Translations under genes and position numbers: made by a program
Notes under the pieces: model-generated
What the model was told of the DNA's origin: nothing
Database searches by the model: none
The model's input: only the letters and a program-made list of their open reading frames with translations
Assembly (NCBI GenBank): GCA_044448905.1
Contig: JBIOHJ010000001.1
Location: forward strand, 1 to 61,282
Source: Bacteroidia bacterium
GTDB lineage: Bacteria > Bacteroidota > Bacteroidia > AKYH767-A > OLB10
Length of the DNA stretch: 61,282 bases
Reading direction: 5' to 3'
In this document: positions 1 to 61,282 of the stretch, in pieces
Position numbering within the stretch: position 1 is the first letter of the stretch
How the letters are laid out: every line of letters starts with the position of its first letter

Positions 1-15
1 AGTGGGTTTATAGTT

Positions 16-804
16 TTACAAACATCCTGTTCTTCCTCCATCCACAGGAAGATTAATTCCGCTGATATATCCTGAGGCAGGTGATGCAAGAAAAGCAACG
101 GCATTGGCAATTTCTTCGGCTTCGCCAAAACGACCGGCAGGAATTTCATTCATCATTTCACGGGCAATATCGTTAAATGATTTTCCGGCTTTGCGTGATT
201 TGTCTTCAATAAGCTGAGTGAGACGTGTTGTGTTTGTTGCTCCCGGCAAAATATTATTTACAGTAATTCCGAATTGCCCTACCTCGCCTGCTAATGTTTT
301 CGACCAGTTAGCCACAGCAGCGCGAACTGTATTTGATACGCCCAATCCTTTTATCGGTTGTTTTACCGAAGTGGAAATTATATTAATGATACGTCCGTAA
401 TGTGCCGATTTCATTCCTTCCATGCATGCCTGCGCAAGAATATGATTGCAAAGCAGGTGAATATTAAAGGCTTCAGTAAATTCATTTGCCTGTGCTGATG
501 TAACGGGCCCTGATTTTGGCCCACCGGTATTGTTTACCAGTATATGCACCTGATTTTTTTCGTGAATATATTTTTCAACCTTTTCTTTCACCTCATCGGG
601 ATTATTAAAATCGGCACAAATGAAATCGTGCTTCTGGCTTCCGTCATTATACAATTCCTGCACAACCTGCAACAACATTTTTTCATCACGGGCAAGTAAC
701 GTAATATCGGCACCCATCACGGCAAGCTGCTTTGCTACGGCTCTGCCTATTCCCTGTGTGCTGCCGCAAACCAATGCCCGCTTATCCTGTAAATCGAGAT
801 TCAT
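16..804 (-). CDS. SDR-family oxidoreductase (FabG-like short-chain dehydrogenase)
   Basis: 262-aa ORF. Rossmann glycine motif GSTQGIGRAV and NNTGG motif. The usual YxxxK position reads SNTVR, so the active site is atypical. Confidence 0.8.
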   Translation of the reverse strand: MNLDLQDKRALVCGSTQGIGRAVAKQLAVMGADITLLARDEKMLLQVVQELYNDGSQKHDFICADFNNPDEVKEKVEKYIHEKNQVHILVNNTGGPKSGPVTSAQANEFTEAFNIHLLCNHILAQACMEGMKSAHYGRIINIISTSVKQPIKGLGVSNTVRAAVANWSKTLAGEVGQFGITVNNILPGATNTTRLTQLIEDKSRKAGKSFNDIAREMMNEIPAGRFGEAEEIANAVAFLASPASGYISGINLPVDGGRTGCL

Positions 805-883
805 TTAAAATTTGGTGATTTAATGATTCTAAATTATGTGTAATTTTACTCAATCAATAAAGAAAGCAAAACTAAAATTAAAA

Positions 884-1168
884 ATGGAACAATTAATAAA
901 AGATGTGAGCGCCAAAGCAGGCATCACTCCCGAACAGGCAAAAATTGCCATTACTGCAGTTTCCGATTCATTGAAATCAAAAATGCCTCATGTATTTCAT
1001 AAGCAAATTGACACTCTGATAAATGGAGGAAAATTAAGCGATGGAATGAAAACTAAAATGGAAGACCTGAAAGATGATTTGGAAGATGCCGCAAAAAATT
1101 TTGGTAAGAAGGCAGAAGAATTTGCGAGCGATGTAAAAAAGAAAGTAGATGAAATGTTTAAAAAATAA
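884..1168 (+). CDS. small hypothetical Lys/Glu-rich protein
   Basis: ORF 836-1168. First plausible ATG is at 884 (MEQLIKDV...). Stop lies 5 nt before the next same-strand gene. Confidence 0.5.
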   Translation: MEQLIKDVSAKAGITPEQAKIAITAVSDSLKSKMPHVFHKQIDTLINGGKLSDGMKTKMEDLKDDLEDAAKNFGKKAEEFASDVKKKVDEMFKK

Positions 1169-1173
1169 TAACT

Positions 1174-1701
1174 ATGCCAGTAGCACAACCTTTTAATCTC
1201 CAAAAATGGATTGACGAAAACCGTCATTTACTGAAACCGCCAGTCGGAAACCAACAATTATTTAAAATCAGTGAAGATTATATTGTAATGGTAGTGGGTG
1301 GCCCCAATGCCCGCAAGGATTATCATTTTGAAGATGGCGAGGAACTGTTTTACCAGCTCGAAGGTGACATCACTGTAAAAATACAGCAGGATGGAAAGCC
1401 TCTTGATGTAAAAATAAAAGAAGGTGAAATGTTTTTACTCCCTCCTCATATTTATCACTGTCCGCAGCGGCCGGCAAATACTATCGGGTTGGTTATTGAA
1501 CGTGTCCGTGAGGAAGCGGAAACGGATTCGTGCACCTGGTTTTGTGAAAACTGCAATAACAAATTGCACCAGGAAGTTTTTTCTATGAAGGATATTGTTA
1601 ACCAGCTTCCGCAGATATTGAATAAATTTTATGCAACTCCCGAATTACATACCTGCAAAAAATGCGGGACGGTAATGCAGCCTCCGGGGAAACCGCAATA
1701 A
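1174..1701 (+). CDS. nbaC: 3-hydroxyanthranilate 3,4-dioxygenase
   Basis: 175-aa cupin with HFEDGEELFYQLEGD and PPHIYHCPQRP regions. C-terminal CENC...CKKC rubredoxin-like site is typical of bacterial HAO. Confidence 0.9.
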   Translation: MPVAQPFNLQKWIDENRHLLKPPVGNQQLFKISEDYIVMVVGGPNARKDYHFEDGEELFYQLEGDITVKIQQDGKPLDVKIKEGEMFLLPPHIYHCPQRPANTIGLVIERVREEAETDSCTWFCENCNNKLHQEVFSMKDIVNQLPQILNKFYATPELHTCKKCGTVMQPPGKPQ

Positions 1702-1716
1702 AATTATTTTGGCTTT

Positions 1717-2832
1717 CTATTTATCCTGCCATCCGTAAAAATCCTGCATGTACTTAAGCGTGTGCTTTAATGCATATGAAGGGCTTGAGCTCGCGTTCTT
1801 TATCAGCTTATTCTTATCAGGTCCATAGAATATTTCCTTTGTTTGGAGATCCTTCAGAACGTAATGCATTAAATATATCGGCCTGGTTTCTCTCTTGCCA
1901 TCTTCAAATTTCACTTTTTGAGCCATTTCACCTTTAGCGAACAGTAAATATTTATAATCCTTATTCAGATGTTCGGGTAAATCCTTCTGCTCTATAACTT
2001 TATATTTGTATGGATAATATTTTTGCAAATTTTTAAGAGTTTGTTTGTAATACATATCGTCTTTCTTACTGTAAGTCAAAACAAGCACTTCGGCCTCTTT
2101 CAGCCCTTTTTCATCAGGATATTTTTCGACTACTGCGCTTTCCGTTAATAGCTTTTCGTACATTTCATTATTAAACTCTGAATTCGAGAAAATCTCCTCG
2201 TCTATATCCATATATTTAATAAAGTAGGAAGGCCCTTTGTCCGCAATCATTTTTTTCAGGTCCTTAAACATCTCTGCTACAGACATGCTCATCTTAAACA
2301 GTAAAAACATATTGCTTACATCTGTGTCACCCAATTTGGAAATCATAAGTGTAACCGGCTTCACATCATCCAGCTCCAGCTTATTTTTTTCAAAAGCTTT
2401 CTTTTCCTTATCCCAATCGCTCAGGGCAATATTGACCACAAAACCAGGCTTTATATCAAGATATTGGTCCTGCAAATTTTTCATAAACTCTGCATTTTGA
2501 ACATCCTTGTTACTTAAGCTGACAAAAGCGGCCGGATTCATATTCATTGACGCAAATTCGTTTTTCATCATAACTGTAAGAGCTTTGAATAAACCCTCAT
2601 CAAGATTCGGATAATCTTCCGGAACAATTTTTTTCATGTGATTTATCTGGAAGACATCAAGAACAGATACTCCGGGCTGGGTTTTCATCTTACTAGATGG
2701 TGTTGTAATCTGAACTATAAAATTGCTGTTTTCGGCAAGGAGGTAATTTGGAATTTCTTTTGAGGGTTTTTGTCCGAATGAAATACCAAAACATATCAAT
2801 GCAATAAGCACCGATAAAATTATTTTTTTCAT
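1717..2832 (-). CDS. hypothetical secreted protein
   Basis: 371-aa ORF with N-terminal signal peptide MKKIILSVLIALICFGISFGQ. No recognisable catalytic motif. Confidence 0.6.
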   Translation of the reverse strand: MKKIILSVLIALICFGISFGQKPSKEIPNYLLAENSNFIVQITTPSSKMKTQPGVSVLDVFQINHMKKIVPEDYPNLDEGLFKALTVMMKNEFASMNMNPAAFVSLSNKDVQNAEFMKNLQDQYLDIKPGFVVNIALSDWDKEKKAFEKNKLELDDVKPVTLMISKLGDTDVSNMFLLFKMSMSVAEMFKDLKKMIADKGPSYFIKYMDIDEEIFSNSEFNNEMYEKLLTESAVVEKYPDEKGLKEAEVLVLTYSKKDDMYYKQTLKNLQKYYPYKYKVIEQKDLPEHLNKDYKYLLFAKGEMAQKVKFEDGKRETRPIYLMHYVLKDLQTKEIFYGPDKNKLIKNASSSPSYALKHTLKYMQDFYGWQDK

Positions 2833-2930
2833 AAGTTTTAAGTTTAGGAGTAGTTTTAGTTTGGGCGGCTAAAGTATAATTTAATTTTTAATCAGGTTGA
2901 TACGAAACCTTTTAACTTTATTTTTGTTTG

Positions 2931-2985
2931 CTGAAAAAAATGCGGAACGGTGATGCAACTTCCGGGGAAGGTGTAACTTTATTTT
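2931..2985 (+). pseudogene. relict second copy of the 3' end of the 3-hydroxyanthranilate dioxygenase gene
   Basis: 34 of the first 39 nt match 1653-1691, plus a shared TAAnnTTATTTT after the stop. Reads *KKCGTVMQLPGKV* versus CKKCGTVMQPPGKPQ*. Confidence 0.7.
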
Positions 2986-3004
2986 TTTTGTTGACAAATA
3001 ATGA

Positions 3005-3706
3005 ATGCATAAGCTACCACTTTGTTTTTGTTTATTCTTTTTAATTGTTTTTTCAAATCATTCTTTTTCTCAAGGCAATTTAAGTTCTAATTCTTCAAAG
3101 AAGTTAAATTTATCAGTTTACTTTACTCCGGCAATATTTTATCTTGAGCCCGGAATAGCGTTTCAGTACTTTATTAAAAACGATAATTGTTTTTACTTTA
3201 ACTACGGCTATCAGATTGTATCGTACAACATTAATAATACTGGGAAACATGATTTATGGGGTATCACAATCGAACCTGGGGAAGGCCATGGTCATATTTT
3301 CAAGCTGGGATATAAACTAAGAACGAACTTCCATCCTTTAAGAAATCCGAGGTATTTAGAATTCAGGATAAGCTATAAGGATTTGTATTTTCCACCGTAC
3401 TATCATAGCGATGACAGCCCGGGTTTAACATTGAGCTATTGGTACCGTCAATCAGAGAAAAGACAAGTGTATCTTTTAAATTTAGTATTTACATCAGAAA
3501 TTTTAAGCTCAAAATATTTTACAATTGATTTTACAAAGAGCCTTGGCATTGCATTTGCAAATTATGAATATACAAAATTTAGCAGCGGTCCTTCCTGGGA
3601 TATGGATTTAATCACGCTTTCGCCACCGGAAATAACAAAAGAAAACCTTATCCGTCCTTCTATCGGTATAGGTTTTACTTTAAACTTTAAAGTATATCAG
3701 AAATAA
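3005..3706 (+). CDS. hypothetical secreted / outer-membrane-like protein
   Basis: 233-aa ORF. Signal peptide MHKLPLCFCLFFLIVFSNHSFSQ. Aromatic-rich, alternating beta-strand-like composition. Confidence 0.5.
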   Translation: MHKLPLCFCLFFLIVFSNHSFSQGNLSSNSSKKLNLSVYFTPAIFYLEPGIAFQYFIKNDNCFYFNYGYQIVSYNINNTGKHDLWGITIEPGEGHGHIFKLGYKLRTNFHPLRNPRYLEFRISYKDLYFPPYYHSDDSPGLTLSYWYRQSEKRQVYLLNLVFTSEILSSKYFTIDFTKSLGIAFANYEYTKFSSGPSWDMDLITLSPPEITKENLIRPSIGIGFTLNFKVYQK

Positions 3707-3714
3707 TATCCTGC

Positions 3715-4401
3715 TCACCTCCCCACCACCACACTCACCTCATCGCTGGCAATTCCAACTTCAATATCATCTACCACATAAATACCTATATATTTCCACA
3801 AAGCAATCCTTTTTTCTTCGGGTAATTTATACTTGTCAATAAAAGTGGTTCGGGTTAAGCGCTTTAAAAATTTCATGCCGTTGCCATCATCGCGGTTCAC
3901 ATACAGGTTCATACCATGCGTATTGTATTTGTTATAGCTGATTTCAGGCCTCCCCAAATCGGGCTTAATTTTTAAAACTGCTTTCAGCGCAGCAAAATCC
4001 TTAACGAAATCAGCCCCGATAATACCTAAATCCTCACCTATGGCTTCGGTATAATGAATGCTTCCTTTCATACGCTGCACCATTCCGCTTATTATGCCGA
4101 AAATACCTGAAGGAACTGCTGCTGGCGCAGCCGGCAATGTAAGCACCGGTACATCACTTGCATTGCCTCCTGGCAAACCAAACATCAGCTCTTTCCGGAA
4201 AGCCGTCATGCTTTTGCTGAACGACCGCACCATTTCAATCGTATCCATTGCATGTTTCAGCATAGTATAGTAATCCTTAACTTCTTGGGCTTCGGTTGGC
4301 AAAATCATAAGAACACTTGCATACGTTCCGATTTTATCGCTGAAATTTTTCAGCCATGCGAGGCGCTTCTTATTGCTTTTCGGGAAATAATGTTTACGCA
4401 T
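3715..4401 (-). CDS. hypothetical protein (no signal peptide)
   Basis: 228-aa ORF with ATG start. Convergent with 3005-3706 (stops 8 nt apart). The tandem array lies upstream. Confidence 0.6.
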   Translation of the reverse strand: MRKHYFPKSNKKRLAWLKNFSDKIGTYASVLMILPTEAQEVKDYYTMLKHAMDTIEMVRSFSKSMTAFRKELMFGLPGGNASDVPVLTLPAAPAAVPSGIFGIISGMVQRMKGSIHYTEAIGEDLGIIGADFVKDFAALKAVLKIKPDLGRPEISYNKYNTHGMNLYVNRDDGNGMKFLKRLTRTTFIDKYKLPEEKRIALWKYIGIYVVDDIEVGIASDEVSVVVGR

Positions 4402-4409
4402 CGTTTTAA

Positions 4410-4417
4410 TAGTTTTG
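4410..4417 (+). promoter_or_regulatory. Bacteroidota-type -7 promoter box TAGTTTTG pointing into the repeat array
   Basis: Perfect match to TAnnTTTG on the + strand, just outside the start codon of the divergent gene 3715-4401. Confidence 0.45.
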
Positions 4418-4510
4418 ATTTACCCCATGAACGTTTAAAGGCATTAATTCATTGTATTTTCTCTTAAAAAAATGTTTTTTCGGGCTTACATCAATTGTTT
4501 TATTGAGCCA

Positions 4511-4770
4511 AGCAGATTTTTCAGTTACCGGATCATTTGCCCCTGTTGCAGGGGCAAGCTTTTCTATGACCGAATCATTTGCCTCTGTTATGGAGGCAAA
4601 CTTTTCTATAGCTGGATCATTTGCCTCTGTCATGGAGGCAAGCTTTTCTATGACTGAATCATTTGCCTCTGCTATCGGGGCAAGCTTTTTAATGACCGGA
4701 TCATTTGCCTCAATGGTAGGGGCAAGCTATCCGATGGTTCCATCATTTGCCTAGATAACAGAGGCAGATT
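4511..4770 (+). repeat. 42-bp tandem repeat, about 6 units, each with an internal hairpin
   Basis: ATCATTTGCC recurs at 4532, 4574, 4616, 4658, 4700 and 4742, an exact 42-nt period. Hairpin TTGCCCCTG-TTG-CAGGGGCAA in unit 1; TTGCCTC...GAGGCAA or GGGGCAA in later units. Confidence 0.95.
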
Positions 4771-4825
4771 ACGCATTGAGTGGATAGTCTGTTTTAGTGA
4801 TTGGAAAGTTCCCTAACTTGACTTT

Positions 4826-4927
4826 AAAATCTGATTCGGGGCTTGGGAAATCTGTTACCGTAACTGAAAAATCTTCACCGGGAACTAAAAAATATCCTCC
4901 ATGAATTCTTGGAAATTATCCGATACC
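4826..4927 (-). repeat. about 5 degenerate 21-bp units, in inverted orientation relative to the 42-bp array
   Basis: AAATCT-type motif starts at 4827, 4848 and 4869, with weaker copies near 4889 and 4913. The reverse complement shares TGATTCGG and CAGTTAC with the left units. 4860-4874 is a perfect inverted copy of 4514-4528. Confidence 0.6.
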
Positions 4928-4986
4928 TGCGCAACTAGGTTGATTGTTATTTAAATCCGGAATTCGAAATCCGCAGTCCGAAATTC

Positions 4987-6171
4987 TCACATATAATTCG
5001 GGTACCGCTTCACATGCACATTCTTCACCAGTTCTCCCAGGCGCCTTTTCAGTTCATCAATGTTTTCTTTTCGCACAGCCGAAATAAAAACACCCGGCTT
5101 GTTTTCTTTGGCAATCCACGATTTTTTCAAATCATCCAGCGAAAGATTTTCTTTGGTGTGCGGTGTTAAATCGTCATGCTCTTTTTCAGTGAAACGGTAG
5201 GCATCTATTTTATTGAATACTAAAATAGCTGGCTTATCAGACGCAGCAATATCAACTAACGTTTGGTTTACCACGTTAATCTGTTCTTCAAAATTAGGAT
5301 GCGATATATCCACCACATGCAAAAGAATATCGGCTTCGCGCACTTCATCCAAAGTGGACTTGAATGATTCGACTAAATCGTGCGGCAGCTTGCGTATAAA
5401 CCCAACCGTATCCGAAAGCAGGAACGGAATATTTTCCAAAACTACTTTTCTAACGGTGGTATCCAATGTTGCAAACAATTTATTTTCGGCAAACACATCG
5501 CTCTTGCTCAGCAAATTCATAATGGTACTCTTACCCACGTTAGTATATCCTACCAATGCAACACGCACAATATTCCCTCGGGACTTTCGCTGCTGGAAGT
5601 TTTGTTTCTCAATTTTTTTTAATTCTTCTTTAAGGTGAGCCAGCTTATCGCGTATAACCCTCCGGTCAGTTTCAATTTCAGTTTCACCCGGTCCGCGGGC
5701 GCCAATTCCACCGGCTTGTTTTTCCAGGTGCGTCCACATACCTGTAAGCCGGGGCATGAGGTACTTGTATTGCGCAAGCTCCACTTGTGTTTTGGCTGTT
5801 GCCGTACGTGCACGCTTTGCAAAAATGTCGAGGATAAGATTGGTGCGGTCAACCACCTTTATCCCAACCACTTTTTCAATATTTCGTATCTGCGAAGGCG
5901 ATAGTTCATCATCAAAAACAGCAAGGTCAATTTTATTTTCTTTGATGAACGCAGCAATTTCATTCAGCTTACCCGAACCTACAAACGTGCGAGGATCGGG
6001 ATGCTCTAATTTCTGGATAAATTGTTTTTTAGTTTCGGCTCCTGCTGTCAGCGTCAAAAATTCAAGTTCATCCAAATATTCCTTCGCCTGCTCCACCGGC
6101 TGGTCTTTTGTAATCAACGCGATGAGAACTGCGGTTTCCTGTTTTTTAGTATTGTGATGTGATTTCTGCAC
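4987..6171 (-). CDS. hflX: GTPase HflX
   Basis: 394 aa. G1 motif GYTNVGKST, DTVGF, NKID. HflX-type N-terminal domain. The annotated start is GTG, so the exact start is uncertain. Confidence 0.9.
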   Translation of the reverse strand: MQKSHHNTKKQETAVLIALITKDQPVEQAKEYLDELEFLTLTAGAETKKQFIQKLEHPDPRTFVGSGKLNEIAAFIKENKIDLAVFDDELSPSQIRNIEKVVGIKVVDRTNLILDIFAKRARTATAKTQVELAQYKYLMPRLTGMWTHLEKQAGGIGARGPGETEIETDRRVIRDKLAHLKEELKKIEKQNFQQRKSRGNIVRVALVGYTNVGKSTIMNLLSKSDVFAENKLFATLDTTVRKVVLENIPFLLSDTVGFIRKLPHDLVESFKSTLDEVREADILLHVVDISHPNFEEQINVVNQTLVDIAASDKPAILVFNKIDAYRFTEKEHDDLTPHTKENLSLDDLKKSWIAKENKPGVFISAVRKENIDELKRRLGELVKNVHVKRYPNYM

Positions 6172-6222
6172 GCGTTTGCCCGTTTAATGAAAAGTTTTCC
6201 GGATAGAAAATAAGTAGAGTTT

Positions 6223-6846
6223 TTATTTCTTCAACGATTCCACATAACCGGCAACAGCATTAATCTCAACTTCCGACAAAATATTTTTATACGGCATCAT
6301 CGCATTTTTACCGTTAGTAATGGCATCAATCTTTTCATCAAAAGTTTTTTCAGAAACCGTAAGGTCTTTCGCCCCGCTTAACTGTTGCTTGCCATCCATA
6401 CCATGGCAGGCAGTGCATTTACTTTCATAAATTGTTTTGCCCAGAACATCGGGATTTGCAGTGGCAAACTCATTCGTATTTACTTCGGGCTTAAAGGTAG
6501 GGCTTTTAGTTTCTGAAATTCCATACGAATACACCAGGAACATGATTGCAACCAACGCAAGCGATTTATTCATCCGTTTAAATGCAACGATGGCAAGCGG
6601 TATGGAAGTAAGCACGGCAATCATCTTTACCCAAAACCAGTTTCCTAAATTGCCCGAGTTCATGGCAAGATAAATTCCTGTTAAAAGAAAAAGCGTGCTG
6701 ATAATTATTTCCGGCACTTTCATTTTCCCGGAAAATTTTTCGAGCGATTCTTTTTTATCAAGCATCAGCAAGGTAGTCTTGATTAAATAAAGAACAAGAA
6801 ACAGCATCACAACAAGTGTATGCGTATGTAACATTCCGGTGTACAT
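6223..6846 (-). CDS. membrane-anchored c-type cytochrome
   Basis: 207 aa. About 4 predicted TM helices, then a class I cytochrome c domain with CTACH and a distal Met (NAMMPY). Confidence 0.75.
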   Translation of the reverse strand: MYTGMLHTHTLVVMLFLVLYLIKTTLLMLDKKESLEKFSGKMKVPEIIISTLFLLTGIYLAMNSGNLGNWFWVKMIAVLTSIPLAIVAFKRMNKSLALVAIMFLVYSYGISETKSPTFKPEVNTNEFATANPDVLGKTIYESKCTACHGMDGKQQLSGAKDLTVSEKTFDEKIDAITNGKNAMMPYKNILSEVEINAVAGYVESLKK

Positions 6847-6928
6847 GATGTTTTATTTTAGAGAAACAAAGGTACTATCTAAAACGAAATACAATAAAAT
6901 GCATATTTGCCTGCAGCAAACTACGCTA

Positions 6929-7420
6929 TCATGGTTCTGTTTTCTTAGCAACCAAATCCGGCTTCAATAATTTTGAAAAGGCAACAACAATGTCATAATC
7001 TTTCGATACCACAAAAAGTTCTTTTAGCTCGCGAATAGCAGCTTCAAGGTTTTCATCATCATTTATCTCAATCCGGGATTTAATCAAAATCAATTTTTCA
7101 AGAATTGCTCTGCTCTGGTCCTGCTTGTTAAGGTGCTCTTTGTATTCGCTTGTGCTCAGAATGTCCGGAATCTTATGATTAATTTCCGCTAATATTTTGC
7201 GGAATGCTGTTGATTTAATTCTTTTAAAACGCACTTTAGAAAAGCTTACGGGATCAAATCCTTTTGAAGTCCGGTGTATTTCGAACAATTTATCTATCAC
7301 TTCAAATTGCTCGGGTGTGTAATAGTCGCTTAATTTCTGTTTGATAAAATCAAGCACTTCTTTATCCTTAGGTAAATGAAGGATGTTATCATATTCAATG
7401 GAAGCCGCAAAGTTTGTCAT
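6929..7420 (-). CDS. hypothetical protein
   Basis: 163-aa ORF with an ATG start and no recognisable motif. Confidence 0.5.
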   Translation of the reverse strand: MTNFAASIEYDNILHLPKDKEVLDFIKQKLSDYYTPEQFEVIDKLFEIHRTSKGFDPVSFSKVRFKRIKSTAFRKILAEINHKIPDILSTSEYKEHLNKQDQSRAILEKLILIKSRIEINDDENLEAAIRELKELFVVSKDYDIVVAFSKLLKPDLVAKKTEP

Positions 7421-7511
7421 GAGAGTTTTCTCACATTATAATGTTGGCAGGGAGCGTAAAAATTTATGGCAATAAAATTATTACTTTCGCTGCCCTTGCT
7501 TTACGACAGCT

Positions 7512-10500
7512 ATGAAGAATTTGCTAACATTATTATTAACGTTAAGTTTTGTTTCTGTTGCGCTTGCGCAGAAAACTTTTCCGGTTAACGGAGTTCAGGA
7601 CGAACGCCATTTAATATATGCTTTTCGCAACGCAAAAATTTTTATTGATTACAAAACATCCATTGACAGCGCAACGCTTTTAATACGGGACGGAAAAATT
7701 CTGGATGTCGGAAAAAATGTAAAAATACCTGGAGGTGCTGTTGTTTATGATTTAAAAGGAAAGAATATTTATCCTTCTTTTATTGATTTGATTTCGGATT
7801 ACGGAATTAACATTGAGAAGAAATCAACCGACAAACCACGCGGACCTCAATTTCTTTCCAACACAAAAGGCGCTTACGGTTGGAACCAGGCAATTCGCCC
7901 CGAGACCGAAGCTATAAAATTATTTAATGCTGATGAAAAGAAGGCCGAAGAGTTGAGGAATAACGGTTTCGGTGCTGTTCTTTCTCAGCAACGCGATGGC
8001 ATTGCACGTGGCTCTGCAGTTTTTGTTTCAACCGGAAACGGGAAAGAAAATGATTTGATTATAAAAGATAAAGCGGCTGCCTGTTATTCATTCGACAAAG
8101 GTTCATCCACCCAGGATTATCCCGGCTCATTGATGGGATGTATAGCATTGCTACGACAAACATATCTTGATGCGCAGTGGTACAAAGAAGGAGGCTCAAC
8201 TCTTGAGTATAATCTTTCTCTTGATGCATGGAATAATTTACAATTGCTGCCTCAGTTGTTTGAAGTAAAGGACAAACAATCGTTATTAAGAGCCGATAAA
8301 ATTGGTGACGAGTTTGGTGTGAGTTATATTATTAAAGGAAGTGGTGATGAATATCAGCGTATCAACGAAATAAAAAATTCAAAAGTTCCGCTGGTTATTC
8401 CAGTGAATTTTCCTGATGCATATGATGTAAGCGATCCATATGATGCATTAAACATTTCATTGAAGGAAATGAAACATTGGGAAATGGCTCCCGCTAATGC
8501 ATCTTTTCTTGAAAAAGCCGGAATCAGCTTTGCATTTACATCAGCTGACTTAAAGGACCGTAAAGATTTTCTGAAAAATATTCGTAAAGCAATTGAACTT
8601 GGCTTAACTGAAACTTCGGCACTAAAAGCAGTAACACAAGCTCCTGCCGAATTACTTGGTGTGCAAAATCAAATTGGCAACCTGAACAAAGGCATGATTG
8701 CGAATTTTATTATCACTTCAAAAAATGTTTTTGATAAAGAGAATGTAATTCATGAAAACTGGGTGCAGGGTAAACGTTATATTGCAAAAAGCTACGGACC
8801 AAAAGATATACGCGGAAATTTTGAATTGCTGATAGAAAACCTGCCTCCCATGCAGCTCGAAATAAAAGGAGAAGCATCCAATCAGCAGTTAAGCATTAAA
8901 GAGGATAGTGTTAAAACAAATGTTATATTTTCATTTGCCCAGGATAATTATACCTTACAGTTTGAGCTGAAAAAAAATTCTTCAAAAGGCTTGGTGAGAC
9001 TGTCAGGAACTGTTTCGGATGAAAACCAAAAAACATTATCCGGCAACGGGCAGCTCAGTGACGGATCGTGGATAAAATGGAAAACAAAATTTGTTTCTGA
9101 ATTCAAGACTGAAGAGAAAAAAGATACTACACAGAAAGAAAAACCAACTGTTGGCGATTTGCTTTATCCCAATATGGCTTATGGCTTTAAAGAATTTCCG
9201 GCTGCAAAAACTGTTCTTATAAAAAATGCAACTGTGTGGACAAATGAACAGGATGGAATCCTGCAGAACACTGATGTATTAATTCAGAATGGAAAGATTG
9301 CGCGTATTGGAAAGAGCATAAATGTACCGGAAGCAAAAACAATTGATGGCACCGGCAAACACATATCAGCCGGGATTATTGATGAACATTCGCACATTGC
9401 AATCAGCGGTGATGTAAACGAGTGTACACAAGCTGTTACTTCCGAAGTGCGGATTGGCGATGTGGTGGATGCCGATGATGTGAATATTTACAGGCAACTT
9501 GCCGGGGGAGTAACTTCATCACATTTGCTTCATGGCTCATGCAACCCCGTTGGCGGTCAAACACAACTAATAAAACTACGCTGGGGAAAATCGCCCGAAG
9601 AAATGAAAGTTATCCCGTGGGATGGTTTTATAAAATTTGCATTGGGCGAAAATGTAAAGCAAAGCAATTGGGGCGACCAAAACACCACACGTTACCCGCA
9701 AACACGTATGGGTGTTGAACAGGTTTATGTGAACGCGTTCACGGAAGCGCGTGAATATGATAATGCATGGAAAAAATACCGCGCTGATACTAAACTTTTA
9801 AAACCAAGAAAAGATTTAGAGTTGGAAGCCTTGGTTGAAATTCTGAATTCAAAAAGATTTATCACTTGCCATTCGTATCAGCAGGGAGAAATTAATATGC
9901 TTATGCATGTTGCGGATACTTTTAATTTCCTTGTAAATACATTCACACACATATTAGAAGGATATAAGGTTGCTGATAAAATGAAAAAGCATGGTGTGGG
10001 TGCTTCTTCCTTTGCCGATTGGTGGGCGTATAAATTTGAAGTGATTGAAGCTATACCATATAATGGCGCCATATTAAATAAAATGGGAGTGATTACTGCT
10101 TTCAATTCGGATGATGGTGAAATGGCAAGAAGGTTAAACCAAGAAGCAGCCAAAGCAGTTAAATATGGAAATATTCCGGAAGAAGAAGCATTAAAGTTTG
10201 TTACACTCAATCCTGCAAAGCTGTTGCATGTGGACGATCGTGTGGGGAGCATTAAAGTTGGAAAGGATGCTGATATTGTTTTATGGTCCGATAATCCCTT
10301 ATCAATTTATGCAAAAGTCCTTCAGACTTATGTAGATGGTGTTTGTTATTTTGATGAACAAATTGACAAGAACAACCGCGAATACATAGTAAAAGAACGC
10401 GCACGCTTAATTCAGAAAATGAACAGCGAAAAAAACAAAGGCAGTGCTACACAAAAACCATCACAGCAGTTGGAAGAATTAAAACATTGCAATGAAGTTG

Positions 10501-10517
10501 AGTCATTACCTCATTGA
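7512..10517 (+). CDS. amidohydrolase-family protein (large, secreted)
   Basis: 1001 aa. Signal peptide. Metal-ligand motif IIDEHSHIAISG, C-terminal GSIKVGKDADIVLW typical of amidohydrolase-fold enzymes. Confidence 0.8.
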   Translation: MKNLLTLLLTLSFVSVALAQKTFPVNGVQDERHLIYAFRNAKIFIDYKTSIDSATLLIRDGKILDVGKNVKIPGGAVVYDLKGKNIYPSFIDLISDYGINIEKKSTDKPRGPQFLSNTKGAYGWNQAIRPETEAIKLFNADEKKAEELRNNGFGAVLSQQRDGIARGSAVFVSTGNGKENDLIIKDKAAACYSFDKGSSTQDYPGSLMGCIALLRQTYLDAQWYKEGGSTLEYNLSLDAWNNLQLLPQLFEVKDKQSLLRADKIGDEFGVSYIIKGSGDEYQRINEIKNSKVPLVIPVNFPDAYDVSDPYDALNISLKEMKHWEMAPANASFLEKAGISFAFTSADLKDRKDFLKNIRKAIELGLTETSALKAVTQAPAELLGVQNQIGNLNKGMIANFIITSKNVFDKENVIHENWVQGKRYIAKSYGPKDIRGNFELLIENLPPMQLEIKGEASNQQLSIKEDSVKTNVIFSFAQDNYTLQFELKKNSSKGLVRLSGTVSDENQKTLSGNGQLSDGSWIKWKTKFVSEFKTEEKKDTTQKEKPTVGDLLYPNMAYGFKEFPAAKTVLIKNATVWTNEQDGILQNTDVLIQNGKIARIGKSINVPEAKTIDGTGKHISAGIIDEHSHIAISGDVNECTQAVTSEVRIGDVVDADDVNIYRQLAGGVTSSHLLHGSCNPVGGQTQLIKLRWGKSPEEMKVIPWDGFIKFALGENVKQSNWGDQNTTRYPQTRMGVEQVYVNAFTEAREYDNAWKKYRADTKLLKPRKDLELEALVEILNSKRFITCHSYQQGEINMLMHVADTFNFLVNTFTHILEGYKVADKMKKHGVGASSFADWWAYKFEVIEAIPYNGAILNKMGVITAFNSDDGEMARRLNQEAAKAVKYGNIPEEEALKFVTLNPAKLLHVDDRVGSIKVGKDADIVLWSDNPLSIYAKVLQTYVDGVCYFDEQIDKNNREYIVKERARLIQKMNSEKNKGSATQKPSQQLEELKHCNEVESLPH

Positions 10518-10532
10518 ATTTAATAGCTAAAA

Positions 10533-11852
10533 ATGAATACTAAATATTTCCCCGCGTCTCTGCGTCTCTGCGTTAAAATATTTTTTTTATTGGTTATAGC
10601 ATCAAACACTTTTTCACAAAACCCTGCTCCTGTCCTCCCGCAATCAAAAAGTATTTTACTGATAAATGGTTCTGCACACCTCGGTAACGGAAAAGTAATA
10701 GAAAACTCAGCCATTGGTTTTAAAGGCGGAAAACTAAATTTAGTGGCTGATGCAACACTGATTAAGTTACAGCAGGGGGAGTATGATACAATTATTAATG
10801 TCAGTGGCAAACAGGTTTATCCCGGATTTATTGCAGCAAATACCGTTCTGGGTTTAAGCGAAATTGATTTGGTTCGCGCCACCAGGGATATGAATGAAAC
10901 CGGTTCGCTGAATCCTGAGACACGGTCAATTATTGCCTACAATACTGACTCAAAAGTAACACCAACTGTACGCTCAAACGGAGTATTGCTTGCTCAAATA
11001 GTGCCGCAAGGTGGATTAATTTCCGGTCAGTCATCAGTTGTAGAACTTGATGCATGGAACTGGGAAGACGCTGCCTATAAAACCGATATTGGCATTCATC
11101 TCAATTGGCCGAACATGACTCTTTTTAAAGGACAAGGTGCGGCACCGGAAGAAGATCAAAAAAAGAATACCGATAAAGCCCTGCAGGATATTCGTGACTT
11201 ATTTAACGATGCCAAAGCATACAGCGAGCTGAAAAATCCCGAAAATAAAAACCTGCATCTTGAATCCATGAAAGGGTTGTTTACAGGAACAAAAAAAATA
11301 TTTGTACAAGCAAATAATGTAAAACAAATTATTGCCGCAGTAAATTTTTGTAAAGAATATAAAATTAAAATGGTGCTCGTTGGCGGAGACGATTCATGGC
11401 ACGCTACAGATTTGTTGAAAGAAAATAATGTTCCGGTAATTGTTGGCAGAACTCACTCGCTTCCCCCAAGACAGGATGAAGATGTTGACTTACCATATAA
11501 ACTTCCTTTTTTACTGCAAAAAGCAGGTGTTACATTTTGCAACAGCAATGAAGGGTTCTGGCAGGTGCGTAATCTTTCTTTTAATGCCGGCACTGATGTT
11601 CCCTATGGATTAACGAAAGAAGAAGCTTTAACTGCCATTACTTTATCCCCTGCAAAAATTCTCGGCATTGACAGTAACGTTGGCTCTCTTGAAGATGGAA
11701 AAGATGCCACAATAATTGTTTCTTCAGGTGATGCCCTCGATATGCGAACCAATAATATTGAAATGGCTTTTATCCGCGGAAAGCAAATTGATTTGGATAA
11801 TGTGCAGAAGCAGCTTTATAGGAAGTATGTGGAAAAGTATGGGCTAAAATAA
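10533..11852 (+). CDS. amidohydrolase-family protein (partner of the upstream gene)
   Basis: 439 aa. Signal peptide. C-terminal LSPAKILGIDSNVGSLEDGKDATIIV motif. Starts 16 nt after the preceding stop. Confidence 0.75.
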   Translation: MNTKYFPASLRLCVKIFFLLVIASNTFSQNPAPVLPQSKSILLINGSAHLGNGKVIENSAIGFKGGKLNLVADATLIKLQQGEYDTIINVSGKQVYPGFIAANTVLGLSEIDLVRATRDMNETGSLNPETRSIIAYNTDSKVTPTVRSNGVLLAQIVPQGGLISGQSSVVELDAWNWEDAAYKTDIGIHLNWPNMTLFKGQGAAPEEDQKKNTDKALQDIRDLFNDAKAYSELKNPENKNLHLESMKGLFTGTKKIFVQANNVKQIIAAVNFCKEYKIKMVLVGGDDSWHATDLLKENNVPVIVGRTHSLPPRQDEDVDLPYKLPFLLQKAGVTFCNSNEGFWQVRNLSFNAGTDVPYGLTKEEALTAITLSPAKILGIDSNVGSLEDGKDATIIVSSGDALDMRTNNIEMAFIRGKQIDLDNVQKQLYRKYVEKYGLK

Positions 11853-11879
11853 GCGCTTTGCCATTTACTTTTTTATATT

Positions 11880-11898
11880 TGCCATAGAAATTATGGCA
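11880..11898 (+). terminator. hairpin downstream of the amidohydrolase pair
   Basis: TGCCATA-GAAAT-TATGGCA, 7-bp stem, 28 nt after the stop and followed by TT. Weak T-tract. Confidence 0.35.
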
Positions 11899-12050
11899 TT
11901 CTTAACCTTTCAGAGAAATATTTTTAGCCTCTTGTAAAACCAATTAGTTATTTTATTAGCATTGTCCTTTGATTTTGAACTTGGCCTATTGAAACTTTAA
12001 TTATACAATTTATGAATCCAACTAATTCTAACTCCTAAAACCTAAACATT

Positions 12051-12482
12051 ATGAAAACCTATCATTTGTTATTTATTGCTTTAATCGGTTATGTTGTAAC
12101 CGGATGTACTTGCCCTAATCCAACAAAGGAAAAATGTACGGAATTATATCCGTGTCCGGAAACAACAACTTCAGCTTGTGCGGCATGTGCAGCAGGCGCA
12201 GCTATCACTTCGATAACTTTGGAAGAAGCGCAAACATTAATTAACAATGCCAAATCCCATATCACCGAATATAAGAGTGGTGTCAATGTAAACCCATGTC
12301 AGATTTGTCTTATTTCTCAGGTATCTCAAGGAATATTTGTGAGCATTGGTTTATTGTCAGATAATGTAACTCCGGCATTAGTAGCAAAATATTTTTTAGC
12401 TACTGGAGATTCCGCTTATGCTAATGTAACCGGATCTTATCCCGGAGGCACTCTTTGCCCTCCCGGAACAAAATGTAATTAA
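12051..12482 (+). CDS. Cys-rich lipoprotein, hypothetical
   Basis: 143 aa. Lipobox-like YVVTGC after a hydrophobic signal sequence. About 11 Cys residues. Confidence 0.6.
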   Translation: MKTYHLLFIALIGYVVTGCTCPNPTKEKCTELYPCPETTTSACAACAAGAAITSITLEEAQTLINNAKSHITEYKSGVNVNPCQICLISQVSQGIFVSIGLLSDNVTPALVAKYFLATGDSAYANVTGSYPGGTLCPPGTKCN

Positions 12483-12501
12483 TATTGTTACTTAACTTAG
12501 C

Positions 12502-12523
12502 TGATGTTCATATATGAACATCA
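12502..12523 (+). terminator. 22-bp perfect palindrome (hairpin) followed by a T-rich tract
   Basis: TGATGTTCATATATGAACATCA, then TTCAGTTTTCTATTTTT. Lies between two co-directional lipoprotein genes. Confidence 0.5.
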
Positions 12524-12542
12524 TTCAGTTTTCTATTTTTAT

Positions 12543-13709
12543 ATGGATAAGCGCAGTTTAATAATTTTAGGATTGTTTTTATTGGGACTAAGTTCCTGCG
12601 TAAATACATGCAACTGTAATGGTGATAAACCTGCTCCCGAAACAGTTGCTATTCATAATCCAATATATCCCGATCATAATGATCCTGAAACTCCCGATAT
12701 TTTCAATCCGGTTACGTTTACTTTGTTTCTAAAAAATGATGCAGAAATAAAAGAAGTAAAACTGTCTATTACTAAGAAAGTACTTAATGTAGTAACCTTA
12801 GCATGGGGAGCATCAGTTGCTGTTACAAGTTTTACATGGAGCGAACCGGTAAATTTTCCGTTGACATTTCAATACAGCACTGGTTTTAACAAAAACGAAT
12901 TAATAACGTATGTTTTTAATGTAACCCCCACGAACACTTCCTATGCAGCTTATGAACATAAAGTAATTTTTGCGACCCGTCCATATCCGTTTTCAATGGC
13001 AACCGATGCAGCAAATAGCCAGCCCGCACCCATTTACATAACGGCTCATACGGATAGTGCCTGTAACGTAGTATTTATTCCTGATGTTGATCTGGAAGAG
13101 TTGGTAACACGGACTTCTGTTAATTGGCGCTATTATTTTTTTAACAGCATTCGGGATAATATTTTAAACGGAATTTTTGGTGATCCCTCAACTAAGGGTT
13201 ATTTCAGAGGATATAATTTTTACATCAATGCTGTGAAAGGAGAAGTGGATCCGGTAAACAATCTTTTTGATGCACCTGACAATCTTGCTAATATTGAATT
13301 TACTCAGGGAAAAAGTTACATGCATAACAAAGAATATGTAGAATTTTCAAACAACAGTTCGCTGATGAAATCATTTTCGAACCGGATTTATAATCGGGGT
13401 ACTTTTATGCATGAAAGCGGACACGTGTTATATTTTCTTGCCGATGAATATGAATATGGATTGCATTGGCAGGACGCAACTACTCCAAATAATTGGCGCA
13501 CTTATGCAAATGCCAAATCAGCAGCGCCTTCTTACGGTTTAAGTGAAGAACACATTTGCCCACTGAAAGAACCCACAGCAATTGATTCGTGTTATATTCT
13601 TTGCCCTTATGAAGGATGCCAGATGGGCATGTGCGGTTTATCAATAATTTATTATTGCAAGCCGTGTAAAAAAGCCGTTGAAAGATGGATGGACATTTAT
13701 ACTAATTAA
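12543..13709 (+). CDS. lipoprotein zinc metallopeptidase, M64 (IgA-peptidase)-like
   Basis: Start chosen at MDKRSLIILGLFLLGLSSC (lipobox). HESGH followed by LADEYEYG matches the HExxH...ADEY signature of family M64. Confidence 0.55.
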   Translation: MDKRSLIILGLFLLGLSSCVNTCNCNGDKPAPETVAIHNPIYPDHNDPETPDIFNPVTFTLFLKNDAEIKEVKLSITKKVLNVVTLAWGASVAVTSFTWSEPVNFPLTFQYSTGFNKNELITYVFNVTPTNTSYAAYEHKVIFATRPYPFSMATDAANSQPAPIYITAHTDSACNVVFIPDVDLEELVTRTSVNWRYYFFNSIRDNILNGIFGDPSTKGYFRGYNFYINAVKGEVDPVNNLFDAPDNLANIEFTQGKSYMHNKEYVEFSNNSSLMKSFSNRIYNRGTFMHESGHVLYFLADEYEYGLHWQDATTPNNWRTYANAKSAAPSYGLSEEHICPLKEPTAIDSCYILCPYEGCQMGMCGLSIIYYCKPCKKAVERWMDIYTN

Positions 13710-13710
13710 T

Positions 13711-14268
13711 ATGCTCATGCTTAAGAAATATAATTTGTTATCTCTTGCCTTTGTAGGCATTACTCTGGCATTAATTATTTCTTCGTGCAATAATGCCGGA
13801 AGTGATCCAACTGAAGAGGTAAAAAACAGAAAATCGGATTTTAATCCCGACTATTTTCGTTCCGGTAATAACTTTTACTATTCATTAAAAGTCCTTTATA
13901 ATCATGGCGACTATTCATTAGCCGACACTACTGTTTTCAAAATTCCAGGACGATACAGGAACCCAAAAACTAATGGTGATTTAAATATCTTTTACCGTGA
14001 TGCCGGAGGAATTATTTTTGATACATTAACCACTTCGTTTCCATTTCACTTTTTGAAGGAATTTAAAAATGTGAAGGATACCGCCTCTCATATTATGGGT
14101 TTTGATTCCGTTGTATTCATGCTTCCCCTTTCAAACAGAAACAGCACCTATTCAATTTCTTTTTCTGACAAGACTTTTGTACTTGATAGTTTAATGGTTC
14201 CTGATGATACGCTTGATGTCATGGATCAAAACTTCAATGCTGCTTTAGATTCATCGGTTTTCAATTAA
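13711..14268 (+). CDS. hypothetical lipoprotein
   Basis: Start at MLMLKKYNLLSLAFVGITLALIISSC (lipobox), 1 nt after the preceding stop. Confidence 0.55.
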   Translation: MLMLKKYNLLSLAFVGITLALIISSCNNAGSDPTEEVKNRKSDFNPDYFRSGNNFYYSLKVLYNHGDYSLADTTVFKIPGRYRNPKTNGDLNIFYRDAGGIIFDTLTTSFPFHFLKEFKNVKDTASHIMGFDSVVFMLPLSNRNSTYSISFSDKTFVLDSLMVPDDTLDVMDQNFNAALDSSVFN

Positions 14269-14321
14269 TCGCGTAGGAATGGATATTTTATTTCCTCCTT
14301 TTAAGAGGGTTGAATTTTGAT

Positions 14322-14329
14322 TACTTTTG
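14322..14329 (+). promoter_or_regulatory. -7 promoter box TACTTTTG
   Basis: Perfect TAnnTTTG, 22 nt upstream of the ATG at 14351. Confidence 0.45.
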
Positions 14330-14350
14330 ATTGATGTTTCTAATAATTAT

Positions 14351-17300
14351 ATGATCATAAGAATTATTCAACTTTTTGTTTGCTCTGTTTTTTGTGCCTT
14401 TCTTACCCAGAATATTTCTTTTGGACAATTAACTTCCGCTCAATTTGATCAAATTACAATTGAAAGCGGCCTGTCAAGCAGCAATGTAAGGGCTATTTGC
14501 CAGGACTCAAGTGGTTATATCTGGATTGGAACCGCTGATGGATTAAATAAATTTGATGGCGTAAATTTTACTGTCTATAATCATGTTCCGGATGATTCAG
14601 GTTCATTGTCTGATAATTTCATTAACCGGCTTTTGGTTGACAGAAATGGAATTTTATGGATAGGTACATTAAACGGACTTAATATATTTGATCCTGTTTC
14701 TGAAATTTTTTATGCTATTCCGCTTGATAACAAAGTCGGTAACAAAGCGGAACAAACAGAAATCACAAGCTTAATGGCTGACTTTGAAAATAATATTTGG
14801 GTTGGCAGCAGTAAACCATCAGGAGTATTTAAGATTTTCAAAAATCATAATAAAAAAAAATACAGTTATACTTCTGCTTTCTTTCCGTTACCCGATGCAG
14901 TTCCGGATCCGGCTCACCCTGAATATGTGTTTAGCATTTGCTTTAGCAGCAAGCATAAAAACACAGTCTGGATGGGTACTAAATATGGATTATACAAGAT
15001 TCTTTTCCTGCAGGGAAATAATGGAAAAGAAACTGTACAATGGAAAAAAATTACTTATAACCCGACACAAAAGAATTCTTTAGGAAACTCTTTTGTAAAT
15101 GATGTTACAGAAGATAATGAAGGTGCTGTCTGGATAAATTATTTTAACGGTGGAATTGACCGGATCTTCCCCTCTGTAAACAATGTCTTTGAACAGGACA
15201 GTATTATTCATTTTTATTCTGAAACAAACAATCATAAGAAATCAGAGTTCATGAGTGCCATTAAAGACCATTTGGGAAATATGTGGTTTGGTTCTTTCTA
15301 TGACGGTTTGTTTAAAGTTACTCCTTCCGGAAATATTTCATATAAGACAAATATAAATTTCTTGAATTTCAAAAATATTCCCGGGAATTTTAAAAGTCTT
15401 ATCAGCAACCAGATTAATACCCTTTTTGAAGACCAGTCCGGTCTTCTATGGATTGGTACTGATGTTGGCATTTCTATTTATAACCGTAACAAGGAGAATT
15501 ATACCGTTTCAGATTGGAGCTTATTTCCGGAGGAAAATGGAATTTCAATAACAGCCATTGAAAATGACATAGATTATTTATGGTTAGGGACTGATGACTT
15601 TGGAGTGGCTGGTGTTAATAAAAAAACCAACCAGATTTTTAAAGCTTCTCATTCGGATTTGCAGCCAAACAGTTTAAATAATAATACTGTCTTAGCCATA
15701 TTGAAGGATCATAATGGAAATATCTGGGTAGGAACCGGAAGCGGATTGAATTTATTGAAGAGAAAAGATATTGAAAGTGTTAGTGCTAAAGAAAGCAATG
15801 AAACAAAAATTACAAACTTAACAGTTAAAAGATTTTATAAAGACCTAAATGAAACCAATACCATTTATGAAATATACGCTTTGCTTGAAGACGATGAAAA
15901 TAATTTATGGATTGGATCTTCGGCTGGTGTTGTTTGCATGAATACCGATAATTTAAGCATCCTTAAAAAAATAGATTTCGGAAGGGGAAATGCCCAACTT
16001 GCCAGGTGCTTATTTATGGATAAAACAGGTCACATTTGGATTGGAACCGAAGACGGATTAAATGAATTAAACAAAAAGACCGGAAAAATTATTAAATATT
16101 ACAACAATATATCCGATAAAAACAGTTTAAGCAGCAACCGCATCGCTTCCATTTATCAAACCAAAGACAGCATTTATTGGATTGGAACAAGTGGTGGTGG
16201 ATTGAACAAATTTGATAAACAAAAAAAAATATTTAAAAACTATACTATTGAAAATGGCTTGCCTAACAACGTAATCAATGCAATTGTTGATGATGATAAT
16301 GGAAACCTGTGGCTGTCCACTAATAATGGGTTATCAAAATTCAATATCAAAGAGGAAACATTTACCAATTATAATACAAACGATGGATTGAAAAGTAATG
16401 GTTTTAATATTGGGGCTGCATTTAAATCATTAAACGGAGAAATATTTTTTGGCAGCATTAAAGGATTAAATTCCTTCTATCCGGAAAAGCTGACTAAAAA
16501 CAATTTTATTCCTCCGGTTGTTATTACCGACTTTAAAATATTCGATAAATCCGTTTTTAAATCCGGATTAGATAAAATAAAAAAATCATTACTAAATGAT
16601 AAGTTTGTTCAGCTTGAAGCCAATCAGAATTTTTTCTCGTTCGAATTTGCTGCACTAAACTACATTAACTCTTCAAAAAATCAATATAAATATATGTTGG
16701 AAGGCGTAGATCCTGACTGGATTAATAACGGCACCCGCAGGTTTGCAAGCTATACCAATATTGATCCCGGTACATATACATTTCGTGTTAAAGGTTCAAA
16801 CAATGATGGTATATGGAATGAAAAAGGAGCGTCTGTTACAGTAAGTATCAAACCTCCAATCTATAAAACATGGTGGTTCCGAACAATTGCTGCGATAATA
16901 ATTGCATTCCTTATTTCATTTGTTACACAACTGCGCATTCGTGCCGTACATGAAAAGAAAGAAAGAGAACTGGCTGAACATTCTTCCAACATGAAACAGC
17001 AGTTCCTGGCAAACATGAGTCATGAAATTCGTACACCTATGAATGCCATTTTAGGAATGACACGATTGATGATTGATAAAGACCCGCGCGATGATCAAAA
17101 AAAATATTTGAATGCGATTAAACAATCTTCCGATAACCTGCTTGTAATTATTAATGACATTCTCGATTTTTCAAAAATTGAAGCCGGCAGGCTCGAACTT
17201 GAATTCATTCCATTCAGCATTTCAAAAGTTCTTGAAGGGGTATATAGCACCATGCAATTTAAAGCAGCTGAAAAGAGTTTGGAACTAACCTACAAAATAG

Positions 17301-17701
17301 ATGATAAAGTTCCGGCTGCGGCAATAGGCGATGCTGTGAGATTAAATGAAATACTCATCAATCTTGTGGGCAATTCGTTAAAGTTTACACATCAGGGTGG
17401 GGTGAGGATTACGTGCCGTAACCTGGGAAGTTATTCCGATACACATGGAACAGTTATACCCGATATCTTAAACATTGAATTTTCGGTTTCCGATACCGGT
17501 ATTGGAATTCCTGAAGATAAACTGGGAACAATTTTCGAGAGTTTTTCGCAGGCAAGCAGTTCAACAACGCGCAAATATGGTGGCACCGGTTTGGGTTTAA
17601 CCATTTCTAAATACTTAGTCGAATTACATGGAGGAAAAATTTCAGTAAAAAGCAAAGAAGGAAGTGGTACCATTTTCACATTGTTATTCCGCTCGAACTA
17701 A
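14351..17701 (+). CDS. sensor histidine kinase with periplasmic beta-propeller/Y_Y_Y sensor (kinase part of a split hybrid kinase)
   Basis: Repeated WIGT/WxGS two-component regulator propeller motifs, a TM helix, H-box SHEIRTPMN, N/G boxes (NLVGNSLKFT, DTGIGI, GGTGLGL). The frame ends abruptly right after GSGTIFT. Confidence 0.85.
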   Translation: MIIRIIQLFVCSVFCAFLTQNISFGQLTSAQFDQITIESGLSSSNVRAICQDSSGYIWIGTADGLNKFDGVNFTVYNHVPDDSGSLSDNFINRLLVDRNGILWIGTLNGLNIFDPVSEIFYAIPLDNKVGNKAEQTEITSLMADFENNIWVGSSKPSGVFKIFKNHNKKKYSYTSAFFPLPDAVPDPAHPEYVFSICFSSKHKNTVWMGTKYGLYKILFLQGNNGKETVQWKKITYNPTQKNSLGNSFVNDVTEDNEGAVWINYFNGGIDRIFPSVNNVFEQDSIIHFYSETNNHKKSEFMSAIKDHLGNMWFGSFYDGLFKVTPSGNISYKTNINFLNFKNIPGNFKSLISNQINTLFEDQSGLLWIGTDVGISIYNRNKENYTVSDWSLFPEENGISITAIENDIDYLWLGTDDFGVAGVNKKTNQIFKASHSDLQPNSLNNNTVLAILKDHNGNIWVGTGSGLNLLKRKDIESVSAKESNETKITNLTVKRFYKDLNETNTIYEIYALLEDDENNLWIGSSAGVVCMNTDNLSILKKIDFGRGNAQLARCLFMDKTGHIWIGTEDGLNELNKKTGKIIKYYNNISDKNSLSSNRIASIYQTKDSIYWIGTSGGGLNKFDKQKKIFKNYTIENGLPNNVINAIVDDDNGNLWLSTNNGLSKFNIKEETFTNYNTNDGLKSNGFNIGAAFKSLNGEIFFGSIKGLNSFYPEKLTKNNFIPPVVITDFKIFDKSVFKSGLDKIKKSLLNDKFVQLEANQNFFSFEFAALNYINSSKNQYKYMLEGVDPDWINNGTRRFASYTNIDPGTYTFRVKGSNNDGIWNEKGASVTVSIKPPIYKTWWFRTIAAIIIAFLISFVTQLRIRAVHEKKERELAEHSSNMKQQFLANMSHEIRTPMNAILGMTRLMIDKDPRDDQKKYLNAIKQSSDNLLVIINDILDFSKIEAGRLELEFIPFSISKVLEGVYSTMQFKAAEKSLELTYKIDDKVPAAAIGDAVRLNEILINLVGNSLKFTHQGGVRITCRNLGSYSDTHGTVIPDILNIEFSVSDTGIGIPEDKLGTIFESFSQASSSTTRKYGGTGLGLTISKYLVELHGGKISVKSKEGSGTIFTLLFRSN

Positions 17702-17766
17702 CCGATGTTTCCAATATAGTTTCTGAAAAAACCCGGGATGAATTAATTCCAAAGTCCTCGCTCAGC

Positions 17767-18156
17767 ATGTTAAAAGTTCTTTTGGTTGAAGACAACGAAT
17801 TTAACCAAATGGTGGCGATTGATACTTTACACAGCCATATTCCGGGCATCACCATTGAAACTGCTGTGAATGGAAAAGAAGCTTTCGAAAAAGTAAAAGA
17901 CAATAATTTTGACCTTGTTTTGATGGATATACAAATGCCCGAAATGGATGGCTATACTGCTACACAAATGATAAGGAGTAAACTTCATCCGCCTAAAAAT
18001 TCTATAAAAATAATGGCAATGACAGCCGGAGCTTTAAAATCTGAAGTGCAAAAATGTTTTGACGCAGGCATGGATGATTACATTGCCAAGCCATTTGATC
18101 CCGGTGCATTAATGGGAAAAATGAATGACCTTTTCAATAAAAATAATCACGCTTAA
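17767..18156 (+). CDS. response-regulator receiver domain (probably the detached C-terminus of the upstream kinase)
   Basis: VLLVEDNEFN, DLVLMDIQMPEMDG, MTAG, KP motifs. Its frame is open back to 17611 and there reads IPLELTD..., the usual continuation of a HATPase domain. Confidence 0.85.
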   Translation: MLKVLLVEDNEFNQMVAIDTLHSHIPGITIETAVNGKEAFEKVKDNNFDLVLMDIQMPEMDGYTATQMIRSKLHPPKNSIKIMAMTAGALKSEVQKCFDAGMDDYIAKPFDPGALMGKMNDLFNKNNHA

Positions 18157-18274
18157 AAAATCAGTTTTTAGATTGAATAATAATCTGAATGTTTTTAAGC
18201 TGAAATAAGCTCCTGAAATTAAATTTTGGTTGTGATTGAGTTTTTTATTTCTTTGTATATCTCTTCTGTTAACT

Positions 18275-20470
18275 ATGATCCAGGGATTGCACTTTTTAAA
18301 AGTTAAGATTTTGTTTTCTATCTTGTTCTTGTTGATGTTTGTTAGTTTTTTGATCGCTCAAAAAAAACAAAATTCATCAACCGATAATTATTCCGATTTG
18401 TTTGAGGAACAGGAAAGCTTTGAATTTTTTAATGAACTGCCACGTGCTTTGAAAACTGCACCTTTTCCGCAAATAACTGTACTTAGTGAACAACGGCTGA
18501 AATCAGCCGAAAAATCGGGCAACCAAAAAGTTATTGCAACCACTGCAAATAATTTGGGATTGGTTGCAATTAAGAAACAGGATTTTTATAAGGCGTTGGG
18601 TTATCTTATTAAGTCAATCAATGCGCGTACTGCGTTAAACGATAAAGATGGAATTGCCATTACGGCCGGTGAAATTGGTTATGTGCATTACCGGGTTAAA
18701 GATTATTCAAAGGCGCTTCAATATTTTTATTCTGCCTATGAATTATCTGGCGAACAAAATCTCGTAACTGTAAAAGCCAATATTGCCGCATTAATGGGTA
18801 TCGTTTATTTCAAAAAAAAAGATATTTTAAGTGGCGAAAAATATTTTAACAATGCCTTATCGGATTTTACAACTCTGGATGATGATAAATCACGTGCCCG
18901 GCTCAACAACAAAATGGCTGAATTGTATCTGGAAAGAAATGATTATGCGAAAGCACTAAAACACTTCCGACAATCAATGGTGTTGTATGATGAGTTGAAT
19001 AATACCGGTCAAAAGGCAGTTGCACTTCGCAATATTGGAATTGTTTATTTTAAAAAAGGTGATTATGAAAAAGCACTTGAATATTTTAACAACAGTCTTG
19101 CGTTTTCCAATCAGCTTATTGTTAAAAAGCTGATTAAAGATACCTATTTAAAACTAGCAACTGTTTACAGTTTTCAAAAAAAATATGATAAAGCCGATGC
19201 TTATCACGATCTGTACCGAAATTTAAAAGATTCGATAACATATTTTGAAAGTTCAAAAAAATTTACACAGGATGATTTGCAGCATGAAGTAACAGAAAAG
19301 GAAAAAGTTATTGAACTTTTAAGCAAAGCCAATGAAGAGCAAATAAAAATATTAAATCAGCAGGGACTCGAGTTAAGCCAGCAACTAACCGCAACCGAGC
19401 TCGAACGGCAAAGCAAGGAGAAAGCTCTTGAAGAGCTGAGCGTTGCAACTCTTGAGAAAAAAGAAAAAGAAAAGCAGGTGCTTTTGCTTTCGAAACAAAA
19501 AGCCGAAAAAGATTTACAGCTTTCCAAAAAAGAACTGGAGCTGAGCAGAAAAAATGCGCTGATGTACGCTTTGACCGGTGGCGCACTCATTTTCCTGCTT
19601 CTTACTTTTCTTATCTATAGCCGGTACCGGTATAAAAAGAAATCGAATGAAGTACTAAACGTTGCCAATAAAGAATTGCAGGAAACACTCGATAAATTAA
19701 AATCTACACAAGCACAATTGATTTATTCGCAAAAGATGGCATCACTCGGGCAACTCACTGCAGGTATTGCCCATGAAATTCAAAATCCATTGAATTTTGT
19801 AAATAATTTTTCCGAAATATCAGCCGAACTGGTTGATGAATTTGTAAATTCCGATTCCGAAAAAGAACGCAAGGGGATTGCAGAAAATTTAAAACAAAAT
19901 TTTTCTAAAATTTCTCATCATGGCAAAAGAGCCGATACCATTGTAAAAAATATGTTGCAGCACAGCCGTTCGGGTGTACAGGAAAAACAACCTACTGACA
20001 TCAATGCCTTAGCCGAAGAGTTTATCAATCTTGCTTACCATGGAATGAGGGCGACCAACATTGATTTTAATTGCACAATAGAAAAAAATCTTGACAAGGT
20101 ACTTCCTAAAATAAATGTTGTTCCGCAGGATATAAGCAGGGTTATGCTTAATATTTTTAATAATGCATTTTATGCAGTTAAAGAAAAAAGTAAAACTGCA
20201 AACCATAGTTATAAACCTACTGTTGGTATTTCAGCCCAGCTGCAAAACCATGCACTAATAATCAGTATAACAGATAACGGGCACGGCATACCCGATGAAG
20301 TAAAGGACAAAATATTTGATCCTTTTTTTACAACAAAACCTGCCGGTGAAGGTACAGGAATTGGTCTTTCATTAAGTTACGATATCATTACGCACGGGCA
20401 TAACGGAACAATTCGAGTGGAAAGCAAAGAAAATATCGGAACTTCATTTTTTATTGAATTACCGGCTTGA
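18275..20470 (+). CDS. TPR-repeat sensor histidine kinase
   Basis: Signal/TM segment, multiple TPR-like repeats (YxKALxYF), coiled coil, TM helix. H-box GIAHEIQNPLN and ATPase motifs (DNGHGIP, GEGTGIGLS). ATG at 18275 preferred over TTG at 18236. Confidence 0.85.
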   Translation: MIQGLHFLKVKILFSILFLLMFVSFLIAQKKQNSSTDNYSDLFEEQESFEFFNELPRALKTAPFPQITVLSEQRLKSAEKSGNQKVIATTANNLGLVAIKKQDFYKALGYLIKSINARTALNDKDGIAITAGEIGYVHYRVKDYSKALQYFYSAYELSGEQNLVTVKANIAALMGIVYFKKKDILSGEKYFNNALSDFTTLDDDKSRARLNNKMAELYLERNDYAKALKHFRQSMVLYDELNNTGQKAVALRNIGIVYFKKGDYEKALEYFNNSLAFSNQLIVKKLIKDTYLKLATVYSFQKKYDKADAYHDLYRNLKDSITYFESSKKFTQDDLQHEVTEKEKVIELLSKANEEQIKILNQQGLELSQQLTATELERQSKEKALEELSVATLEKKEKEKQVLLLSKQKAEKDLQLSKKELELSRKNALMYALTGGALIFLLLTFLIYSRYRYKKKSNEVLNVANKELQETLDKLKSTQAQLIYSQKMASLGQLTAGIAHEIQNPLNFVNNFSEISAELVDEFVNSDSEKERKGIAENLKQNFSKISHHGKRADTIVKNMLQHSRSGVQEKQPTDINALAEEFINLAYHGMRATNIDFNCTIEKNLDKVLPKINVVPQDISRVMLNIFNNAFYAVKEKSKTANHSYKPTVGISAQLQNHALIISITDNGHGIPDEVKDKIFDPFFTTKPAGEGTGIGLSLSYDIITHGHNGTIRVESKENIGTSFFIELPA

Positions 20471-20479
20471 TTTTACTTT

Positions 20480-22435
20480 TTATACCTTCTCAACCCAATC
20501 ACCATTTTGCTTTATCAGGCTAATTAAGGCGTCAACCGCTTTATCCGAATCAATTGCGCGTTGCACTACTTCTTTTCCCTTGTATAAAGTAATTTTTCCG
20601 GGGCCAACACCAACATAACCGTAATCAGCATCTGCCATTTCACCCGGTCCGTTTACAATGCATCCCATAATGCCTATTTTGACTCCTTTCAAATGATCTG
20701 TTCTTGCGCGTATGCGGGCTGTTGTCTCCTGCAAATCGAAAAGCGTGCGGCCACACGAAGGGCAACTGATATATTCAGTCTTTGAAATACGCGTGCGGGC
20801 TGCCTGCAAAATTCCGAAGGCAGTGCTGTTAATCGCTTTGTGTTTGATGTTCTGAGCGCATAACCAGATTCCATCACCAAATCCATGCAGCAGTAACGCA
20901 CCGCAATCTGTTGAGGCATTTAACCGGAAATCGTTTTCTGAAATTCCGGAAAAATTTCTTTTGATAATAACCGGAATGCCTGAATGATTGGCTATCAATT
21001 CAAAAAACATTCTTCTCTGTTCAGCCATTGCGTGTTCATTGTCTGTTTCAAAAATAAGAACAGCTTTATTTAAGTTTATAAATTGAGATTTGAGGTTTTC
21101 AGAAAGCAAATAATTTAAGTTAATTGAAACGAAATTCAAATCATTTGATTTTTTATCAGTGCCCAGGTATTCATTCCACCTAAAAAACGGGTAGGATCTT
21201 GTTTTATCCACAAGTGTTTTCCATGTTTCATAATTATAAATCAAGCCCAAAGTTCCCGGAATTTCAAAATCGACTTTGTTATCTCCAACAAAAATATAAT
21301 CACATGCCTGATCGCTGATATTCCATTTGTCGAGATCAGGAGAGTAATTATACCCTACAGATAATAAATCAGCAGGCAATATTTTATCTGCTTCTGAAAA
21401 ATCAGCAACCACTCGCGGAACATTGTGCCCTCCGAAGTTCAACACTTCATTCGATTTTCTTTTATTGTATTCAAAGGGCGTAAATCCCAAATCCCAGATT
21501 GTACCTTGCACATCAGCAATTGGCTTATGATTCACCCTGTTTTTATATCGCTCTACTAACGCTTTCGCTACCGGAATTTCAAGCTCCGGCTCTTCTGTTA
21601 ACGAAACACGTATCGTATCACCAATGCCGTCTTCAAGTAAAGCTCCGATACCAACTGCTGATTTTATTCTACCGTCTTCTCCTTCACCCGCTTCAGTTAC
21701 CCCAAGGTGCAGCGGATAATTCATTCCTTCCTCTTTCATTTTCACAATCAGCAAACGATAAGCCTGCACCATTACCTGCGGGTTACTTGCTTTCATGGAA
21801 AGAACAATTTCATGATACCCTTCATCCTCACAAATTCTAACAAACTCCAATGCCGATTCAACCATGCCTAAAGGAGTATCGCCATAACGGCTCATAATCC
21901 GGTCACTCAAAGAACCATGATTTGTACCGATGCGCATCGCAGTACCGTATTCTTTGCAGATTTTTACTAGCGGGATAAATCGCTTGTGTATTCTGTCTAA
22001 CTCCGCATCATAAGCCGCATCAGAAAAATCAAATGTTTCAAACTTTTTTTTATCGGCATAATTACCGGGATTCACACGCACTTTTTCAACTATGCGCGCA
22101 GCCAGTTCGGCAGCATTGGGAGTAAAATGAATATCGGCAATAAGCGGAGTTTTGTATCCGCGTTTATGCAATTCGTTTTTAATGTTCTCAAGGTTTTTCG
22201 CTTCATGAATGCTGGGTGCAGTTATGCGAACGTATTCGCAACCCGCTTCAATCATGCGAATGCTTTGTTCAACCGTAGCAATCGTATTCATTGTATCAGT
22301 GGTTGTCATACTTTGAATACGAATAGGATTATCTCCTCCCAAAGCCACATCGCCAATCTTTACTTCCCGCGTGAACATACGCTCATAACGGGTCAGGCTG
22401 TTGCAATAAAGAGAAGGTAAAAGAGATGTTTCCAT
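20480..22435 (-). CDS. ispG: 4-hydroxy-3-methylbut-2-enyl diphosphate synthase, long form with inserted domain
   Basis: 651 aa. N-terminal TIM-barrel motifs (IRIQSMT, VRINPGN) and C-terminal CPSCGR...GCIVNGPGE 4Fe-4S domain, separated by a large insert. Confidence 0.9.
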   Translation of the reverse strand: METSLLPSLYCNSLTRYERMFTREVKIGDVALGGDNPIRIQSMTTTDTMNTIATVEQSIRMIEAGCEYVRITAPSIHEAKNLENIKNELHKRGYKTPLIADIHFTPNAAELAARIVEKVRVNPGNYADKKKFETFDFSDAAYDAELDRIHKRFIPLVKICKEYGTAMRIGTNHGSLSDRIMSRYGDTPLGMVESALEFVRICEDEGYHEIVLSMKASNPQVMVQAYRLLIVKMKEEGMNYPLHLGVTEAGEGEDGRIKSAVGIGALLEDGIGDTIRVSLTEEPELEIPVAKALVERYKNRVNHKPIADVQGTIWDLGFTPFEYNKRKSNEVLNFGGHNVPRVVADFSEADKILPADLLSVGYNYSPDLDKWNISDQACDYIFVGDNKVDFEIPGTLGLIYNYETWKTLVDKTRSYPFFRWNEYLGTDKKSNDLNFVSINLNYLLSENLKSQFINLNKAVLIFETDNEHAMAEQRRMFFELIANHSGIPVIIKRNFSGISENDFRLNASTDCGALLLHGFGDGIWLCAQNIKHKAINSTAFGILQAARTRISKTEYISCPSCGRTLFDLQETTARIRARTDHLKGVKIGIMGCIVNGPGEMADADYGYVGVGPGKITLYKGKEVVQRAIDSDKAVDALISLIKQNGDWVEKV

Positions 22436-22533
22436 GAATGATTACAAAATTACGGCAAAAAGGATAAAGCCACCATTCCTGTATCCCTGCATTAAAATCT
22501 TTTTATAATTTAGTCGGTATTAAAAACCTGAAA

Positions 22534-23250
22534 GTGGAAAAGGTAAAAACATTTGTTATACATGTTCGTGGCAACAAGGAGCGTGAAAAACATATAAAAC
22601 GCGAATTGCAAAAACATAATATTGATTATGAATTTATTTTAGAAGGTAACATGGAAGACATTACTGAAAATAACCTTGAAAAATACTTTAGCGATGATTA
22701 CAAAAAGATTTCACCTCAAACTTCCTGTGTGCTGAAACATTTTTATGCTTATGAACAAATAGTAAAAAATAATATCTCCATTGCATTGGTATTTGAAGAT
22801 GATATTGAATTGTTTAATTCGTTTCAGAAAATCTTTGAAGCTTCAGTTAAAGAATCTGTTACTGAAAACCTTTCGGGTTTTATTGTTTCTTACGAAGCAT
22901 CCACTCAGAATTTTATCGGTAAAAGTGAAGAGGTTGCCCGAAAATATCTTTATAAAAAAAATAATGGCAGATGTGCCGGTGCTTACCTTATTGATGTCGC
23001 TGCAGCCAAAATGATTTTAGATTATACATACAAATACAAATGCAACATGAATGTTGACTGGCTGCATAATGAATTATCCGCTAAGGGAATATTAAAAATA
23101 TTCTGGTGTCATCCTCCGGTTGCCGAACAGCAAAGCCACAATGGAAAAATACAATCGCTGCTCGATTCTAAAAAACAGGGAAATTTTTACCGCATAAAAT
23201 ATTTTATTCAGAAAGCATACAAAGAAAAAATTTTAAGCAGGCTCAGGTAA
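22534..23250 (+). CDS. glycosyltransferase family 25-like (LPS/LOS biosynthesis)
   Basis: 238 aa. N-terminus FVIHVRGNKEREKHIKREL resembles GT25. GTG start. The 3' end overlaps the convergent ABC gene by 8 nt. Confidence 0.55.
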   Translation: MEKVKTFVIHVRGNKEREKHIKRELQKHNIDYEFILEGNMEDITENNLEKYFSDDYKKISPQTSCVLKHFYAYEQIVKNNISIALVFEDDIELFNSFQKIFEASVKESVTENLSGFIVSYEASTQNFIGKSEEVARKYLYKKNNGRCAGAYLIDVAAAKMILDYTYKYKCNMNVDWLHNELSAKGILKIFWCHPPVAEQQSHNGKIQSLLDSKKQGNFYRIKYFIQKAYKEKILSRLR

Positions 23251-25069
23251 AACTTTGCAAATCGTAAAGCTTTTTATACGTACCGTCATGAGCCAGTAAA
23301 CTGTCGTGAGTGCCACGTTCAACAATAGCGCCATTTTGCAGAACAATAATTTCATCAGCATGCTGAATGGTTGAAAGACGGTGCGCAATGACTAATGTGG
23401 TGCGGTTTTCCATCAGCTTTAAAATAGCATCCTGCACCAGGCGCTCTGATTCAGTATCAAGAGCCGATGTGGCTTCATCCAAAATAAGTATCGGAGGATT
23501 CTTTAAAACAGCCCTTGCAATACTTATCCGCTGGCGCTGCCCCCCAGATAATTTTGAGCCACGATCACCAATATTAGTTTGATATCCGTTTTCCATCTGA
23601 GATATAAACTCGTGAGCGTTTGCAATTTTTGCAGCATTTATCACATCTTCTTCTTTGACATTACTCATCCCGAAAGCTATATTATTAAAAACCGTATCAT
23701 TAAAAAGGATGGCTTCCTGGGTAACGATTCCCATAAGATTGCGAAGGCTGTTTGCTTTTATTTCATTTATATTTTTTTCATCAATAAAAATGCTTCCTTG
23801 TTGCAAATCATAAAATCTCGGAAGCAAATCGGCAATAGTCGATTTCCCCGATCCCGACTGACCGACAAGTGCTACCGTTTTACCCCTTTTAATTTCAAAA
23901 GAAATATTTTTTAAGACTTTTTCTTTTTCATACGCAAAAGAAACTTCACGGTACTCTATTTTGTTACCGAATGAATTTATTTCTGTTGCCCCTTCTTTAT
24001 CTAAGACTTCAACAGGTGTATCAATAATATTTATAATGCGGTCACCGGCAGCCAGCCCTTTCTGTATATTGGTAATGGCTGAAGAAATGTTTTTTGCCGG
24101 TGGAAGTATCTGAGAATAAATAATGATGTAAGTAATAAATTCACTTGCGGTAAGCTCCGATTGGTTGTTCAATACCAGCGTTCCGCCATACACAATAAGA
24201 ACCACTACCACCAATACACCAAGAAATTCTGAAACCGGTGAAGCAAGCTCCCTGCGATTGATGTAAGATTTTAAAACCAGCCGGTACTTTGTATTAAATT
24301 CTTCAAACCTTCTGGCAATAAAAGACTGGGCAACAAAAGCTTTAATGATTCTGACAGCGGTAATAGCTTCATCAGTAACACTTAAAATTTTTCCAAGCAA
24401 ATTCTGACCAACATCCGCTGTTCGTTTAAGTTTTTTTGAAATTGCCGCAATGATAAAACCTGAAACAGGAAAAAAAACCAACGTGAATAAAGTGAGCTTT
24501 ACCGACATCATAAAAAGCATTATGAAATAAACTATAATGATAAGCGGCTCACGAAATACAACATGAATCGTGCTGATTACTGAGTTTTCAACTTCATGAA
24601 CATCGTTCGACACCACGCTCATTAAATCTCCTTTTTGCTTTGTGTGAAAAAATCCTACATGCATCGAAATTATTTTTTCGAACACTGCTTTCCGCATCCT
24701 GAAGACAAGCCATACTCTTACGCGTGTAAGAACACGCATTGAGAAATAGCGGAAAATATTTGCCAGCAAGACACTGGATAGAATAACTGCACACACAAAT
24801 TTTAAAGCGGCTTCTTTTCCATACTGGATTGAAATAAAGCTGTACCAGTAATCAAAAACGCCTTTGATATACGTAATTGAAAATGAAAACTCGGGAAATG
24901 AAACCTGTTTGCTTTCCTGTGCTGTGTTAAATAGAACATTCAGCAAAGGAATGATTAGAGAAAAATTAATAGCTCCGAAAATAACTGCCGGAATCATCAA
25001 AAATAAATACGGAACTATAAAAGTTTTGTATGGCTTTGCAAATGAGAGCAGCCGTAAATATGTTTTCAC
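23243..25069 (-). CDS. ABC transporter, fused permease/ATPase (MsbA-like exporter)
   Basis: 608 aa. Six N-terminal TM helices, Walker A GQSGSGKST, signature LSGGQRQRISIARA, Walker B ILILDEATS. Confidence 0.9.
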   Translation of the reverse strand: MKTYLRLLSFAKPYKTFIVPYLFLMIPAVIFGAINFSLIIPLLNVLFNTAQESKQVSFPEFSFSITYIKGVFDYWYSFISIQYGKEAALKFVCAVILSSVLLANIFRYFSMRVLTRVRVWLVFRMRKAVFEKIISMHVGFFHTKQKGDLMSVVSNDVHEVENSVISTIHVVFREPLIIIVYFIMLFMMSVKLTLFTLVFFPVSGFIIAAISKKLKRTADVGQNLLGKILSVTDEAITAVRIIKAFVAQSFIARRFEEFNTKYRLVLKSYINRRELASPVSEFLGVLVVVVLIVYGGTLVLNNQSELTASEFITYIIIYSQILPPAKNISSAITNIQKGLAAGDRIINIIDTPVEVLDKEGATEINSFGNKIEYREVSFAYEKEKVLKNISFEIKRGKTVALVGQSGSGKSTIADLLPRFYDLQQGSIFIDEKNINEIKANSLRNLMGIVTQEAILFNDTVFNNIAFGMSNVKEEDVINAAKIANAHEFISQMENGYQTNIGDRGSKLSGGQRQRISIARAVLKNPPILILDEATSALDTESERLVQDAILKLMENRTTLVIAHRLSTIQHADEIIVLQNGAIVERGTHDSLLAHDGTYKKLYDLQSFT

Positions 25070-25169
25070 CTAATATAAAATATGGTTGCGAAGATAAGAA
25101 TTGTTACCTGTGGCGGCTGATACTAAACGAACCAATGACAGGGATATTTTGTTTATTTGCGGACTTAAT

Positions 25170-25538
25170 ATGGACACCACCCGGCAAAATAAGTTTTCGA
25201 GGCTTATACAAAAAGAACTGGCTGAAATTTTACAGCGCGAAGGAAAAAAATTCTGCGGCACTTCGTTCGTCACAATTACGAACGTAAAAGTTACACCCGA
25301 TTTAGCTTTAGCACGCATTTCCTTAAGCGTATTTAAGGAAAAACAGCCACTTGCCTTGATTAAGAACATGCAAACTCACAAGCATGAAATCAGAAAAATG
25401 CTTGGCTTTAAAATAAAAAACCAGGCACGGCATATTCCTGAACTTGAATTTTTTCTTGATGATTCGCTGGATTATGTTGCGCGAATTGATGATATCTTTA
25501 AAACCCTGCACATCCCTCCCGCAGATGAAACTAAGTGA
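25170..25538 (+). CDS. rbfA: ribosome-binding factor A
   Basis: Start chosen at MDTTRQNKFSRLIQKELAEIL. VTITNVKVTPDLALARISLSVF and IPELEFFLDDS are typical RbfA motifs. Confidence 0.85.
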   Translation: MDTTRQNKFSRLIQKELAEILQREGKKFCGTSFVTITNVKVTPDLALARISLSVFKEKQPLALIKNMQTHKHEIRKMLGFKIKNQARHIPELEFFLDDSLDYVARIDDIFKTLHIPPADETK

Positions 25539-25577
25539 TTGAGTAAATAAAAAATAAATGCAGAAACCATTGAATCG

Positions 25578-25600
25578 AAGTTTTACAATTTGTAAAACTT
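25578..25600 (+). terminator. hairpin after rbfA
   Basis: AAGTTTTACA-ATT-TGTAAAACTT, a 10-bp perfect stem 40 nt after the stop. No strong T-tract. Confidence 0.4.
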
Positions 25601-25643
25601 GTCTGTTTGCTGATGGATTCGAATAAATTCGTTTTTCACGCCT

Positions 25644-26456
25644 ATGCATTACGACCCGATTAAGCGTACACTTGGCAATGCTTTTAACAAATCCCCTTTT
25701 CTGAGAAGACTTTTTTATTCGTTGCTTGATTTGCTTTTGCTGCGTGCATGGCATGTGCATAAAGAGTTAGGAAGTTGGAGTTCGGAGCCCGGAGAACAAA
25801 AACACATTAATATTTTAGATGCGGGTGCGGGATTTGGACAGTACACATTTTGGATGTGGAGAAAAATAAAAAACTGTTTCATTCTTGCCGTTGATGTAAA
25901 AGAAGAGCAAGTTACCGACTGCAATAATTTTTTTTCAAAGATCGGAGCTTCCAATGTAAAATTTGAGATTGCCGACCTTACTAAGTTTGTAAGAGAAAAC
26001 TCTTATGACCTGGTTCTTTCGGTTGATGTGATGGAACATATCCTTGAAGATGTCCTGGTATTTAAAAATTTTTATGCTTCGATGAAACCGGGCAGCATGC
26101 TTTTAATTTCAACACCAAGTGACCAGGGCGGAAGTGATGTTCATGCCGATTCTGATTCATCTTTTATTGAAGAACATGTTCGTGATGGTTATAATATTAA
26201 GGAGATTGAGCAAAAATTATTGACTGCGGGTTTTTCAAAAGTGAAGGCAAAATATGCTTACGGCACTCCGGGAAAAATTTCGTGGCGGCTGTCAATGAAA
26301 TATCCAATCAAGATGCTCGGTGTTTCTAAATTATTTTTCATTGTTCTTCCTTTTTATTATTTGATCGCATATCCTGTTTCCTTTGTTTTGAATTATTTTG
26401 ATATCCACATGCAACACCAAACCGGAACAGGATTGATTGTGAAAGCGTGGAAATAA
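25644..26456 (+). CDS. class I SAM-dependent methyltransferase with C-terminal membrane segment
   Basis: Motif I ILDAGAGFGQY, post-I acidic residue, motif DLVLSVDVMEH. Hydrophobic C-terminus. Confidence 0.7.
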   Translation: MHYDPIKRTLGNAFNKSPFLRRLFYSLLDLLLLRAWHVHKELGSWSSEPGEQKHINILDAGAGFGQYTFWMWRKIKNCFILAVDVKEEQVTDCNNFFSKIGASNVKFEIADLTKFVRENSYDLVLSVDVMEHILEDVLVFKNFYASMKPGSMLLISTPSDQGGSDVHADSDSSFIEEHVRDGYNIKEIEQKLLTAGFSKVKAKYAYGTPGKISWRLSMKYPIKMLGVSKLFFIVLPFYYLIAYPVSFVLNYFDIHMQHQTGTGLIVKAWK

Positions 26457-26528
26457 TCAGGTTTAAAGTTCAATGTTTGGTGTTTTAAGAGAAGAAAAAA
26501 AATAACTTTGGACTTTAAACTTTGAGCT

Positions 26529-27761
26529 TTGAACTTTCCTTTCTACATAGCCAAACGATATATTGTATCGCGTAAATCCACAAATGTTATAAATATTATT
26601 TCGTGGGTTTCGGTGTTGGGTATTGCAGTAGGAACCGCAGGGTTGATCGTTGTGCTTTCCGTATTCAACGGTTTCGGCAACCTGGTGATTTCACTTTATG
26701 ATGCTTTTGACCCTGATATTAAAATAACAGCAAATATTGGCAAGACTTTTCTTCCCTCTAATGCGAATCTTGAACAGATTAAGAAAATTAAAGGGATTAA
26801 AGCTGCTTCACTGATTCTCGAAGAAAACGCGCTGCTTAAATACCGCGAAAAGCAAATGATCGCCACAGTAAAAGGAGTGGATGAAAATTTCCTAATCACA
26901 TCTGATTTAAAAAATAACATTGCCGAAGGTGAAATGCTTCTTGAATCAAAAGAAAAAAATTACACGGTGGTTGGAAGCGGAATAGCTTATGTGTTGGGAA
27001 TAAATCTTGAAGATATGTTCAGCCAGATAAATGTTTTTGTGCCGAAACGGGGTCATTCCGTTGCTTTAACACCGGAAGACGCTTTTACCAATTTGCTGAT
27101 TCGCCCTTCGGGAATATTTGTTATACAACAGGATTTTGATACGAAATATGTAGTGGTACCATTGCGTTTTGCCCGTGAACTGATTGGTGAAGAAAATAAA
27201 GTAAGCGCAATTGAAATTGCAATTGATAAAAATTCAGATGTGCAGGAAATAAAAAACCAGGTTGCACAAGCTGTCGGAAAAAATTTTAAAGTTCAGGACA
27301 GGATTGAACAGCACGATTTTCTGAATAAAATCCTTTCGTCCGAAAAATGGGCGGTATATTTAATCCTCAGCCTTATTCTTTTAATTTCGGCTTTCAGCAT
27401 TATTGGTTCGCTTACGATGTTGATTATTGACAAGAAACAGGACATTAGCACGTTCATCAGCATGGGTGCAGAACCTGCAACGGTGCGAAAAATTTTTTTA
27501 TCGGAAGGATTAATGATTTCGCTCATCGGAGGTGTAATTGGAATTTTTCTTGGCTGGCTGATTTGTTTTTTGCAGCAGCAATTCAAATTCATTAAGCTTG
27601 AAAACAGCGAATCGTTTGTAATAGATGCTTACCCCGTAAGCATGCAGCCATTTGATTTTGCAATAACGTTTTTAATCGTGTTTGTGATTGGCGTAGCTTT
27701 ATCAACTTTTGCATCATTCAAGCTGATAAACAAAAATTTTCTGCGTCTAAAACAGGGCTAA
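26529..27761 (+). CDS. FtsX/LolE-like ABC transporter permease
   Basis: 410 aa. N-terminus FYIAKRYIVSRKS plus a TM helix, a large periplasmic loop and three C-terminal TM helices. TTG start, so the start is uncertain. Confidence 0.75.
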   Translation: MNFPFYIAKRYIVSRKSTNVINIISWVSVLGIAVGTAGLIVVLSVFNGFGNLVISLYDAFDPDIKITANIGKTFLPSNANLEQIKKIKGIKAASLILEENALLKYREKQMIATVKGVDENFLITSDLKNNIAEGEMLLESKEKNYTVVGSGIAYVLGINLEDMFSQINVFVPKRGHSVALTPEDAFTNLLIRPSGIFVIQQDFDTKYVVVPLRFARELIGEENKVSAIEIAIDKNSDVQEIKNQVAQAVGKNFKVQDRIEQHDFLNKILSSEKWAVYLILSLILLISAFSIIGSLTMLIIDKKQDISTFISMGAEPATVRKIFLSEGLMISLIGGVIGIFLGWLICFLQQQFKFIKLENSESFVIDAYPVSMQPFDFAITFLIVFVIGVALSTFASFKLINKNFLRLKQG

Positions 27762-29350
27762 TCCTTTATCACTTCGAACTGTTTTCGTAAAACTGAATTA
27801 TCATTTACAGCTTCTAAAAAGTAGCTGCCTGCTGTGAGCTTGCGGCAATTCATTTCAAAATAAAATTTCTTTTCATTATAAATCGCAATTGTTTTTCCCG
27901 TTACATCATAAACTGTAATCTTAAAAGCTGAACTGCCCGGAAGATACACCTTAGTGAGATTGTTTGCAGGATTTGGAAACAGTGACAGCTGACCTGCTTC
28001 AGGGTAATTATTATTTATTCCCAATGCAAAGGTGCAGTTGTTATACGTTTGAACTATTGTGGCTGTATCCACAACAATATTTTCATCTCCATTCTGGTAA
28101 AGCAGGAAATAAAAATATTCGAGCATCATTTCATCGGTAGTCGCTTCGCCAAGGCTAACATCAACCGGGGGGTTGCTGGGATTATGCGGGTTGTTTACTG
28201 TATTATCATACAACGCTTCGGCATATAACGTAGTGCCTGCAGGAATTTGAACAGGCTGGCGGAAGAAATAAGCGCCTTGGTAATGAAAATTCCAATCGGG
28301 AATATCAATAAGCTTTATGGTATCGCCAATCGCAGTAACACCAAATGAGAGATAGGTCCGCCCGATAAGGTGCATATGTGGAGCTACGGAAAGAACAGTG
28401 GCTGCAAACGGAACAGCTTGCTGCTGGTAAAAAGTTTTTATGCTATCAGCCGGAATAAATAACGGACCGTTGACCATTGAAGTTGAATGATTAAGTATGG
28501 GAACAATAAACACATTGCGCGTAGCCAGGTTGTTAGTGAGCAGCATATTAATGCGGGTGGAGTCGGTTTGCCCGGAAGAGCCCGCAGGGTAATGCACCTG
28601 CATTATAACATGCGAATTGGCTTTAAGAGAAATGCCCATATTATTCGGCAGGTAATAAGGCTGCGAACCCGGCACCCATGCTCCAATCAGCGATGCTGTA
28701 TTGCTGCCAATTCCTCCAAAGCTGGTGTAGCCCGGATCGGGATCGGCAAGATCGAGGTTGATGCAGGTTTGTGCAGTGTCGGCAAATACGAGCACATGAT
28801 GCACAATATTATTATTGCCGGGAAGCACTTCCATGGCGGTAATAAATTTGTCAACCGAAGTTACATTCTGAATTACAAAACACCTGTAGAGGTCAGATGA
28901 AGTAACAGGCACCGTATAGGTTTGCATAATTACGCTTAAATCGGGGCTGGCAATTTGCGCTAAACCGCTATACACCGGTGGCGTTGGCGCATTTCCCGGG
29001 TTTCCCTGTAGCGTACCATTATTAACCCAATCGTTTATCAGGTCAATTTCTTCCTGCGTTAGTACCCGTTCGTGGGCGTAAGTCTGGTAGTTTTCATCAG
29101 GAGGCCAGGGAGGCATCAACCGCTGGTTAACTCTGATCTGCATCATGGAGCTGTTGTTAGCCGCATCCAGGTACGTCATGAGCGGAAAAGGCGCAATGCC
29201 GTTGCTGTTGTGGCAGCCTGTGCAGCGCGTGTAAAGAATGCAGGCAATGTTATCGGCCCATGTGGGCGTTTGCGCCTGTGTTTGAGCAACACCTGAAGCG
29301 ATGATTTGAAGAAATAATACGAATGCAAAAAGTGTAGAGGTTTTTTTCAT
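27758..29350 (-). CDS. secreted copper type II monooxygenase-like protein (PHM/DBH fold) with N-terminal CxxCH motif and T9SS C-terminal domain
   Basis: Signal peptide. CTGCH. Candidate Cu ligands HHVLVF, MQVHYP, PHMHLIG, TTDEMM. C-terminal LFPNPANN...GSYFLEAV sorting domain. Confidence 0.65.
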   Translation of the reverse strand: MKKTSTLFAFVLFLQIIASGVAQTQAQTPTWADNIACILYTRCTGCHNSNGIAPFPLMTYLDAANNSSMMQIRVNQRLMPPWPPDENYQTYAHERVLTQEEIDLINDWVNNGTLQGNPGNAPTPPVYSGLAQIASPDLSVIMQTYTVPVTSSDLYRCFVIQNVTSVDKFITAMEVLPGNNNIVHHVLVFADTAQTCINLDLADPDPGYTSFGGIGSNTASLIGAWVPGSQPYYLPNNMGISLKANSHVIMQVHYPAGSSGQTDSTRINMLLTNNLATRNVFIVPILNHSTSMVNGPLFIPADSIKTFYQQQAVPFAATVLSVAPHMHLIGRTYLSFGVTAIGDTIKLIDIPDWNFHYQGAYFFRQPVQIPAGTTLYAEALYDNTVNNPHNPSNPPVDVSLGEATTDEMMLEYFYFLLYQNGDENIVVDTATIVQTYNNCTFALGINNNYPEAGQLSLFPNPANNLTKVYLPGSSAFKITVYDVTGKTIAIYNEKKFYFEMNCRKLTAGSYFLEAVNDNSVLRKQFEVIKD

Positions 29351-29441
29351 GCGTTATTTTTTAGTAAAGGTATAAACTTTTAGAGTTCTACTGCAATACT
29401 TCATGGTTAAGTCCTTATGAGCCTGTTTTTTCTTTCCGATT

Positions 29442-31961
29442 TTAATCCACCACCACTTTTTTCACATTCTTCTTTCCCCCTGCTTCCACACTTATAAAAT
29501 AAATTCCCTGTGAAAAATTGCGCACATTTATTTTAGTTTCCAGTATATGGTTTACAGTTTCCAGTTGTTTGGTAGCAATTTTGTTTCCTTTTATATCCGT
29601 AAGAGTTAATGCTATTTTCTTGTCAACCGGAAGCTGCAAACCGGAAACCGTAAACTCTGTTGTTGCAGGATTCGGATAAACTGTAAACTGTAAACCGGAA
29701 ACTTCCAACTCCTCCACTCCAAGCGCTTCACTCAAATTCAGCTTATACATTCCTCGTCCGTAAGTCCCCACCAGCAGCATTTGCGATGGTGTATGGATTT
29801 TTAAATCGTTACAAACCAGCACAGGCATACCCGTACCGAGCGGGTCCCATGTTGCGCCCATATCGCGTGTATAATAAACCCCGGCATCGGTAGCGAGATA
29901 ATAAGTAGAATCAATCGTCTGGTCGGGAACAATATCGTTGCAGGGAATGTCAGGAAGATTTCCGTCAATCGCATTCCATGTCGTACCGTTATTATTAGTC
30001 ATATACACGTGCGCCATATTATCGTGGTAGCGGTAGCCCGACAACGTAACATAAGCACGGCTTGCAATAAACGGGTCGCAGGTAACACGGGTAACCCAGC
30101 GCACAGGAAGTATGCCGGTAACGTTAGTCCATAAAGTTCCGCCATTCATCGTGCGCCATACTTTACCGTCATCAGTTCCGGCATAAATCACATCGCTGTT
30201 CAAAGGTGAAACATCAATAGTTGTAATGGTGCCGAATAATAAATTTCCGTTTGGATCAACGGTAGTTAAATCGGGAGAGATGGAAAACCAGTTATCACCG
30301 CGGTCAAAAGTTTTATGCACCTGCTGGTAGCCAGTGTATAATATTTGAGGGTCATCGGGATCAAAAACGATGGGAGTGTTCCAGTTTCCTGAACCGTTCA
30401 AACCATTCACAATATAATTAAAATTTATACCGCCATCATCGGAGCGGAAAATATTTCCATACTGGTATTCGCCATACCAATAAGTGTTGTCAACCGGATC
30501 AATCAACGCATAAAACCCATCACCGCCAATCAGGTATTCCCAGTCATAAAACGAACCTGTCGTAGTGCGTACCACATTATTATCCTGCGTTCCGCCAACC
30601 AAAACATTCGGGTCGTTATAATCAACTTCACAGGTATAAAACTGCGTAATTGGTAAGCCTTCGTGATGCGTCCATGTATCGCCACCGTCATCCGAAATAT
30701 GCAACCCGCCATCATTGCCATTCATTACAAAATCATGGTTGAGCTGATGTACAGCTATTGCATGCTGGTCAACGTGAGCAAATTCAAATGTAGGTCCCCA
30801 CGAATTTCCTCCATCTGCTGTTTTCCACATGTCAAACCCTATTACATAAACAATATCCGGATCGGTTGGATCCACTTTCACTCTGCCATACCAGTAACCT
30901 TGGTTTCCCATGCTGCCCGTTAAATCAAAATCGTTAGTCTGAGTCCAGGTGTTCCCGTTATTGGCGGATTTATATAACCCGAGAAATCCATAATTGTCGT
31001 CAATATACATAGCATAAACAATATTGGGGCTCGAAGCGCACAAATCAATTCCAATCCTGCTGTACAAGCCTCCAACCGCGGGTAAGCCTGCCGTAAGCTG
31101 GCTGAATGTTAAGCCGCCATCAGTTGAACGCCACACACCGCTGGTTACACCATAATATCTTTTGTTATTCGGCCTGCGTGTACGCTCGAACATAGCGGCA
31201 TAAACATAATTCGGGTTAACCGGGTTAATAACTACGTCAATACACCCCGTGCTGTCGGTAAGAAATAAAACTTTTGTCCATGATAAGCCACCGTCAGCAG
31301 TGCGGTACAAGCCGCGGTCAGGAGTCGGTCCGTACAAATCACCCATTGTTGCTGCAAAAGCGATATCAGGATTGGTGGGATGAACAGCCATGCGTCCCGT
31401 CATGCGTGTATTATTCAAACCTACATTTGTCCACGTTAACCCTGCATTGGTTGATTTATACACACCGTTAGCATCATACGTAAGTGAGCCGCTTCCGCAA
31501 TTAGCTTCACCCGTTCCTACATAAATTATATTCGGATTAGATGGTGCAATTGCAATGTCTCCCATTGACATGGTTTCGTTATCATCGAAAACGGGAAACC
31601 ATGTTGTGCCGCCATCTATAGTTTTAAAAACGCCACCTGAAGAAGCTGCGAGGTAAGCAATGTTTTGATTAGTCGGGTGCATTTCTATATCCGAAATCCT
31701 CCCTCCTATGTTATTGGGTCCTGCGTATTGCCACGCAGCAACTGATGCAGAACGCAACTGAGCAGACCGGTTTTTAAATTCGCGCACGGCTGCCTGGTGT
31801 GCTGCATAATCAATTTTTCCATAAGGATACGAGCGTTGCGCGTAGAAATAATCATAACCTGGAGTTTCGGCAGATTGATGTTTTTTCTTTTTGATTGAAT
31901 AAAAAAATGCAACTGCTGATAATGATGCGATAGAAACAATAACAAGGAATATTCTTTTCAT
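29442..31961 (-). CDS. BNR/Asp-box repeat (sortilin/VPS10-like) secreted protein with T9SS C-terminal domain
   Basis: 839 aa. Repeated SxDxGxTW boxes (TIDGGTTW, STNAGLTW, TADGGLSW, STDGGLTF, SDDGGDTW...). C-terminal VYPNPATTEF...GIYFISV domain. Confidence 0.8.
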   Translation of the reverse strand: MKRIFLVIVSIASLSAVAFFYSIKKKKHQSAETPGYDYFYAQRSYPYGKIDYAAHQAAVREFKNRSAQLRSASVAAWQYAGPNNIGGRISDIEMHPTNQNIAYLAASSGGVFKTIDGGTTWFPVFDDNETMSMGDIAIAPSNPNIIYVGTGEANCGSGSLTYDANGVYKSTNAGLTWTNVGLNNTRMTGRMAVHPTNPDIAFAATMGDLYGPTPDRGLYRTADGGLSWTKVLFLTDSTGCIDVVINPVNPNYVYAAMFERTRRPNNKRYYGVTSGVWRSTDGGLTFSQLTAGLPAVGGLYSRIGIDLCASSPNIVYAMYIDDNYGFLGLYKSANNGNTWTQTNDFDLTGSMGNQGYWYGRVKVDPTDPDIVYVIGFDMWKTADGGNSWGPTFEFAHVDQHAIAVHQLNHDFVMNGNDGGLHISDDGGDTWTHHEGLPITQFYTCEVDYNDPNVLVGGTQDNNVVRTTTGSFYDWEYLIGGDGFYALIDPVDNTYWYGEYQYGNIFRSDDGGINFNYIVNGLNGSGNWNTPIVFDPDDPQILYTGYQQVHKTFDRGDNWFSISPDLTTVDPNGNLLFGTITTIDVSPLNSDVIYAGTDDGKVWRTMNGGTLWTNVTGILPVRWVTRVTCDPFIASRAYVTLSGYRYHDNMAHVYMTNNNGTTWNAIDGNLPDIPCNDIVPDQTIDSTYYLATDAGVYYTRDMGATWDPLGTGMPVLVCNDLKIHTPSQMLLVGTYGRGMYKLNLSEALGVEELEVSGLQFTVYPNPATTEFTVSGLQLPVDKKIALTLTDIKGNKIATKQLETVNHILETKINVRNFSQGIYFISVEAGGKKNVKKVVVD

Positions 31962-32148
31962 TTTAATTTGTTTGGAGGCACTAAATTAAGGATAAAAGCG
32001 GATGGCTGAATCACATATAATACTGTTTTCAACAGTTGTTTATTGATTGATTTCTCATGCCCACATCATTTTAAGACAATATTTCAATAAAATTTGCCGT
32101 TGCTAACGCAATCGGACAAACAATTTCGAAAATCACCATAAAAATTCA

Positions 32149-34653
32149 ATGAGTTTGATACGAAAAATTTTTCTTTCCATACTTGTTTTAATTGTCCTGT
32201 TATTTGTTACAGCGATTGCGCTGTCATTTTTTTACAGCAAGGAAATAAAACAGTATGTAATAACTGCCATAAATAAAAATCTTAATGCAGAAATTATTGT
32301 CAGTGAAATTGATTTCTCATTGCTCAGTAATTTTCCATATGCCTCTGTTGAATTTTCAAATTTAATTTCAAAAGAACCCAAACAGCTTAATACCCATGAT
32401 ACGTTGCTGAACGCAAAGCAGCTTTCGCTTTTATTTAACCTGTTTGACCTCATTAGCAAAAATTATGTGTTGCAAAAAATTGTTTTAACCGATGCTCAAC
32501 TTAACCTGAAAATAAACAAAGACGGTGAGAATAACTATCATATATGGAAAACAGATTCTGCTGATTCAGGTGATAATTTTAAAATGGAGATTGAAAAACT
32601 AAGAATGGAAAATGTGCATGTAAATTATAAAAGCATCCATGCTGAGCAGGATTATTCTTTTAAGATTAATGAGGGAGATTTAGCAGGAAATTTTATTGCA
32701 GATAAATATTCGGTTAAAGCAACTGCTGATTTGATGGTGGAAAAAATTATTTCCGGTAAAATTAACTGGGTGAAGAATAAAGAAGCTAAAATTGATTTAT
32801 TGTTGAATGTTGATGATGGCAAAGATTTATATACGATTGAAAAGTCTGCAATAAAGCTTGCCGGTCTTGATTTAACAGTAGCAGGCACTATTCTCTCTCC
32901 CGAAGGATTTGATGAGTATGATTTGACAATTGAGTCAAAAGACGCAAACTTAAAATCTCTTCTTTCAGTCATTCCTGCCGAATACAATAGCAATCTTAAC
33001 GATTACAATTTCAAAGGAAGTGCGGTTTTAAAAACAACTATTAAAGGGCGTTCCGACAAGAAACATGACCCGGTTTTCATCGTAAATTTCGGAACAGAAA
33101 ATTCTTCAGTATCGCCAAAAAATTCTGACTACCATTTAACCGGTTTAAAATTCACCGGCTTTTATACAAGCAGTAGAAGTGAAAAAAATCCGGTAAGCTA
33201 TTTATCATTAAAAAATGTCCGTTCTGTTTTAAACGGGCAGGCAATTATCGGAAATCTTGAAATAGAAAATTTCAAAAACCCGTTTCTTCGCTTTGAAGCT
33301 GATGCCAAAGCCGATCTTTCGATATTGCATAAATTCATTACCATAGATACGCTTGAAAATATTTTAGGCAGCATGGACATCAGTAACGCCAAGTTTTCAG
33401 GAAGAGTAAATGATAATTCTACATACATTTCAACCGGAAATATAACATTCAACAATGTTAGCTTTAAGTTCAAACAAAAGCCAGTTGTTTTTTCTGCTGT
33501 AAATGGAAACCTCGTTCTGAGCAAAAATAATCTTCAGATAATTTCTTTAGAGGGTAAAACTCCTCAAAGCAACTTTATGTTTGCAGGAAACCTTGATAAT
33601 TTCTTTGGATACTTCTTTGCAAAAAATCAAAAGCTAAATGTTACGGCATCAATGCGATCGCAAAACCTCGATCTTAATGAAATCATGGAAAAAGATGCAG
33701 CAACCTCAGCAAACGACACGATATATAAAATTACATTTTCAAAAGACCTGGCCTTTTCATTTAATGTAGATATAGCAAAGCTCAATTTTAACAAATTTAA
33801 TTCTTCGGGTGTAAAAGGAAGGATTGAATTAAACAATGGTATGCTTTCCACTCATGCTTTACAATTTAGTTCGATGGATGGAAATGTTCTGCTGCAAGGC
33901 TCTATACGCGAAATTCCAAATGACAGTCTTGTGATACAGTATGATGCTACAGTAAAAAACCTCGACATCACTAAATTGTTTTACCAGATGGGAAATTTCG
34001 GGCAACAAGTCATTACCGATAAAAACCTGAAAGGAAATGTAACGGCTGATGTGCAGTTTCTCTCACACTGGAGCAATACGCTCGATTGCAACCTTGATAA
34101 AGTTCATGCCACTGCAACCATCACTATCGAAAATGGCAGATTGGTTAATTTCTCTCCCATGCTCGCGCTTTCAAAATATGTAAAAGGGGCTGACCTGAAT
34201 GACATTTCATTTTCTACTTTGAAAAATACCATAGAGATGAAAGACCGCAAAGTAATTATTCCTGGCATGGAAATTAATTCAAGCGCATTGAATATTACGG
34301 CCAACGGTGTTCACGGATTTGATAATATGATTGATTACCATTTGCAGCTATTGTTGTCGCAGCTGATGGGGAAAAAGGTAAAGAATATGAACACAGAATT
34401 CGGCACCATTGAAGATGACAATCTCGGGCGGACAAAAATTTTTATATCCATGAAAGGGCCTGCTGCCAACCCGAAATTTTCTTATGACTCTAAAGGACTA
34501 AAGGAAAAAATCTCAACCGATATCAAAAAGGAACGTGAAACCCTTAAAGAGATTTTGAAAAAAGAATTTGTCAGGAAAGACTCACTACCTGATAAAAAGG
34601 AACAAAAAAAGCAGGAAGAACTGGAAATTGATACCAGCGAGGGGGGTGAATAG
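32149..34653 (+). CDS. AsmA-family outer-membrane biogenesis protein
   Basis: 834 aa. Single N-terminal TM anchor, long beta-rich body, Lys/Glu-rich tail. Assignment rests on architecture and weak motif memory. Confidence 0.55.
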   Translation: MSLIRKIFLSILVLIVLLFVTAIALSFFYSKEIKQYVITAINKNLNAEIIVSEIDFSLLSNFPYASVEFSNLISKEPKQLNTHDTLLNAKQLSLLFNLFDLISKNYVLQKIVLTDAQLNLKINKDGENNYHIWKTDSADSGDNFKMEIEKLRMENVHVNYKSIHAEQDYSFKINEGDLAGNFIADKYSVKATADLMVEKIISGKINWVKNKEAKIDLLLNVDDGKDLYTIEKSAIKLAGLDLTVAGTILSPEGFDEYDLTIESKDANLKSLLSVIPAEYNSNLNDYNFKGSAVLKTTIKGRSDKKHDPVFIVNFGTENSSVSPKNSDYHLTGLKFTGFYTSSRSEKNPVSYLSLKNVRSVLNGQAIIGNLEIENFKNPFLRFEADAKADLSILHKFITIDTLENILGSMDISNAKFSGRVNDNSTYISTGNITFNNVSFKFKQKPVVFSAVNGNLVLSKNNLQIISLEGKTPQSNFMFAGNLDNFFGYFFAKNQKLNVTASMRSQNLDLNEIMEKDAATSANDTIYKITFSKDLAFSFNVDIAKLNFNKFNSSGVKGRIELNNGMLSTHALQFSSMDGNVLLQGSIREIPNDSLVIQYDATVKNLDITKLFYQMGNFGQQVITDKNLKGNVTADVQFLSHWSNTLDCNLDKVHATATITIENGRLVNFSPMLALSKYVKGADLNDISFSTLKNTIEMKDRKVIIPGMEINSSALNITANGVHGFDNMIDYHLQLLLSQLMGKKVKNMNTEFGTIEDDNLGRTKIFISMKGPAANPKFSYDSKGLKEKISTDIKKERETLKEILKKEFVRKDSLPDKKEQKKQEELEIDTSEGGE

Positions 34654-34844
34654 TTATTTGGTTAATCGTTAATTGTTAGTCGTTTGAGCCTTAGGCGGAA
34701 GTATGTATTTCTTCGAATAAATTTTTTGTTATATCTTGCGCAAGTTTTCAAAACTTATTCTGCCTCTGGAATACATTTTTACTTAAAGTTTTTTAGCATT
34801 TCTGCTGTAAGCTAACCATAGCAGTACATATTAATTATCGTATC

Positions 34845-36002
34845 GTGAATATTTACACCCGTAAACAACGTTGGAAATTGTTTTTGCTTGGAACTGCATT
34901 GCTTATCGGCATTGCCTCGCTTTGGTATACCAATATCCTTGTGAAAAAACTGCAGGAACAGGAAAAGACAAAAGTTGAGTTATGGGCAAAAGCGGTTCGT
35001 CATTTATCAGATGTTTCGGTTAATGCCGGTGATTTAACATTTGCTGTGGATGTGCTGCAAAGCAATACCACCATCCCCGTTATTCTTGCCGATAGCAATA
35101 ACGTGCTTAAAACACTGATTAACCTCGATACGGTAAATGCCAAACCGGGTTTTATTGAAGAACAAATCCGTATTATGCGTTCGCAGCACGAGCCGATTAT
35201 TGTGAAATACGATAAAAATAATTTTGATTATATCTATTACAAAGATTCCATTATCCTTAACCAACTAAGGTATTACCCGTATTTTCAGCTGGCGGTTATC
35301 ACGCTGTTCCTGCTGGTTTCTTATCTGGCATTCAGCACTTCTCGAAAAGCAGAGCAAAACCAGGTTTGGGTAGGTATGGCAAAAGAAACTGCGCACCAGT
35401 TGGGCACACCGCTTTCCTCATTGGTCGCCTGGCTTGAATATCTAAAATCGAAACATGCGGGAGATGAGCATATGCATGAAATAGAAAAAGACATCAGCCG
35501 CTTACAAACTATTACTGAGAGGTTTTCAAAGATAGGTTCGGCACCGGCTTTACAAAAAGAAAACCTGAATGAGGTTGTTTCAAATTCTATCGCTTACATT
35601 AAATCGCGTACTTCATCAAGAGTTTCTTTTTACCTCACTTCGTTTCCCAATCATAATCATATTGTTTTTGCTCCTGTAAATGTTCCGTTGTTTGAATGGG
35701 TGCTCGAAAATATTTTCAAAAATGCAGCGGATGCTATGAAAGGTGAAGGAAAAATATCAGTAAATATAACCGACCAGCAGCAATTCGTTTATATTGATAT
35801 TCATGATACGGGTAAAGGGATTCCTAAATCAAAATTTAAAACGGTCTTTAAACCCGGGTATACATCAAAAGACCGTGGCTGGGGATTGGGACTTTCGCTT
35901 TCCAAAAGGATTGTTGAAGAATATCACAGCGGGCATATTTTTGTAAAAAATTCAGAATTGAATAAGGGAACTACTTTCCGGATTGTTCTCAACAAAGTTT
36001 AA
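34845..36002 (+). CDS. sensor histidine kinase
   Basis: Two TM helices, H-box ETAHQLGTPLSS, N box LENIFKNAADA, HDTGKGIP, GWGLGLSLS. GTG start. Confidence 0.8.
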   Translation: MNIYTRKQRWKLFLLGTALLIGIASLWYTNILVKKLQEQEKTKVELWAKAVRHLSDVSVNAGDLTFAVDVLQSNTTIPVILADSNNVLKTLINLDTVNAKPGFIEEQIRIMRSQHEPIIVKYDKNNFDYIYYKDSIILNQLRYYPYFQLAVITLFLLVSYLAFSTSRKAEQNQVWVGMAKETAHQLGTPLSSLVAWLEYLKSKHAGDEHMHEIEKDISRLQTITERFSKIGSAPALQKENLNEVVSNSIAYIKSRTSSRVSFYLTSFPNHNHIVFAPVNVPLFEWVLENIFKNAADAMKGEGKISVNITDQQQFVYIDIHDTGKGIPKSKFKTVFKPGYTSKDRGWGLGLSLSKRIVEEYHSGHIFVKNSELNKGTTFRIVLNKV

Positions 36003-36005
36003 AGT

Positions 36006-36013
36006 TAATTTTG
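36006..36013 (+). promoter_or_regulatory. -7 promoter box TAATTTTG
   Basis: Perfect TAnnTTTG, 29 nt upstream of the hemW ATG. Confidence 0.4.
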
Positions 36014-36041
36014 ACTTTTTTTATTACTTTAAACTTCTCAA

Positions 36042-37166
36042 ATGGCGGGCATTTACATTCATATTCCTTTCTGCAAGCAAGCTTGTCATTATTGTGATTT
36101 TCATTTTTCTACTTCGCTGAAAAACAAAGATGCCTTTCTTAATGCCCTTTCTAAAGAAATTGAACTAAGGAAGAATTATCTGTCTGAAACCGTAAACTCA
36201 ATTTACTTGGGCGGTGGCACTCCTTCGCTATTGAATCAGGAGGGGATTAATTTAATTTTTTCGACACTTAGAAAGTATCATACTATTGCGGAAAATGCAG
36301 AAGTGACGCTTGAAGCGAATCCTGATGATTTGTCAAAAGAATATTTGCTTGAATTAAAAGACACTCCGGTAAACCGGTTGAGCGTTGGTGTACAATCTTT
36401 TTCGGATAAAGATTTAAAATACATGAATCGGGTGCATGATGCACGTACAGCAATAGAGTCTGTTGAACTGGCTGCAAACGCAGGCTTTAATAATCTGACT
36501 ATTGATTTAATTTATGGAACACCCACCATGAATACTGATCAATGGGAGAAGAATCTTAAAATAGCCTTCACACTTCCCGTAAAACATCTTTCATGTTATT
36601 CTCTAACGGTTGAACCGAAAACTGCCTTAGCTACAATGATTAAGAAAGGGAAAACAAAGCCTGTTGATGAACAAAAATCAGCAGAACAATTTGAAATGCT
36701 TATGCAATTGAGCATTGATGCAGGATTTGTACAGTATGAAATTTCGAATTTCTGCAAAGGCGAAAATTATTCGGTTCATAACAGCAGTTATTGGAAAGGT
36801 GAATCTTATCTCGGCTTAGGACCTTCCGCCCATTCTTATAATGGAAGTTCAAGGCAATGGAATATTTCCAATAACTCTCTTTATATAAAATCAATTCAAA
36901 ACAATGAAATGAATTTTAAAAAAGAAATTCTTTCTGTTAAGCAGAAATACAATGAATATGTAATGACTTCTTTGCGTACTATGTGGGGAACTTCTCCTAA
37001 AAAAATAAAGACAACTTTTGGCGATCCGTTTGAAAAACATTTCAAAAAAGAAGCAAATAAGTTTCTGAATGAAAATCTTTTGATTGAAAAAGAAAATATT
37101 TTTTATCTTTCGCAAAAAGGAAAATTATTTGCCGACAGAATTGCATCTGAATTATTCAATACTTAA
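36042..37166 (+). CDS. hemW: radical SAM heme chaperone HemW (HemN-like)
   Basis: IYIHIPFCKQACHYCDF (CxxxCxxC), YLGGGTPS, HemN C-terminal region. Confidence 0.85.
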   Translation: MAGIYIHIPFCKQACHYCDFHFSTSLKNKDAFLNALSKEIELRKNYLSETVNSIYLGGGTPSLLNQEGINLIFSTLRKYHTIAENAEVTLEANPDDLSKEYLLELKDTPVNRLSVGVQSFSDKDLKYMNRVHDARTAIESVELAANAGFNNLTIDLIYGTPTMNTDQWEKNLKIAFTLPVKHLSCYSLTVEPKTALATMIKKGKTKPVDEQKSAEQFEMLMQLSIDAGFVQYEISNFCKGENYSVHNSSYWKGESYLGLGPSAHSYNGSSRQWNISNNSLYIKSIQNNEMNFKKEILSVKQKYNEYVMTSLRTMWGTSPKKIKTTFGDPFEKHFKKEANKFLNENLLIEKENIFYLSQKGKLFADRIASELFNT

Positions 37167-37169
37167 TAC

Positions 37170-37928
37170 ATGATTGCTCAAATTGAACTTAAGGGGGTTT
37201 CTTATAAGGTCGATCTATCAAATCCGCTTGATATTTCAATACCATTAAGAGCAAGCAAAGACAATGTGCGTGCATGGTATGTTGAGCCTCCGAAATTTGA
37301 ACCTGTAAAAAGCGGGAACTGGATTGGCGAAGTAGCGCAAGGTGGTTCGGTTAATTTCAGGAATATTTTTTTTAACCCTCACGGGCACGGTACCCATACC
37401 GAATGTGTGGGACATATAACTAAAGAGTTTGTTTCGTTAAATAAATGCATGAAACAATTTTTCTTTCCGGCAAAACTTATTTCGGTTGCTCCTGAAAAAA
37501 AAGAAAACGGTGATTTGGTGATTAAGAAAAATCAAATTATTGAAAATGTTAAAGATGATTTTACCGAAGCAATAATTATAAGAACATTGCCAAATGATGA
37601 TTCAAAGCTTTCCCGTCAATATTCTCATACTAATCCTGCTTATCTTGATCATGAAACAGCAAAATGGATGTGCGAAACCGGGATAAAACATTTGTTGCTC
37701 GACCTCCCTTCGGTTGACCGCGAAGAAGACGGAGGAAAACTTTTAGCACACCACGCTTTCTGGAACTACCCGGCTGCCACAAGGTTTGATTGCACAATTA
37801 CAGAAATGATTTATGTTCTTGATTCAATTGCAGACGGCAATTATTTTCTCAACATCCAGATTGCTTCTTTTGAAAATGATGCCAGCCCAAGCAAGCCGGT
37901 ATTGTTTACGATTTCAAAATCCGTATAA
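37170..37928 (+). CDS. cyclase-family protein (kynurenine formamidase-like fold)
   Basis: 252 aa. HGHGTHTECVGH resembles the HxGTHxDxPxH cyclase motif. Starts 4 nt after the hemW stop. Confidence 0.6.
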   Translation: MIAQIELKGVSYKVDLSNPLDISIPLRASKDNVRAWYVEPPKFEPVKSGNWIGEVAQGGSVNFRNIFFNPHGHGTHTECVGHITKEFVSLNKCMKQFFFPAKLISVAPEKKENGDLVIKKNQIIENVKDDFTEAIIIRTLPNDDSKLSRQYSHTNPAYLDHETAKWMCETGIKHLLLDLPSVDREEDGGKLLAHHAFWNYPAATRFDCTITEMIYVLDSIADGNYFLNIQIASFENDASPSKPVLFTISKSV

Positions 37929-38082
37929 GCACTGCTACATTTTCATGTGAACCAGTGTGTTTAGACCTGTGCTTTTTTTCTTCTTCAAACGGCTGAAACT
38001 GCAGGCATTAAATTATCAGGATGCACTTCTGACCTGTATACTTATCCGGTTTTTTGAATCAACATACATTTTAATGTCAAAC

Positions 38083-38090
38083 TAAATTTG
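38083..38090 (+). promoter_or_regulatory. -7 promoter box TAAATTTG
   Basis: Perfect TAnnTTTG, 24 nt upstream of the ATG at 38114. Confidence 0.4.
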
Positions 38091-38113
38091 TGAATTAATA
38101 AACATCCCGCTCC

Positions 38114-39517
38114 ATGAAAAAAATAATACTCTTTCTCATCGTTATACTTACTGGCATTGTTTCAAAAGCAAATCTTATTACGGTTCCGAATGATTATCCT
38201 ATAATTCAACAAGCTATAAATGCTTCGTCTGATGGTGATACGGTAGTAGTTATGCCAGGGACATATTTTGAAAATATAAATTTTCGCGGGAGAAAGATTT
38301 TAGTCACGAGCCTTTTTTATACCGGCAATGATACCAGCTATATTTCGTCAACAATCATCAATGGCAGCCAGCCGGTTGATCCCGATACTGCCAGCTGTGT
38401 AATTTTTAATTCGGGTGAAGATTCGACAGCAGTTTTGCAAGGCTTTACCATTACAGGAGGACAAGGCACTGCGTGGTTCGATATTCATGGTGCCGGAATT
38501 TACCGCGAAGGCGGTGGAGTGCTCATTGAACTATGCTCGCCTGTTATCCGGTTTAACCGGATTATAAACAACTTTGCCACCAATTCAACAGGCCTTAATG
38601 GTGCGGGTGGCGGTGGTCTTCGCATTGGTGACGGTAAGCCGAAAATTTTAAATAATGTTATTGCTTTTAACCAGGGTAAATACGGTCCTGGTATTGTGCT
38701 GAATTATACAGGATGTGTAATTAAAAATAATATAATCTGCTACAATTCTGGCGGGCAAAACTTTAATGGCGGTGGAGCTGTATGGTCGTCTGGTAATTTT
38801 GCCGGTGGAACAAAACTGATTGAAAACAATACCATTTATGGAAACCATGCAAACACCGGAACCGGTGGTATTCTTTCGCAGGGAACCAATACTATTATCC
38901 GTAATAATATTGTGTGGGCAAATACTTCACTGGGTGGCTTGCAGATTTTTACACCGGGTGGCGGCAGTGCAACGGTAACATATTCCGATGTGCAGGGCGG
39001 ATTTTTCGGCTCAGGGAACTTAAATACAACTCCTTTCTTTCCGGATACTGCAAGTCTTGTTCTCTCGCCATTTTCGCCTTGTGTAGATGCAGGCGACTCT
39101 TCAGCCATTTATAACGACATTGAAAATCCCGGAAGCCCGGGCTTTGCTTTATATCCTTCGTGGGGAGCTCTCCGAAATGATATGGGCGCTTACGGAGGCC
39201 AGGGTGCTGCCATACTTGGAGGAGGTGTTGTTACAGCGATTGATGAGCTTAAAAATATTTCCTCAATAAATGATGTTAATATATTTCCTAACCCCTCTAA
39301 TGAAAAGTTCAAGATTCATTCCGCTAAAAGCGGCATAAAATTTAAAGTTGAGAAAATTGAATTGAAAAATATAATTGGAGAAAAAGTTTTGGAAATTAGT
39401 TTTCCCGGAGCAGGAAATGAAATTGAAGTGGATGTCAGAAAACTAAACGCAGGAATTTATTTTGTGAAAATATTTTCTTCCGCCCGAATAATTACAAAGA
39501 AAATTATTTTGGAATAG
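38114..39517 (+). CDS. right-handed beta-helix (pectin-lyase-fold) secreted protein with T9SS C-terminal domain
   Basis: Signal peptide. Repeated NNxI/GGG beta-helix turns. C-terminal IFPNPSNEKF...GIYFVKIF sorting domain. Confidence 0.75.
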   Translation: MKKIILFLIVILTGIVSKANLITVPNDYPIIQQAINASSDGDTVVVMPGTYFENINFRGRKILVTSLFYTGNDTSYISSTIINGSQPVDPDTASCVIFNSGEDSTAVLQGFTITGGQGTAWFDIHGAGIYREGGGVLIELCSPVIRFNRIINNFATNSTGLNGAGGGGLRIGDGKPKILNNVIAFNQGKYGPGIVLNYTGCVIKNNIICYNSGGQNFNGGGAVWSSGNFAGGTKLIENNTIYGNHANTGTGGILSQGTNTIIRNNIVWANTSLGGLQIFTPGGGSATVTYSDVQGGFFGSGNLNTTPFFPDTASLVLSPFSPCVDAGDSSAIYNDIENPGSPGFALYPSWGALRNDMGAYGGQGAAILGGGVVTAIDELKNISSINDVNIFPNPSNEKFKIHSAKSGIKFKVEKIELKNIIGEKVLEISFPGAGNEIEVDVRKLNAGIYFVKIFSSARIITKKIILE

Positions 39518-39557
39518 CTTTTTTCATATTATTTCCTGTGAAGCTACCTGTATTCTT

Positions 39558-39998
39558 TTAATCCGCTTCAAATAACCGCCAGTAGTATCCTAACTCCTGC
39601 TTAAGTTTTTCAGCAAATTCATCAAAGTCATTTGCCTTAACCATGCACATATTTACACCTGCTTTAATGGCATCAGCAAAAGATTCGCTTTCCTCCAAAC
39701 CTGAAAAAACAAAAACCGCAATACTTTTTGTAAAAGGGTTTCCACGTATTATATTTAAAACTTCAATTCCGCTTTCCTGCGAAATACTTAAGTCGATAAT
39801 AATAATACGAGGTAGCCGTGCTATATTCCGCCCTACATATTTTCCATGCCCGAAAATAAAATGGATAGCTTCTTCAGCATCTTTCACCCAATGAATCTTA
39901 TCGGTGAGTTTGCTTTGTAGAATTGCAGTTATGGTTAATTCGGCCTCAAAAGGATCGTGTTCTATCAGTAAAATATCAGCAAATGCAGGAACAGCCAT
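39558..39998 (-). CDS. stand-alone response-regulator receiver protein
   Basis: 146 aa. ILLIEHDPFE, IIIIDLSI (phospho-acceptor Asp), VFVFSG, CMVKA. No output domain. Confidence 0.75.
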   Translation of the reverse strand: MAVPAFADILLIEHDPFEAELTITAILQSKLTDKIHWVKDAEEAIHFIFGHGKYVGRNIARLPRIIIIDLSISQESGIEVLNIIRGNPFTKSIAVFVFSGLEESESFADAIKAGVNMCMVKANDFDEFAEKLKQELGYYWRLFEAD

Positions 39999-40099
39999 CT
40001 GTTTAGATTAAAAAAAATGTGCTGCAAAATTGCTGTTACCATGATCCAATGAAAATAGTATCCGCTTGATAAATACTGTAAATAAAAAAACAGGTATTG

Positions 40100-40117
40100 T
40101 GTAGTATTAATACTACA
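40100..40117. promoter_or_regulatory. 18-bp perfect palindrome TGTAGTATTAATACTACA
   Basis: Lies between the LuxR regulator stop (40151) and the stand-alone receiver start (39998). Candidate operator or hairpin. Confidence 0.35.
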
Positions 40118-40150
40118 AAGAAAATGAAGTGGATTACAACCCGCAAAAAA

Positions 40151-40780
40151 CTACTCTAACTTATTTTTAATTGTATAATGAGTAAGTTCAGCATTCGTTT
40201 TCATGTTCATCTTTTCAAGTATCCGCCTCCGGTATGTGCTTATTGTATTTATGCTCAAAGAAAGTGAATTGGAAATTTCAGATAATTTTTTTCCTAAAGC
40301 AAGCAATTTCATTACATGGAATTCGCGGTCTGATAGTGTTTCGTGAGGTACTTTGGATGTATCTTTTCCAAGGGATTCAGCCAGCTTTTCAGCTACGGCA
40401 GAAGTAATGTATTTTCTTCCGCTTAAAATTTTTCGCACCGCATTTACCAATTCATCTGACGCACTGTCTTTGGTAAGATAGCCCGAAGCGCCTGCTTTCA
40501 ACGCGCGGATGGCATAATGATCTTCGGGATGCATGCTGAGTATCAAAACAGGCAGCTTTGGAAATTCTGCTTTAAGCTGCTTTACTACTTCCAGCCCGTT
40601 TCTGCCGGGCATAGAAAGATCGCTGATAATAATATTCCACTTTTCTGTTCTCGCTTTCTGCAACAATTTATTACCGTCATTCACCGATGTAATTGCCGCA
40701 TCAGGAAATTCATCGAGCAGGATTTGTTTTAATCCTCTTCTCACAACGCTATGATCATCGGCAATTAAAATGTGAATCAT
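40151..40780 (-). CDS. NarL/FixJ-family response regulator (receiver + LuxR HTH)
   Basis: ILIADDH, IISDLSMPGRNG, LSMH, KAGASGYL, C-terminal LSDREFHVMKLLALGKKLSEI HTH. Confidence 0.9.
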   Translation of the reverse strand: MIHILIADDHSVVRRGLKQILLDEFPDAAITSVNDGNKLLQKARTEKWNIIISDLSMPGRNGLEVVKQLKAEFPKLPVLILSMHPEDHYAIRALKAGASGYLTKDSASDELVNAVRKILSGRKYITSAVAEKLAESLGKDTSKVPHETLSDREFHVMKLLALGKKLSEISNSLSLSINTISTYRRRILEKMNMKTNAELTHYTIKNKLE

Positions 40781-42645
40781 TTGTTAAGATTGGCTTTTTT
40801 TTGTGTGGCTTTTAAAGGTACCTGTAAGAAAATAGTTGTGCCTTTTCCTTTTATACTTTCTATTTTAAGTGTTCCGCCAAATATAGTTGCACGTTCTCTC
40901 ATTCCTACAAGCCCCAATGTATTTTTATTTTTTATTTCCGCTTCATTAAAGCCTTTCCCGTTGTCGTGCACTTTCAGGATAAGGTTTCCGTTGCTGTGCT
41001 CAAGCGATGCCTTTATTTCAGTTGCCTGTGCATGGCGCACCACATTAGTTAATGTTTCCTGGTACACTCGGAAAATTCCGGTGGAAAGATTCCTGTTAAT
41101 TTTCATTTCACCAACTTTTGAATTGAACATGCAACGGAAACCTATTCGTTTCTCAAATTCCTTGCTTTGCCAGTCGAGAGCATCAGTTAACCCTAGCTCA
41201 TCGAGCATGCGGGGGCGAAGTTCCGAAGAAATACGCCTGACCGTTTTAACGGTTTCATCAATAAGCGAAATCATCCCTTTGATTTTTGTATGGGCTATTT
41301 TATCGTCAGGTGCAATTTTTTTATTTAGCCATGAGGCTTCCATTTTTAAACCTGTCAATTGCTGACCAAGCTCATCATGTATTTCGCGTGATATGTTTGT
41401 ACGCTCTTCTTCCCTTACATTTTCGAGGTGCGAAGATAGCTGGCGCAACTTTTCGTGAGATAATTTCAGGTTTTCTTCTGTGAGAATTTTTTCTGTTATG
41501 TCATTTACCAGTATAAGCCATACCGGTTTGTTATCATAAATTATATTGTGACCAATAATATCAGCTTTGAAAACAGTTCCGTTCTTTTTTTTATGCCGCA
41601 ATACACCAAAGTAATTAATGCCATCTACGGATTCTTTCAATTTCTTCTTGTAAAGCCCGATGTCTTCTATTGGCCGAATTTCCTTTGCTGTCATTGAAAG
41701 AAACTCCTCTCGTGAATATCCATATTGTGAGACAGCTGCATCATTCACATCAATAAACCGCATGTCAGGTTTGGAGAACATAAGCATCGGCAACGGGTTT
41801 TTGTTAAACAGTAATTTATATTTCTGTTCGCTCAACCGCAATGCATCTTCCGCTTTTTTTCTTTCAGTAATGTCACGCGCAATGGCAAGCATTCTTCCAT
41901 CCGGAATCATTTTTACATTGGCCTCAACCAGTATGATGGTTCCGTTTTTATGCATCATGCGCCTCTGGCTAAAAACATGCTCACCTTTAACCAGCCTGTC
42001 AAAATTCATTGGCTCTGTTTTCAACTGTTCGGGATCAATCAATGCCCTGACGTTCAATTTTAATAACTCCTTTTTATTATAACCAAACATTTTACACAAA
42101 GTTGAATTTACATCAATAAAATTTCCTGTTTGATCTGTGATCATTATAGGATCTGATGCCTGCTCAATCAGTGAACGGTAACGTAATTCACTAATCCGTA
42201 ATTCATCTTCCGCTTTTTTACGTTCGGTAATATCCCTGAGAAAGGCACAAAAAAATTCTGTCCCGTTTTGCTTTATCGGTATAACGGTAAGCTCAACAGG
42301 AAATTCTTTTCCTTTCCGGTTCAGTGCGGTAATCTCGATTAATTTATTTAACACTAAGCCTTCGCCTGTTTGTAAATAATGTTTTAAACCCTCCTCATGC
42401 CGTTTTCTGTATTGTTGAGGGATAATAGTTTCAGATAAACGTTTTCCCAATGCTTGCTGCTCCTTCCATCCGAATATTTTTTCTGCCTGTGGATTCCATA
42501 GTGTAATTTTTCCTGATTCATTAATGCATATTATAGCATCCAATGCGGAATTCATTATCAGGCTCATGGTTTCATCATCGTGGTTGACCGATTGTTTTTT
42601 TGGATCAGTCCTGGCTTTAATCAACCTGCTTTTGTTAGTTATCAC
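40777..42645 (-). CDS. multi-PAS sensor histidine kinase (HisKA_3/NarX-type)
   Basis: Three or four PAS-like modules (repeated DITERKKAE linkers). H-box REIHDELGQQLT. ATPase motifs HDNGKGF, GLVGMRERA. 4-nt overlap with the downstream regulator. Confidence 0.9.
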   Translation of the reverse strand: MITNKSRLIKARTDPKKQSVNHDDETMSLIMNSALDAIICINESGKITLWNPQAEKIFGWKEQQALGKRLSETIIPQQYRKRHEEGLKHYLQTGEGLVLNKLIEITALNRKGKEFPVELTVIPIKQNGTEFFCAFLRDITERKKAEDELRISELRYRSLIEQASDPIMITDQTGNFIDVNSTLCKMFGYNKKELLKLNVRALIDPEQLKTEPMNFDRLVKGEHVFSQRRMMHKNGTIILVEANVKMIPDGRMLAIARDITERKKAEDALRLSEQKYKLLFNKNPLPMLMFSKPDMRFIDVNDAAVSQYGYSREEFLSMTAKEIRPIEDIGLYKKKLKESVDGINYFGVLRHKKKNGTVFKADIIGHNIIYDNKPVWLILVNDITEKILTEENLKLSHEKLRQLSSHLENVREEERTNISREIHDELGQQLTGLKMEASWLNKKIAPDDKIAHTKIKGMISLIDETVKTVRRISSELRPRMLDELGLTDALDWQSKEFEKRIGFRCMFNSKVGEMKINRNLSTGIFRVYQETLTNVVRHAQATEIKASLEHSNGNLILKVHDNGKGFNEAEIKNKNTLGLVGMRERATIFGGTLKIESIKGKGTTIFLQVPLKATQKKANLNK

Positions 42646-42713
42646 GATTGTCTTTTCCCCGTGAAAATCGGGATAGTAAAAGAAAGGAAAATTTTAGAAT
42701 TAAAAAAATGAAT

Positions 42714-43424
42714 TTAATTCTCGTCAACTACCTTGCCTGAGCCATTAATATGGGTTGAAACCGAAGGCTTGCCTTTGTAATGCACCGAGCCACTGCCGTT
42801 AATCTGCACATCGAGGTTTTGAATAACATACACATGCACATCACCGCTTCCGTTTACGTCTATTTCGGACGAGTTGCAGGGAAGCTGACCGGCTTTAACA
42901 TCTCCTGAGCCCATAATACTTGTTTCGTGTTCATTGGCAGAGCCTTGTAAAATGATATTTCCCGAGCCCATGATTGATGATTTAATTTTTGCGGCAACAA
43001 GTTTTGCGTTGATATCACCCGAACCTTTTATCTCCAATTTAATATCCTTTACCTGAAACGTATCGGGCATTGTAATATTTCCCGAACCATTTACTTCCAA
43101 CTCTTCCAGCTCGGGAAGCGCAACTGTAATTTTTATTCGCTGACCCGGATCAAGGCATCGTTCGCTGTCTATATTAAGTGCATGGCTGCGGATTTTGGTT
43201 TTAATTTTTTCGAGCAGATTTTCTTCGGCTTCAATATTCACAGAAAAGTCATCGCCTTTTATCACTTTAAGATCGGCAGGAATATCGAGCGAGATTTCGC
43301 TGAATTCGCCAGGGTTTCTTTGTTCAGATTTCATGGGACCTTTACCTTCGGTGCAAATAATATGGCAGCTGTTCATTGAAAATAATACCGGGGAAAGCAA
43401 AATAAATTTTAGTGGCGTGCGCAT
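42714..43424 (-). CDS. DUF2807-like (GIN-domain, beta-helical) lipoprotein
   Basis: Signal sequence plus Cys. Repeated GSGDI/GSGNI/GSGDV/GSGSV motifs. Confidence 0.65.
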   Translation of the reverse strand: MRTPLKFILLSPVLFSMNSCHIICTEGKGPMKSEQRNPGEFSEISLDIPADLKVIKGDDFSVNIEAEENLLEKIKTKIRSHALNIDSERCLDPGQRIKITVALPELEELEVNGSGNITMPDTFQVKDIKLEIKGSGDINAKLVAAKIKSSIMGSGNIILQGSANEHETSIMGSGDVKAGQLPCNSSEIDVNGSGDVHVYVIQNLDVQINGSGSVHYKGKPSVSTHINGSGKVVDEN

Positions 43425-43668
43425 GATGATTTTTTTTAGGATGAAAGAAAATCAAAGTTAGAAGAAAATTTTAATCGGGCGAAAATAAAAATCCCACCAA
43501 TCTTTAGATAGTTTGACAAGTTCAGTGCAGGCAAGCTTTCCGCAGATTATTTTGAACCAGTGATTAGATTATTTAATTCCAAACCAAGCATTCAAGCCTA
43601 AGATAATATTCCGCCCGTATTAAAAATCCCTAATTTATAAAACGGCTCAGGTAATTGAAATATTTTTC

Positions 43669-43686
43669 CGGATAACCTGTCAGGAT
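43669..43686 (+). repeat. left copy of the 18-nt direct repeat CGGATAACCTGTCAGGAT
   Basis: Identical to 45193-45210. The two copies bracket gene 43740-45065. Confidence 0.9.
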
Positions 43687-43714
43687 AAATTACTGAAAGT
43701 AAACACAAAAAAAT

Positions 43715-43722
43715 TATATTTG
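43715..43722 (+). promoter_or_regulatory. -7 promoter box TATATTTG
   Basis: Perfect TAnnTTTG, 18 nt upstream of the ATG at 43740. Confidence 0.5.
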
Positions 43723-43739
43723 CTTCAAACCTTATTACT

Positions 43740-45065
43740 ATGAAAAGCTTAATTTCAATTAGTAGTTTTTTAACCCTACTTTGTTCATGTACTACCATCA
43801 ACAAAACTATTGATTATACAAATTTATCCTCCGCTTCACTCACACAATGCAACGAAAAGCTGACCGAAGTGGTAGTTCAGGATTTGTTTAATCCGCCAGT
43901 GGCAAGCCGAATATATGCCTACCCGAATATTGCCGCTTATGAAACATTGATTAATGGCTACCCATCCTATCGTTCTTTTCATGGTCAGTTGAATGATATG
44001 ATACAAATGCCAGCGCCCGATAAAACGAAACAGTATGATTTTTCAATTGCTGCGCTATTTGCCTTTACCGAAGTGGCTAAAAAGCTTATTTATACTGAAT
44101 ACCTGTTTATTGATTATGAAAAATACCTTACCGACAGTTTACAAAAAATCACAGATGATGAACTTCTTGAAAATTCAATCAAATTTGGTAAACAGGTAGC
44201 CGATTCAATAAAAAAATGGGCGGCTAAAGACATGTTTAAAGAGACCCGTGGAATGACACGGTATAGCTTAATAGATTCGGCTTGGGCATGGAAACCTACT
44301 CCGCCCGATTACCTGCCTGCATTGGAACCTCACTGGGGAAAAGTAAGGCCTTTTGTAATAAAATCGCCTGATGATTTTTTAGTTTCTCCACCGCCCGTTT
44401 CATTTAGTAAAGATAAAAATAGCGAGCATTTTAAATTTACAAAAGAAGTATATGATTTTGTAAATAATACGAACGATGAGCTTAAAGACATTGCAGTGTT
44501 TTGGGATTGCAATCCTAATGTTTCAACACATACCGGTCATTTAACAATATTCAACCAAAAGATGACACCGGGAGGTCATTGGATTTCGATTGCATTACTT
44601 GCTTCGCGCATGAAAAATGCCAACATGATGCAAACTGCCGAAGCAGTTTCATGCACGGCAATTACTTTAGCCGATGCATTTATCAGCTGCTGGAATGCAA
44701 AATATAAATACAATACCATTCGCCCTGTAACAGAAATAACTGAAACCTTTGACCATAACTGGTTGCCTATGCTTCAAACACCACCGTTTCCAGAATATCC
44801 GAGCGGGCACAGCACTATTTCGGCAGCAGCGGCAATAATGCTGACCCATATTTATGGAGATAATTTTGCTTTTACAGATTCATCCGAAGCCCCGTTCGGT
44901 TTACCTATACGTAGCTTTACATCTTTCAACCAGGCAGCCGATGAAGTGAGCATAAGCAGGGTATATGGCGGCATCCATTATAGATTTTCCTGTGATGCAG
45001 CCAATAAAAACGGAAAAGAAATTGCATCTTATATCATCAATAATATAAAAACAAAAACACAATAA
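43740..45065 (+). CDS. PAP2-superfamily protein (vanadium haloperoxidase / acid phosphatase-like)
   Basis: Lipoprotein-like signal sequence. PAP2 motifs KYKYNTIRP, PSGHS, SRVYGGIHYRFSCD. Confidence 0.75.
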   Translation: MKSLISISSFLTLLCSCTTINKTIDYTNLSSASLTQCNEKLTEVVVQDLFNPPVASRIYAYPNIAAYETLINGYPSYRSFHGQLNDMIQMPAPDKTKQYDFSIAALFAFTEVAKKLIYTEYLFIDYEKYLTDSLQKITDDELLENSIKFGKQVADSIKKWAAKDMFKETRGMTRYSLIDSAWAWKPTPPDYLPALEPHWGKVRPFVIKSPDDFLVSPPPVSFSKDKNSEHFKFTKEVYDFVNNTNDELKDIAVFWDCNPNVSTHTGHLTIFNQKMTPGGHWISIALLASRMKNANMMQTAEAVSCTAITLADAFISCWNAKYKYNTIRPVTEITETFDHNWLPMLQTPPFPEYPSGHSTISAAAAIMLTHIYGDNFAFTDSSEAPFGLPIRSFTSFNQAADEVSISRVYGGIHYRFSCDAANKNGKEIASYIINNIKTKTQ

Positions 45066-45192
45066 TGTAACCGAACTCCCGGCAGGTTTAAAACACCTGT
45101 CAGGTTTTGTCCACCAGTTATTGCACTTGATACCTCGCGCAGCCGCTACCAGGTTTCAGAAGAATAAAACCTTACAGGAATCCGCCAACTGG

Positions 45193-45210
45193 CGGATAAC
45201 CTGTCAGGAT
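45193..45210 (+). repeat. right copy of the 18-nt direct repeat CGGATAACCTGTCAGGAT
   Basis: Identical to 43669-43686. A related ACCTGTCAGG copy lies near 45096. Confidence 0.9.
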
Positions 45211-45311
45211 TAAACACAAGTTAACACACAGAGCGAAAATCAAAAAAAAATTCTTACTTTTTTACTTTAATCACAAAAGCATCAAAGCTTTTCATATTTT
45301 GGAAAACATGC

Positions 45312-46142
45312 CTAATGATTTCGCTGAGAAATAAAGCCCCGGATTATATTAATTGCCGCAACCGCAAAAAACAATGCACCCAGCATAGCTACCACCGATG
45401 AGCCAGCAGGAAAATCAAAATTGTAGGAAACATTCAAACCGAAGAATGCACCGGCAATGCTGATAAGCAAGGCAATAATAAAAACAAAAATATTTTTCCG
45501 CGAAAGCATAATAGCGCACACAGCAGGAATAATGAGATAAGCAAATACAGGAATCACGCCATTGGACCGTACCGCAAACACTATGGAAAGCCCTATGGAA
45601 ATGTAAAAAAGAAAATTCCACAGGTTAAAAACGGTTTGATTTTGCATTTCGTTATTTTCATACTGCCGGGTAAGAGCTAAAAACTTTTTGCGGAAAATAA
45701 TATGCAGCAGCGCAATAACTCCGAACACAATTGCAATAAGCTTAATCTGCTCATCGCTCACCGAAAGAATATTTCCGAACAATACTTCCTGGATATCCGA
45801 ATCGCCATGCGGAGACTTTGAAATAAGCATCACAGTTACCGCTGAAGCCACAGCATAAATAATCCCGATGATGGCTTCCTGCTTAAGCCGCTTATCGCGG
45901 ATGTTGATAAACGACATCAGGAATGCACCGACTAAAGTAAATAATATAGGGATTACGGTTTTTCCTTTGTCGATGTAATCGGAATACGCCACGCCAAGCG
46001 AAGAAATTTGCCCGAGCGCAAGGTCAACAAAAACAATTCCGCGGCCTACTACATGCACGCCAAGATAAGATAACATTAAGCCGGTAATCACGCTCAGGAT
46101 AAATGCCTGCGTGATGAATTCTAATTTGAACATTTCGAACAT
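45312..46142 (-). CDS. metal ABC transporter permease (ABC-3 / ZnuB-TroD-like)
   Basis: 276 aa, 8-9 TM helices. Sits directly downstream of the TroA-like binding protein. Confidence 0.75.
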   Translation of the reverse strand: MFEMFKLEFITQAFILSVITGLMLSYLGVHVVGRGIVFVDLALGQISSLGVAYSDYIDKGKTVIPILFTLVGAFLMSFINIRDKRLKQEAIIGIIYAVASAVTVMLISKSPHGDSDIQEVLFGNILSVSDEQIKLIAIVFGVIALLHIIFRKKFLALTRQYENNEMQNQTVFNLWNFLFYISIGLSIVFAVRSNGVIPVFAYLIIPAVCAIMLSRKNIFVFIIALLISIAGAFFGLNVSYNFDFPAGSSVVAMLGALFFAVAAINIIRGFISQRNH

Positions 46143-46189
46143 GGGAGGAGTGTTTAATGTTGAATGCTTATTGATTAATGTTTTGTGAT

Positions 46190-47110
46190 TTATTTTAATG
46201 CTTCAACCAGCTTGTTAATATTATAATCAAACACATCAAAATAATTTTTTACTGCATCGAATGCACCGGTTGAAGTAGCAAGCACCAATGTTTTTGCATT
46301 GGTTTGCTTTGCCACTACATCCGAAGAAGATGTTGTAAAGTATGGCGATGAAATAATGACTTTGATGCCATTGCTTTTCACTTCACCGATAATTTTTACA
46401 AGTTGTGATGGCGTTGGGGGGATGCCGGGTTTGGGTTCCAGGAAATCAACAATCTTTAATCCAAACCTGTTTTCAAAATAACACCACTCATTGTGATAAG
46501 CAATTATTTTCGCTCCTTTAAATGGTAACATTTTAGCAGACCATTCTTTCAGCTTCAAATCAATTTTATCATTGAATGTTTTGAGGTTGGCTTCAAAATA
46601 ATTTTTATTCCCGGGAGAAATTCTTATAAGCCCTTCGCAGATATTTTTTGCAATCACTTTCCCGTTCAACGGATCGAGCCAGTAATGCGGATTGCCGTAA
46701 ATATGAATATCGCCTTCTGCACGGTTAATGCTTGAAGGGACCTGCATGAGTGGAACATTCTCCGATGCATCCACATAGCCGGGGTTTCCTTTTTGAATTT
46801 TATTATTGCGCGAACTTGCCAATAAGGAAGGCGACCAGCCCATTTCTAAATCCAGCCCGATGGTAACAAACATATCAGCAGTGGAAAGTTTAATAATGTA
46901 GCTGGGCTTCGGGTCAACAAAATGCGGGTTCTGATATCCTGTTGCAATAGCAAATGCTTCCACTTTATCTCCCCCGATAAATTCTGTAATGCTTTTTAAA
47001 TCGGTTAATGTGGTAACTACTTTAATAGGCCTCACCCCTGACCCCTCTCCAAAAGAGAGGGGAATAGCTACTGTCATTAATAAAGCGATTGTTATAATTT
47101 TATTTTTCAT
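46190..47110 (-). CDS. metal ABC transporter substrate-binding protein (TroA/ZnuA-like)
   Basis: Start chosen at MKNKIITIALLMTVA. GNPHYWLDP motif, Y/H-rich metal-site region, two-lobe architecture. Confidence 0.8.
   Translation of the reverse strand: MKNKIITIALLMTVAIPLSFGEGSGVRPIKVVTTLTDLKSITEFIGGDKVEAFAIATGYQNPHFVDPKPSYIIKLSTADMFVTIGLDLEMGWSPSLLASSRNNKIQKGNPGYVDASENVPLMQVPSSINRAEGDIHIYGNPHYWLDPLNGKVIAKNICEGLIRISPGNKNYFEANLKTFNDKIDLKLKEWSAKMLPFKGAKIIAYHNEWCYFENRFGLKIVDFLEPKPGIPPTPSQLVKIIGEVKSNGIKVIISSPYFTTSSSDVVAKQTNAKTLVLATSTGAFDAVKNYFDVFDYNINKLVEALK
47030..47062. repeat. GC-rich palindromic element embedded in the binding-protein ORF
   Basis: CCTCACCCCTGA then CCCCTCTC-CAAAA-GAGAGGGG (8-bp stem). 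Stands out against AT-rich surroundings and encodes IPLSFGEGSGVRP between the signal peptide and the mature domain. Confidence 0.7.
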
Positions 47111-47132
47111 TTTTTTTTGTTTTGATACTAGT

Positions 47133-48269
47133 TTAATACTGATGTGCTCCATGACTTCCAATTACAAATATCCACCGCAACAGCACCTGGTAATTTCTTT
47201 CTGCGGAATTAATTGAAGTTGTTTTTCCTTCAATTTCAATTTTTTGAAATTCGGTTGCATACCAGCCGGCAGTTACCGATTCCGATTGCTGCTTGTAATC
47301 ATTATCGAAAGGAAGATTGGAATAATCGTACCGTGCAGTAACAAACCAGCGTTTTGCAACCTGATAAATTATCAATGAGTAAAATCCGAAAGAATTAATA
47401 GTATTTAATTCGTTCGTTTTTGCATTGCTGTAATAAAACTCGCTTTGCCAGGTAAATGATTTATAGGTATTCATCTGGAGCGGCTTCCATTTGTATGTTA
47501 AATCGCCTGCTAAAATATTTGTAGTAAAAGCTGAGTCGTTTTCCCCGGAAATTCCTGTAATGCCTAATTCAAGAGTGGTGTTCTGATTCAGGTCCCAGAA
47601 ATTTTTCAGGTGAGCAAGTTTCAGTAAATCAGTTTTTGAACTATGCACGAAGCTTGGGTTTTCGTGTGGACCATCCGTCAGCTCAAAAGTGAGTTCCTGA
47701 TAAAATTTATTATTAGGAATCAGCCAGCTTAACGAAAGCCCGTCATCTTTCAATCCTTCATCGCCAAAATAATTTACATACGCATCGGGCATAGAAATAA
47801 ACGGCAGCGCATGCCCGTGAACAGGGTTTATCCTGCCGAGCATGTTCTTGAACCTTCCGGCTTTTAATTGAAGATGTGCGGGCAATGATAAAGTGGTGAG
47901 ATACCCTTCTTCAATTTCACCTGTGAATTCTCCCGTTTCAGAATTTCTTGCAACCGAGTAAAAGAAATCGGCTTTTGCATACGGATCAATTACTGACTGA
48001 AAAGAAAATTCAGTTTCTTCCATATTAAAATTCAATTTCCGCGATTCACTGCTTATATAATGAGCACGAAAATCACCAATGACACTGATGTTGGGGTTTG
48101 AAGAAATCCCTGTTCGCACCGTTGTTCCTGCGACAGGAGCTTGATTTGAATTTAACTGCTGATCTATTATTTGTTTAAGCAAAACTGAATCCACTGCTGC
48201 GGAATCATTCTGCGCTTCTGCATGGTATTGAAGCAGGATTAATATTGAAATAAGAATATATGTTCGCAT
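47133..48269 (-). CDS. putative outer-membrane beta-barrel (porin-like) protein of the metal-uptake cluster
   Basis: Signal peptide MRTYILISILILLQYHAEAQ. Alternating beta-strand pattern, C-terminal aromatic residue. First gene of the co-directional cluster. Confidence 0.55.
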   Translation of the reverse strand: MRTYILISILILLQYHAEAQNDSAAVDSVLLKQIIDQQLNSNQAPVAGTTVRTGISSNPNISVIGDFRAHYISSESRKLNFNMEETEFSFQSVIDPYAKADFFYSVARNSETGEFTGEIEEGYLTTLSLPAHLQLKAGRFKNMLGRINPVHGHALPFISMPDAYVNYFGDEGLKDDGLSLSWLIPNNKFYQELTFELTDGPHENPSFVHSSKTDLLKLAHLKNFWDLNQNTTLELGITGISGENDSAFTTNILAGDLTYKWKPLQMNTYKSFTWQSEFYYSNAKTNELNTINSFGFYSLIIYQVAKRWFVTARYDYSNLPFDNDYKQQSESVTAGWYATEFQKIEIEGKTTSINSAERNYQVLLRWIFVIGSHGAHQY

Positions 48270-48364
48270 ATTTGATTTTCATTTTTATTAATTAATAAAA
48301 TTGTGAACTGGTTCAAAGATTTTGCAACAAAATCCCTGAACAACAAGAATGCGCTGAAAAAATT

Positions 48365-48700
48365 TCAGCTTAAAAGAGAAATTGCAGGAGGCCCTCTTAT
48401 TTCAAGCGAACGAAAAACATCGAAAGAAAAATCAATAACTGAAAAATTATATTTTGCGGTAATAAAACAAATTGCACTAAAATCAATATTGGAATTCGTA
48501 TCGGAAAAAGGAGAAATGAAAACCTGTAATATATCGCAGTGATGATGAATGTTGCCTACTGCATCACTACTGTTAGCACAATGAATTAAGTCAATGGTAT
48601 CGGCATGGCATGAAAACTCATGCACCAGCTCCTTAGGGATAATAAAAAGCGAACTGGTAAATAATAGAAAAACTGCAATATGTTTCTTAATGCAATTCAA
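48365..48700 (-). CDS. small His/Cys-rich membrane or secreted protein, hypothetical
   Basis: 111 aa. N-terminal hydrophobic segment, then HEFSCHADTIDLIHC...NIHHHCD. Competes with the + ORF 48303-48542. Confidence 0.4.
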   Translation of the reverse strand: MNCIKKHIAVFLLFTSSLFIIPKELVHEFSCHADTIDLIHCANSSDAVGNIHHHCDILQVFISPFSDTNSNIDFSAICFITAKYNFSVIDFSFDVFRSLEIRGPPAISLLS

Positions 48701-48798
48701 AATAAGATGAAAGGAAAAACAAAAGTAATGAAAATAATGAGCGAAAAAAAATCCCGCCAGCTTATGTGACGGGATTAAATTTTATTGTAGTCAGTATT

Positions 48799-51201
48799 TC
48801 AGCTTCCGCATACTTCGCAATCATCTTTATTATCAAGCGAACAACTGATTTCGGTTAAGGCTTCTTCTTTGACAACGCCTGTAATTACTTCGTTGCCGTT
48901 GTTATTGTTCACAATGTTATGATTGCTGTGACCTTCAACAGTAAACTTAATGGCATCGGTTGCGGATTTGGTGCGCAGATAATACATGCCGGTTTTTAAT
49001 CCTTTTTTCCAGCCGTAAAAATGCATGGAGGATAGTTTTGCAAAATTCGGATCGGATATAAATAAGTTGAGCGACTGGCTTTGGCAAATATAAGCGCCAC
49101 GGTCGGCAGCCATATCAATAAGCGAACGCTGCTTTATTTCCCAAACTGTTTTATAAATGTCTTTGATATTTTGGGGAATGGAATCAATATCCTGGATGGA
49201 GCCGTTAGCTCCAATAACTTTATTTTTCAGATCATCGTTCCATAAACCAAGATTTACCAGGTCTTTCAACAGATGTTTATTGACGATTACGTATTCGCCT
49301 GATAAAACCCTGCGCGTATAAATATTGGACGTATATGGTTCGAAACATTCGTTGTTGCCAAGAATTTGCGAAGTAGATGCTGTAGGCATCGGGGCAATGA
49401 GCAGTGAATTATACACTCCGTATTTTTTTATTTCTTCACGAAGCACCTCCCATTCCCATCCTGTATCGGGCTTGACGTTCCACATATCGAATTGCAAAAT
49501 CCCCTGCGAAATTGGTGAGCCTTCGTACGAAGAATACGGGCCGTGAATTTTCGCTAGATCTTTAGAAGCCGTTAATGCCGCATAGTAAATGGTTTCAAAA
49601 ATTTCGCGGTTCAGGTTGCGCGCTTCTTCCGATTCAAACGGGTAACGCATCAATATAAATGCATCAGCTAAGCCCTGCACACCAATTCCAATAGGCCGAT
49701 GGCGCATATTGCTGTTGCGCGCCTGTTCGATGGGATAATAATTTATGTCAATTATCTTGTTCAGGTTTTTTGTAATCGCATACGTGATTTCAAATAACCG
49801 CTGATAATCGAATACACCGGGCTTTCCGTTTGCGGGAGTTACAAACCGAGGCAATGCAATGGAGGCAAGATTGCAAACCGCAACTTCGTCCTTTGACGTA
49901 AACTCAACTATTTCGGTGCAGAGGTTGGAGCTTTTTATGGTGCCGAGATTCTTTTGATTTGATTTTTCGTTGCACGCATCTTTAAAAAGAATATAAGGCG
50001 TTCCGGTTTCGATTTGCGATTCGAGAATAGCGGACCATAATTCGCGTGCTTTAACTGATTTCCGCTGCTTGCCTTCCTGTTCGTATTTTGTATAGAGCAC
50101 TTCGAATTCTGCACCATAAGAATCGGAAAGACCAGGAGCTTCATTCGGGCAGAACAAACTCCATTCGCCTTCTTCTTCAACCCGCTTCATAAATAAATCA
50201 GGAACCCATAATGCGAAAAATAAATCGCGCGCACGCATTTCTTCTTTACCGTGGTTTTTCTTTAAATCTAAAAATTCAAAAATATCAGAATGCCAGGGCT
50301 CAAGATAAATTGCAAAAGAACCCTTGCGTTTACCACCGCCCTGGTCAACATAACGGGCTGTGTCATTAAACACGCGAAGCATCGGAATAATACCATTTGA
50401 AGTTCCGTTCGTACCGCGAATGTAAGAGCCGGTAGCACGGATGTTATGAATGCTCAGCCCGATTCCTCCTGCTGATTGCGAAATTTTTGCGCACTGGTGC
50501 AATGTTTCGTAAATTCCGTCAATACTGTCATCCTGCATTGTTAAAAGAAAACAAGATGAAAGCTGCGGCTTTGGTGTTCCGGCATTAAATAAAGTAGGTG
50601 TTGCATGAGTAAACCAGCGTTCGCTCATTAAATTATACGTTTCAATAGCCGACTCAATATCTTCTTTATGAATTCCAACTGACACACGCATGAGCATGTG
50701 CTGCGGACGTTCCACCACATGGCCATTTAATTTTAACAGGTAGGATTTTTCGAGTGTTTTGAAACCAAAAAAATCATATCCGAAATCGCGATCATAAATA
50801 ATTGTTGAATCCAGGAGCTGCGCATTTTTTTTAATGACGTGATACACATCATCAGCAAGCAGCGCTGCTTTTTTTCCGGTTTTGGGATCCATGTAATTAT
50901 GCAGATCGCTCATGGTTTCCGAAAAACTTTTCTTGGTGTTTTTGTGAAGGTTGCTTACCGCAATACGCGAAGCAAGCAAGGCATAGTCGGGGTGGCGAAC
51001 AGTTAACGATGCGGCTATTTCTGCAGCAAGATTATCCAGTTCGCTTGTGGTTACCCCGTCATAAACGCCTTCAATAACTTTTTGCGCAACCATAATTGGC
51101 TGCACATGCTCCGATAATCCATAGCAGAGCTTTTGAATACGCGCTGTGATTTTATCAAATTTCACAGACTCTTGTTTTCCGTCTCTCTTTACAACGTACA
51201 T
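48799..51201 (-). CDS. nrdA: ribonucleoside-diphosphate reductase, alpha subunit (class I)
   Basis: 800 aa. N-terminal ATP-cone ([16 protein letters not shown]), SNLCTEI active-site Cys region, C-terminal CxxC tail (CEVCGS). Confidence 0.95.
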
Positions 51202-51293
51202 AATTTAGTGTTTAGGTTTGGTTAAAAGAAGTATCAAGTATCAAGACAAAAAAAATGTTAGGTTTTTTCTTATATCTTGATGCTTAGGTTTAA

Positions 51294-52253
51294 TTAAAAA
51301 TCCTCGTCAAATTTTATCATCTGGTGTTCCTTATTAACATTCACTCCTGATTTTTTGTATTCAGAAACTCTTTTCTCAAAGAAATTGGTTTTCCCCTGTA
51401 ATGAAATCATTTCCATGAAATCAAACGGGTTGAGTGAATTATAAATTTTAGAATAGCCCAAAGACGCCAGTAAGCGGTCGGCTACAAATTCAATATATTG
51501 GCACATCAGTTTTGCATTCATGCCAATCAGTGAAACCGGTAATGCATCGGTAACAAATTCATGTTCGCAGGCTACGGCATCTTTAATGATAGAATGTACC
51601 TGCTCCTGGGATAATTTAGTTTTAAGCATACCATATAATAAGCATGCAAAATCGCAATGCAAGCCTTCGTCACGCGAGATGAGCTCGTTCGAAAAACTTA
51701 AGCCTGGCATCAATCCTCTTTTTTTCAGCCAAAAGATTGAGCAGAAACTTCCGCTGAAGAAAATTCCTTCCACAGCTGCAAAGGCAACCAGCCTTTCGGC
51801 AAAGCTGCCGTTATTAATCCATGTTAATGCCCACTGCGCTTTTTTCTGAACGCAGGGTACCGTATCAATGGCATGAAATAAACGGGTCTTTTCTTTGGGG
51901 TCCTTTATATAAGCGTCTATTAATAAGGAGTAGGTTTCGGACTGTATGTTCTCCATCATTATCTGGAAACCATAAAAGCACCGGGCTTCCGGAAGCTGAA
52001 CTTCCTTCATAAAATTTACAGCCAGGTTTTCGTTTACAATTCCATCGCTGGCCGCAAAAAAAGCAAGCACATGTTTTATAAAATGACGTTCGTCATCGTT
52101 CAACCGTTCCCAGTCTTTCAGGTCGGGATGAAGGTCAATTTCTTCGGCTGTCCAAAATCCGGCTTCATGCTTTTTATACATGTCCCATATTTCAGGATAT
52201 CTGATTGGTAATAATACAAAGCGGTCTTTGTTTTCTTCTAAGAGTACTTCCAT
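51294..52253 (-). CDS. nrdB: ribonucleoside-diphosphate reductase, beta subunit
   Basis: 319 aa. Diiron/tyrosyl motifs ([34 protein letters not shown]). C-terminal acidic tail ending in F. Confidence 0.95.
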
Positions 52254-52545
52254 AATGTTTAAAAAAGTTTGTGGTTAAAGGTTTAGGTCAATGTTAGGTG
52301 GGCAAAATTTCAGGAGACTTTTTTGGTCTCAATGCTGTTTACACTCGATAAGATTTTAAATTTGAATAAGGACTAACAAAAATTTTTTACTAAAAAACCT
52401 GTTTTATTTCCGTTCACAAAACTCATTAAAAGTACAGGTTAAAACAAACTAATTTTATGAACATTGGTTGATTTTTATCAACAAAACATACGTTGAAAAT
52501 TATTTAAAAATATTTATTTGATATCAATTAAAAAATATCTATGCA

Positions 52546-53127
52546 TCAGAGAGGCTGTTTCTCCAATGCCTTGCTGGCAGCGAGTTTGAGCTGGTTAAAC
52601 CAGGTTGTGCCATATTTACGCAACAAAGAATTTTTTACGAACATGTAAACGGGCATTTTTAATTTTTTTCCCAACTGACAGGCGTGACTGCAAATTTCCC
52701 ACTCATGATAATTTACCGCTTCATAGTTTTTATATTTTGTAATGCGAACAGGATAGAGGTGGCAGGAAATGGGCTTTTGAAAATTTATTTTTTTTTCGCT
52801 GTGCGCTTTTTCGATTCCGCATTGGGCGATTCCATTTTTATAAATCGTGTACGCGCAAGCTCCATTTCCATTTATCAAAGGAGTAACAAAATCTCCATCA
52901 GTGTCTTTTACATACATACCATCTTTTTCAAGTGTTTCAATTCCTTCTTTAGTAAGATAAGGTTTTACATCTTCATAAATATCTTCGAGAATTTTCAGTT
53001 CGTTGTTTTCGAGCGGTGCACCGGATACTCCTTCCACACAGCAGGCTCCTTTGCATTTATTCAAATCGCAAACAAATTTCTCCCTGATCAATTCATCCGA
53101 AACAAGAGTATTACCAATAGCAATCAT
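52546..53127 (-). CDS. DUF3109-family Cys-rich protein
   Basis: N-terminus VSDELIREKFVCDLNKCKGACCVEG, recognised as the DUF3109 signature. Confidence 0.65.
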   Translation of the reverse strand: MIAIGNTLVSDELIREKFVCDLNKCKGACCVEGVSGAPLENNELKILEDIYEDVKPYLTKEGIETLEKDGMYVKDTDGDFVTPLINGNGACAYTIYKNGIAQCGIEKAHSEKKINFQKPISCHLYPVRITKYKNYEAVNYHEWEICSHACQLGKKLKMPVYMFVKNSLLRKYGTTWFNQLKLAASKALEKQPL

Positions 53128-53175
53128 CTTCGATTTTTTTAAGGAGTGTAAAAGTAATCAAGTAAGCTTCACTAA

Positions 53176-54087
53176 TCACCCGATCTTCCAAATTATAACT
53201 GAACGATCGTCACCGGCAGAAATAAAAAAATCATTTTTCCAAAGCAGCGTATTTACTGAATTTAAATGCCCGCCTGATCTTTCTATATCAAGGCGAACTA
53301 TGACTTCAAATTTTTCCGCATCCCATATTTTAATTGTTTTATCCCGGCTGGCAGTTGCAAAGAATTTTTTATCCGGACTGAATTCAATTGAATAGATAGC
53401 ATAGTTATGTGCCGGAATGGATTTTATTAATGAATAATTATTCTTCACATCAAAAATATTAAGATGTGCATCGCGCGAACCGGAGAATAAAAAATTTCCA
53501 TCAGGAGAATATTGAACAGTATTGACTGAAAATTTTTGCTGATGCGCCAGCCATCTTTTTTTCTGTTCGAATGATGGCAATTCAAACACACAAATACTTC
53601 CGTCACCACAGCCAATAGCTATTTCTTTTTGTGAGGGATGAACCGCAATGCTTCTTAATTTTTCATCGGCAAGCTTAAAAGCTTTTATCAGTGAAAGATC
53701 ATCGAGCTTACTTACAGAAAAAGAACCATCACCACCTGCCGAAAATAATAAATTATGCTCCTGCGAAAAATTAATATCAAAAACTGCAGCGCTATGATAT
53801 TTAAGCAGGCGAATTTCCTTTCGTGAAACAAGATCAATTATATGCATTCCCCCGGCTGATTGCCCGACCAATAAAATTTTCTTTTCCGGAATTAATTTCA
53901 GCGAGTAAATTATTTCAGGAACATTGGCAAGCATTTGTCCCGCGTCAGGGTTTTTTAAGTCCCACTCGGCAATAATACGATCGCTGCCTCCGGAGAAAAA
54001 TTTATTTTCATCCAAAGAATTTTCAAGAGCATAAACTGCCCCGGTGTGACCTGCAAATTGTGAAATCTTTTTTACTACTATCTGCAT
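53176..54087 (-). CDS. WD40-repeat protein
   Basis: 303 aa. About 7 WD-like repeats (e.g. SRDKTIKIWD, GDDRSVIIWK). Confidence 0.8.
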   Translation of the reverse strand: MQIVVKKISQFAGHTGAVYALENSLDENKFFSGGSDRIIAEWDLKNPDAGQMLANVPEIIYSLKLIPEKKILLVGQSAGGMHIIDLVSRKEIRLLKYHSAAVFDINFSQEHNLLFSAGGDGSFSVSKLDDLSLIKAFKLADEKLRSIAVHPSQKEIAIGCGDGSICVFELPSFEQKKRWLAHQQKFSVNTVQYSPDGNFLFSGSRDAHLNIFDVKNNYSLIKSIPAHNYAIYSIEFSPDKKFFATASRDKTIKIWDAEKFEVIVRLDIERSGGHLNSVNTLLWKNDFFISAGDDRSVIIWKIG

Positions 54088-54133
54088 AATGGCTGCAAGT
54101 TAAATTAAAATTGAATAATTACTTTTGAATCGA

Positions 54134-54832
54134 ATGAACCCCGAACAAAAGCTAATTATCAAAAGTTTTATTCCTCCATTATTTTTTGTCGCATTCATAT
54201 GGCTGGTAAAAATTATTGAAATAACAGTTCCCGTTAATTTAGATAAATACGGGGTGTTTCCCCGCGATCTTGCCGGATTAACCGGAATTATTGCTACCCC
54301 GCTTATCCATGCCGATTTTGAACATTTGATTTCTAACTCCATCCCGCTTTTGATTCTTGGTGCCGGTTTGGTTTATTTTTATAAAGAGATTGCGCTGAAA
54401 GTTTTTTTGCTCATTTATTTTCTCAGCGGATTCTGGCTTTGGCTGATTGGCAGAGAGAGTTATCATATTGGTGCAAGCGGAGTGGTATATGGATTGATTA
54501 CCTTTTTATTTTTCAGCGGAATATTTCGTAAACACACGGGGCTTATGGCGCTTTCGCTGGTTGTTGTTTTTTTATATGGCGGATTAGTGTGGGGAATTTT
54601 TCCGTTGTTTAAACAGATGTCGTGGGAAGGTCATTTGTGTGGTTCGATAGCCGGAATACTTTTAGCTTTTGTTTATCGCAAAGAGGGCCCGCAAAAAAAA
54701 GTGTATGAATGGGAGCTGGAGGAGGAAGAAGAGGAAAGCAAGAAAGAGATTGAATTCAAAAGTGATATTGCAGAAGAAAAAACAAATATTAATTATGTTT
54801 ACAAAAAAGATGATGATGAAAGTAAACCTTAA
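54134..54832 (+). CDS. rhomboid-family intramembrane serine protease
   Basis: GASGVVYG (catalytic Ser) and EGHLCGSIAG (His), 6 TM helices. ATG at 54134 preferred, because TACTTTTG (54120-54127) overlaps the TTG at 54125. Confidence 0.8.
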   Translation: MNPEQKLIIKSFIPPLFFVAFIWLVKIIEITVPVNLDKYGVFPRDLAGLTGIIATPLIHADFEHLISNSIPLLILGAGLVYFYKEIALKVFLLIYFLSGFWLWLIGRESYHIGASGVVYGLITFLFFSGIFRKHTGLMALSLVVVFLYGGLVWGIFPLFKQMSWEGHLCGSIAGILLAFVYRKEGPQKKVYEWELEEEEEESKKEIEFKSDIAEEKTNINYVYKKDDDESKP

Positions 54833-54835
54833 AGT

Positions 54836-55237
54836 ATGAATAAAATCGAACACATCGGAATAGCAGTAAAGAATCTTGAAGAATCCAATAAGCTTTTTGC
54901 AAAACTTCTTGGGTTCAGCCATTATAAAATTGAAGATGTTGAGCTTGAAAAAGTGAAAACCTCATTTTTCAAAACCGGGGAAACTAAATTAGAATTGCTG
55001 GAAGCCACTTCTCCTGAAAGCGCCATTTACAAATTTGTTGAGAAAAGAGGCGAAGGGCTACATCATATAGCATTTGCTGTAACCGATATTCGTGCTGAAA
55101 TGAAAAGATTGAAAGAAGAAGGATTTATTTTACTCCGTGATGAGCCAATGCCCGGAGCCGATAATAAGCTGGTTTGTTTTTTACATCCAAAATCAACCAA
55201 TTCGGTTTTGATTGAGTTGTGTGAGGAGATGAAATGA
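54836..55237 (+). CDS. mce: methylmalonyl-CoA epimerase (VOC superfamily)
   Basis: 133 aa. IEHIGIAV, GEGLHHIAFAV, FLHPKS...VLIELCE. Confidence 0.8.
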   Translation: MNKIEHIGIAVKNLEESNKLFAKLLGFSHYKIEDVELEKVKTSFFKTGETKLELLEATSPESAIYKFVEKRGEGLHHIAFAVTDIRAEMKRLKEEGFILLRDEPMPGADNKLVCFLHPKSTNSVLIELCEEMK

Positions 55238-55239
55238 GT

Positions 55240-55887
55240 TTAAAGTTTAAAGTTTAAAGTTTTTAAAAAAATTTCCTGAAGCAATTTTTTTAAGTCAGAG
55301 TTTTTGGTATCAAGATGAAAAGAGGTTAAACCGGCTTTTCTTGCACCTTCAACATGTTGAATAGAGTCGTCAATAAAAATAGTTTGGGAATAATCTAAAT
55401 TATTTTCGTTCATAACCAAATTGAAAATTTCAGCATCGGGTTTGCGCATTTTCAGAAAACAGCTGTAATATATTTTTTCGAACAAATTATCAAAAGCATT
55501 TTTGCCGAAATCGTTTTCAAAAAGCTTTGTAAACTCAGTAATGTGAATTGTGTTGGTATTGCTGAGGAGGAAGAGCCTGTATTTTCTTTTCAGCCCTACA
55601 AGAAAGTTGAATCTTTCTTTTGGAATGGTAAGGATTAATGAATTCCAGGCTTCATCTATTTGCTCGTCAGAAATATGAGCTGAAAAACTTTTGCGAATTT
55701 CATTCCTGAATTCATCATCTGAAATAATTCCCTTTTCGTAATTATCAAAAAAGTGTTCCTGCTTTTTTTGAGAATACACTTCGTCAAAATTTTTTATTCC
55801 GAGTTCTTTAAACGCTGCGGCTGTGTTTTCATAACTCACATCAAGTATAACACCTCCGAGGTCGAGAATAATATTTTTGACAATCAT
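55240..55887 (-). CDS. HAD-superfamily hydrolase (subfamily IA-like phosphatase)
   Basis: Motif I LDLGGVI, LLSNTN, KPD, FIDDS. Confidence 0.75.
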   Translation of the reverse strand: MIVKNIILDLGGVILDVSYENTAAAFKELGIKNFDEVYSQKKQEHFFDNYEKGIISDDEFRNEIRKSFSAHISDEQIDEAWNSLILTIPKERFNFLVGLKRKYRLFLLSNTNTIHITEFTKLFENDFGKNAFDNLFEKIYYSCFLKMRKPDAEIFNLVMNENNLDYSQTIFIDDSIQHVEGARKAGLTSFHLDTKNSDLKKLLQEIFLKTLNFKL

Positions 55888-55897
55888 TTCATGCTTG

Positions 55898-55971
55898 TGG
55901 GCCTACTTGGGCTCGAACCAAGGACCACCTGATTATGAGTCAGGTGCTCTAACCAACTGAGCTATAGGCCC
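55898..55971 (-). tRNA. tRNA with CAT anticodon (elongator Met or lysidine-modified Ile2)
   Basis: Reverse complement GGGCCTATAGCTCAGTTGGTTAGAGCACCTGACTCATAATCAGGTGGTCCTTGGTTCGAGCCCAAGTAGGCCCA folds as a cloverleaf. 7-bp acceptor stem, anticodon loop CTCATAA, TPsiC GGTTCGAGCC. Confidence 0.9.
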
Positions 55972-56002
55972 GGAATTTAATAAGAGGTGCGAAAGTATAT
56001 AT

Positions 56003-56833
56003 TTAGCTGCTATTTGACAAAGCATTTTTCTTCACCACCACAGCCGAAACATAAATACTTACTTCATACAAAAGGAACAGGGGAATAGCTACCAGGAGCT
56101 GGCTGGTAATGTCGGGCGATGGAGTAATCAGTGCTGCAACAATTAAGTTAACCACCATGGCATGCCTGCGGTACCTGCGCATGAACTGCGGAGTGATTAA
56201 CCCGATTTTGGAAAGGAAATAAACTACGATGGGTAATTCGAAAACGATGCCCGAAGCAAAGGTGAGGATGGTAACAGTAGAGATGTACGAATCGAGGTTA
56301 ATTTGATTTTTCACTTCGGTGCTTACCTGGTAGCTTCCTAAAAAGTTTATTGACATGGGGCTTATAATAAAATAGCCGAATAAAACCCCCGTAAAAAAAA
56401 GTATTGACGCGAAAAATACAATGCCTGTCGAATAGGATTTTTCTTTTTGTGTTAACGCGGGTTTAATAAACCGCCATAGCTCCCACAATAAATATGGAAA
56501 GCCTAAAACAATGCCGGTTACGATGGCAACCCAAACATGCAGGGAAAACTGCCCCGTCATTGAAATGTTGATTAGCGTAAACGGAACTTCGGTAATGCAT
56601 ATATCAATAGAAAATTTTTCGCTAAGCCAGCACAGGGCCCGATAGGTTGGAAAATGCGGATTGCGGGGCCCGAAAATAACGGTGTCGAAAATGAAACTCT
56701 TATTAATGAATGCAACAATGGCTATGGTAACAACGGCTAATACCGAACGTACCAAATGCCAGCGCAACGCCTCGAGATGATCGAGGAACGACATTTCGGT
56801 ATTGGGATCGGCTTTTTTGAAAAATCGGGACAT
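56003..56833 (-). CDS. tatC: twin-arginine translocase subunit TatC
   Basis: MSFLDHLEALRWHL N-terminal signature, 6 TM helices. ATG at 56833 preferred over the TTG-extended ORF that runs into the heptamer repeats. Confidence 0.9.
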   Translation of the reverse strand: MSRFFKKADPNTEMSFLDHLEALRWHLVRSVLAVVTIAIVAFINKSFIFDTVIFGPRNPHFPTYRALCWLSEKFSIDICITEVPFTLINISMTGQFSLHVWVAIVTGIVLGFPYLLWELWRFIKPALTQKEKSYSTGIVFFASILFFTGVLFGYFIISPMSINFLGSYQVSTEVKNQINLDSYISTVTILTFASGIVFELPIVVYFLSKIGLITPQFMRRYRRHAMVVNLIVAALITPSPDITSQLLVAIPLFLLYEVSIYVSAVVVKKNALSNSS

Positions 56834-56980
56834 AAGTAATAAGTAATGACCAATGAGCAATGAGCAATGAGCAATGAGCAATGACCAATAATCAATGAGC
56901 AATAATCAATGAGCAATGAGCAATGACCAATGAGCAATGAGCAATGAGCAATGTTCAATGTTCAATAGTCAATCTATAAT
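56834..56980. repeat. 21 tandem heptamers (GAGCAAT and variants) abutting the tatC start codon
   Basis: Read directly: AAGTAAT x2, GACCAAT x3, GAGCAAT x10, AATCAAT x2, GTTCAAT x2, AGTCAAT, CTATAAT. No phase breaks. Confidence 0.95.
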
Positions 56981-57150
56981 GGTGTAATATTAATTAATCC
57001 TGTTAAATATACTGTTTTCAGCTATTTACGGGGGATGGTTTTTAGCTTATTAAATTTTTTCAAAAGAAAGAACATTTTGATTTATGTATCGTAAAAACAT
57101 GGCATCTAACAGAATAGACTATTTATTAATCAAAACAAATCATAAATAAA

Positions 57151-59211
57151 ATGGGTTTCAGAAAATCAAATCAACAGGGCAAACCGGGAGTGAAATTTCT
57201 TTTAAGAATTCGCCAGAGAACTGCAATCAGGTTAGTAACGGCAACTTTAGGCTTTGCGGGATTATTAACCGTTTCAATTTTTGTATCAATCTATTTCGGG
57301 CCCAACAAAAAAGCTTTTGCAACAACTAATGAAACGTTGAGCACGGGTTCGTTTATTATTAATATGGGCATTACTCCTCAAACCTATGCGAACGGAATGA
57401 AGCCGTACGGAATGATTTACGATCTTATCATAAAATATACCGTCCCGATAAAATGGGTTATTGAACCGACTAAAGCTAAAGACGGAACTGATTTTACTTA
57501 CAACGGAACCAATTATAAAGGAGGCCCTTTTATTATACAGGCTGAATTTATTACTTCCACAGTGGCTTCGCGCATCTCGTATTGGCAAACTCAAGGGGTA
57601 CAGGGAGTATATACAACGGATGCCATAACCGTCCCCGTTTATACAACGCTTACGAGCTTTCCGAATCTTATGATTGATTCGTTATCGTCAAATCAAAATA
57701 TTGCTGTTACTTATTTCAATAATGCAGGCATCCCCCCGAGCGCATATGGAATTGGCAAGCCCGCGAGCTTAAACGCATGTCATGATGTGTGGGTAAATCC
57801 TCATGGCGATCCACGATGGGCCGATTACTCTTACCTGTATAATTTCGTTACGGTTCAAAAATCGTATATCTGGCTGCAATGCCATTCGGGAAGTGTTATG
57901 GAAGGCTGTTATAATTACCTTCTGCCAACCCAGCAATTAAATTATTTATCTACTAAAGGGCTAAAGTGCTGGAAAGGCGGGGGCGGTTTCAATTGCGATG
58001 CTTTAATTACCGAATCGCATGCAACGTCATCGACCGCGCCTTATACTTATTATTATCCCTCAGATCCCATCATGCAATTTATGGGTAACATGTCGAACCC
58101 AACGCAGCATGGTTCGGAACAATGGTACCAACCCATGTCGACCGGGGCATGGAGGGGAACTACCAAGAGGCTGGTAACTACCGCTACAGGCGCATCGCCT
58201 AATGAAGGCGTGCTGATGGCTTACGGCCCCGGTTATGGTACTGCCGGAAACGGGCTGGTTATGTACACGGCAGGGCATGATTTGAATTCGGGTGGCGGAA
58301 CAGTTTCGGACTGGGTTGCCGCACAACGTTCGTTTTTGAACTATTGCTGGATTGCCGGGCAGGCAAAGGTGCCATTATTTGTTTCTTACTCCATACCGGT
58401 AACGTTTGTGGGTTTGCGAAGACAAGCGGTTTCGGCAACGGTATCGAGCGGCACACCACCTTATACTTACCTGTGGACTTCGACAATAGGTGGCGAATTT
58501 GTGGATCCAACGGCTGCATCAACCTATTTTATTCCTCCCAATCCTGACCCGGGCCCCATATCGGGAGTGCTGCAATGCATTGTTACGGACGCATGCGGAC
58601 GAAGAAATTTTATTTCTCAATTTATATCAATTACTAACAGCCCATTACCCGTAACCCTCAGCTCGTTTGAAGCTAAAGCGCAAAATAATAAATCGGTATT
58701 GCTTAGCTGGACAACTGTTGCCGAAGTGAACAATGATTATTTTACGATTGAACGTTCGGCTGACGGAAAGCATTTTACAGAGTTGACCCGCGTGGATGGC
58801 GTTGGCAACAGCACGGTTTTGCATAAGTATTCGTACACAGATAATTCGCCTTACAGCGGAAAATCTTTTTACCGCTTAATGCAAACCGATTTTGACGGTA
58901 CATGTGTATTATTTAAAATTGTTCCGGTAACGATTAAAGCAAATGACGAAACCAAAAGCACTGTAACGGTTTCGCCCAACCCGTTTAGTGATGAGTTTAC
59001 AGCTCAGTTTGAATGTTCCGAAAAGGAAGAAGTTACTATTAACCTGATCACGGCTAACGGGATAACAGCTTTTTCGGATAAAATAATTGCCGCTGAAGGA
59101 AATAACCTGTACCGGTTTAACGCGGCAGGTAAAATTCAACCCGGCACTTATCTTTTGAAAATAGGCAACAGCAGTACTGTTTTTGCAACCAAGAAGGTTA
59201 TTTGCCGGTAG
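57151..59211 (+). CDS. large secreted hypothetical protein with T9SS C-terminal domain
   Basis: 686 aa. N-terminal hydrophobic anchor, Ig/fn3-like module (LSWTT...YFTIERSADG...YRL). C-terminal VSPNPFSDEF...GTYLLKI sorting domain. Confidence 0.7.
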   Translation: MGFRKSNQQGKPGVKFLLRIRQRTAIRLVTATLGFAGLLTVSIFVSIYFGPNKKAFATTNETLSTGSFIINMGITPQTYANGMKPYGMIYDLIIKYTVPIKWVIEPTKAKDGTDFTYNGTNYKGGPFIIQAEFITSTVASRISYWQTQGVQGVYTTDAITVPVYTTLTSFPNLMIDSLSSNQNIAVTYFNNAGIPPSAYGIGKPASLNACHDVWVNPHGDPRWADYSYLYNFVTVQKSYIWLQCHSGSVMEGCYNYLLPTQQLNYLSTKGLKCWKGGGGFNCDALITESHATSSTAPYTYYYPSDPIMQFMGNMSNPTQHGSEQWYQPMSTGAWRGTTKRLVTTATGASPNEGVLMAYGPGYGTAGNGLVMYTAGHDLNSGGGTVSDWVAAQRSFLNYCWIAGQAKVPLFVSYSIPVTFVGLRRQAVSATVSSGTPPYTYLWTSTIGGEFVDPTAASTYFIPPNPDPGPISGVLQCIVTDACGRRNFISQFISITNSPLPVTLSSFEAKAQNNKSVLLSWTTVAEVNNDYFTIERSADGKHFTELTRVDGVGNSTVLHKYSYTDNSPYSGKSFYRLMQTDFDGTCVLFKIVPVTIKANDETKSTVTVSPNPFSDEFTAQFECSEKEEVTINLITANGITAFSDKIIAAEGNNLYRFNAAGKIQPGTYLLKIGNSSTVFATKKVICR

Positions 59212-59288
59212 TAGTTATTTCACCTGACGGGGGCTCCCGAAAAAAACGGGACAGGTGCGCGACCCGCCAAGAGAAATGAAAAGTTGAA

Positions 59289-59336
59289 CGCAGAGACGCA
59301 AAGACGCAGAGGAATTATGAATTATGAATTATGAAT
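59289..59336. repeat. short tandem repeats: 8-mer GCAGAGAC-like x3, then heptamer ATTATGA x3
   Basis: CGCAGAGACGCAAAGACGCAGAGG followed by AATTATGAATTATGAATTATGAAT. The 8-mer also occurs inverted at 10553-10572. Confidence 0.9.
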
Positions 59337-59367
59337 GCAGGGTTCACGCAGAGTGCGCAGAGGTAAC

Positions 59368-59407
59368 AAAAAAAACAACCTGACGGGGGCTGCGCGACCC
59401 GTCAGGT
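59368..59407 (-). terminator. rho-independent terminator for gene 59436-60383
   Basis: ACCTGACGGG-10 nt-CCCGTCAGGT, a perfect 10-bp stem. On the - strand it is followed by TGTTTTTTTT. Lies 29 nt after the stop. Confidence 0.75.
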
Positions 59408-59435
59408 GAAATGACCGCCAGGTTAATTCAAGGGG

Positions 59436-60383
59436 TTACACTTCTTCGCCATCATTTTCTTCTTCGGCACCTCCGCCAGCCGGGGCTCCTTCTTTTAACA
59501 TGGCAATGGTAAGCTTGGTAGTTTCACCGCTTATGACATTAAAATTTTGCATTGCCGGCTGGTAACCCGGCAGGTTTGTGGTAAGCGAGTGCGCGCCTTC
59601 GGTAAGATTTTGTACAAAGCTGTTGCCCAGCCCGGAGCTGCGCCTGTTAATGCTGCCGTCAACTTTAATTTTTATATGCGCAACGGGCTTGCCGGTTGTT
59701 TGGTCAACAAATTTTGCCTGCAGCGCGCGTTTCTGGGTGGGGCTGTTAACAATAACGCGCGCGTTAAAATATTGCGTATAAAAATCGGGGTTGGTGATGC
59801 GAAACAGCTCCATGCCGCCATCAATTTGTTCCTCGAGAAGCGTAGTGGTTTGGTCAAACAGGGGTCGAAGCTGCTCGGTGGCTGCGCTGGTTTCGCTCAC
59901 TGCTGCGCGCGGCTTGCCAATGTATGCTGCATAATCAGTAATGGCTGTACCCAATGCCGTAGTCATGGGTCCCGTTAACCCGAAAGGCAAAACCGCAACT
60001 GCATTGGCAACAGCCGCTTCATGAACCTGTACAGCCATGCCCGATAATTCGTTATCGCGCGCCTTTGTAAGTTCGGTGCGTGTAAAATTTACTATTTGAA
60101 GCAGCTCGCGGTTGTTAACCTGTGAAGCATAAAATCCAATAATTTTTGCTGCGGCAAAAGTTTGCTCTTCCAAACTCTGTCTTTTATTTTGCTTATCCTC
60201 TGCAACACCTGTTTTGTCTGCGTCCTGTATGTCACGCAGGTCTGCAATGGCATCTATATTTGTTTCAAAGGTGTTAACGGCTGCAGTAAACGGTACATTG
60301 GCTGTCCATACAGCATTGTGAGTTTGCAACACATCATCGGTTGCCTGGTACATGTTAAGGATGTCTTCCTGGGTTTTGTTCAT
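59436..60383 (-). CDS. hypothetical protein: helical N-terminal region plus C-terminal carboxypeptidase-regulatory-like beta-sandwich and acidic tail
   Basis: 315 aa, no signal peptide. C-terminal HIKIKVDG...LTEGAHSLTTNLPGYQP...ISGETTKLTIAM resembles CarboxypepD_reg folds. Confidence 0.6.
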   Translation of the reverse strand: MNKTQEDILNMYQATDDVLQTHNAVWTANVPFTAAVNTFETNIDAIADLRDIQDADKTGVAEDKQNKRQSLEEQTFAAAKIIGFYASQVNNRELLQIVNFTRTELTKARDNELSGMAVQVHEAAVANAVAVLPFGLTGPMTTALGTAITDYAAYIGKPRAAVSETSAATEQLRPLFDQTTTLLEEQIDGGMELFRITNPDFYTQYFNARVIVNSPTQKRALQAKFVDQTTGKPVAHIKIKVDGSINRRSSGLGNSFVQNLTEGAHSLTTNLPGYQPAMQNFNVISGETTKLTIAMLKEGAPAGGGAEEENDGEEV

Positions 60384-60445
60384 GATAGTTTAATTTTTAA
60401 GGTTTGAAATATATTTTATTGAAATTGATTTAACAGATGAATGAA

Positions 60446-60690
60446 TTGCTTAACCCGATGATGCGATTGCTTAACCCGATGATGCGATTGCTTAACCCGA
60501 TGACGCGATTGCTTAACCCGATGATACGATTGCTTAACCCGATGTCGCGATTGCTTAACCCGATGACGCGATTGCTTAACCCGATGACGCGATTGCTTAA
60601 CCCGATGACGCGATTGCTTAACCCGATGATGCGATTGCTTAACCCGATGACGCGATTGCTTTAACCGATGACATCATTGCTTAAAATCAA
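60446..60690 (+). repeat. 21-bp tandem repeat TTGCTTAACCCGATGNNNCGA, 10 near-perfect plus 2 degenerate units
   Basis: Unit starts run from 60446 to 60677 in exact steps of 21. Among the 10 good units only positions 16-18 vary (ATG x3, ACG x5, ATA, TCG). Enclosed by ATG-ORF 60437-60664 (LLNPMxR x10). Confidence 0.95.
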
Positions 60691-60784
60691 CAGCCCCATC
60701 CATTTCATCAAAGAACAGGCAGCAAATATAAATTGACAGTAAGGGCAGAAAAGGGCAAAAAGTAACCCAAATGAAAAAGCCGGG

Positions 60785-61030
60785 TTATTTATTTTTAATG
60801 CCTAAACATACCCGCTTTATTTTTTTAATCCCGCTATGGCTGTAACCCGACTGCGAATTAATGTCTTTGTATTTTAAATTCTCACCAATTCCTTTTTCGG
60901 CTTGCTGCAAATTGTGCTCATGCAAAAGCGAACTCCAGGTAAAACGCTCATCACCATAATAGAATTCAAATTCGCGCACCGTTTCAATGGGAACATGCTG
61001 TAAAATGTGGTTTAGCTTATGACGGTTCAT
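60785..61030 (-). CDS. small hypothetical protein
   Basis: ORF 60785-61093. Internal ATG at 61030 (MNRHKLNHIL...) preferred. No recognisable motif. Confidence 0.3.
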   Translation of the reverse strand: MNRHKLNHILQHVPIETVREFEFYYGDERFTWSSLLHEHNLQQAEKGIGENLKYKDINSQSGYSHSGIKKIKRVCLGIKNK

Positions 61031-61131
61031 GACTCCAACCAAAACAGTATGTAAATATAAAAAAAAGTGAAAAGGAAAAAGTTCGCCTGACAAAATAGGA
61101 TTATAAGGAGGTTGCTTAAACTAAAGGTTGA

Positions 61132-61219
61132 AGGTAGGGAATTCCGCACATGCAGGTAGGGATAATTTTTTTAATGTGAGAAAAATGAATACTTTAGCTT
61201 TTTATTAGGTAGGGATAAT
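61132..61219 (+). repeat. three direct copies of AGGTAGGGA(T/A)AAT
   Basis: Copies at 61132, 61154 and 61207. The last two are identical 13-mers. Confidence 0.7.
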
Positions 61220-61282
61220 ATAATGTTATGCGCCATTCGTGGCTACACAGCGACTTCAAACGGAGTTGCAAGGAAGAAGAAC

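Follow-up and report, generated by a model that had tools for sequence, protein, structure and literature searches.

We find that a tandem array of 42-nt units in a Bacteroidia bacterium is a real and most probably non-coding element associated with the gene downstream of it, and that arrays with a period of 21 nt or a multiple of it (21n) recur upstream of homologues of this gene in several bacterial phyla. The array lies in contig JBIOHJ010000001.1, of which the whole 61,282-nt stretch analysed is here called the window. The pairing of 21n arrays with an uncharacterised protein family is apparently undescribed, and no match emerged when the literature was searched for tandem arrays of 21 bp or 21 nt located upstream of genes; we consider the pairing to look like a good lead. 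Our preferred reading, which we hold tentatively, is that of phased DNA binding sites that serve the downstream gene as its cis partner, with an array transcribed into RNA as the close rival.

The main array occupies 4515-4783 on the − strand and consists of six 42-nt units, opened by ATCATTTGCC at 4532, 4574, 4616, 4658, 4700 and 4742, plus a half unit at 4515-4531. Tandem Repeats Finder (TRF) independently gives a period of 42 nt (4.8 copies, 81% matches, no indels, at 4527-4728), in agreement with the exact spacing reported in the initial annotation. On the gene strand the unit reads approximately GGTCATAGAAAAGCTTGCCTCCATAACAGAGGCAAATGATCC, and each unit contains a palindrome, TTTGCCTCTG(N3)yrGAGGCAAA, together with a smaller one, ATGA(N5)TCAT. 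The most decayed units are those farthest from the gene (4700 and 4742). Degenerate 21-nt units that resemble the reverse complement of the main unit are found at 4826-4927 on the − strand, where AGATTT recurs at 21-nt spacing (4873, 4852 and 4831, − strand). A check for MITE- or REP-like dispersal showed the 42-nt unit to be confined to the array: it occurs nowhere else in the window (0 expected by chance) and in none of the other fetched loci.

Each unit does carry a hairpin, as had been proposed. On the + strand a 10-pair helix is paired in 91.7% of 60 cells, compared with at most 55% when the partner is slid, and RNA folding of the array gives z-scores of −5.8 (+ strand) and −5.1 (− strand). 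The compensatory stem changes that had been cited in support of these hairpins are at chance level. Both sides change at a single stem pair, columns 11-21 (UA three times, UG twice and CG once), and 391 of 500 shuffles reach the same covariation value. The wobble pairs that had been taken to indicate a + strand RNA fare better in part: G.U exceeds A.C by 12 cells to 1 in the window stem (a count from the alignment), which favours the + strand, but these G.U cells stem from about five positions common to copied units. No described RNA family had been recognised in the array, and Rfam searches agree. Rfam 15 returned only chance-level miRNA-type matches for window positions 4200-5200 at E<=10, and only tRNAs for 20 related loci at the gathering score and nine at E<=1.

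The genes around the array, namely hflX (4987-6171), gene 3715-4401 and a called 75-aa ORF (4406-4633), all lie on the − strand, which places the array directly upstream of gene 3715-4401 on the same strand, a point that the initial annotation overlooked. A unique AT-rich tail (4402-4514, − strand) separates the array from the start codon of this partner gene. The upstream neighbour of the array is hflX; no regulator gene adjoins the array in the window, and no recombinase gene is among its called neighbours. The partner gene encodes a 228-aa protein (family 1) that is helical over residues 10-125 and forms an FN3-like sandwich over residues 143-227. Genome scans for this gene with a single sequence came back empty, and alignment-based scans recovered homologues; the family comprises 1,736 clusters at 50% identity (E<=1e-10). 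One distant member (25% identity) comes from the cultured Flavobacterium macrobrachii an-8 (L029), on a contig that stops 199 nt upstream of the gene.

Whether homologues of the neighbouring gene ever carry such an array had been set beforehand as a test of the element, and the outcome is strongly in its favour. Of 105 distinct homologue loci that were eligible, 73 have a tandem array at least 80 bp long whose period is 21 nt or a multiple, and the share rises to 48 of 54 for relatives that are at least 40% identical. These loci represent Bacteroidota, Planctomycetota, Acidobacteriota, Ignavibacteriota and Verrucomicrobiota, plus one Paceibacterota MAG. In the full set of 126 distinct homologue loci we counted 117 tandem arrays of that minimum length; 97 of them have a 21n period, and 88 of these 97 lie no more than 900 nt upstream of the family gene (90.8 kb in total). 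The other nine are spread over the remaining 446.5 kb, giving an upstream density about 48-fold higher. Some arrays have periods of 83-85 nt. Unit sequences are wholly different between loci; within an array, units are near-identical (81-96% throughout), with scattered point differences and no spacers. Copy number varies between close relatives, from 186 bp in locus L070 to 237 bp in L071 and from 309 bp in L006 to 278 bp in L064. Clustering of neighbouring ORFs revealed no conserved neighbour gene, and upstream neighbours are heterogeneous. A standalone LytTR gene sits just upstream in three of eight Bacteroidia loci, L002 and L143 among them, and most loci have no such neighbour; a tblastn search detected no LytTR homologue anywhere in the window.

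The window contains a second array of the same class, at 60445-60684 on the − strand, made up of 11.4 copies of a 21-nt unit (ATTGCTTAACCCGATGACGCG on the + strand) with 92% matches. It lies upstream of gene 59436-60383 (− strand) and stops 62 nt short of its ATG. This second partner gene encodes a 315-aa protein (family 2), likewise with helical and sandwich domains: the helical part spans residues 1-208, and a transthyretin/CarboxypepD_reg-like sandwich follows at residues 221-295. Arrays of 21 or 42 nt are present in 5 of 5 distinct family-2 loci, where a small HTH-like ORF precedes the array; in the window this ORF lies at 60785-61093. Profile-profile comparison (hhalign) found no homology between the 315-aa and 228-aa families (probability 0.2%), and the 21-nt period is thus independent of which family the gene belongs to. 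A heptamer array, (AATGAGC)n, is also present in the window; AATGA is common to both kinds of array, and the 7-nt period is not helically phased.

Searches of Pfam, NCBIfam, PHROGs and PADLOC returned nothing for either protein family beyond the C-terminal sandwich. Fold searches with both families matched only FN3 and transthyretin-like domains, leaving the helical halves unmatched, and a profile search against PDB sequences gave no match. No relatives are present in IMG/VR, which gives no support to a phage origin. Isoelectric points range from 5.0 to 9.4 in family 1 and are about 5 in family 2; the encoded proteins of both families do not look like nucleic-acid binders.

Two further elements had been assigned to the locus, a divergent promoter belonging to the array and an inverted repeat bracketing it. 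The promoter motif TAGTTTTG is present at 4410-4417 on the + strand, but the window contains 68 occurrences of TAnnTTTG, or 0.55 per kb per strand, and the −33 partner of the box, TTTG, is absent from the 35 nt upstream, so we consider the box not significant. It also points against the conserved orientation of the array to its gene, and we leave it out of the element. The inverted repeat is confirmed, with 22-nt arms on the + strand (left, 4514-4535; right, 4853-4874) that are 86% complementary and share a perfect 15-nt core (AGATTTTTCAGTTAC at 4514-4528, matched at 4860-4874). Flanking inverted repeats are missing from most related loci; the bracketing repeat is thus not a family feature, and the invertible segment suggested earlier is unlikely. 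Inside the bounded segment there is no TAnnTTTG, and the sole sigma-70-like match (9/12, at 4801-4830) is at shuffle level.

In the DNA-level reading, the 42-nt array would be the cis partner of gene 3715-4401, with array and gene forming a two-part module conserved across phyla. Unit sequence would turn over fast through slippage and homogenisation while the period remained locked at 21 nt or multiples of it. Two turns of B-DNA span 21 nt, and phased sites could all lie on one face of the helix, where a small sequence-specific regulator would bind them cooperatively and set transcription of the downstream gene. Each 42-bp unit in the window would then be a palindromic site for a dimer, and changes in copy number would tune the output. 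We infer from the patterns above that the array acts at the DNA level and that some protein binds it, and such a regulator is our candidate for that protein. We count in favour of this reading the 48-fold association, the family-independent period, the lack of a coding signal (below), and the Acidobacteriota loci, which carry a sigma-70-type promoter and a conserved leader between array and gene. To these we add the LytTR and HTH-like genes beside some arrays, the partner proteins' dissimilarity to nucleic-acid binders, and the inconsistent wobble strand: pooled across loci, the gene strand has 91 G.T against 70 A.C, and no strand is consistently favoured. Counted against it are the missing adjoining regulator or LytTR gene in the window, the heterogeneous neighbours, and the AATGA shared with the 7-nt heptamer array. 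The promoters that read into Planctomycetota arrays, the enriched stems with common loops and the strand bias of ATGA weigh in the same direction, and these also bear on the RNA alternative.

That alternative holds that the array is an RNA-level element, transcribed with or beside the gene, whose units, hairpins in the window, could bind protein, undergo processing or influence how stable the leader is or how it is translated, in a layout like that of type III toxin-antitoxin RNA arrays or multi-site sponge RNAs; taken by itself we judge it somewhat unlikely. One Planctomycetota clade (L059, L075, L076 and L067) has a gene-strand sigma-70 promoter that reads into the array, a perfect 12/12 match placed 31-46 nt upstream of it or, in L067, an 11/12 match placed 73 nt upstream. 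Other Planctomycetota loci have a near-perfect Shine-Dalgarno sequence and mini-ORFs just upstream of the array. These signals suggest that the arrays there are transcribed with the gene. Compared with the Acidobacteriota, where the promoter sits between array and gene, the position of the array relative to the mRNA appears not to be fixed. Among 72 consensus units, 33 have a stem of 5 bp or more, and the best stem averages 4.35 bp, compared with 3.47 in shuffles; the window array itself folds much better than shuffled sequence, whichever strand is taken. However, about one third of related arrays have a stem no better than chance, and array period is independent of hairpin content: hairpins are enriched yet not universal, and are not a defining property of the array class. 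Within arrays we counted 22 compensatory cells against 226 A.C or other mismatches. ATGA is present in 29 of the 72 consensus units when they are read on the gene strand and in 15 when they are read on the other, and lies in the loop region in 13 arrays, compared with three for TCAT. Several unrelated stems enclose a common (G)GATGAC or AATGA loop, a pattern that looks more like recognition of a single-stranded hairpin. A CsrA-sponge function for GGAUGA loops was considered and rejected, with GGA absent from Bacteroidota and most Acidobacteriota units and Rfam empty. The G.U-favoured strand in the window is antisense to the gene, whereas the orientation of the class is that of the gene strand, and an RNA element must also accommodate an exact 21-nt period common to two unrelated protein families, the acidic family-2 proteins and the lack of any Rfam match.

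A protein-coding array is quite unlikely in our view. It would be a present or recent − strand protein of 7- or 14-residue repeats (...EANDSVIEKLASMT...), translationally coupled to gene 3715-4401, with a window copy that is either truncated (75 aa) or a pseudogene with three nonsense codons. The − strand frame is indeed open across the whole gap (about 4917 to 4406) apart from three stops, each one substitution away from the sense codon of other units. In the tail the array frame stays open until a TAA 4 nt before the partner-gene ATG; in the window, L002 and L145 it has 0-1 tail stops, where the other frames have 2-4. In 8 of 8 Bacteroidia loci, gene callers place an ORF of 97-156 aa across the array, and two of these ORFs overlap the gene start by 8 nt; the period is a multiple both of 3 nt and of 7 codons. 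Yet a stop-free repeat unit yields an open frame automatically. ORFs also run through the array on the + strand, as the initial annotation stated, and across arrays an open frame exists on the gene strand in 55 of 72 and on the opposite strand in 46 of 72, leaving 17 without a gene-strand frame; the periods of 83-85 nt fit no better. The most variable codon phase is the third position of the open frame in 19 of 53 arrays (23.7 expected), and in L002 third positions vary least. Tail stops overall are not depleted (1.82 against 2.14, p=0.42), and tail peptides differ among the window, L002 and L004. The 75-aa ORF of the public record, which starts inside the array, had no match but itself in a search of 5.8 billion proteins, and we take it as probably spurious, a call that the repeats made possible. 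With no coding signature across arrays, the array is most likely not protein-coding, as the initial annotation had argued. We also considered TGA readthrough or selenocysteine insertion in Planctomycetota, where TGA is the sole frame-closing stop, and rejected it, because TGA and CGA alternate, other frames remain open, and the stops in other phyla are TAA and TAG.

Two explanations remain. The array might have no function of its own, being a slippage-prone VNTR, a MITE-like remnant or a segment that inverts between the arms of the 15-bp inverted repeat. The copy-number differences between close loci, the decay of gene-distal units and the real inverted repeat are what such a history would leave, but it has little probability given a 48-fold enrichment before one gene family across phyla at a fixed period. 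The confinement of the unit, the inverted repeats missing at most loci, the absence of a recombinase nearby and of a promoter inside the bracketed segment likewise speak against it. Least probable of all, and very improbable in our estimate, is a + strand function, either as tandem intrinsic terminators or as a short antisense RNA from near TAGTTTTG, that would insulate convergent or antisense transcription around 3715-4401. There are five terminator-like sites (a hairpin plus CTTTTCTAT) on the + strand, where shuffles give 1.0 +/- 1.0; the + strand fold of the array is 12 kcal/mol more stable than that of the − strand, and the G.U count favours the same strand. Against this, no + strand gene ends at the array, the promoter box is at chance level and without a −33 element, related arrays lack terminator-like units on the opposite strand, and the gene-array pairing and 21-nt period are left unexplained.

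If the pairing is functional, it would provide a first handle on a large unannotated family spanning several phyla, and the second family with the same upstream signature extends it beyond the 228-aa proteins. The signature is searchable, as a 21n-period tandem array of about 200 bp within about 130 nt of a start codon, and gene callers now turn such arrays into spurious repeat proteins of 75-156 aa. The combination of a strict two-helical-turn period with free unit sequence makes the competing hypotheses easy to discriminate.

Among known systems, type III toxin-antitoxin loci (ToxIN, CptIN and TenpIN), as reportedly described by Blower et al. in 2012, have a similar layout. These have 2-6 copies of a 34-46-nt repeat and a terminator between array and toxin gene. 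As in those loci, tandem direct repeats of family-typical length and variable sequence stand immediately upstream of a single protein gene on the same strand, in a stand-alone module found in variable contexts and often several times per genome. Here, in contrast, units are 21 or 42 nt and number about 5-12, the gene strand showed no terminator-like site between the array and its gene, and the protein is modelled as helical plus FN3 rather than as a ToxN/AbiQ/CptN/TenpN-type endoribonuclease. A bolder extension, which we regard as unlikely, is a new two-component system in which the locus-specific 21-nt array, as RNA or DNA, would be the specificity partner of the helical-plus-beta-sandwich protein or of a dedicated small regulator. 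Its logic would resemble that of type III toxin-antitoxin or TIGR systems, and it would extend to five or more phyla and to two or more protein families, with members in the thousands. Plasmid centromeres and iterons offer another parallel. F sopC consists of twelve 43-bp repeats, each with an inverted repeat, and iterons are 19-22 bp long; both share with our arrays units of about 20 or 40 bp, with a palindrome for a dimeric binder, beside a partner gene. Unlike them, the array here is chromosomal, next to hflX, with no ParB, SopB or Rep-like protein, several paralogous modules occur per genome, and the partner carries an FN3 sandwich.

Operators of small DNA-binding proteins are a further parallel. 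A LytTR box is 9 bp long. LytTR regulators bind direct repeats separated by 12 bp (PMC6193735), and BldC-type multimers bind direct-repeat operator arrays (PMC5859096). These are cooperatively bound direct repeats on one helix face, as our sites would be. For LytTR sites, the 12-bp separation added to the box length gives a 21-bp period like that seen here. The known sites, though, have 2-4 repeats and ours about 5-20, and for LytTR, the window has no LytTR gene and its unit misfits the published box by eye. In TIGR arrays a unit measures about 36 nt and combines two conserved repeats with two variable spacers of 9 nt, and the partner protein has a Nop domain (PMC12045711). These arrays resemble ours in their regular short units, stem-loop arrays included, beside a small protein gene, and in being poorly caught by CRISPR tools; our arrays have no spacers, and the partner proteins show no sequence or fold match to Nop. 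TAACTGA heptamer repeats occur in intergenic regions of Beggiatoaceae, Cyanobacteria and Bacteroidetes (PMC4679880). Like our arrays they are short non-coding tandem repeats directly before start codons, with proposed regulator binding and stops in several frames in their case. They have a 7-nt unit of one common sequence and no link to a gene family, whereas the arrays described here have 21- or 42-nt units, are locus-specific and are tied to particular gene families.

The array in the window belongs to a conserved class of 21-nt-period arrays, apparently undescribed, in which every array is tied to the gene on its downstream side. Between hflX (4987-6171) and gene 3715-4401, six 42-nt units lie in exact register at 4532, 4574, 4616, 4658, 4700 and 4742, as the initial annotation had described, and TRF reports a period of 42 with 4.8 copies, 81% matches and zero indels at 4527-4728. 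The flanking genes are all on the minus strand, placing the array directly upstream of gene 3715-4401, and unit decay grows with distance from this gene. When searched across the window, the 42-nt unit was confined to the array. Upstream of the main units, 4826-4927 holds degenerate 21-nt units (AGATTT on the minus strand at 4873, 4852 and 4831) that indeed look like the main unit in reverse complement. This resemblance accounts for the 15-nt inverted repeat said to bracket the array, which is perfect (4514-4528 and 4860-4874); the idea of an invertible segment is unsupported as put forward. A 14-nt direct repeat (AAATCCGGAATTCG / AAATCCGCAGTCCG, 4953-4980) lies right after the hflX stop codon, before the degenerate units.

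Using a 19-homologue alignment of the 228-aa product of gene 3715-4401 (family 1) as query, we retrieved 52 loci from genomes and 80 from metagenomes, two apiece from several genomes, and ran TRF over 900 nt upstream of each homologue. The loci come from Bacteroidota, Planctomycetota, Acidobacteriota, Ignavibacteriota and Verrucomicrobiota, plus one Paceibacterota MAG. Their upstream arrays have a period of 21 or of 42, 63, 84 or 105 nt, and typically comprise 8-12 units of 21 nt, with their end 45-130 nt short of the start codon. In 126 distinct loci totalling 537 kb, we counted 117 arrays of at least 80 bp, 97 of them with a period of 21 nt or a multiple; 88 of the 97 fall in upstream windows (90.8 kb) versus nine in the other 446.5 kb, a density ~48-fold higher upstream. 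The initial annotation had named homologues that never carry such an array as evidence against its reading, and we found the opposite: 73 of 105 eligible family 1 loci have one, and among relatives at 40% identity or more to a query, 48 of 54 do. Unit sequence is unrelated from locus to locus and among paralogues of one genome, and near-identical loci differ in copy number.

The 228-aa product has no match in Pfam, NCBIfam, PHROG or PADLOC. In its AlphaFold model (pLDDT = 87), residues 10-125 form a helical N-terminal half and residues 143-227 an FN3-like sandwich; structural neighbours were found for the sandwich only. Clustered at 50% identity, the family comprises 2,886 clusters at E<=1e-3, 1,736 at E<=1e-10 and 440 at E<=1e-30, with nearly all members ~230 aa long and no relatives in IMG/VR. 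A second array in the window spans 60445-60684, with 11.4 copies of a 21-nt unit at 92% matches, and its end is 62 nt upstream of gene 59436-60383 on the minus strand, whose 315-aa product is helical over residues 1-208, followed by a transthyretin/CarboxypepD_reg-like sandwich. We detected no homology between this protein (family 2) and family 1, and family 2 homologues carry upstream 21/42-nt arrays in 5/5 distinct loci; the 21-nt period is thus independent of protein family. Ahead of their arrays, family 2 homologue loci have a small ORF (76-92 aa) that matches HTH domains weakly, and the order small HTH-like ORF, array, gene is common to loci L137-L141. In the window, a small ORF (60785-61093, minus strand) likewise lies upstream of the array.

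A third repeat, a heptamer array (AATGAGC, 15.6 copies, with variants AATGACC, AATAATC and AATGTTC), occupies 56838-56960; its neighbours are the minus-strand tatC (likely start near 56797) and, on the plus strand, a T9SS-cargo gene (57151-59211). The AATGA motif, enriched in the 21-nt arrays, recurs in this heptamer array, and 21 nt equals three heptamers.

The hairpin noted in each 42-nt unit of the window is real: its helix of 10 pairs closes a 3-nt loop, 91.7% of plus-strand cells pair versus at most 55% when the 3' partner is slid, and both strands are far more stable than shuffles (z = -5.8 and -5.1). Its supposed compensatory stem changes fared differently. Only one base pair is altered on both sides, a value matched by 391 of 500 shuffles, so this argument carries no weight with six related units. 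Counted from the unit alignment, 12 G.U cells versus one A.C make the plus strand the better hairpin strand, as had been argued from wobble pairing, but these cells trace to about five positions inherited through copying. On the plus strand, the units are also similar to intrinsic terminators (5 sites versus 1.0 +/- 1.0 in shuffles). The promoter box proposed at 4410 (TAGTTTTG) exists, but TAnnTTTG occurs 68 times in 61 kb and TTTG is absent at the -33 position, so we exclude the box from the element.

In consensus units of the whole class, the mean length of the best stem is 4.35 bp, compared with 3.47 bp for shuffles; stems of at least 5 bp occur in 33 of 72 units, ten units reach p<=0.05, and about a third have chance-level stems only. 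Pair states within arrays (955 consensus Watson-Crick, 91 G.T, 70 A.C, 156 other and 22 compensatory) reveal no clear strand and little compensation, and the arrays have no Rfam matches. The commonest 4-mer is ATGA, found in 29/72 units on the strand of the downstream gene (gene strand) and 15/72 on the opposite strand, against 8.3 units for an average 4-mer. In several Planctomycetota arrays ATGA sits in the loop of unrelated stems, such as GTACG, CTGAC, CCTGAT, CGGGT and CCCCCTCA.

Position relative to promoters differs between phyla. One Planctomycetota clade has 12/12 consensus promoters on the gene strand, 31-46 nt ahead of the array, and in L067 an 11/12 match is found at 73 nt. At 10-130 nt ahead of the array, eight other Planctomycetota loci (L007, L008, L009, L010, L014, L062, L072 and L078) carry a near-complete anti-Shine-Dalgarno complement (AAAGGAGGTGATTT) and, after this complement, mini-ORFs of 2-14 codons (MRFAG*, MRVTG*). 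Judged by these elements, Planctomycetota arrays downstream of a promoter or Shine-Dalgarno-type element are predicted to be co-transcribed with the gene. Immediately ahead of the family gene's Shine-Dalgarno sequence, these loci have a short hairpin (e.g. GCCCTTAGAAGGGC). Acidobacteriota loci have a sigma-70-type promoter (TTGACA-like, 17 nt, TATAAT-like) between array and gene, ~160 nt upstream of the gene (L030, L034, L035, L037, L038, L051 and others), with the array 250-700 nt further upstream. A conserved leader of ~60 nt (TTGGGTCTGCCGGAGGCTCCC...GGCGACC) follows this promoter; its outer stem displays apparent covariation (GTCTGC...GCAGAC in L038). Unmatched in Rfam, this leader may be a 5' motif that is so far undescribed. 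Between the 21-nt array and the promoter, the Chloracidobacterium-like loci L030 (2330-2508) and L035 (about 2400-2650) have heptamer and 35-nt repeats rich in G (GGGACGA, GAGTGAC), their GGG runs spaced like G-quadruplex motifs.

Because the two-helical-turn period is common to unrelated gene families, is independent of hairpin content and is kept whether the array precedes or follows the promoter, our tentative first choice is that the array would act at the DNA level, as a phased row of putative binding sites. That it acts instead as RNA is a close second, only a little less likely in view of the signs of transcription in Planctomycetota and the enrichment of hairpins in the class. A coding origin within the Bacteroidia subclade is a minor rival. 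Beyond the array, its frame stays open as far as the gene start in the three closest Bacteroidia loci (window, L002 and L145), and gene callers predict ORFs, 97-156 aa long, at each of the eight Bacteroidia loci. The public record for the window lists a 75-aa ORF (4406-4633, minus strand) whose start lies inside the array and whose stop is 4 nt short of the next ATG; the frame of this ORF, open across the whole hflX-gene gap apart from three stops, reads as 14-residue repeats (EANDSVIEKLASMT) preceded by 7-residue repeats, and the ORF product has zero homologues among 5.8 billion proteins. Among 72 distinct arrays, however, a frame is open on the gene strand in 55 (46 on the opposite strand), leaving 17 closed in every gene-strand frame. 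Differences between units lack codon periodicity, the most variable phase being the third position of an open frame in 19/53 arrays (expected 23.7), and stops in the unique tail between array and start codon are not depleted overall in the array frame (1.82 versus 2.14, p = 0.42). The window array is almost certainly non-coding. In L072 (2670-2882), TGA is the sole stop closing all three gene-strand frames, every 21-nt unit reading as ATG, five codons and TGA; in L062 (241-460), TGA and CGA alternate in one frame at the same unit position. Readthrough or recoding was weighed for such Planctomycetota arrays and set aside in view of this TGA/CGA alternation, open alternative frames, and the TAA and TAG stops of other phyla.

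If the phased DNA array is bound by protein, the encoded proteins are poor candidates, since they are not basic (pI ~5 for family 2, 5.0-9.4 for family 1). Given the length of a LytTR box and a 12-bp separation, LytTR direct-repeat operators span ~21 bp per repeat, like the class period. A standalone LytTR gene immediately precedes the array in 3/8 Bacteroidia loci, and the window contains no LytTR homologue. Direct repeats separated by 12 bp are targets of LytTR regulators (PMC6193735). No conserved gene adjoins the module. Bacteroidia modules of both families adjoin genes with a T9SS C-terminal sorting domain (Por_Secre_tail; L002, L003/L004, L137-L141, L143, L146 and window 57151-59211), often directly downstream on the same strand. 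In one Bacteroidia relative (L003/L004, 1733-3154), the opposite strand immediately ahead of the array carries a reverse transcriptase gene (RVT_1, 287 aa) together with HTH_3-type and 86-aa genes. In four Planctomycetota loci, among them L078 (2035-3297), the family gene is followed by a gene for a 417-465-aa protein built of ~11-residue repeats (AVTTAKIADGA...).

What the first reader, a model, noticed from the sequence alone, without database searches (positions are those of the whole stretch)
59436..60690. The same architecture occurs twice: a hypothetical - strand gene with a divergent tandem-repeat locus about 50 bp from its start codon
Gene 3715-4401 has its start at 4401, and the repeat ORF/array begins at 4452, a 50-nt spacer. 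Gene 59436-60383 has its start at 60383, and the repeat ORF begins at 60437, a 53-nt spacer. Both proteins lack signal peptides and recognisable catalytic motifs, and I see no obvious similarity between them. Both arrays have periods that are multiples of 21 nt and of 3 nt (42 and 21). Both are oriented divergently, and both keep an open + strand frame through the whole array. Finding this layout twice in 61 kb suggests a recurrent functional module (protein plus divergent repeat RNA, peptide or binding array) rather than two accidental VNTRs. The nature of the link is pure inference. The array could regulate the gene, the protein could bind or process the repeat product, or the repeats could provide phase variation.
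Basis: inference. Interest (0 to 1): 0.6.

Follow-up and report, generated by a model that had tools for sequence, protein, structure and literature searches.

The report
Gene-linked 21-base repeat arrays
Two unrelated orphan genes in this window each sit behind a non-coding array of 21-base repeats. The same pairing recurs about thirty times in this genome and in many other Bacteroidia, which marks an apparently undescribed gene-attached control element whose mechanism is still open.

Summary
Both minus-strand genes (59436-60383, family A; 3715-4401, family B) lie behind tandem arrays: 21 nt x 11.4 at 60445-60684 and 42 nt x ~5 at 4518-4766.

- **Not two chance VNTRs.** The 3.19-Mb genome holds 61 arrays of period 21/42/63 out of 115 arrays, and 58 are intergenic.
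- **Linked to six orphan families.** All have a helical N-domain, a beta-sandwich C-domain and no signal peptide. 31 of their 43 genes have an array within 450 nt upstream, against 32 of 2463 other genes (odds ratio 196). Downstream there is no excess.
- **Holds in other Bacteroidia.** 16/25 A and 11/16 B homologues carry such arrays upstream, against 2/27 and 0/20 downstream.
- **Arrays are non-coding.**
- **Units are private to each gene** but recur at one orphan second locus. Family genes neighbour T9SS cargo genes.

The mechanism is unresolved. I favour a phased docking array controlling the gene behind it; a repeat-RNA leader is the main rival. Type III TA, iterons, Rfam and PADLOC all fail to fit. 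The scan met this pairing before on other DNA (e1-3352402, e1-2201980, e1-2817605).

The parts
59436..60383 (-). Family A gene (315 aa): orphan helical domain (residues 1-208) plus a C-terminal transthyretin/CarboxypepD_reg-like beta-sandwich (219-295), an acidic tail, and no signal peptide.
   Evidence: ORF. AlphaFold model pLDDT 89. Foldseek matches only the C-domain. Pfam PF13620 is weak. There are 11 paralogues in the genome. The N-domain has 3306 representative clusters at E<=1e-3 and no Pfam model.
60445..60684 (.). Non-coding tandem array of 11.4 units of 21 nt. The unit in gene-sense orientation is GCAATCGCGTCATCGGGTTAA. Variation is confined to 2-3 adjacent positions.
   Evidence: The same unit type occurs in a second array at contig C49:1141-1578 (20.9 copies).
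60384..60444 (-). 61-nt A/T-rich spacer between the array and the start codon. It holds a near-consensus TAnnTTTC box at 60413-60406, a TTTCAATAA motif, and no terminator.
   Evidence: Sequence. No terminator-like site was found here. Leader k-mers AAACAAT/AACAATTAA and TCAATA are enriched before family genes.
60723..60730 (-). Bacteroidetes-type promoter box TATATTTG pointing into the array and the gene, 45 nt distal of the array, followed by CTGCCTGTTCTTT. It is only a candidate promoter for a repeat-containing leader.
   Evidence: Homologous boxes followed by (C)AGTTCTTT lie distal of the arrays of paralogues C13_8340 and C13_29334 and of L046, L009 and L051. The box is also kept in the C49 copy.
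60437..60664 (+). Chance ORF (MNE(LLNPMxR)n) through the array. I do not take it to be a gene.
3715..4401 (-). Family B gene (228 aa): N-terminal helices (10-125) plus a C-terminal FN3-like beta-sandwich (144-227), with no signal peptide.
   Evidence: ORF. Model pLDDT 88. Foldseek matches the FN3 domain only. There are 9 paralogues.
4518..4766 (.). Non-coding array of about 5-6 units of 42 nt (2 x 21). Each unit holds the inverted repeat TTGCCYC-N7-GRGGCAA, with one compensatory pair type. On the plus strand the units resemble intrinsic terminators.
   Evidence: One search finds 6 terminator-like sites against 1.4 expected, four of them repeat units.
4452..4754 (+). Chance ORF (TTG start) through the 42-nt array. 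I do not take it to be a gene.

Best explanation
Shown: each array is a non-coding cis element that belongs to the gene immediately behind it. The unit 'array of fixed 21-nt register plus one orphan gene' is a heritable module. It has been copied into at least six protein families of one architecture (helical N-domain, FN3- or transthyretin-like C-domain, cytoplasmic) and is conserved across many Bacteroidia.

Inferred (my preferred mechanism): the array works as double-stranded DNA, as a phased multi-site docking platform. Each 21-bp unit carries one short conserved core, and 21 bp is two turns of B-DNA, so all cores face the same side of the helix. A sequence-specific binder that oligomerises along them sets transcription of the gene behind the array. 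The binder could be the gene's own product or a partner that evolves with it.

Because each paralogue has a private unit sequence, the roughly 30 modules in one cell would not cross-talk. A second, orphan array of the same unit type elsewhere, often beside a T9SS cargo gene, would put that locus under the same control. Gain or loss of whole units would change the dose without changing the helical phase.
For: Module and specificity:
- 31/43 family genes against 32/2463 others have an array within 450 nt upstream, with no downstream excess.
- The pairing is replicated in other genomes for A and B and in complete genomes.

Period:
- 49 arrays have period 21, 11 have 42 and 1 has 63. Only 2 have period 22, 1 has 19 and 1 has 23.
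- The same period serves families whose N-domains are not detectably homologous. A constraint shared by all of them, such as the DNA helical repeat, would explain this.

Non-coding:
-.

Site-like anatomy:
- Units have invariant cores of 6-12 nt beside variable blocks.
- The core GTCAGR..AGT is kept in the A subfamily across unrelated metagenomes while the rest drifts.
- In two congeneric species the array core is better conserved than the coding sequence.
- About a third of arrays are palindromic and fold equally on both strands; the rest are unstructured on both strands. There is no strand-specific RNA fold.

Private addresses:
- There are 11 clusters of arrays that share a unit type. None holds two family-linked arrays, and 9 hold exactly one family-linked array plus orphan(s) (permutation P 0.0045 and 0.026).
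- Similarity stops at the array edges.

Copy number moves:
- 11.4 against 20.9 copies in the C1/C49 duplicates, and 5.6 against 4.6 in orthologues.
Against: - No DNA-binding domain is recognisable in any family. The A315 subfamily and family D are strongly acidic, with pI 4.5-5.
- The arrays are strand-asymmetric with respect to the gene: purines 0.554 on the sense strand, p 5e-4, and A exceeds T.
- In a subset, a canonical promoter box lies distal of the array and points through it. In the one orthologue alignment the spacer between array and start codon is poorly conserved. These features fit a transcribed leader at least as well.
- There is no 10.5-nt sub-period within units.
- About half of the arrays (29) are not next to a family gene.
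Confidence: 0.4

Rival explanations
1. Repeat-RNA leader. A promoter distal of the array transcribes array plus gene as one mRNA. The 21-nt repeats then act as RNA, as a multi-site platform for a protein (possibly the encoded one, as in type III toxin-antitoxin logic) or for pairing with the orphan array's transcript, and so control stability or translation.
For: - TAnnTTTG occurs within 150 nt distal of arrays in 11 loci on the sense strand, against 7 on the antisense strand and 5.5 expected.
- The composite TAnnTTTG-N2-9-AGTT occurs in 4 loci on the sense strand (6 when relaxed), 0 on the antisense strand, with 0.2-0.6 expected. AGTTYTT occurs in 11 loci against 2 (the composite pattern was chosen post hoc).
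- The distal flank plus array is conserved, while the proximal spacer is not, in G054/G003.
- The sense strand is purine- and A-rich.
- Unit orientation relative to the gene is conserved among orthologues.
- In 5 of 11 orphan loci the array lies in antisense orientation just after a convergent gene, which would give complementary RNAs.
Against: - RNA gives no reason for one exact period shared by unrelated proteins.
- Most arrays are unstructured and none shows a strand-specific fold.
- G-U against A-C mismatches in stems show no clear bias to either strand.
- ATG is not avoided on the sense strand.
- There is no terminator between array and gene.
- The overall TAnnTTTG density in the flanks is near background.
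- No nuclease or RNA-binding fold is present.
Confidence: 0.3
2. Contingency VNTR. The arrays are mainly mutational switches or rheostats. Unit gain and loss by slippage or recombination varies expression of the adjacent gene, or of the neighbouring T9SS surface-protein gene, within a population. The period 21 is kept only because it preserves promoter geometry.
For: - Copy number differs between recent duplicates (11.4 against 20.9) and between orthologues.
- Higher-order 42/63/84 structure is typical of unequal exchange.
- Family genes sit next to T9SS cargo genes in 20/37 cases against 197/1854.
Against: - No within-population length polymorphism could be examined.
- Long units and diverged copies (median 75% matches) slip poorly.
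- This reading does not explain private unit types shared with orphan loci, or the conserved cores.
Confidence: 0.1
3. Neutral or selfish satellite. A genome-wide process generates 21-nt-period arrays, and they merely accumulate in permissive intergenic DNA around recently expanded, horizontally mobile gene families.
For: - 29 of 61 arrays are not next to a family gene.
- Arrays can duplicate without the gene, as at C49.
- Families A and B are patchy and multi-copy (34 and 26 of 301 genomes, 16 shared), as expected of mobile gene pools.
- Freedom from indels is not special to these arrays: 47/61 against 15/20 rows of other periods.
Against: - The excess is strictly 5'-sided (31/43 upstream against 1/43 downstream).
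- The pairing persists across genera and in at least six families.
- Array cores are conserved between species above the level of the flanks.
- Unit types are never shared between two family genes.
Confidence: 0.1
4. Coding. The arrays encode small heptad-repeat (7-aa) peptides or proteins, such as MNE(LLNPMxR)10, divergent from the neighbouring gene.
For: - Both window arrays carry a complete plus-strand ORF.
- 54/61 arrays keep at least one frame open over 90% or more of their length. This is slightly more than a naive substitution model gives: 2.16 against 1.78 fully open frames.
- The 4452 ORF begins with a signal-peptide-like stretch.
Against: - Consensus units have no more open frames than shuffled units (3.93 against 3.78).
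- None of 47 arrays shows three-base periodicity of variation.
- 13 arrays have no fully open frame.
- The longest ORFs point either way relative to the gene.
- The small excess is expected, because shared higher-order variants are not independent events.
Confidence: 0.03

Closest known systems
Type III toxin-antitoxin loci (ToxIN, CptIN, TenpIN; criteria from PMC3401426)
   Same: A tandem array of short non-coding repeats lies directly upstream of a single protein gene. The repeat sequence is specific to each locus. There are many paralogous loci with private repeats.
   Different: Those loci have repeats of 31-62 nt in 1.9-5.6 copies, a terminator hairpin between repeats and gene, and a toxin of about 150-170 aa with an endoribonuclease fold. 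Here the units are 21 or 42 nt in 3-28 copies. There is no terminator. The proteins are 200-330 aa with helical plus beta-sandwich folds, and PADLOC gives no hit.
Iteron arrays beside plasmid rep genes, and tandem operator arrays of small repressors (omega of pSM19035 heptads, ParR-parC). This comparison is from my own knowledge.
   Same: These are directly repeated sites of about 7-22 bp, phased on the helix, private to each system, next to and upstream of the gene of the protein that binds them, and used for autoregulation.
   Different: Those proteins are winged-helix Rep or ribbon-helix-helix proteins, and there is one array per replicon. Here no DNA-binding fold is recognisable, several families are acidic, and one chromosome set carries 61 arrays.
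Promoter-proximal VNTR contingency loci (for example the 7-bp repeats before hmw adhesin genes of Haemophilus influenzae). This comparison is from my own knowledge.
   Same: Tandem repeats lie upstream of genes linked to surface proteins, and copy number is variable.
   Different: Known cases use units of 1-7 bp that are identical copies. Here the units are 21 nt, are often only 65-80% alike, have a fixed period across unrelated sequences, and are paired with particular protein families.
Dispersed heptamer repeats of cyanobacteria, Beggiatoaceae and Bacteroidetes (PMC4679880)
   Same: They occur in the same genomes. Heptamer arrays also flank these genes (59312-59336, 56845-56953), are intergenic, and have unknown function.
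   Different: Their period is 7, not 21. The 21-nt units show no 7-nt self-similarity.

Membership tests
Type III toxin-antitoxin (ToxIN/CptIN/TenpIN) | Tandem nucleotide repeats upstream of the protein gene | tested here: met
   Arrays lie 61 and 116 nt upstream of the two genes. The pattern is general.
Type III toxin-antitoxin (ToxIN/CptIN/TenpIN) | Short palindromic terminator between the repeats and the toxin gene (PMC3401426) | tested here: not met
   No terminator-like site lies in 60384-60444. At the B locus the only terminator-like hairpins are the repeat units themselves, on the opposite strand.
Type III toxin-antitoxin (ToxIN/CptIN/TenpIN) | Repeat length 31-62 nt and 1.9-5.6 copies (PMC3401426, Table 2) | tested here: not met
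   49 arrays have period 21. Array length is 3-21.5 units in this genome and reaches 28 copies in other genomes.
Type III toxin-antitoxin (ToxIN/CptIN/TenpIN) | Toxin of the ToxN/AbiQ-type endoribonuclease fold, about 150-170 aa | tested here: not met
   Confident models are helical plus beta-sandwich. Foldseek against PDB and BFVD matches only transthyretin-like or FN3 domains. PADLOC gives no hit.
Iteron-Rep replication module | Direct repeats of 17-22 bp spaced about two helical turns apart, next to the gene | tested here: met
   The period is 21 in 49 arrays and 42 in 11.
Iteron-Rep replication module | The adjacent gene encodes a winged-helix Rep initiator | tested here: not met
   There is no Pfam, NCBIfam or PDB match to Rep families, and the folds differ.
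Iteron-Rep replication module | One origin array per replicon | tested here: not met
   One 3.19-Mb genome holds 61 arrays.
Autoregulatory tandem operator array (omega, ParR-parC type) | The encoded protein has a ribbon-helix-helix or helix-turn-helix DNA-binding domain | tested here: not met
   No such domain appears in Pfam, NCBIfam, PHROGs or PDB profile searches.
Autoregulatory tandem operator array (omega, ParR-parC type) | The protein binds its own upstream repeats | not testable with these tools
   This needs EMSA, DAP-seq or ChIP.
Contingency-locus VNTR | Copy number is polymorphic within or between closely related strains | tested here: inconclusive
   Duplicates C1/C49 have 11.4 against 20.9 copies, and orthologues have 5.6 against 4.6.
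Heptamer repeat (STRR / TAACTGA-type) arrays | Period of 7 nt | tested here: not met
   Units show no self-similarity at shift 7 (z -1.7) and only a weak 7-nt harmonic.
Any Rfam RNA family | Match to a curated covariance model | tested here: not met
   The only gathering-score match in the window is a tRNA. Around the array there are only chance-level matches.
Protein-coding heptad repeat | Codon-phase pattern of variation and excess of open frames | tested here: not met
   None of 47 arrays has three-base periodicity. Open frames number 3.93 against 3.78 in shuffled units.

The most novel reading that the evidence does not exclude
The arrays form a private address code. Each of about 30 paralogous cytoplasmic proteins, from at least six families of one architecture, carries its own 21-nt repeat word in front of its gene. 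The same word is written once more at a distant orphan locus, often beside a type IX secretion cargo gene. A word-specific reader, protein or RNA, would then wire each small protein one-to-one to a target locus. This would be a previously unknown, expandable system for individually controlling members of a huge secreted-protein repertoire (218 T9SS-tail proteins in this genome).
Probability: 0.15. Interest if true: 0.85.

Novelty: new variant of a known kind. Interest (0 to 1): 0.66.

Why it matters
Gene-proximal tandem arrays that are private to each locus are known from only a few systems: type III antitoxins, iterons and operator heptads. In each of these, the repeat turned out to be the key to how the system works.

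Here one exact period (21 nt) is tied to several large protein families with no annotation.
- The helical domain of the window's family A protein alone has 3306 representative clusters at 50% identity and no Pfam model.
- These families cluster with type IX secretion cargo genes.

If the arrays are docking sites, they give a direct experimental handle on proteins that otherwise offer none. One can pull down whatever binds the repeat, or vary the copy number.

If the word-sharing between family-linked and orphan arrays is functional, it would be a new way for bacteria to address many paralogous loci individually.

On the practical side, these arrays may break short-read assemblies, because several metagenome contigs start within 160 nt upstream of a homologue. 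They are also easily mis-called as small ORFs.

Tried and rejected
**Rejected**
- **Coding arrays.** No excess of open frames over shuffled units, no codon-phase signal, and inconsistent ORF orientation.
- **Descent from heptamer triplets.** Rejected.
- **Two phased A-tracts per unit (10.5-nt sub-period).** Rejected.
- **RNA hairpins as the common feature.** Only about a third of arrays have stems of 5 bp or more. Single disruptive changes (186) far outnumber compensatory ones (16 Watson-Crick plus 5 G-U). Folding z-scores show no strand preference in 21 arrays.
- **Homology between families A and B, or among the other families.** hhalign gives at most 26% probability.
- **Known protein families.** Pfam, PHROGs, NCBIfam, PADLOC, PDB by sequence, and PDB and BFVD by fold match only the generic C-terminal beta-sandwich.
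- **Freedom from indels as a special property.** A control with rows of other periods shows it is not special.
- **Enrichment of arrays at contig ends in this genome.** 3 observed against 2.6 expected.

**Uninformative or unavailable**
- **Canonical TAnnTTTG boxes as a locator of the promoter.** The density in both flanks is close to background. Only a post-hoc composite motif is strand-specific.
- **Rfam.** Nothing found.
- **Population or strain variation.** The other record of paralogue P0002 is the same assembly. P0050 is not on record. The metagenome scan for the unit found nothing.
- **Literature searches.** Four searches found no description of 21-nt arrays tied to these genes.
Full report
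**1. What is in the window**

TRF reports two arrays.
- A 21-nt array at 60445-60684: 11.4 copies, 92% matches, no indels.
- A 42-nt array at 4518-4766: about 5 copies, 81% matches, also scored at periods 84 and 126.

The minus-strand genes 59436-60383 (315 aa, here 'A315') and 3715-4401 (228 aa, 'B228') start 61 nt and 116 nt from the first repeat unit.

The two proteins are unrelated in sequence (BLASTP E 0.17; hhalign probability 1.2%). The only family hit is a weak CarboxypepD_reg match at the C-terminus of A315.

**2. The arrays are one example of a genome-wide class**

I laid the whole assembly in the Python box (3.19 Mb, 225 contigs, 38.7% G+C, 89% complete) and ran TRF.
- Of 115 arrays with score 80 or more, 49 have period 21, 11 have period 42 and 1 has period 63.
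- Only 2 have period 22, 1 has period 19 and 1 has period 23.
- The other common classes are 180-nt coding repeats (15) and heptamers (5).
- 58 of the 61 arrays overlap no ORF of 200 aa or more.
- They span 3 to 21.5 units (median 9.9), with 61-98% matches.
- The unit sequences differ from locus to locus.
- The A315 unit recurs in one other array, at C49:1141-1578, with 20.9 copies.

**3. Link to gene families**

A315 has 10 paralogues and B228 has 8. Clustering the genes that flank arrays brought out four more families: cl7 (9 genes), cl14 (4), D (9) and H (1).

All six families share one build.
- None has a signal peptide.
- Each has an orphan helical N-terminal domain.
- Each has a C-terminal beta-sandwich. 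This is FN3-like in B, cl7 and cl14, and transthyretin/CarboxypepD_reg-like in A, D and H.
- Their N-domains are not detectably homologous; the best hhalign probability is 26%.

The association statistics are as follows.

| Comparison | Family genes | Other genes | Statistic |
|---|---|---|---|
| 21/42/63 array within 450 nt upstream | 31/43 | 32/2463 | odds ratio 196, p 5e-44 |
| Same array type downstream | 1/43 | 35/2463 | not significant |

The four extra families were noticed because they flank arrays, so the pooled p-value is inflated. Families A (8/11) and B (6/9) were fixed in advance by the finding.

**4. Other genomes**

- All five family A loci from the search for related loci have a 21/42 array within 500 nt upstream.
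- In 301 genomes sampled from the class, family A is present in 34 and family B in 26, usually in several copies. 16 genomes have both, against 2.9 expected; related genomes are not independent.
- Among fetched loci with enough flank, 16/25 A homologues have a 21/42/63/84 array within 900 nt upstream against 2/27 downstream (p 2e-5). For B homologues the figures are 11/16 against 0/20 (p 7e-6).
- Two complete genomes show arrays of 21 nt x 12.9 and 21 nt x 24.5 before family B genes.
- Several metagenome contigs begin 20-170 nt upstream of a homologue, as if assembly broke in the array.
- The helical domain of A315 alone has 3306 representative clusters at E<=1e-3. These are proteins of about 300 aa, or about 225 aa with the domain alone.

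**5. Coding or not**

- A perfect repeat of the real consensus units has 3.93 of 6 frames open, and shuffled units have 3.78.
- Variation among units shows no three-base periodicity in any of 47 arrays.
- 13 arrays have no fully open frame.
- Most arrays do keep one frame nearly open, slightly more than a naive mutation model predicts. That model treats shared higher-order variants as independent events, so the excess is expected.
- The longest ORFs point toward or away from the gene about equally often.

I conclude that the arrays are non-coding.

**6. Anatomy of the units**

- Variation is clustered, so each array has an invariant core of 6-12 nt and a variable block.
- There is no 10.5-nt or 7-nt sub-period.
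- About a third of arrays contain a palindrome or hairpin of 5 bp or more. Stems of 6 bp or more occur in about 17% of arrays, against about 5% that I estimate for random units.
- Disruptive single changes are common. Compensatory double changes are only mildly enriched: 16 Watson-Crick pairs among 30 double changes, against 10 expected.
- I folded 147 nt of 20 arrays, plus the A315 array, in both orientations. Some are strongly structured on both strands (mostly cl7 and cl14). The rest are unstructured on both strands (most of A, B and D). There is no consistent strand preference.
- The units of the B228 array resemble plus-strand intrinsic terminators.

**7. Inheritance and private words**

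Paralogues that are 70-73% identical have different units. Within the A subfamily, however, a core GTCAGR..AGT recurs in the sense orientation across unrelated metagenomes and genomes (L046, L047, L010, L009, L045, L049).

Two congeneric species keep the same 42-nt unit before their family B orthologue, with 5.6 and 4.6 copies. In that alignment:
- the array core and about 60 nt distal of it are about 90% conserved;
- the coding sequence is about 85% conserved;
- the spacer between array and ATG is poorly conserved.

Within the home genome, 11 clusters of arrays share a unit type at 67-94% identity.
- Similarity stops at the array edges, except in the recent C1/C49 duplicate.
- No cluster holds two family-linked arrays.
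- Nine clusters hold exactly one family-linked array plus one or two orphan arrays, which lie beside housekeeping or T9SS cargo genes (permutation P 0.0045 and 0.026).
- Family genes have a T9SS-tail gene as immediate neighbour in 20/37 cases, against 197/1854 for other genes (odds ratio 9.9).

**8. DNA or RNA?**

This remains open.

For a transcribed leader:
- The sense strand is purine-rich (0.554, p 5e-4) and has more A than T.
- In A315, its paralogues and several orthologues, a promoter box (TAnnTTTG) followed by (C)AGTTYTT lies 45-100 nt distal of the array and points through it. The composite motif occurs in 4-6 loci on the sense strand, 0 on the antisense strand, with 0.2-0.6 expected, but I chose the pattern post hoc.

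For a DNA platform:
- The one exact period equals two helical turns and is shared by unrelated proteins.
- Many units are symmetric palindromes.
- There is no strand-specific RNA fold.
- Units have a core-plus-spacer anatomy.

Against direct binding by the encoded proteins:
- No DNA- or RNA-binding fold is recognisable.
- The A315 subfamily and family D are acidic, with pI 4.5-5.

Plain TAnnTTTG counts are uninformative. Sequencing-run data were unavailable.

**9. Comparison with known systems**

- Type III toxin-antitoxin loci share the layout 'repeats, then gene'. They fail on the terminator, repeat length, copy number and toxin fold (criteria read in PMC3401426).
- Iteron-Rep cassettes and operator-heptad systems share the phased, private, gene-adjacent repeats. 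They fail on the protein fold and on the number of arrays per genome.
- Heptamer repeats (PMC4679880) coexist in these loci but are a different class.
- Rfam has no model for the arrays.
- Four literature searches found no description of the pairing.

Earlier notes of this scan report the same pairing on other DNA. I used them as leads only.

**10. Verdict**

The arrays are non-coding cis elements bound to six orphan families of one architecture.

| Reading | Confidence |
|---|---|
| Phased docking array that controls the downstream gene and gives each paralogue a private address | 0.4 |
| Repeat-RNA leader | 0.3 |
| Contingency VNTR | 0.1 |
| Neutral or selfish satellite | 0.1 |
| Coding | 0.03 |

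Noticed in passing
window 56845-56953: A heptamer array, AATGAGC x 15.6, lies about 200 nt upstream of the T9SS-tail gene 57151-59211 and overlaps the start region of the minus-strand ORF 56003-56902. It belongs to a different repeat class (period 7) from the 21-nt arrays.
   Followed up: partly
window 59288-59336; L009:3903-3934; L032:2411-2445: Short heptamer and octamer runs (GAATTAT x 3.6, ACGCAGAG x 3) sit directly after the stop codon of A315. GAATTAT-type runs also follow the stop of its homologues in two other genomes.
   Followed up: no
G000 contig C49:647-1578 against window 60445-61229: The A315 array plus about 230 nt of its distal flank is duplicated at 94% identity on another contig, including the promoter-like box and part of the small ORF 60785-61093. 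That copy has 20.9 units and no family A gene. A TonB-dependent-receptor-like gene ends there instead.
   Followed up: partly
window 4536-4684, plus strand: Four consecutive 42-nt units score as intrinsic-terminator-like sites: a stem of 8-10 pairs followed by CTTTTCTAT. In all, 6 sites were found against 1.4 expected. In two units the stem has a T-G pair on the plus strand, which would be a C-A mismatch on the minus strand.
   Followed up: partly
G000, genome-wide: One single-linkage cluster of 218 proteins (about 8% of my ORF calls) is held together by T9SS C-terminal sorting and CarboxypepD_reg-like domains. Many are proteins of about 540 aa with 180-nt (60-aa) repeats. These are the commonest neighbours of the array-linked genes.
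   Followed up: partly
120 nt upstream of family genes (G000 and loci L009-L079): The leader k-mers AAACAAT/AACAATTAA (20/89 against 96/2104) and TCAATA are enriched before genes of families whose proteins are unrelated. TCAATA clusters at -28 to -39 from the ATG. This hints at shared promoter or translation signals.
   Followed up: partly
L016, L017, L018, L022 (genus g11): The best family A matches in this genus have no upstream array. Their reading frames stay open for 410-430 codons, so they may carry an N-terminal extension in place of the array.
   Followed up: no
L045, L048, L049, L054, L056, L058, L078: Contigs from several assemblies begin 20-170 nt upstream of an A or B homologue, some inside a 21-nt unit. 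This suggests the arrays break short-read assemblies. In G000 itself arrays are not enriched at contig ends (3 against 2.6 expected).
   Followed up: partly
L104:3156-3284 (G438, complete genome): A second array of a different kind (42 nt x 3.1) lies 200 nt distal of the 21 nt x 24.5 array before a family B gene.
   Followed up: no

What the first reader, a model, noticed from the sequence alone, without database searches (positions are those of the whole stretch)
60437..60690. 21-bp tandem array in which all variation is confined to one codon-sized triplet; it exactly fills an ATG-ORF of ten LLNPMxR heptapeptides
Ten consecutive units TTGCTTAACCCGATG-NNN-CGA (60446-60655) are identical at 18 of 21 positions. 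Only positions 16-18 differ: ATG x3, ACG x5, ATA x1, TCG x1. Two decayed units follow. Neutral decay of a tandem repeat should scatter substitutions across the unit. Here they cluster in three adjacent nucleotides that coincide with a codon of the only ATG-initiated frame. That ORF (60437-60664) reads MNE-(LLNPM[M/T/I/S]R)x10-LL*, starts 9 nt before the array and stops in the first degenerate unit. There are two readings. (i) It is a small gene for a multi-copy heptapeptide, i.e. a multi-core precursor-like peptide with one variable residue. (ii) It is a phased protein-binding array (21 bp is about two helical turns) with one tolerated or discriminating triplet. Both would be unusual, and I see no hairpin potential in this unit.
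Basis: partly seen in the sequence, partly recalled or inferred. Interest (0 to 1): 0.65.

Follow-up and report, generated by a model that had tools for sequence, protein, structure and literature searches.

The report
Conserved non-coding 21-base leader repeats
The ten 21-base repeats are real but almost certainly encode no peptide: they belong to a strictly 21-base-periodic, non-coding array found between a predicted promoter and the same gene of unknown function in every relative examined from uncultured Bacteroidia, most likely a row of docking sites for a regulatory protein.

Summary
Ten units TTGCTTAACCCGATG-NNN-CGA lie at 60446-60655, flanked by decayed units on both sides, and the 75-codon ORF exists.

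The peptide reading fails.
- The ORF's ATG is the unit's own ATG inside a decayed unit.
- An open frame is expected by chance in 96% of column-permuted versions of this array.
- The equivalent frame carries stops in 8 of 15 related arrays.
- There is no conserved start codon and no homologous peptide.

All 20 distinct loci encoding a relative of the adjacent 315-aa gene (47-73% identity) with usable upstream DNA carry a 21-bp-period array upstream. In 176 units there was no register shift.

The unit sequences have diverged but share one architecture: box A, a 4-nt free spacer, box B (TCAG), and a loose tail.

A conserved Bacteroidetes -7 box lies about 41 nt before the array on the gene's strand. 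None lies between array and ATG, so the array probably forms most of a leader of about 335 nt. A fast-evolving 81-aa helix-turn-helix gene precedes it in 12 of 16 loci.

Best reading: a phased, multivalent protein-docking array. I cannot tell whether it is read as DNA (slight preference) or as leader RNA. It appears undescribed.

The parts
60446..60655 (-). Core array: ten 21-bp units. On the gene-sense (-) strand each reads TCG-NNN-CATCGGGTTAAGCAA. In the family register it reads AAGCAAT-CG[C/T]-[G/A][T/A]CAT-CGGGTT.
   Evidence: Register alignment with 16 related arrays.
60656..60697 (-). Two promoter-side decayed units (16/21 and 11/21 identical to the consensus). The TAA in the first one ends the + strand ORF.
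60425..60445 (-). Gene-side decayed unit (13/21). It contains the TAA that opens the + strand ORF and the ATG (60437) taken as its start, which is the unit's own ATG.
   Evidence: by direct reading.
60437..60664 (+). 75-codon ORF MNE(LLNPMxR)10LL*. I judge it a by-product of the repeat, not a gene.
60723..60730 (-). Exact Bacteroidetes sigma-A '-7 box' TATATTTG on the gene-sense strand. The predicted transcription start is near 60718. Its position is conserved in 14 loci.
   Evidence: The consensus TAnnTTTG at -12 to -5 is taken from PMC9723704.
60698..60718 (-). Predicted first ~20 nt of the leader, before the first decayed unit. In relatives the corresponding 41-nt segment is conserved in length and often forms a 5' stem-loop (CCCTCA...TGAGGG).
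60384..60424 (-). A/T-rich proximal leader with the family-conserved CAAACCTTAAA-like motif (60396-60406) 10-25 nt before the ATG. It contains no exact -7 box; the nearest match, TATATTTC, has one mismatch.
59436..60383 (-). Downstream gene, 315 aa. The N-terminal part (residues 1-208) is all-helical with no detectable relative. The C-terminal part (221-295) is a transthyretin-like / CarboxypepD_reg beta-sandwich. It has no obvious N-terminal signal peptide, and its function is unknown.
59368..59406 (-). Intrinsic terminator of the 315-aa gene: CCTGACGGG-N10-CCCGTCAGG followed by TTGTTTTTTTT.
60785..61030 (-). Upstream co-directional gene for an 81-aa, five-helix protein with a C-terminal helix-turn-helix. 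It is present in 12 of 16 loci and evolves fast (11-28% identity).
60764..60786 (-). Inverted repeat AACCC-N13-GGGTT at the stop codon of the small gene, just before the promoter. Its counterparts in other loci have different arms and variable spacing, which suggests an RNA hairpin or terminator.

Best explanation
The array is a non-coding, cis-acting element of a small conserved cassette. The cassette order is: small helix-turn-helix (HTH) gene, hairpin, sigma-A promoter, 21-bp array, 315-aa gene, terminator.

Each 21-bp unit is one bipartite docking module:
- box A, 7 bp (AAGCAAT in the window; AAAGAAT, AAACAAT, GTGCGGA or TTGGAA in relatives);
- a 4-bp spacer that is free to vary;
- box B (TCAG in most arrays, TCAT in the window);
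- a loosely constrained tail.

The roughly ten copies are kept exactly two helical turns apart, so all modules face the same side of the duplex. I propose that a protein binds them cooperatively and in register. It would coat the first ~300 bp downstream of the transcription start and set how much of the 315-aa gene is transcribed, by roadblock or silencing that is relieved when the protein leaves. The most likely binder is the co-encoded HTH protein, or a more conserved factor such as the 315-aa protein.

Shown by analysis:
- the array is non-coding;
- array presence, period, orientation and box/spacer pattern are conserved across the family;
- a promoter motif lies at a fixed distance;
- the HTH gene is adjacent.

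Inferred:
- that a protein binds the array;
- which protein it is;
- that it reads DNA rather than the leader RNA;
- the sign of the effect on expression.

My confidence that this is a selected, non-coding docking array is about 0.8. My confidence in the DNA-level version stated here is about 0.4.
For: - Every locus encoding a relative of the gene with usable upstream DNA has a 21-bp-period array (or a 42/63/84-bp higher-order form). That is 20 distinct loci at 47-73% protein identity, and in most the array ends 35-110 bp before the ATG.
- 176 units stay in strict 21-bp register with no indel.
- All 17 arrays tested align better in the same orientation than in reverse complement.
- Per-position variability profiles are correlated between arrays: mean Spearman 0.41 against 0.00 +/- 0.02 for random rotations, 0 of 500 rotations reaching it. 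Box A (entropy 0.08-0.35 bit) and box B (0.16-0.55) are held, while the spacer (0.62-1.16) and tail vary.
- By my reading of that register, the box centres lie about 9.5 and 11.5 bp apart, roughly one helical turn.
- The distance from the -7 box to the first register position is 41 +/- 1 bp, or 41+21, in 9 of 14 loci. The phase is conserved (Rayleigh p about 0.007 mod 21). The phase relative to the ATG is random (p 0.6).
- The upstream neighbour is a small five-helix protein. Its nearest solved relatives are TrpR-like and LuxR/sigma-region-4-type HTH DNA binders. Like the units, it diverges fast.
- Copy number changes by whole units: a 42-bp indel separates L026 and L027, which are otherwise identical.
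- Two cassettes in one MAG (metagenome-assembled genome) carry different units (L005 and L007).
Against: - No binding has been shown.
- The array lies downstream of the predicted start site, which is an unusual place for ten operator sites.
- Boxes A and B are unrelated, so a symmetric HTH dimer is an awkward reader.
- Arrays are just as well kept in four loci that lack the adjacent HTH gene (L007, L008, L009, L015).
- Loci with similar HTH recognition helices have different box A sequences, and the reverse also occurs.
- The gene-sense strand is purine-rich in most arrays (0.52-0.77). A duplex-binding site does not need that.
- Phase conservation relative to the promoter could be simple descent with a length-constrained 5' segment.
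- The promoter is predicted from a motif only.
Confidence: 0.4

Rival explanations
1. The architecture is the same, but the element is read as RNA. The array is transcribed as most of a ~335-nt leader. Each 21-nt single-stranded unit binds one copy of a protein, most plausibly the conserved 315-aa product itself or a host RNA-binding protein. This would control translation or stability of the mRNA, or titrate or assemble the protein. A sharper version has the repeats cut into 21-nt units that stay bound to the protein, as in type III toxin-antitoxin systems.
For: - A conserved -7 box lies on the gene-sense strand about 41 nt before the array in 14 loci (exact in 6 of the 10 scanned). None lies between the array and the ATG.
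- The predicted leaders are 240-660 nt. Median 5' UTRs in Flavobacterium and Bacteroides are 24-32 nt (PMC9723704).
- The sense strand stays purine-rich through complete turnover of the box sequences.
- Orientation relative to the gene is invariant.
- The array is retained where the HTH gene is absent.
- A core of positions (A5, A6, T12, C13, A14, T20) is shared by all arrays. This argues for a conserved reader rather than the hypervariable HTH protein.
- A conserved 5' stem-loop follows the predicted start.
- A fixed unit length is also what a processed or protein-measured RNA unit would require.
Against: - There is no conserved RNA structure. The z-score against column-permuted arrays is +0.18 on the sense strand. 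No Rfam family matches.
- The 315-aa protein has no recognisable RNA-binding or nuclease fold.
- There is no terminator between the repeats and the gene, unlike type III TA loci.
- Known repeat-RNA sponges tolerate irregular spacing, whereas this array is strictly periodic. A period of exactly two DNA turns would then be a coincidence.
Confidence: 0.3
2. The array is a tolerated minisatellite with no sequence-specific reader. It would be inherited from the family's ancestor and kept homogeneous by unequal crossing-over. At most it would serve as a long unstructured spacer between promoter and gene.
For: - Unequal exchange conserves unit length automatically.
- There is whole-unit copy-number polymorphism and higher-order 42/63/84-bp structure.
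- The lineage is rich in other short tandem repeats.
- No binder has been identified.
Against: - The array is present in all 20 loci, across 47-73% protein identity and in paralogues.
- The same positions are fixed and the same positions are free in independent arrays.
- No 20- or 22-bp variant has ever become fixed.
- Orientation and promoter distance are conserved while the ATG-side flank drifts.
- Intergenic DNA at this divergence normally keeps no similarity.
Confidence: 0.12
3. The + strand ORF 60437-60664 is a real small gene for a multi-copy heptapeptide (LLNPMxR)10, for example a multi-core precursor peptide.
For: - The ORF has an ATG and exactly spans the array.
- Related arrays also have at least one nearly open antisense frame.
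- A one-mismatch -7-like box (AAGGTTTG, 60399-60406) lies upstream on the + strand.
Against: - Stops occur in the equivalent frame in 8 of 15 arrays, and no frame is open in all.
- The start codon is not conserved.
- Openness is at or below chance expectation.
- The ATG and both bounding stops belong to decayed units.
- The ORF was not called as a gene, and the only database hit is to an unrelated repeat.
- There are no maturation enzymes nearby.
- The spacer positions that vary create stop codons freely in relatives.
Confidence: 0.03
4. The array works through DNA shape alone. On this view, in-phase repeats every two turns make an intrinsically curved segment that modulates the promoter.
For: The period is 21 bp, or 2 x 10.5. 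Some relatives have one A-tract per unit (L013, L002, L011).
Against: In a dinucleotide wedge model only L013 is clearly curved. The window and most other arrays are as straight as, or straighter than, column-permuted controls (the parameters were recalled from memory, so this is approximate). The window's unit has no A-tract.
Confidence: 0.03
5. The repeats are iterons or a partition centromere of an integrated plasmid or phage.
For: Directly repeated ~2-turn units sit next to a small DNA-binding protein gene, which resembles iteron/Rep and parC/ParR layouts.
Against: - No Rep, ParA/ParM or phage genes are present.
- The surroundings are chromosomal housekeeping genes such as tatC, a rhomboid protease and an HflX-like GTPase.
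- There are no PHROG or PADLOC hits.
- The cassette recurs as paralogues beside different chromosomal genes.
Confidence: 0.02

Closest known systems
Plasmid/phage iterons (e.g. R6K, pPS10, P1, F)
   Same: Both have 17-22-bp direct repeats spaced about two helical turns apart. In both, each repeat is a bipartite site with two boxes about one turn apart, the sites are read in register, and the array often doubles as an autoregulatory operator.
   Different: There is no Rep initiator, no AT-rich unwinding element and no DnaA boxes. The cassette is chromosomal and present in several copies per genome. The array lies downstream of a promoter, inside the leader of a non-replication gene.
Centromere/operator repeat arrays bound by small adaptor proteins (R1 parC-ParR, pSK41 parC, omega protein heptads of pSM19035)
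   Same: In both, about ten contiguous direct repeats sit next to the gene of a small DNA-binding protein that coats them cooperatively and represses an adjacent promoter.
   Different: There is no partition NTPase. The small protein here is an HTH protein, not ribbon-helix-helix. It is missing from 4 of 16 loci, and the gene order is different.
Type III toxin-antitoxin loci (toxIN, cptIN, tenpIN)
   Same: Both have the order promoter, tandem direct repeats of exact unit length, then protein gene. Both have locus-specific repeat sequences with a conserved layout.
   Different: Units here are 21 nt in 8-15 copies, against 34-45 nt in 2-6 copies. There is no predicted pseudoknot or other structure and no terminator between repeats and gene. 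The protein is a helical domain plus a transthyretin-like domain with no ToxN/AbiQ match (PADLOC and Pfam negative).
Multi-site protein-sponge RNAs (CsrB/RsmZ family)
   Same: Both have many copies of a short single-stranded motif in one transcript. Box B plus the tail in several relatives (CAGGAAG, CAGGGAG) resembles the CAGGAxG repeats of CsrB.
   Different: The GGA motif is absent from the window's array and from several others. The spacing here is strictly periodic. The array is a leader, not a stand-alone sRNA. From general knowledge, which I did not test here, CsrA is not typical of Bacteroidota.
Promoter-region VNTR contingency loci (e.g. 7-bp repeats upstream of Haemophilus hmw genes)
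   Same: Both are intergenic tandem repeats whose copy number is polymorphic in whole units (42-bp indel, L026 vs L027).
   Different: Contingency repeats are short, hypermutable and not conserved between species. Here the array is identical across samples in two other loci, and its period and architecture are conserved over deep divergence.
Multi-core ribosomal peptide precursors
   Same: The only resemblance is a repeated heptapeptide-sized coding unit with one variable residue.
   Different: There is no conserved ORF, start codon or frame. Stops occur in relatives, and there are no tailoring enzymes.

Membership tests
Multi-core peptide precursor / small protein gene | An open reading frame with a start codon conserved in orthologous loci | tested here: not met
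   Frame R0 has stops in 8 of 15 arrays, and no frame is open in all. L011 and L013 have no ATG, and others have one only deep inside the array.
Multi-core peptide precursor / small protein gene | Openness beyond what the repeat structure gives by chance | tested here: not met
   Column-permuted arrays have an open antisense frame in 71-98% of cases. Observed stops total 6 against a null mean of 3.2.
Multi-core peptide precursor / small protein gene | Homologous peptides or neighbouring maturation enzymes | tested here: not met
   There was one chance hit among 5.8e9 clusters. The neighbours are a hypothetical protein, an HTH protein and a T9SS cargo protein.
Iteron replication origin | Direct repeats of 17-22 bp at about two-turn spacing | tested here: met
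   The period is 21 bp in all arrays.
Iteron replication origin | An adjacent Rep initiator gene and a plasmid or phage context | tested here: not met
   Pfam, NCBIfam, PHROGs and PADLOC show no Rep. The context is chromosomal.
Partition centromere (parC/parS-type) | A partition NTPase (ParA/ParM/TubZ) in the operon | tested here: not met
   The only downstream gene is a helical domain plus a transthyretin-like domain, with no NTPase fold.
Partition centromere (parC/parS-type) | A small centromere-binding protein encoded next to the repeats | tested here: inconclusive
   An 81-aa HTH protein is adjacent in 12 of 16 loci. Binding was not tested.
Type III toxin-antitoxin | A tandem repeat array directly upstream of the protein gene, transcribed from a promoter upstream of the repeats | tested here: met
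   The layout and the conserved -7 box support this. Transcription is predicted only.
Type III toxin-antitoxin | A ToxN/AbiQ/CptN/TenpN-type endoribonuclease toxin | tested here: not met
   There are no PADLOC or Pfam hits. The AF2 fold is a helical bundle plus a beta-sandwich.
Type III toxin-antitoxin | A structured (pseudoknot) repeat RNA and a terminator between repeats and toxin gene | tested here: not met
   Folding is no better than in permuted arrays. There is no terminator in the proximal leader. Pseudoknots were not modelled.
CsrB/RsmZ-type sponge RNA | Repeated GGA motifs in every unit | tested here: not met
   GGA is absent from the units of the window, L002, L003 and L013.
Sigma-A promoter of Bacteroidota | A TAnnTTTG box at -12 to -5 at a position conserved among orthologues | tested here: met
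   The box is exact at window 60723-60730 (-) and in L001, L005, L010, L013 and L020, with one mismatch in eight others, all in the same aligned column. The consensus is from PMC9723704. No transcript data are available.
TrpR-like / small HTH regulators (the 81-aa neighbour) | A helix-turn-helix fold resembling solved members | tested here: inconclusive
   The AF2 model has pLDDT 91 and five helices. The best PDB matches are TrpR-like proteins 3kor, 3frw and 3g1c, with probability 0.8-0.94 but E about 0.4. The profile search hits the same entries and LuxR-type HTH proteins at E 0.02-0.08.

The most novel reading that the evidence does not exclude
The array is an RNA device. On this reading, the leader carries ~10 exact 21-nt single-stranded modules that are bound one-to-one, and perhaps cut into unit lengths, by the protein encoded immediately downstream. 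That would make a self-contained repeat-RNA/protein module, comparable in logic to type III toxin-antitoxin pairs or to an RNA-templated protein assembly. It would be built from an unrelated protein fold and a much shorter, unstructured repeat, and it would be diversified into paralogous cassettes with private repeat sequences.
Probability: 0.2. Interest if true: 0.8.

Novelty: new variant of a known kind. Interest (0 to 1): 0.55.

Why it matters
Tandem repeats in bacterial intergenic DNA are usually written off as unstable or neutral. Here a minisatellite has kept its exact 21-nt period, its orientation, its distance from a promoter and its internal pattern of fixed and free positions, while its sequence was largely rewritten. 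This holds across all known relatives of one gene and between paralogues in one genome. That is the signature of a measured, multivalent docking platform.

The array sits in an unusually long leader in a phylum whose post-initiation regulation is poorly known. It would give a compact, testable model with two small genes and one array. The model could address how cooperative coating of DNA or RNA sets gene expression in Bacteroidota, and how the specificities of repeats and readers co-diversify.

It is also a practical warning for annotation. Gene callers place spurious 100-110-aa 'hypothetical proteins' on these arrays, on either strand.

Tried and rejected
- Peptide gene: rejected by the frame, start-codon, null-model and homology tests.
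- Structured RNA: there is no Rfam hit. The + strand z of -3.6 against dinucleotide shuffles disappears against column-permuted arrays, and mean z is about +0.2 to +0.4 on both strands across 14 arrays.
- Intrinsic curvature: the wedge model shows no consistent bend.
- Promoter between array and ATG: there is no exact TAnnTTTG on the sense strand in any locus. The generic sigma-70 scan was uninformative for this phylum.
- Identity of the 315-aa protein: Pfam, NCBIfam, PHROGs, PADLOC, the PDB profile search and Foldseek against PDB and BFVD recognise only the C-terminal transthyretin-like domain.
- Matching HTH recognition helices or the inverted-repeat arms to the array boxes: I found no convincing correspondence by eye. 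The variable arm spacing (9-16 nt) suggests the inverted repeat is an RNA hairpin rather than an operator.
- CsrA-type GGA motifs: not universal.
- Literature searches for 21-bp repeats or leader arrays in Bacteroidota found nothing relevant.
I reran it with database homologues.
Full report
**1. The observation.**
The window is a 38% G+C, 61,282-bp contig of an uncultured Bacteroidia MAG (metagenome-assembled genome). It is the only contig carrying these proteins in the collection. At 60446-60655 there are ten head-to-tail units TTGCTTAACCCGATG-NNN-CGA, identical at 18 of 21 positions. The triplets are ATG x3, ACG x5, ATA x1 and TCG x1. TRF gives period 21, 11.4 copies and 92% matches. The pattern occurs 10 times against 0.05 expected and nowhere else in the window. 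The ORF 60437-60664 (+) exists as described.

Two distal decayed units follow (16/21 and 11/21). Its TAA closes the frame, and its own internal ATG is the ORF's start. The ORF therefore 'fills' the array because decay of the flanking units creates the bounding stops.

**2. Context.**
The array lies 62 bp upstream of a divergent-looking gene at 59436-60383 (-). All the relevant partners are in fact on the minus strand:
- an 81-aa gene (60785-61030);
- the array;
- the 315-aa gene;
- a strong intrinsic terminator (59368-59406).

The 315-aa protein has 49 database relatives, all hypothetical and all from Bacteroidia-type metagenomes. AlphaFold2 (pLDDT 90) gives an all-helical N-terminal part (1-208) and a C-terminal transthyretin-like / CarboxypepD_reg sandwich. 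Only the sandwich matches anything in Pfam, NCBIfam, PHROGs, PADLOC, PDB or BFVD. The wider window is chromosomal, with tatC, a rhomboid protease, a HAD hydrolase, an HflX-like GTPase and T9SS cargo genes.

**3. Comparative result.**
I fetched 27 loci encoding relatives of the 315-aa protein. Every one of the 20 distinct loci with usable upstream DNA has a tandem array of period 21, often with 42, 63 or 84-bp higher-order structure. The arrays have 5-15 units and usually end 35-110 bp before the ATG.

The most distant relatives (47% identity, L008 and L009) have a 42-bp-period array (two 21-bp half-units sharing a TTCAA core) further upstream. In L003 a GC-rich palindromic insertion separates the array from the gene.

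Cut into 21-mers, 176 units from 17 arrays never leave register. The consensus units differ: AAAGAAT..GTCAGG, AAACAAT..ATCAGG, GTGCGGA..TCAGG, TTGGAA..TCAGG, TGGAAATGA.AACAG, TTGGAA..CATCTCCGG, and AAGCAATCG...CATCGGG in the window. They can still be placed in one register with an unambiguous best rotation, and always in the same orientation relative to the gene.

In that register:
- positions 1-7 (box A) and 12-15 (box B, TCAG) are nearly invariant within each array, with mean entropy 0.08-0.55 bit;
- positions 8-11 (0.62-1.16 bit) and 16-21 vary.

The variability profiles of independent arrays are correlated: mean Spearman 0.41, against 0.00 +/- 0.02 for random rotations, with 0 of 500 reaching it. 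The window's variable triplet is register 10-12. The match with codon boundaries is incidental.

Other population-level observations:
- Two samples of one locus differ only by a 42-bp (two-unit) indel in the array (L026/L027).
- Two other loci are identical across samples.
- One MAG carries two cassettes with different units (L005 and L007).

**4. Not a peptide.**
In the common register, the frame equivalent to the window's ORF has stops in 8 of 15 arrays (L002 five, L010 three, L001 two). No frame on either strand is open in all. The conserved CTGA of box B is read as Leu-Thr in some arrays and Pro-Asp in others. Start codons are not conserved.

I applied one column permutation to all units of an array, which keeps the repeat structure. 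An open antisense frame then appears in 71-98% of cases (96% for the window). The real arrays carry more stops (6) than that null expects (3.2).

The ORF was not called as a gene. It has no homologue among 5.8 billion clusters except a chance match to another 21-bp repeat on an unrelated contig. Gene callers put 100-110-aa ORFs on these arrays on whichever strand happens to be open.

**5. Where the array sits.**
On the gene-sense strand, in the gap between the small gene and the array, all 14 alignable loci have a Bacteroidetes sigma-A -7 box, TAnnTTTG, in the same aligned column. It is exact in the window (TATATTTG, 60723-60730) and in L001, L005, L010, L013 and L020, and has one mismatch in the rest. 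According to PMC9723704 this box occupies -12 to -5.

No such box occurs between the array and the ATG. The predicted start is near 60718 and the leader is about 335 nt. Leaders in relatives are 240-660 nt. Median 5' UTRs are 24-32 nt in Flavobacterium psychrophilum and Bacteroides thetaiotaomicron (PMC9723704).

The distance from the -7 box to the first register position is 41 +/- 1 nt, or 41+21, in 9 of 14 loci. The phase is conserved (Rayleigh p about 0.007), whereas the phase to the ATG is random (p 0.6). Several leaders begin with a conserved stem-loop (CCCTCA...TGAGGG). All of this is motif-based; there are no transcript data.

**6. The small gene.**
A co-directional 76-93-aa gene precedes the promoter in 12 of 16 loci with enough sequence. 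It is absent next to L007, L008, L009 and L015. The proteins align collinearly but share only 11-28% identity with the window's copy, against 55-73% for most of the 315-aa relatives. Only nine relatives were found in the large database.

The AF2 model (pLDDT 91) has five helices. The nearest solved structures are TrpR-like proteins (3kor, 3frw, 3g1c; probability 0.8-0.94, E about 0.4), with Mor lower in the list. A profile search hits the same entries plus LuxR/NarL-type and sigma region-4 HTH proteins at E 0.02-0.08. There are weak hits to the CD3324 family and to a PHROG annotated as late transcriptional activator. I take it to be a small HTH DNA-binding regulator, but membership in any named family is not established.

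An inverted repeat overlaps its stop codon. The arms differ between loci and the spacing varies from 9 to 16 nt. That behaviour suits an RNA hairpin better than an operator.

**7. Mechanism.**
Three things are solid: the array is non-coding, it is under selection, and it acts in cis on the 315-aa gene. The shared box/spacer pattern points to a sequence-specific reader that binds each unit. The unbroken period points to a reader that measures the distance between units.

*DNA-level version (about 0.4).* Arguments for:
- 21 bp is two helical turns.
- The two boxes are about one turn apart.
- The array keeps its phase to the promoter.
- An HTH gene is attached.

A cooperative coat over +40 to +290 would act as a roadblock or silencer.

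*RNA-level version (about 0.3).* Arguments for:
- The array is downstream of the only recognisable promoter.
- Its sense strand stays purine-rich (0.52-0.77) through sequence turnover.
- Its orientation is fixed.
- It survives without the HTH gene.
- A core of positions is common to all arrays, which suits a conserved reader such as the 315-aa protein better than the hypervariable HTH protein.

Against the RNA version: there is no conserved structure on either strand, no Rfam match, and no RNA-binding fold in the protein.

*Other readings.*
- Intrinsic curvature is not supported (approximate parameters).
- A neutral minisatellite is hard to reconcile with the family-wide constraints (about 0.12).

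**8. Comparison with known systems.**
The element works like an iteron or parC/omega-type operator array (phased direct repeats read cooperatively). Alternatively it works like the repeat arrays of type III toxin-antitoxin loci (promoter, exact repeats, protein gene). It fails the defining membership features of each:
- no Rep;
- no partition NTPase;
- no ToxN-type nuclease;
- no terminator between repeats and gene;
- no structured repeat;
- no universal GGA motif.

The full membership table is given in the Membership tests section. Literature searches found no description of such leader arrays in Bacteroidota. I rate it a new variant of a known kind, namely phased tandem docking arrays, of moderate interest. 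The main open question, DNA or RNA, is directly testable.

**9. Caveats.**
All sequences are metagenome assemblies, so repeat copy numbers may be imprecise. The promoter and leader are inferred from motifs. The register alignment uses base frequencies and could slightly favour aligning conserved columns. The binder is unknown.

Noticed in passing
window 4518-4766: This is a second intergenic tandem array with period 42 bp (4.8 copies, plus 84 and 126-bp higher order). Each unit carries a hairpin TTGCCTC-N7-GAGGCAA. It lies between an HflX-like GTPase gene (4987-6171, -) and a hypothetical gene (3715-4401, -), about 117 nt upstream of the latter. It looks like another leader-type repeat array of a different kind.
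   Followed up: partly
window 56838-56960: A heptamer array (CAATGAG)n of about 15.6 copies lies between the start of tatC and the T9SS-cargo gene 57151-59211. The listed TTG start of the tatC ORF falls inside it, so the real start is probably further in.
   Followed up: partly
window 59288-59336 and 55237-55262; L005 3262-3297; L010, L001, L002, L003: Short 7-8-nt tandem repeats are frequent in intergenic DNA of this lineage: ACGCAGAG x3, GAATTAT x3.6, AGTTTAA x3.7, TTTGAAC x5 directly before the ATG in L005, and ACAGAAG x4.9. Since 21 = 3 x 7, a mechanistic link to the 21-bp arrays is conceivable, but I did not examine it.
   Followed up: no
L026 490-531 vs L027: The same locus from two JGI samples is identical over about 670 nt except for a 42-bp (exactly two-unit) indel inside the array. 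This is whole-unit copy-number polymorphism, or possibly an assembly difference.
   Followed up: yes
L001 3662-3964 (-); L026 315-644 (-); L024 2423-2755 (+); L025 603-935 (+): Public gene calls place 100-110-aa 'hypothetical proteins' on the arrays, on opposite strands in different loci. These are probably annotation artefacts.
   Followed up: yes
window 57151-59211 (+); L001 1701-3233; L002 1182-2840; L003 1204-2883; L024 848-1741: Genes with a T9SS C-terminal sorting domain (Por_Secre_tail) sit directly beside the cassette in five loci, usually divergent from the small HTH gene. This may indicate a functional link, or may only reflect the abundance of such genes.
   Followed up: no
L003 3802-3817 and L021 375-416 (locus coordinates converted from the upstream slices listed): Both arrays contain a palindrome GCTGAC-GCAAT-GTCAGC made of two box B copies in inverted orientation, embedded without breaking the 21-bp register.
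   Followed up: no
L003 about 3860-3960: A GC-rich palindromic, REP-like insertion (GCCTGCCTGCCGGTAGGCAGG...) lies between the array and the ATG. It lengthens the predicted leader to about 660 nt.
   Followed up: no
L028 1-235 and 930-1093: This unrelated 1.1-kb metagenome contig was found through the 75-aa ORF. It has its own 21-bp array (CCTCAATCCGATGATTAGACG, about 11 copies) and a 12-bp array at the other end. The similarity to the window's unit is limited to CCGATGA.
   Followed up: partly
window 60396-60406 and the equivalent position in most loci: A conserved CAAAC(C/T)T(T)AAA motif lies 10-25 nt upstream of the ATG of the 315-aa gene. Read on the opposite strand it resembles a -7 box (exact in L013, one mismatch in the window), so an antisense promoter firing into the array cannot be excluded.
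   Followed up: partly
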